A DNA stretch of 11,951 nucleotides from contig JAVZNC010000011.1 of assembly GCA_038882955.1 (NCBI GenBank), forward strand, positions 1 to 11,951. Direction: 5' to 3'. Each line of letters begins with the position of its first letter. Within the stretch, counting starts at the first letter, position 1. Under the pieces are notes generated by a model. The model saw nothing but the letters and a program-made list of their open reading frames with translations, had not been told where the DNA came from and did no database searches. Shown here one piece after another: positions 1 to 11,951 of this stretch. A program made the translations under genes and the position numbers. Source of the DNA: Candidatus Bathyarchaeia archaeon. GTDB taxonomy: Archaea; Thermoproteota; Bathyarchaeia; Bathyarchaeales; Bathycorpusculaceae.

Positions 1-539
1 TTTATGCTTCTAAAAACATTTTCCGGCTCAACGCTGTGATGAAGCATCAACGTTGAAAATGCAGCGTCAAACTCTCGTGGAATTTTGAAGAATTTTCGCG
101 CTTCGTTTATGCTGTCCTTGATGTTTTCGGCTATGCCAATGAACGGAACTATTCCAACATTCCTCTTTTCCAAAGCGGCAAGCATGGCTGGAGTTGCATC
201 CAAAGCATAAAACTGAACTTTCGGCAGTTCTTCATGGATTCGTCTACAAATAGCAGCTGTAAAGAAGCCTGTGCCAGCGCCAACATCTAAAACGTTGGCG
301 TTCGATGGAATACGTGGTTGGGCGAGCAAAAACTTGCAGATAATATCAGTTAGGCGGTTTATTCCGTCCTTTCCGAAATAGTTCAGGACAATTTTGTCTC
401 TGCTTTTCGCCTCTTTTATTGTAAAATACTTGACGGCTTTCGCTAACGATTCTGGGTTTGGAGCATTGAGTTGCCTAAACAGATGTTCAAGATTTAGCTT
501 TTCAATGTAATTTTCAAAGGTGTCCCCTTTGGCGGGCAT
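1..539 (-). CDS. Class I SAM-dependent methyltransferase, 3' end runs off the window (absent from the ORF track)
   Basis: Translated by hand from ATG at 539: MPAKGDTFENYIEKLNLEHLFRQL...NVLDVGAGTGFFT...FYALDATPAML...FDAAFSTLMLHH. Open to position 1. Motif I (LDVGAGTG), the acidic end of beta-2 (ALD) and an FDxxFS motif are present. Starts 20 nt after the arsM stop. Confidence 0.9.
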   Translation of the reverse strand, partial: MPAKGDTFENYIEKLNLEHLFRQLNAPNPESLAKAVKYFTIKEAKSRDKIVLNYFGKDGINRLTDIICKFLLAQPRIPSNANVLDVGAGTGFFTAAICRRIHEELPKVQFYALDATPAMLAALEKRNVGIVPFIGIAENIKDSINEARKFFKIPREFDAAFSTLMLHHSVEPENVFRSI

Positions 540-559
540 GTTATTAGCATAGTTTTTGT

Positions 560-1309
560 TTATTTTGATGGTTTAACCCCGCAAATTGTTATAGTTACAA
601 CCCTAAGCTTTTCAGCTGCTGGATTATCCAGTATGCTTTCAAGTGGAAAAACTGTTTCCTCAAGAACCTTTATCTCGCGGAAGCCCGCTTGCTCAATTAG
701 GCTTACGTATTTTTCCTTATTTATTGCTCCAGAAACACAGCTCACATATGCGTTTGCATCCTCTTTTATGGCGGGCGGAAGTTCATCCAAAAGTACAATA
801 TCCGAAATTATCAGTCGTCCACCAGGCTTTAGAGCTCTGAAGGCTTCTTCGAAAACTCGCTTTTTGTTTGGCGAGAGATTGATTACGCAGTTTGAAATGA
901 TAACGTCGACGCTGCAGTCAGCAACTGGAAGGTTCTCTATTTCACCGAGTCTAAACTCCGCGTTTCTATAGCCGCTTTTCCTCGCGTTTTCCCTAGCCCT
1001 ATAAACCATTTCGGGGGTCATGTCAACGCCGATTACTCTGCCAGTATCTCCAACTTTTTTGGCTGCGAGAAAACAGTCAAACCCAAAGCCAGAGCCAAGG
1101 TCAAGGACGGTTTCGCCCTCCTTCAGGGATGAAAATGCGACTGGACTTCCACAGCCAAGGCTCAAAATGTCCTCTTGAATAGTTTTTTCGGCGTCAAAAT
1201 CCGCACAAGTTTTGCAGCACCCAACACCTTGATCACAGCAGCTCTTTCGTTCTTTTGCTATTTTGGCATAGCCTTTTCTTACAATCTTCCTCACTTTTTC
1301 TTCCTTCAA
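560..1309 (-). CDS. arsM: Arsenite S-adenosylmethionine methyltransferase
   Basis: Contains ArsM signature motifs LGCGSP, VLDLGSGFGFDCFLAA, GVDMTPEM, DVIISNCVINL and SCVSGA, plus N-terminal SCC/GCC. TTG start with a GGTGG SD-like sequence upstream. Confidence 0.93.
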   Translation of the reverse strand: MKEEKVRKIVRKGYAKIAKERKSCCDQGVGCCKTCADFDAEKTIQEDILSLGCGSPVAFSSLKEGETVLDLGSGFGFDCFLAAKKVGDTGRVIGVDMTPEMVYRARENARKSGYRNAEFRLGEIENLPVADCSVDVIISNCVINLSPNKKRVFEEAFRALKPGGRLIISDIVLLDELPPAIKEDANAYVSCVSGAINKEKYVSLIEQAGFREIKVLEETVFPLESILDNPAAEKLRVVTITICGVKPSK

Positions 1310-1323
1310 ACATCAGCCACCTT

Positions 1324-1560
1324 CTACTCGAAAATTTCCTTAATTACGGGTCCGAAGTATTCTTTAACCGATTTTCCAAGTTCTTCAGCCTTAACCATAA
1401 TCATGCAACATAGAGTTTCGTCGCGTTCACAGCAAATTATAGCCAGCTTGTCGTTTGGCTTTAGGCGTGCTTTTTCCCTTAAATCTTTTGGAAGTACAAT
1501 CTGCCCCTTCGAATCAACAGTCACTATAGCATCAACTCTGCAGCATTCTTTTCCAGACAT
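1324..1560 (-). CDS. AbrB/MazE/SpoVT-fold DNA-binding protein with three Cys-Cys pairs (resembles the HgcAB-associated HgcC-type family)
   Basis: VTVDSKGQIVLPKDLREKARLKPNDKL is an AbrB swapped-hairpin signature. CC pairs lie at residues 6-7, 43-44 and 51-52. First gene of the arsM run, 14 nt before arsM. The HgcC assignment is from memory of the family, not a search. Confidence 0.82.
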   Translation of the reverse strand: MSGKECCRVDAIVTVDSKGQIVLPKDLREKARLKPNDKLAIICCERDETLCCMIMVKAEELGKSVKEYFGPVIKEIFE

Positions 1561-1593
1561 TTGACATCGTAATGCAATATACGCGTTCGCTTC

Positions 1594-1606
1594 ATTTAAA
1601 TTTTCC
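1594..1606 (-). promoter_or_regulatory. Putative BRE/TATA promoter of the AbrB-arsM-methyltransferase operon
   Basis: Minus strand reads GGAAAA-TTTAAAT, a purine-rich BRE followed by a TATA box about 35-40 nt upstream of the ATG at 1560. Confidence 0.6.
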
Positions 1607-1638
1607 GATAATTCAGAATATTCCGATAATGCTGAAAA
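1603..1638. repeat. Four imperfect tandem 9-bp units, candidate operator
   Basis: TTCCGATAA (1603-1611), TTCAGAATA (1612-1620), TTCCGATAA (1621-1629), TGCTGAAAA (1630-1638). Units 1 and 3 are identical. The array overlaps the putative BRE. Confidence 0.65.
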
Positions 1639-1653
1639 GAGTTTTTTGTTATA

Positions 1654-1727
1654 AGCCTCGGGCGGGCTTTGAACCCGCGACCTGCGGTTTACGAGACCGC
1701 CGCTCTACCAGGCTGAGCTACCGAGGC
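1654..1727 (-). tRNA. tRNA-Thr(CGT), no intron, CCA not encoded
   Basis: Folded by hand: acceptor GCCTCGG/CCGAGGC, D arm GCTC/GAGC, anticodon arm GCGGT-CTCGTAA-ACCGC, T arm GCGGG-TTCAAAG-CCCGC, discriminator T. Confidence 0.97.
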
Positions 1728-1800
1728 TTGCGTGTTCTTTAAATATGTGATTGAAAGCCTATTTTTAAGATGTTCGGAAAGGTTTGGGAGTGAAGCTGTC

Positions 1801-2583
1801 ATGCGCGACGCGGGTTTGTTGGATTGCATTTTGGAGAGGGCTTCTGTTAGGAATTTTGAAAAGAATAAAAGCGTTTCAAATGAGGCTCTAGAGAAGATTT
1901 TGACTGCTGGGATAAGGGCGCCTTCTGCTGGAAACATACAGCCAAGAACCTTCATTGTCGTAACTGACGCAGCTATTAAGGAGAAGCTGTATGAGCTGTG
2001 CGAAAATCAAGCGTTTATGAACGATGCACCCGTTTGGATTGTCGTTTGCCTCGACCTTCATAGGCATATCAAAGCTGCTAAACTTACTGGTGTGGATTAT
2101 GATTTTACTGGAATTTTGCCCTACACTTTCGGAGTTTTGGACGCTGCGCTGTCCCTTGAAAACATGGTTATAGCTGCTGAAGCCTTGGGTTTGGGCAGCG
2201 TCATAATAGGCTCTGTTATAGAACATCCGGAAAAAGTGAAGGAAATTTTGAAGCTTCCGGAACATTGTTTGGCTTTGTCAATTCTATGTGTTGGATATCC
2301 GAAAAGTAAGCCCATTAGGAGGGAGAAATGGGATTATAACGCCATCGTTTGCAAAAATCACTACAAGGACATAAGCCTAGAGCATGTCCTGGAATACTGG
2401 AGAAAAACGGTCATAAATGGCTTAAGTCGAAGCGGAAAAAAACCAACAAAGGAAGAAGTTGAAAAGATATGCAGAGAAAGAAACTACGGAACTGCCTATG
2501 CCAACCATTACAAAGAGGATTTTATAAAGGCTACAAACGAGAAGCTCATGAACTTTCTTAAGGGGCAGCGCCTGCTAAAATAG
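1801..2583 (+). CDS. Nitroreductase family flavoprotein (NfsA/FRP-like)
   Basis: Motifs RASVRNF, RAPSAGNIQP and DAALSLENMVIAAEALGLGSVIIG. The ATG at 1801, preceded by GGAGTGA, is preferred over the ORF-track start at 1732, which abuts the tRNA. Confidence 0.9.
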   Translation: MRDAGLLDCILERASVRNFEKNKSVSNEALEKILTAGIRAPSAGNIQPRTFIVVTDAAIKEKLYELCENQAFMNDAPVWIVVCLDLHRHIKAAKLTGVDYDFTGILPYTFGVLDAALSLENMVIAAEALGLGSVIIGSVIEHPEKVKEILKLPEHCLALSILCVGYPKSKPIRREKWDYNAIVCKNHYKDISLEHVLEYWRKTVINGLSRSGKKPTKEEVEKICRERNYGTAYANHYKEDFIKATNEKLMNFLKGQRLLK

Positions 2584-2629
2584 GATTGAGCTTTTAAGGC
2601 GCATTTATCCTCTTACTTACCTGAAAAGG

Positions 2630-3628
2630 GTGCAGATTTTGAAAACTTTAAAAGCGATTGGAGAAAGGAAGGCAATTGAACTAATTCTAAAAAAGTTAAG
2701 TAAAATGCCGAAGATGCCGATTCCCTTCGGAGACGACGCTTCCGCCTATCCAATAGACGCCAACAAACTTGCCATTTTGAAGACAGACATGCTTGTTGAC
2801 AAAACAGATGTTCCAAAAGGCATGAGCCTTTGGCAAGCAGCACGAAAAGCCGTCGTCATGAACATCAGTGATTTTGCCGCGAAAGGCGTTAAACCGCTAG
2901 TAGTTCTCGTTTCCTTGGGGCTACCAAGGAAACTGACAGCGAAGGACATAGAAGAAGTTGGAGCTGGGCTAAACGCTGGAGCTCGCGAATATGGCGCCTA
3001 CATTATTGGTGGCGATACAAATGAGGCTTCAGATATTGTCATTAGCATTTCACTTTTTGGAACAGCAAAAAGAGCAGAAGTCATGTTGCGGGACGGAGCA
3101 AAACCAGGAGATATTGTGGCTACAACTGGCTTTTTCGGCAAAACAGCAGCTGGAATGAAGGTTCTTCTTGAAGATTTTGAAGCGCCCAAAGAAATTCTTC
3201 ATGTTCTTGTTGATTCTGTTCTTATGCCCAAAGCAAGATTGAAAGAGGGACTAAGCCTATGCCAAACAGAAGCCGTTACGGCTTCCATCGATTCAAGTGA
3301 TGGTCTAGCATGGAGTCTTCATGAACTTTCAAGGGCAAGTAAAGTTGGCTTCTTGATTGACAAGCTTCCAATAGCCGAGGAGGCTGAAAGGTTTGCTGAA
3401 ATCCACAAACTTGACTCGCTTGAGTTGGCGCTTTACGGAGGAGAGGAATACGAACTTGTCTTAACTTTAAAGCCTAAAATGTGGAAGAAAGCTGAAACAG
3501 CTGTTAAGAGAGTTGGCGGAAGACTTTTGCCCATCGGGAAAGTTACTGCTGAGAGGCGAATCCTTTTGGAGGCTGATGGAGAAAAAAGAGTTATTGAGCC
3601 GCGCGGTTGGGAGCACTTCAAACGGTAA
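2630..3628 (+). CDS. thiL: Thiamine-monophosphate kinase
   Basis: Motifs GDDA, KTDMLV, NISDFAAKG, IIGGDTN, IDSSDGL and GGEEYELV, with a C-terminal GWEHF. Exact start uncertain (GTG 2630 or TTG 2639). Confidence 0.95.
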   Translation: MQILKTLKAIGERKAIELILKKLSKMPKMPIPFGDDASAYPIDANKLAILKTDMLVDKTDVPKGMSLWQAARKAVVMNISDFAAKGVKPLVVLVSLGLPRKLTAKDIEEVGAGLNAGAREYGAYIIGGDTNEASDIVISISLFGTAKRAEVMLRDGAKPGDIVATTGFFGKTAAGMKVLLEDFEAPKEILHVLVDSVLMPKARLKEGLSLCQTEAVTASIDSSDGLAWSLHELSRASKVGFLIDKLPIAEEAERFAEIHKLDSLELALYGGEEYELVLTLKPKMWKKAETAVKRVGGRLLPIGKVTAERRILLEADGEKRVIEPRGWEHFKR

Positions 3629-3658
3629 TGTTAATTTTGAGGTGAACGCCATCATCTT

Positions 3659-4723
3659 TTGGTGTTAATGCTTCGCTTTACTGATTGTCCAACAGTTCAG
3701 AAAGCTTTGTTCTATGAAAAAGTTTCAAATGCTAAAGTTAGATGCACGCTTTGCGAGCGAAGATGCGAAATTCCGCTTGGGAATAAGGGATTCTGCAAGA
3801 CAAGAGTTAACATAGACGGCGATTTGTACACGCTTGTTTACGGCGACGTAAGCGCCATAGAAAGCCGCCCAATAGAAATAAAGCCCTTCTTCCACTATTG
3901 GCCTGGTTCAACAGCGCTCACTTTTTCAACATGGTCGTGCAACCTAAACTGCGTTTGGTGCCAAAACTTCCACTTATCAAAAAGCGAACCAAAACCAAAC
4001 GCGGCTGTCTTCTATTCTCCAGAGAAGATTGTGGACTTGGCTTTGCATGGCGGCGATGCTGGTTTATGTGCAAGTTTTCAGGAGCCGACATTATTGTCTG
4101 AATGGGCTATTGAACTGTTTAAGTTGGGTAAGGAAAGTGGCATAAAATATTGTTGTTATGTTTCTAATGGCTACATGACCTTAGACGTTCTTAAGGCGCT
4201 TTTTGAGGCGGGGTTGGATGGACTCAAAATCGACGTGAAAGGCAATAGTGATGTTTACAAGAAATATTGTGGAGGCGCCGACGTAGAGAAAATTTGGAGA
4301 AACGCCAGAGAAGCGCGGAAGATGGGCTTGCACGTGGAAATTGTGAATTTAGTTGTTAGAGGCGTCAACGATGATGAAGAAGCTCTTCGCTGGGTTATTG
4401 AAAGACACTTAAAGGAAGTTGGCGCAGACACGCCATTACATTTTACGCGTTATTTTCCAGCTTACAAGTTTGGTAATCCGCCAACAAACATCAAAACTTT
4501 GGAGAACGCGTATGAAATGGCAAAGAAAAATGGTGCTCTCTACCCATACATTGGAAACGTTTCTGGACACAGATACGAGAATACTTACTGTCCAAACTGT
4601 GGAGAGAAACTGATTCAGCGGTATGGCTACTACGTTTTAAAGTACTCCATTACAAAGGAAAAGAAGTGTCCAAAATGCGGCTTGGAGATTCCGATTAGAG
4701 GCGAATATTCGCCTTCAAGGTGA
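3659..4723 (+). CDS. amrS: AmmeMemoRadiSam-system-type radical SAM enzyme (PFL-activase-like)
   Basis: CNLNCVWC radical SAM motif, N-terminal CTLCERRC...GFCKTR, PIEIKPFFHY, PLHFTRYFP, YIGNV and C-terminal CPNC/CPKC. SD GAGGTGA at about 3639-3645. Start may be 3659, 3662 or 3668. Confidence 0.88.
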   Translation: MVLMLRFTDCPTVQKALFYEKVSNAKVRCTLCERRCEIPLGNKGFCKTRVNIDGDLYTLVYGDVSAIESRPIEIKPFFHYWPGSTALTFSTWSCNLNCVWCQNFHLSKSEPKPNAAVFYSPEKIVDLALHGGDAGLCASFQEPTLLSEWAIELFKLGKESGIKYCCYVSNGYMTLDVLKALFEAGLDGLKIDVKGNSDVYKKYCGGADVEKIWRNAREARKMGLHVEIVNLVVRGVNDDEEALRWVIERHLKEVGADTPLHFTRYFPAYKFGNPPTNIKTLENAYEMAKKNGALYPYIGNVSGHRYENTYCPNCGEKLIQRYGYYVLKYSITKEKKCPKCGLEIPIRGEYSPSR

Positions 4724-6001
4724 ACGTTTAAGCGTTTCCTTAAGCGTCAAATAAAGTGATGCGCTTAACGTCCTACCAGCAAACGAAACCATGTAAACAA
4801 TTTGCAGTCCGAGAACCAGTCCGAATATGCTTACCATGTAATCAGATAGGTAGCCACCTATCAAAGAGCCAAAGAAGGAAGTGACACCAACAACAAAATT
4901 GAATGTTGCCGCGAAGCTTCCCCGATGCTCTTCTGGAGCCACATCAAGCAGGTAAGCGGTCATCGATGCTTGCCCAAAAGCGTTCGAAATTCCCCAAAAG
5001 GTGCCTATTGCTATCAGCGTGCTCATGTTCGGCGCAAAAGCATAAGCCAACGGAACTGTTAATAGACTAAATCTGAAGAAAACAATAAGCGGCTTTCTTC
5101 CAATTCTATCTGCAAGCCTTCCAGCCCACCCTTGAAAAATTATCGTGGTAAGAGCTTGTAAAACCGTGAATATGGCTATATCCAGCATGGATGCATTCAA
5201 AACATTAATCTGCGTAATCGCCATAAGCGGCCAACAAATCGACATGAAAAATTGGAATATCCCTTCAACACAGCAATACCTCACGAACTCTGGCGATTTC
5301 TTCGCATAAGCAAACACTTTAAAAATGTCATAAACAAGGTTTTCTTTCAAGTTTATTCTCCCAGCATTTTTAGCTTCTTTCACGCTGGCCATAGCAACAG
5401 ATGACATTATGCCACAGACCGAAGCAATTATCAGTGGTATGAAAAACATTTCACGCGGTTGAACGCCCATATTAATCATTATCACCCCAGAAATTAATGT
5501 GGCAACCAGGCTTCCGGTAGTTGCCCACAAGTTTATGTTTGCATTCACCCTGCCAAGCCTCAACGATGGAACAATGTCGCCGATGAGGGCGGTCCACGCT
5601 GGCGTTATCATAGACCCTAAAAGCGCTTGGATGGCGAGCAGAATGATTAGTTGAGTAGCATTCGCCACAAACATCATTGGTATCCATAATATTGCGACGA
5701 TTAGGCTTCCAATGACTATGAAGGGTATTCTGCGCTTCAGTTTGTCGCTTAGCATTCCCCAAAAAACTTGCATAACATTGTTTGAGATGTTGGCGGATGA
5801 TTGAAACCACCCCATGTCAGACGAAGAAGCACCGAGCTTTACGGCATAGGCGCCAGTGAAAGGACTAACCATACCAGTTCCAAAAGAATAAATTGTCGAA
5901 CGCACGTAGAGCGGAGTTAAGCTCTTTCCGCCCTTTTCACCTTCACTAGCAACCTTATTAACCATATTAGTTTCACATTGCTTGTCTTTTGAATTTTCCA
6001 C
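4715..6001 (-). CDS. Major facilitator superfamily transporter
   Basis: About 12 hydrophobic segments. MFS motif A appears in both halves (GMLSDKLKRR and GRLADRIGRK). Overlaps the convergent amrS by 9 nt. Start may be ATG at 5965. Confidence 0.92.
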   Translation of the reverse strand: MENSKDKQCETNMVNKVASEGEKGGKSLTPLYVRSTIYSFGTGMVSPFTGAYAVKLGASSSDMGWFQSSANISNNVMQVFWGMLSDKLKRRIPFIVIGSLIVAILWIPMMFVANATQLIILLAIQALLGSMITPAWTALIGDIVPSLRLGRVNANINLWATTGSLVATLISGVIMINMGVQPREMFFIPLIIASVCGIMSSVAMASVKEAKNAGRINLKENLVYDIFKVFAYAKKSPEFVRYCCVEGIFQFFMSICWPLMAITQINVLNASMLDIAIFTVLQALTTIIFQGWAGRLADRIGRKPLIVFFRFSLLTVPLAYAFAPNMSTLIAIGTFWGISNAFGQASMTAYLLDVAPEEHRGSFAATFNFVVGVTSFFGSLIGGYLSDYMVSIFGLVLGLQIVYMVSFAGRTLSASLYLTLKETLKRSP

Positions 6002-6077
6002 CTAAATGCTAGGATGCTTAAAAACTAATCGCGCGTTTAACAGTTAAATCTTTCATTCTTGAAGCTTGCTCTCACGT

Positions 6078-6116
6078 CAACTTCGCTTTTAGAATTATTA
6101 TTCCAACTTTGCTTTT
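6078..6116. repeat. 13-bp direct repeat upstream of the MFS gene
   Basis: CAACTTCGCTTTT (6078-6090) and CAACTTTGCTTTT (6104-6116), one mismatch, 26-bp period. Confidence 0.5.
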
Positions 6117-6147
6117 GATGTTAGAAATTGCGGTTTTTGATAGAAAA

Positions 6148-6167
6148 TTTATATAAAAGTGGTTTTG
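6148..6167 (-). promoter_or_regulatory. Strong TATA-like element
   Basis: Minus strand reads CAAAACCAC-TTTTATATAAA. The core TTTATATAAA (6148-6157) is palindromic. Confidence 0.45.
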
Positions 6168-6195
6168 ATTTTATTTCAAACTCGTTTCGGAACCC

Positions 6196-6215
6196 AAATT
6201 TTCGGGCGAAAATTT
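6196..6215. repeat. Perfect inverted repeat at the stop of the small hypothetical gene (terminator hairpin or protein-binding site)
   Basis: AAATTTTCG-GG-CGAAAATTT, 9-bp arms. Confidence 0.5.
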
Positions 6216-6508
6216 CACTTTCTCGTTTGCTTTTTCTTACGTTTCTTAACAACAGTTACGGTATTCTCATGGTTCAAGTGCCGAATCTTCGCGTCTGGAA
6301 AAATCCTTTGTATCTCCTTACGAAGCCTTGCGATGTCAACTTCCCCGTAAGTTTTCACATCAATAACCGGCGTATCTTCCTCGTAGCTTACCGAGACGGT
6401 ATATCCAGAACCAACCTCAACCTGCGCTGGCTCCAGCTCGAATCCAATTTCCTCTTCGCCGACTTTGATGTAAGCTTCTGCTTCATGTTTCTGTTTTCTT
6501 TCAGCCAT
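6215..6508 (-). CDS. Small hypothetical protein with an acidic beta-rich body and a very basic C-terminal tail
   Basis: ORF 6215-6541, with ATG at 6508 (MAERKQK...) the likeliest start. Natural protein-like composition, co-oriented downstream of TIP49, ends in KKRKKKQTRK. Confidence 0.7.
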   Translation of the reverse strand: MAERKQKHEAEAYIKVGEEEIGFELEPAQVEVGSGYTVSVSYEEDTPVIDVKTYGEVDIARLRKEIQRIFPDAKIRHLNHENTVTVVKKRKKKQTRK

Positions 6509-6581
6509 GTGAACCACAACTTTAGAAAATAAGCGCTGCAAATTAAAAGGCTTGTTATATAGAAATATGGATTGAAATTCC

Positions 6582-7958
6582 TTAATGAATCATCAGTCTC
6601 TCCTCATACTTTCTCAAGTATTCTGCTGCCTCGCCTATATCCATGAACAAATCATCAACACGCTCAACATCTTCAATCGTAACTTTACTCCTTTTGGCTG
6701 CTCTTGCATTTTGAGATGCAAGGCTTAACAGCTGAACAGCATAGCGCAATGAACTTTTAGCGCCTACCTCTGCAAGCCTTTCTAGGGCTTTGTCGTCGAG
6801 CTTTATTTTCTCCTCTTCAGAACGTATTCGCAGTATCTCCTTCACGCTTTCCACGTCGTATGGTTGTGTTGCGATTATCACAGAGCGGTCTATGAGGTCT
6901 ATTGGGAAGCCAAGTGGACTTTTTACGTCTGTTCCGCGGATTCTGGCTACGCCCCTATTAGTTGCAAGGATAACTATTGGAACAAGCTCGCTTTCCATAG
7001 CTCTGCCCAAAAAGCTGAAAGCCTCCAAATCCAAAAGATGCGAATCATCAATGAAGAGCACGCCTGGATGGATGAAAGCCTTTCCAGAATCCACCCACTC
7101 CTTGACCTGCTGGTCCACAGCCATACGCACTTCAGTGTCGATTTCCTTCGACTCTGAACCGCCAAAGAACAGCGAGAAGAATCCGCCTGAACGTTGCCTA
7201 GCGTTAAGCTCATCCAAATCATTAAGCGTCAACGTATAAACAAACTCTTTCTCTTTCAAAACCTTACCGTTTGGTCTTGGAACCTTCCGTGTAGTGTCAA
7301 CGTCATACGTTTTTCCCTTTGTGCTTTCTAGGCTTAACCCTAAACTTGCAACTCTACCAGTCTCAGCGTCTATCTGTATCACGTAGCCTTCTGAAACGCC
7401 CTCCGCGATAATCTGCTGGGCTATTGAAGGACCAGCCTCTATGGTTTTCTCCTCATCTGTCGTCCTCAAAGTCAACCTAACACTTTCTGGAACCTTCTGG
7501 TACGGATTGTATGGGTGCGGCGCAGTTTTTATGTCAACATGCGTAAGCTCGCCTTCGTATACTTTGCGCATTTCATGTATCTCAACGCCTATGCACTTGC
7601 GAATAGCTTCAACAAGAACCTCGGTTTTCTTACGCTCAGCACTGTAAATTTCGCTACCGCTCATTTGTATAAACGGCACGTTTTCGCCTAGTTCTCGCGA
7701 TATAGCCACGGCTATAGCTGTTTTTCCAGTTCCAGGCGGACCAGCCAAAATTATACATTTTCCGCTCAATTTCCCTTCCTTAATCATCTTCACAACCAAG
7801 CCAGCAGCTTCTCTAGCCTTTTCCTGTCCAACCATGCCGTCCTTTATCTTCACAGCCCTCAAATTCTCATCTAAGCCTAATCCCTTAATGTGCGTGTGAG
7901 CCCCTATCCGCTCAAATCTGCTTACACCGCCCGCGGGAATTTCCCTTATAGACGCCAT
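6582..7958 (-). CDS. tip49: TIP49 / RuvB-like AAA+ ATPase (TBP-interacting protein, Rvb1/Rvb2 homologue)
   Basis: N-terminal HTHIKGLGLD, GMVGQEKAREAAG, Walker A GPPGTGKT, Walker B VLFIDDSH, sensor ATNRG and SLRYAVQLL. SD GGGGTGA upstream. Confidence 0.96.
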   Translation of the reverse strand: MASIREIPAGGVSRFERIGAHTHIKGLGLDENLRAVKIKDGMVGQEKAREAAGLVVKMIKEGKLSGKCIILAGPPGTGKTAIAVAISRELGENVPFIQMSGSEIYSAERKKTEVLVEAIRKCIGVEIHEMRKVYEGELTHVDIKTAPHPYNPYQKVPESVRLTLRTTDEEKTIEAGPSIAQQIIAEGVSEGYVIQIDAETGRVASLGLSLESTKGKTYDVDTTRKVPRPNGKVLKEKEFVYTLTLNDLDELNARQRSGGFFSLFFGGSESKEIDTEVRMAVDQQVKEWVDSGKAFIHPGVLFIDDSHLLDLEAFSFLGRAMESELVPIVILATNRGVARIRGTDVKSPLGFPIDLIDRSVIIATQPYDVESVKEILRIRSEEEKIKLDDKALERLAEVGAKSSLRYAVQLLSLASQNARAAKRSKVTIEDVERVDDLFMDIGEAAEYLRKYEERLMIH

Positions 7959-8036
7959 AAGCAGACATCACCCCGCTGAACGTTAAAATTGCAGAAATAA
8001 AACAGAAACAAATTAAATATAAAAATTTATTCTTCC

Positions 8037-8059
8037 TTTTCAGAATTATATTCTGGAAA
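8037..8059. promoter_or_regulatory. Inverted repeat in the divergent TIP49 / HTH-10 intergenic region
   Basis: TTT-T-CAGAAT-tat-ATTCTG-G-AAA, with 9 of 10 arm positions complementary. Confidence 0.4.
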
Positions 8060-8110
8060 TACGAGAAGTTAAGCTCAGAAAAGCATAGGATTAAGAATAA
8101 AGACAAGTTT

Positions 8111-8124
8111 GTAGTCATATGACG
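8111..8124 (+). promoter_or_regulatory. Candidate regulator-binding site, copy 1 (GTAGTCATATGACG)
   Basis: Contains the perfect palindrome GTCATATGAC (8114-8123) and is followed by the TATA-like CTTAAC. Near-identical copy at 8930-8943. Confidence 0.6.
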
Positions 8125-8162
8125 GCTTAACTGATAAATAGATAGAAAACATTTATTTAATT

Positions 8163-8882
8163 ATGCCACTGTTCGAAGTTGTATTCAGAATAACGCACGA
8201 TTGCCCATTCTGCAATATTTCAAAGAAATTTCCGTCGATTAAGATGTTCTTTTGGTGCAATAACGAATACGACGTAATAGAAATAATTGCAGAAAGACCA
8301 GAAGAATACTCTTTCATAGTGAAGGAGTTGTCTAAAATCAGCAAAATAGTTGCAGAATCATCAGATCAGCATAAAATTCACATAGTTATGAAGACATGTG
8401 CCTGTTATACAATTGAAAACTCTGTAACTAAACAGATCGACAGATGCACACTTCTTCACGTGTCACCAATCGTTTATGAAGGAGGCTGGGAATATTACCG
8501 CATCATAGCCTTCAAACATAAAGACCTAAAAGAATTCTTTCGAAACCTTGAAGGAAAGGGCTTCGTTTATGATGTTTTACGCAAAATTCCGTTCGATGGA
8601 TTTATTGCTAGCTCTTTGACGCTTACAGCAGACTCTTTATTTTCCGATTTGACGGAAAAGCAAATGAGCGCGTTGCTTGATGCTTTTAATCATGGATATT
8701 ACAGATTGCCACGAAAAACCGACGTTTCATCAATTGCTTCCAAAAAGAAGGTGCCAAGAACAACATTTCAGGAGCACTTGAAAAAAGCAGAAAACAAGCT
8801 AATTTCATCTTTGATCCCTTACATCATGCTTTACAAGCAGGCTCCAGAAGAAAAGAAAAAGATTCTCAAAACTGTAACGTAA
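8163..8882 (+). CDS. HTH-10 (bacterio-opsin activator/DmsR-type) archaeal transcription regulator
   Basis: C-terminal LTEKQMSALLDAFNHGYYRLPRK...IASKKKVPRTTFQEHLKKAENKL is the HTH-10 signature. N-terminal sensor domain has HDCPFC, WC and CAC. Confidence 0.92.
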   Translation: MPLFEVVFRITHDCPFCNISKKFPSIKMFFWCNNEYDVIEIIAERPEEYSFIVKELSKISKIVAESSDQHKIHIVMKTCACYTIENSVTKQIDRCTLLHVSPIVYEGGWEYYRIIAFKHKDLKEFFRNLEGKGFVYDVLRKIPFDGFIASSLTLTADSLFSDLTEKQMSALLDAFNHGYYRLPRKTDVSSIASKKKVPRTTFQEHLKKAENKLISSLIPYIMLYKQAPEEKKKILKTVT

Positions 8883-8929
8883 CCCAAAGGACTTCTCATT
8901 TTTCTGCTTTTTTGTAAATTCGCCTTTGA

Positions 8930-8950
8930 GTAGGCATATGACGCTATAAG
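8930..8950 (+). promoter_or_regulatory. Candidate regulator-binding site, copy 2 (GTAGGCATATGACG), plus TATA box
   Basis: 13 of 14 nt identical to 8111-8124, followed by TATAAG (8945-8950). Confidence 0.6.
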
Positions 8951-8993
8951 AGTTATGCTATTCCTTTCAGTCGTACTTATCACGGGAAAAGAG

Positions 8994-9230
8994 ATGAAAC
9001 GATTAGATTTAGGAAAAATCGGCGCACTTAAAGGAAAATTACACCAAATATTAGAGATAAGTAAGAGTTACATTGTTTCCTCATTCATGCACGAAAAGTG
9101 TGAAGCAAGCTCAACTTCGGAGCGCTTCAATGATTGGAGAATGAATAGTACTTATTTAGCTCAAATGGAAATTGTGAAGGCTGAAGGCAATGCAATATTT
9201 GAAAGGCAGAAAAATCGCTTTACAAATTGA
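8994..9230 (+). CDS. Small hypothetical protein (78 aa)
   Basis: Within ORF 8955-9230. ATG at 8994 lies about 45 nt after TATAAG, behind a purine-rich GGGAAAAGAG. No recognisable domain. Confidence 0.5.
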   Translation: MKRLDLGKIGALKGKLHQILEISKSYIVSSFMHEKCEASSTSERFNDWRMNSTYLAQMEIVKAEGNAIFERQKNRFTN

Positions 9231-9302
9231 AAACAAAACCTTTACTCCTCTTTTTCTGTAATGTTGAACCATAACAATAAAATTCATTCTTCAAATAGTG
9301 TT

Positions 9303-9869
9303 TCATGTCTTCGCTTTTCTATCTAGTAAATAGTTTATTATTGTTATGCACGACGCCGCTAGGTAGGGCGTCTTGCAAAGAGACAGTTTTTCGCCATATC
9401 TTAAGGTGTAAGCCTCAACCTTTTTTGGAAGCCCAACATGGTCGCCTAAAACAAAAACTGAATTGGCGCCCACCTCAACTTCAGAAATGTCTTTTCCGCT
9501 CTCCTCAAGCACATACACTTTAGCCATTTCCATTTCTGCCTTCGCCTTCAAAAGCGCCTCAAAACTCAATTTCTCAACGCTCACGCCCGGATGAGTCTTC
9601 CCAGATAAAACCTTCTTCAAAATATGCTTCCAAGTTTCTTGGTCCGTCCGAACATCATGAAGGCTCGCACCATCAACTTTTAAATGTAATGGCGGGTTCG
9701 GCGGGCCACTAAGAACAGCGTGGAAAACGACGTTTCTGCGTATGCCATGAGAAAGAAAAAGACTTGCGACAATGCATTCATAAACTATGTCCAAGCGCCC
9801 AGCATCATGCAAATTTGCCCAATTCGCGTCCGTCCTTCCTAAACGAGAATATAAAATGAACTCTGGCAA
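9303..9869 (-). CDS. trmY: tRNA (pseudouridine(54)-N1)-methyltransferase, SPOUT class
   Basis: Motifs AGRLDIV, LFLSHGIRRNV, VFVLGDHVGL, LSL and YLAASCITIINYLLD. TTG at 9869 is preferred to 9884 because a CCTTAAAT TATA lies at 9909-9902. Confidence 0.92.
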   Translation of the reverse strand: MPEFILYSRLGRTDANWANLHDAGRLDIVYECIVASLFLSHGIRRNVVFHAVLSGPPNPPLHLKVDGASLHDVRTDQETWKHILKKVLSGKTHPGVSVEKLSFEALLKAKAEMEMAKVYVLEESGKDISEVEVGANSVFVLGDHVGLPKKVEAYTLRYGEKLSLCKTPYLAASCITIINYLLDRKAKT

Positions 9870-10003
9870 CGTGTTTCCCAGCAATAATTATGGGCGCACA
9901 AATTTAAGGCTTCAACAAAACAGAAATCGAACAAACCAAACCTTAATACAAGGACAAATCCTCTTCTAAAAATCTATAGAGGGAGGGAAGTAGGAAAATG
10001 CCA

Positions 10004-10043
10004 AAAGAAAAAAGCCCATTTTCACACATCACCAGTATAAAAA
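10004..10043 (-). terminator. Oligo-T tracts downstream of tRNA-Thr(TGT)
   Basis: Minus strand has TTTTT (10043-10039) and TTTTTTCTTTT (about 10013-10003), typical of archaeal intrinsic terminators. Confidence 0.45.
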
Positions 10044-10054
10044 GCGTTATTATA

Positions 10055-10128
10055 AGCCTCGGGCGGGCTTTGATCCCGCGACCTACGGCTTACAAGGCCG
10101 TTGCTCTACCAGGCTGAGCTACCGAGGC
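10055..10128 (-). tRNA. tRNA-Thr(TGT), no intron, CCA not encoded, T-loop ATCAAAG
   Basis: Acceptor GCCTCGG/CCGAGGC, D arm GCTC/GAGC, anticodon arm ACGGC-CTTGTAA-GCCGT, T arm GCGGG-ATCAAAG-CCCGC. Confidence 0.96.
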
Positions 10129-10218
10129 AACCGCAATACGCATATCACAACAACAAAAATAAAAACGTTCTTAACCATAAATCCAGCTGAAATTCAAATT
10201 AAAAACACTTATTACATG

Positions 10219-10236
10219 CGACGCAACCCTTATATG
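10219..10236 (+). promoter_or_regulatory. Putative promoter of the 23S rRNA transcript
   Basis: CGACGCAACCC-TTATAT resembles an archaeal stable-RNA BRE/TATA and lies about 200 nt upstream of the 23S gene. Confidence 0.55.
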
Positions 10237-10291
10237 TGCGATAGCCGCTTCAGAAATATTTTGGCTATATTACTCCAAGCCATAACGCATA

Positions 10292-10392
10292 GATGCACCT
10301 CCCCATCCACCAGATTGGGAGGGAAGGGTGAATGAGCCTTTAAAGCTCACATGACACCACACACAAGCCAAAAAATAGCGTATGCCATACGC
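10292..10392 (+). other. Structured pre-23S rRNA leader/spacer elements
   Basis: GATGCACC...GGGAAGGGT flanks a CCTCCC/GGGAGG hairpin. GGTG-AAT-GA...GA-CACC forms a K-turn-like element. GCGTATG-C-CATACGC is an inverted repeat at 10378-10392. Confidence 0.5.
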
Positions 10393-10432
10393 CATCAAAG
10401 GTTCACCAAACGCCAAACAGACACCACTAAAA

Positions 10433-11951
<1,519 letters not shown>

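What the first reader, a model, noticed from the sequence alone, without database searches (positions are those of the whole stretch)
1..1638. arsM operon headed by a triple-CysCys AbrB-fold protein instead of ArsR: candidate new As(III)/soft-metal sensing switch
Seen: three tightly spaced co-oriented genes (gaps of 14 and 20 nt), namely a 78-aa AbrB-fold protein with CC at residues 6-7, 43-44 and 51-52, arsM and a second SAM methyltransferase. No ArsR gene appears in the window. Established: arsM is usually controlled by ArsR/SmtB repressors, As(III) binds vicinal thiols, and AbrB folds bind DNA as dimers or oligomers. From memory, similar CC-bearing AbrB proteins are annotated as HgcAB-associated, next to mercury methylation genes. 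Inference: this family may be a thiol-based metalloid sensor shared by As and Hg methylation loci. I know of no characterisation of it.
Basis: partly seen in the sequence, partly recalled or inferred. Interest (0 to 1): 0.78.

Follow-up and report, generated by a model that had tools for sequence, protein, structure and literature searches.

The report
Cysteine-pair AbrB-type switch heading arsM
A tiny cysteine-studded DNA-binding protein sits in front of an arsenic-methylating gene in this archaeon, and its relatives precede arsenic- or mercury-methylation genes behind the same repeated DNA motif, so it is probably an untested kind of metal(loid)-sensing on/off switch.

Summary
On the minus strand lie a 78-aa AbrB/SpoVT-fold protein (1324-1560) with Cys-Cys at residues 6-7, 43-44 and 51-52, then arsM (560-1309, 14-nt gap), then a second methyltransferase (3-539, 20-nt gap) cut by the contig end. 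The small protein belongs to NCBIfam NF040962, 'HgcAB-associated protein HgcC' (100.8 bits, cut-off 70). The genome has no hgcA.

Of 160 related loci, arsM follows the small gene in 136 and hgcA in 15; 9 are undetermined. CC 6-7 and CC 51-52 are the family pattern. The 43-44 pair occurs only in this lineage.

The promoter carries TCNGA boxes at 9-nt steps around the TATA box. The motif recurs in 81 archaeal loci and in bacterial-looking arsM and hgcAB loci. It also recurs before cysteine-free paralogues that head ABC exporters.

Best reading: an autoregulated repressor on an AbrB fold that senses As(III), or a soft metal, through its cysteines. DNA binding and sensing are inferred, not shown.

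A 2023 paper noted this gene upstream of hgcA as a putative regulator. I found nothing in print on the arsM link, the cysteines or the operator. At least 15 earlier notes of this scan reach the same reading.

The parts
1324..1560 (-). hgcC-family gene: a 78-aa SpoVT/AbrB-fold protein with Cys 6, 7, 43, 44, 51 and 52. It is the putative autoregulated metal(loid)-sensing repressor.
   Evidence: ORF. PF04014 at 33.7 bits against 24.7. NF040962 at 100.8 bits against 70 and TIGR01439 at 41.8 bits. Best Foldseek rows are SpoVT, AbrB-N and Sso7c4, all weak with E of 0.04 or more. The homodimer model scores 0.46 against 0.00 for the best of 3 controls.
1604..1626 (-). Putative operator: three TCNGA boxes at 9-nt steps (plus-strand 1604-1608, 1613-1617, 1622-1626), directly upstream of the TATA box as read along the gene's strand.
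   Evidence: Sequence. This is the only promoter-located match to TTCNGA-N4-TCNGAA among 3 such sites in the 1.54-Mb genome. The same array is conserved in relatives.
1594..1601 (-). TATA-box-like element (ATTTAAAT), 34 nt upstream of the start codon.
   Evidence: Sequence. A TATA core could be anchored at the equivalent place in 76 of 81 related upstream regions. Its function as a promoter element is inferred.
1586..1593 (-). The place where relatives carry a further TTCTGA box just downstream of the TATA box. It is degenerate in this window.
   Evidence: Comparison of the window with the anchored consensus.
560..1309 (-). arsM, arsenite S-adenosylmethionine methyltransferase, 249 aa with a TTG start.
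   Evidence: NF008823 at 310.9 bits against a cut-off of 263, and PF13847 at 150 bits. A homologue of this gene follows the small gene in 136 of 160 related loci.
3..539 (-). Second class I SAM methyltransferase. It is truncated by the contig end and is an accessory gene.
   Evidence: Generic methyltransferase Pfam hits only. A full-length copy of 253 aa is in L005. A homologue follows arsM in only 3 of 80 genome loci: L005, L039 and L071.

Best explanation
The 78-aa protein is a member of the uncharacterised family NF040962, named 'HgcC'. It most likely acts as a small dimeric SpoVT/AbrB-fold transcription factor that represses its own operon (hgcC-arsM-methyltransferase). It would do so by occupying an array of TCNGA boxes, spaced 9 nt apart, that abuts and flanks the TATA box. 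Its cysteines (CC 6-7, C43/C44, CC 51-52) lie in or beside the predicted dimer interface. They would bind As(III), or Hg(II) or another thiophilic species in hgcAB-linked relatives, which would loosen the protein from DNA and switch on arsenic methylation.

Shown here: family membership, gene order, conservation of the cysteines, and conservation and placement of the DNA motif. Inferred: DNA binding, the direction of control (repression), and thiol-based sensing with As(III) as the ligand.
For: Family and fold. NF040962 scores 100.8 bits against 70. The AbrB domain is detected. PDB profile hits are SpoVT, archaeal AbrB-family regulators and MraZ. The best Foldseek rows are SpoVT, AbrB-N, Sso7c4 and C68.

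Dimer. The model scores 0.46 against 0.00 for the best of 3 controls. The tool's calibration: 20 of 30 proteins solved as pairs and 1 of 23 solved as single chains reached the mark. Runs agree in at least 78% of contacts and the partner pLDDT is at least 63. The interface covers residues 6-23, 27-28, 30-45 and 50-58, with 54 touching 54'. AbrB dimers are solved, so this pass may only reflect likeness.

Gene order. arsM lies directly downstream in 78 of 80 genome loci; the other 2 end at a contig edge. In 80 metagenome loci it is arsM in 58, hgcA in 15 and undetermined in 7. In a sample of 201 Bathyarchaeia genomes, 32 have HgcC over the cut-off, and 23 of those are adjacent to arsM by coordinates.

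Operator. TTCNGA/TCNGAA boxes average 3.25 per upstream region in 81 regions, against 0.14 in shuffles and 0.11 in a control region further upstream. Spacings are 9 and 18 nt. The strict 16-nt form is present in 31 of 81 regions against 0.005 in shuffles. In the mostly bacterial-looking loci TCWGA averages 2.07 (hgcA-linked, n=15) and 2.09 (arsM-linked, n=55) against 0.21 in shuffles, with the same 9/18 spacing. There the boxes lie over and after the -10 element, which is a repressor position (read).

Cysteines as a sensor rather than scaffold. Six paralogues that head DrrA/DrrB-type ABC exporters have none of these cysteines, yet 4 of the 6 inspected keep the same box array at the TATA box.

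Regulator slot. In 20 Bathyarchaeia arsM loci without HgcC, the neighbouring small gene is ArsR in L193 and L196. In L187, L188, L190 and L191 it is a PadR regulator with its own Cys-pair tag.
Against: No experiment exists, and no RNA data could be found. The monomer model is only moderate (pLDDT 70.7), and no Foldseek match reached E of 0.001 or better.

Boxes directly upstream of an archaeal TATA box can also serve activators.

One hgcA-linked archaeal member (G111) keeps only CC 51-52.

One Cys-rich member (G130) sits next to rpoD, with no arsM match at E of 1e-60 or better in that genome.

Vicinal thiols could equally serve redox sensing, an Fe-S cluster, or metal hand-over to ArsM.

The genome has two ArsR genes elsewhere that might also act on arsM.

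The 160 loci are not independent samples. Many are close kin, and both sets were chosen by likeness to a query.
Confidence: 0.58

Rival explanations
1. The protein is a metallochaperone, or both chaperone and repressor as ArsD is. It would capture As(III) or Hg(II) on its vicinal thiols and hand it to ArsM or HgcAB. DNA binding would be secondary or absent.
For: Cys pairs are conserved. The gene abuts or overlaps the methyltransferase gene, with a median estimated gap of 14 nt and several 4-nt overlaps, as expected for proteins made together. From recall: ArsD carries three vicinal Cys pairs and was first described as a repressor, and HgcB ends in a Cys pair.
Against: The conserved part of the protein is a DNA-binding fold. 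A sequence-specific box array is conserved in its own promoter across archaea and mostly bacterial-looking loci. Cys-free paralogues keep that array. No ArsD-like family matched the protein: Pfam returned only MazE_antitoxin and MraZ at E of 0.01 or better.
Confidence: 0.15
2. The protein is a DNA-binding regulator, but its cysteines sense redox state or oxygen, through a thiol-disulfide switch or an Fe-S cluster, rather than a metal(loid). It would restrict As/Hg methylation to anoxic conditions.
For: There are four to six cysteines per chain at a predicted dimer interface. The hosts appear to be anaerobes; the genome encodes the CdhD/CdhE acetyl-CoA synthase subunits. Nothing here distinguishes the ligand.
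Against: Presence of the cysteines tracks operons that act on thiophilic As and Hg. They are absent in exporter-linked paralogues. Other arsM-linked regulators in the same slot are ArsR, or PadR with a similar Cys-pair tag. From recall: CC-plus-C patterns are what ArsR-type As(III) sites use.
Confidence: 0.12
3. The gene is a type II antitoxin (MazE/PrlF-like) of a toxin-antitoxin module that merely happens to lie near methylation genes. This is how KEGG, Pfam and IMG label it.
For: Pfam's best hit is named MazE_antitoxin. JGI names for homologues include 'antitoxin PrlF'. PMC10349881 discusses it as a TA-associated gene.
Against: The gene that follows is arsM or hgcA in 151 of 160 loci, not a toxin. 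No systematic toxin search was run beyond this.
Confidence: 0.03

Closest known systems
NCBIfam NF040962 'HgcAB-associated protein HgcC' (near_HgcAB). This is the prlF/mazE/abrB-like gene directly upstream of hgcA that PMC10349881 proposed as a putative archaeal hgcAB regulator.
   Same: It is the same family by HMM: 100.8 bits against a cut-off of 70. Size and AbrB domain match. hgcA-linked members were found here too: 15 metagenome loci, and G111 with hgcC-hgcA-hgcB.
   Different: This genome has no hgcA: the best match to NF040863 is 87.6 bits against 275 and is CdhD. In the loci examined the family precedes arsM about nine times as often as hgcA, so the name describes a minority context. 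The passages of the paper that I read mention neither the cysteines, nor an operator, nor an arsM link. Its supplementary tables were not opened.
AbrB / SpoVT / MraZ / Sso7c4 swapped-hairpin DNA-binding proteins
   Same: The N-terminal fold and predicted dimer are alike. Binding to phased direct repeats, as MraZ does (recalled), resembles the 9-nt box array.
   Different: From recall, none of these is known to sense a metal(loid), and none carries the conserved Cys pairs. The C-terminal two helices (residues 58-77) have no match.
ArsR/SmtB As(III)-responsive repressors, the usual arsM/ars regulators
   Same: The proposed logic is the same: a small autoregulated repressor at the head of the operon, released by As(III) bound to three thiols. 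ArsR occupies the equivalent position at arsM in other Bathyarchaeia (L096, L193). From recall, some ArsR As(III) sites use a vicinal CC plus a third Cys.
   Different: The fold is unrelated: there is no HTH_5 hit. The operator differs. In this genome ArsR is instead encoded beside thioredoxin-like and ArsP permease genes.
ArsD (arsenic metallochaperone and weak repressor)
   Same: Several vicinal Cys pairs in a small ars-operon protein (recalled).
   Different: No sequence or fold relation was detected.

Membership tests
NCBIfam NF040962 HgcC (near_HgcAB) | Whole-protein HMM score at or above the curated cut-off of 70 bits | tested here: met
   100.8 bits, residues 6-75 on profile positions 1-70. 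The genome search gave 99.9 bits.
NCBIfam NF040962 HgcC (near_HgcAB) | Genomic association with hgcAB, as the family name implies | tested here: not met
   No HgcA over the cut-off in the genome, which is 95.6% complete: best 87.6 bits against 275. The downstream gene is arsM.
SpoVT/AbrB (PF04014, TIGR01439) DNA-binding domain | Domain HMM over its cut-off | tested here: met
   PF04014 at 33.7 bits against 24.7. TIGR01439 at 41.8 bits against 28.3.
SpoVT/AbrB (PF04014, TIGR01439) DNA-binding domain | Swapped-hairpin dimer fold | tested here: inconclusive
   The monomer model has pLDDT 70.7. The top Foldseek rows are SpoVT, AbrB and Sso7c4, but with E of 0.04 or more. The dimer model scores 0.46 against 0.00 for the best control, with strand 11-15 pairing with 37-41 of the other chain. 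This may reflect likeness to solved AbrB dimers.
SpoVT/AbrB (PF04014, TIGR01439) DNA-binding domain | Sequence-specific DNA binding | not testable with these tools
   Only indirect evidence: a conserved TCNGA array in the family's own promoters.
Type II antitoxin (MazE/PrlF) | Cognate toxin gene encoded next to it | tested here: not met
   The downstream gene is arsM here, and arsM or hgcA in 151 of 160 related loci.
ArsR/SmtB metalloregulator | Winged-helix HTH_5 domain | tested here: not met
   The Pfam and NCBIfam scans of the 78-aa protein give no ArsR-family hit.
ArsD metallochaperone | ArsD family domain | tested here: not met
   The Pfam scan at E of 0.01 or better returned only MazE_antitoxin and MraZ.
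ArsM (the second gene) | NF008823 score over its cut-off of 263 bits | tested here: met
   310.9 bits.
ArsM (the second gene) | Conserved As(III)-binding cysteines | tested here: inconclusive
   Cysteines are seen in GCG, NCV and SCV contexts, plus an N-terminal Cys cluster, in the translation. Equating them with the catalytic cysteines of characterised ArsM rests on recall; no alignment to a solved ArsM was made.

The most novel reading that the evidence does not exclude
The 'HgcC' family is a new structural class of metal(loid)-responsive repressor: an AbrB-fold protein that reads As(III), and perhaps Hg(II), through interface Cys pairs and binds phased TCNGA boxes. Its main job in nature would be to control arsenic methylation in anaerobic archaea and bacteria, with hgcAB recruited to the same switch at least twice. 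That would tie the long-unexplained regulation of mercury methylation to arsenic sensing. Cys-free paralogues would show the same DNA-binding chassis re-fitted for other signals.
Probability: 0.5. Interest if true: 0.8.

Novelty: new variant of a known kind. Interest (0 to 1): 0.68.

Why it matters
What controls microbial arsenic methylation in anoxic soils and sediments, and mercury methylation by hgcAB, is poorly known. From recall, the recognised metal-sensor families do not include an AbrB fold.

If this family is the switch, it offers three things:
- a defined protein, a defined DNA motif and defined cysteines to test;
- a marker for predicting when arsM or hgcAB are expressed in paddy soils, peat, hot springs and sediments;
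- a candidate part for arsenic biosensors.

It also shows that the database name 'HgcAB-associated' misleads, because most members examined here sit with arsM.

Tried and rejected
- Literature search for 'HgcC': 242 papers hold the string, and none of the 15 listed concerns this protein. 'HgcAB-associated': 0 papers. 'arsM'+'AbrB': 3 papers. I checked passages in two. The preprint mentions an unrelated AbrB regulator, and PMC10349881 does not link the two terms. I saw the third (PMC4307280) only in the listing. 'hgcA'+'PrlF' and 'hgcA'+'AbrB' find only PMC10349881. 'Bathyarchaeota'+'arsM': 10 papers, 9 listed, seen in the listing only.
- Sequencing runs: no RNA holder is listed for window 1-1750, so no read on expression or a transcript start was possible.
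- Foldseek against PDB: no match at E of 0.001 or better. The VIA-align libraries were not tried.
- Regulon search: the strict 16-nt operator form occurs at 3 sites in the genome. The two outside the window (C2:166041, C3:67402) have no TATA-like context and look like coding sequence. No PWM scan was made.
- Toxin-antitoxin reading: rejected on gene order.
- 'Triple CC' as a family trait: rejected.
The analysis was redone from stored files.
- A tree of 159 family members has only 78 columns and many unresolved forks. It supports no more than this: the hgcA-linked members are not one clade (4 changes, 2 forced by well-supported branches), and the ABC-linked ones are one group (support 99).
Full report
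**1. What is in the window**

The window is the first 11,951 bases of contig C11 of a 1.54-Mb archaeal genome bin (95.6% complete, 6.1% contamination). The closest public relative is a contig labelled Candidatus Bathyarchaeia (L005), whose small protein is 92% identical.

On the minus strand, in order, lie:
- tRNA-Thr(CGU) at 1653-1728;
- a 78-aa ORF at 1324-1560;
- a 249-aa ORF at 560-1309;
- an ORF at 3-539 that runs off the contig.

The intergenic gaps are 14 and 20 nt. The 78-aa protein has Cys-Cys at 6-7, 43-44 and 51-52.

**2. Identities**

- The small protein matches Pfam PF04014 (the SpoVT/AbrB domain, named MazE_antitoxin) at 33.7 bits against 24.7.
- It matches NCBIfam TIGR01439 (AbrB family) at 41.8 bits, and the equivalog NF040962, 'HgcAB-associated protein HgcC', at 100.8 bits against a cut-off of 70.
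- The second gene is ArsM: NF008823, 310.9 bits against 263.
- The third gene is a generic class I methyltransferase. A full-length 253-aa copy exists in L005, followed there by an unknown 234-aa gene and ribose-5-phosphate isomerase.
- A homologue of the third gene follows arsM in only 3 of 80 related genome loci. It is an accessory; the conserved unit is the pair hgcC-arsM.

**3. The genome has no mercury-methylation genes**

- HgcA (NF040863, cut-off 275 bits) scores at best 87.6 bits, on the CdhD gene of contig C3.
- The genome has two ArsR/SmtB genes over the cut-off, each beside a thioredoxin-like gene and an ArsP-type permease.
- No Acr3 was found.
- So ArsR exists in this organism but is encoded at permease loci, while arsM is headed by the AbrB-fold protein.

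**4. Relatives and their cysteines**

- A word-indexed search found 530 proteins at E of 0.001 or better. The 120 listed are 62-92% identical to the query, and some carry the NCBI name 'HgcAB-associated protein' or JGI names such as 'antitoxin PrlF'.
- Of these 120, 113 have two CC pairs, 5 have one and 2 have three.
- In an alignment of 27 of them, C6, C7 and C52 are invariant and C51 is at least 90% conserved. K18, G19, Q20, P24, K25, R28 and K38 of the AbrB domain are also invariant.
- An exhaustive profile search of 1.84 billion representatives gave 520 proteins at E of 0.001 or better and 267 at 1e-10 or better.
- Among the best 150 plus the window (151 rows):

| Feature | Rows of 151 |
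|---|---|
| CC 51-52 | 110 |
| At least C52 | 136 |
| CC 6-7 | 79 |
| C44 | 32 |
| C43 | 5 |

- Many members carry further cysteines in an N-terminal extension.
- The middle pair is therefore a lineage feature of the window and its closest kin. The family pattern is an N-terminal CC plus CC 51-52.

**5. Neighbourhoods**

| Set | Loci | arsM next | hgcA next | Undetermined |
|---|---|---|---|---|
| Species-representative genomes | 80 | 78 | 0 | 2 (contig ends) |
| Metagenome contigs, seeded with a more distant subgroup (alignment A2) | 80 | 58 | 15 | 7 |

- Of the 80 genome loci, 76 are labelled Bathyarchaeia, Bathyarchaeota or Bathyarchaeales, 2 Nitrososphaeria and 2 bacterial. The arsM homologues there are 49-81% identical.
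- In the metagenome set, 57 of the 58 arsM genes start within 600 nt and one at 919 nt. The hgcA genes are mostly followed by an hgcB-like gene. Six of the 7 undetermined loci end within 300 nt.
- Most loci of that set have bacterial-looking promoters, with TTGACA and a GGAGG before the start; a few carry a TATA box (read). No taxonomy is available for them.
- In the metagenome set, the arsM-linked and hgcA-linked proteins have nearly the same cysteine pattern: CC..CC in 53 of 58 and 8 of 15, and .C..CC in 1 of 58 and 7 of 15.
- A tree of 159 members (78 columns, poorly resolved) needs 4 changes for the hgcA label, 2 of them forced by well-supported branches. The hgcAB link therefore arose more than once.

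**6. An even sample of the class**

- In 201 Bathyarchaeia genomes, HgcC is over its cut-off in 32, ArsM in 97 and HgcA in 4.
- By coordinates, 23 of the 32 HgcC genes abut arsM.
- One (G111) heads hgcA-hgcB.
- Six (G009, G027, G033, G045, G051, G006; 72-88 bits) head a DrrA/DrrB-type ABC-2 exporter. Family scans cover three of them, and BLAST at 71-78% identity covers the others.
- One (G130) lies next to rpoD. One (G007) precedes an unknown gene and an MTHFR-like gene.
- The exporter-linked proteins have none of the family's cysteines and carry histidines near position 44. G111 keeps only CC 51-52. G130 is extra Cys-rich.
- So the cysteines are dispensable for the fold, and their presence follows the operons that act on As and Hg.

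**7. A conserved operator**

- Upstream regions of the window and the 80 genome loci share one architecture.
- Anchored on the TATA box, which was possible for 76 of 81 regions, it reads: three TTTTCNGA units at 9-nt steps, then the TATA box, then a further TTCTGA.
- TTCNGA/TCNGAA boxes average 3.25 per region (-110 to -30). Shuffles give 0.14 and the region further upstream gives 0.11. Of the 81 regions, 69 have two or more boxes and 58 have three or more.
- Box-to-box distances are 9 nt (61 cases) and 18 nt (45 cases).
- The strict form TTCNGA-N4-TCNGAA is present in 31 of 81 regions against 0.005 in shuffles.
- In the window the boxes are at 1604-1608, 1613-1617 and 1622-1626, and the TATA-like element is at 1594-1601. 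The TATA-proximal downstream box is degenerate here.
- In the mostly bacterial-looking loci the same TCWGA boxes, with the same 9/18-nt spacing, lie over and after the -10 element. This holds for hgcA-linked loci (mean 2.07, n=15) and arsM-linked loci (2.09, n=55), against 0.21 in shuffles.
- The array also precedes G111's hgcC-hgcAB, G130's gene, and 4 of the 6 Cys-free exporter-linked paralogues that were inspected, in GC-rich surroundings.
- A DNA motif that stays with a DNA-binding-fold protein across domains, operon types and base composition is best explained as that protein's own binding site. Its placement across the core promoter argues for repression. In archaea alone an activator could not be excluded.

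**8. Structure**

- The AlphaFold monomer is moderate (pLDDT 70.7). It shows a helix at 25-31, strands at 39-46 and 49-57, and two C-terminal helices.
- The best Foldseek rows are SpoVT, the AbrB N-domain, Sso7c4 and C68, all weak with E of 0.04 or more. The PDB profile search agrees.
- A two-copy prediction scores 0.46 against 0.00 for the best of 3 controls. The tool's calibration: 20 of 30 proteins solved as pairs and 1 of 23 solved as single chains reached the mark. Runs agree in at least 78% of contacts and pLDDT is at least 63.
- The interface covers residues 6-23, 27-28, 30-45 and 50-58. Strand 11-15 pairs with 37-41 of the other chain, and residue 54 touches 54'.
- This is the swapped-hairpin arrangement of solved AbrB dimers, so the pass may only reflect that likeness.
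- It places all three Cys positions in or next to the interface. Ligand binding there could plausibly change DNA-binding geometry. This last step is inference.

**9. The regulator slot at arsM**

I examined 20 Bathyarchaeia arsM loci without HgcC.
- The adjacent small gene is ArsR in L193 (same strand) and L196 (divergent). ArsR lies further off in L180 and L186.
- In L187, L188, L190 and L191 it is a divergent PadR-family regulator carrying an N-terminal Cys-pair tag (ECCPExPxCCD).
- In L195 it is a 120-aa protein with ECCPE and no Pfam hit.
- The other loci show ArsP, an Acr3-like SBF transporter, OsmC, DGC, an AhpD-like protein, a low-molecular-weight phosphatase or another methyltransferase.
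- G038 has arsR-arsM and hgcAB within 6 kb.
- So HgcC sits where regulators sit. Cys-pair tags recur on unrelated DNA-binding folds next to arsM, which is what a modular As(III)-sensing element would look like.

**10. Mechanism proposed**

A dimer, or a dimer of dimers joined through the C-terminal helices, binds the phased boxes around the TATA box. This blocks assembly of the transcription machinery and keeps hgcC-arsM low. As(III) binds a thiol site built from CC 51-52 with C44 and/or CC 6-7 and releases the protein. ArsM is then made.

My confidence by step:

| Step | Confidence |
|---|---|
| DNA-binding autoregulator | about 0.85 |
| Repressor | about 0.7 |
| Thiol-based sensing of As(III) or a soft metal | about 0.55 |

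Rivals are a chaperone role, a redox or Fe-S sensor, and a toxin-antitoxin remnant. The last is contradicted by gene order.

**11. What is known**

- NF040962 names the family but describes no function.
- PMC10349881 (passages read) reports a prlF/mazE/abrB-like gene directly upstream of hgcA in 14 hgcAB contigs and in 8 of 31 confirmed methylators, 6 of them archaeal. It suggests it as a putative regulator and discusses it as a toxin-antitoxin gene. Those passages link it neither to the cysteines, nor to an operator, nor to arsM. Its supplements were not opened.
- The same passages state that an ArsR-like regulator controls hgcAB in Pseudodesulfovibrio mercurii ND132 and that arsenic changes hgcAB transcription. 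If so, both regulators proposed for hgcAB belong to families that also sit with arsM, which fits the present reading.
- Searches for 'HgcC', 'HgcAB-associated', arsM+AbrB, hgcA+PrlF and hgcA+AbrB found nothing further.
- Within this scan, at least 15 earlier AI notes on other genomes describe the same family and reach the same reading. They are not independent evidence. The gene-order and motif claims they make were re-derived here.

**12. Verdict**

The family is already named and was already flagged once as a putative hgcAB regulator.

As far as my searches show, these points are not in print:
- its dominant link to arsM;
- cysteine pairs that track the As and Hg operons;
- the conserved TCNGA operator;
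- the Cys-free exporter-linked paralogues on the same DNA-binding chassis.

I rate it a new variant of a known kind: a metal(loid)-responsive repressor on a fold not used by the recognised sensor families. Interest 0.68.

Noticed in passing
L187:1074-1415(-), L188:1068-1418(-), L190:1087-1479(-), L191:1898-2239(+); also L195:1792-2154(-): PadR-family regulators (PF03551, 45-46 bits) with an N-terminal Cys-pair tag (ECCPExPxCCD) lie divergently beside arsM in 4 of 20 Bathyarchaeia arsM loci that lack HgcC. L195 has a 120-aa same-strand protein with ECCPE and no Pfam hit. This may be a second, unrelated fold carrying a vicinal-cysteine arsenic sensor.
   Followed up: partly
L089:4977-5240(+), L091:4956-5249(-), L092:4947-5246(+), L095:4980-5231(-), plus L090 and L093: Cys-free HgcC-family paralogues (72-88 bits on NF040962, with histidines near position 44) head DrrA/DrrB-type ABC-2 exporter operons in six Bathyarchaeia genomes. 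The four whose upstream regions were inspected (L089, L091, L092, L095) keep the same TCNGA array abutting the TATA box. Their signal is unknown.
   Followed up: partly
G000:C9:23693-25425 and G000:C4:72914-75678 (L197, L198): The window's genome has two loci with ArsR, a thioredoxin-like protein and an ArsP-type permease. It has no Acr3 and no hgcA. Arsenic handling here may therefore be methylation plus ArsP-type efflux, with two different regulator types.
   Followed up: partly
L175:2550-5050: A metagenome contig carries hgcA-like and hgcB-like genes directly upstream of hgcC-arsM, so the two methylation systems are joined at one switch.
   Followed up: no
L096 (G038:C24:5000-15500): One Bathyarchaeia genome has arsR-arsM, hgcA-hgcB and a Cys-free, operator-less HgcC-like gene (69 bits, just under the cut-off) within about 6 kb.
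   Followed up: partly
L024 and L080: Contigs from bins labelled Krumholzibacteriaceae and Sulfotelmatobacter carry hgcC-arsM with the archaeal-type TATA promoter. They are 64% and 57% identical to the window's protein. They may be mis-binned archaeal contigs or transfers.
   Followed up: no
window 6582-7958(-): A TIP49/RuvB-like AAA+ protein (PF06068, 458 bits) is encoded in this archaeal window.
   Followed up: no
window 10432-11951(+), 10055-10128(-): The large-subunit rRNA gene begins at 10432 and runs off the window end. A tRNA-Thr(UGU) lies on the other strand about 300 nt upstream of it. No small-subunit rRNA gene lies in the roughly 10 kb before it, so the rRNA genes may be unlinked.
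   Followed up: no
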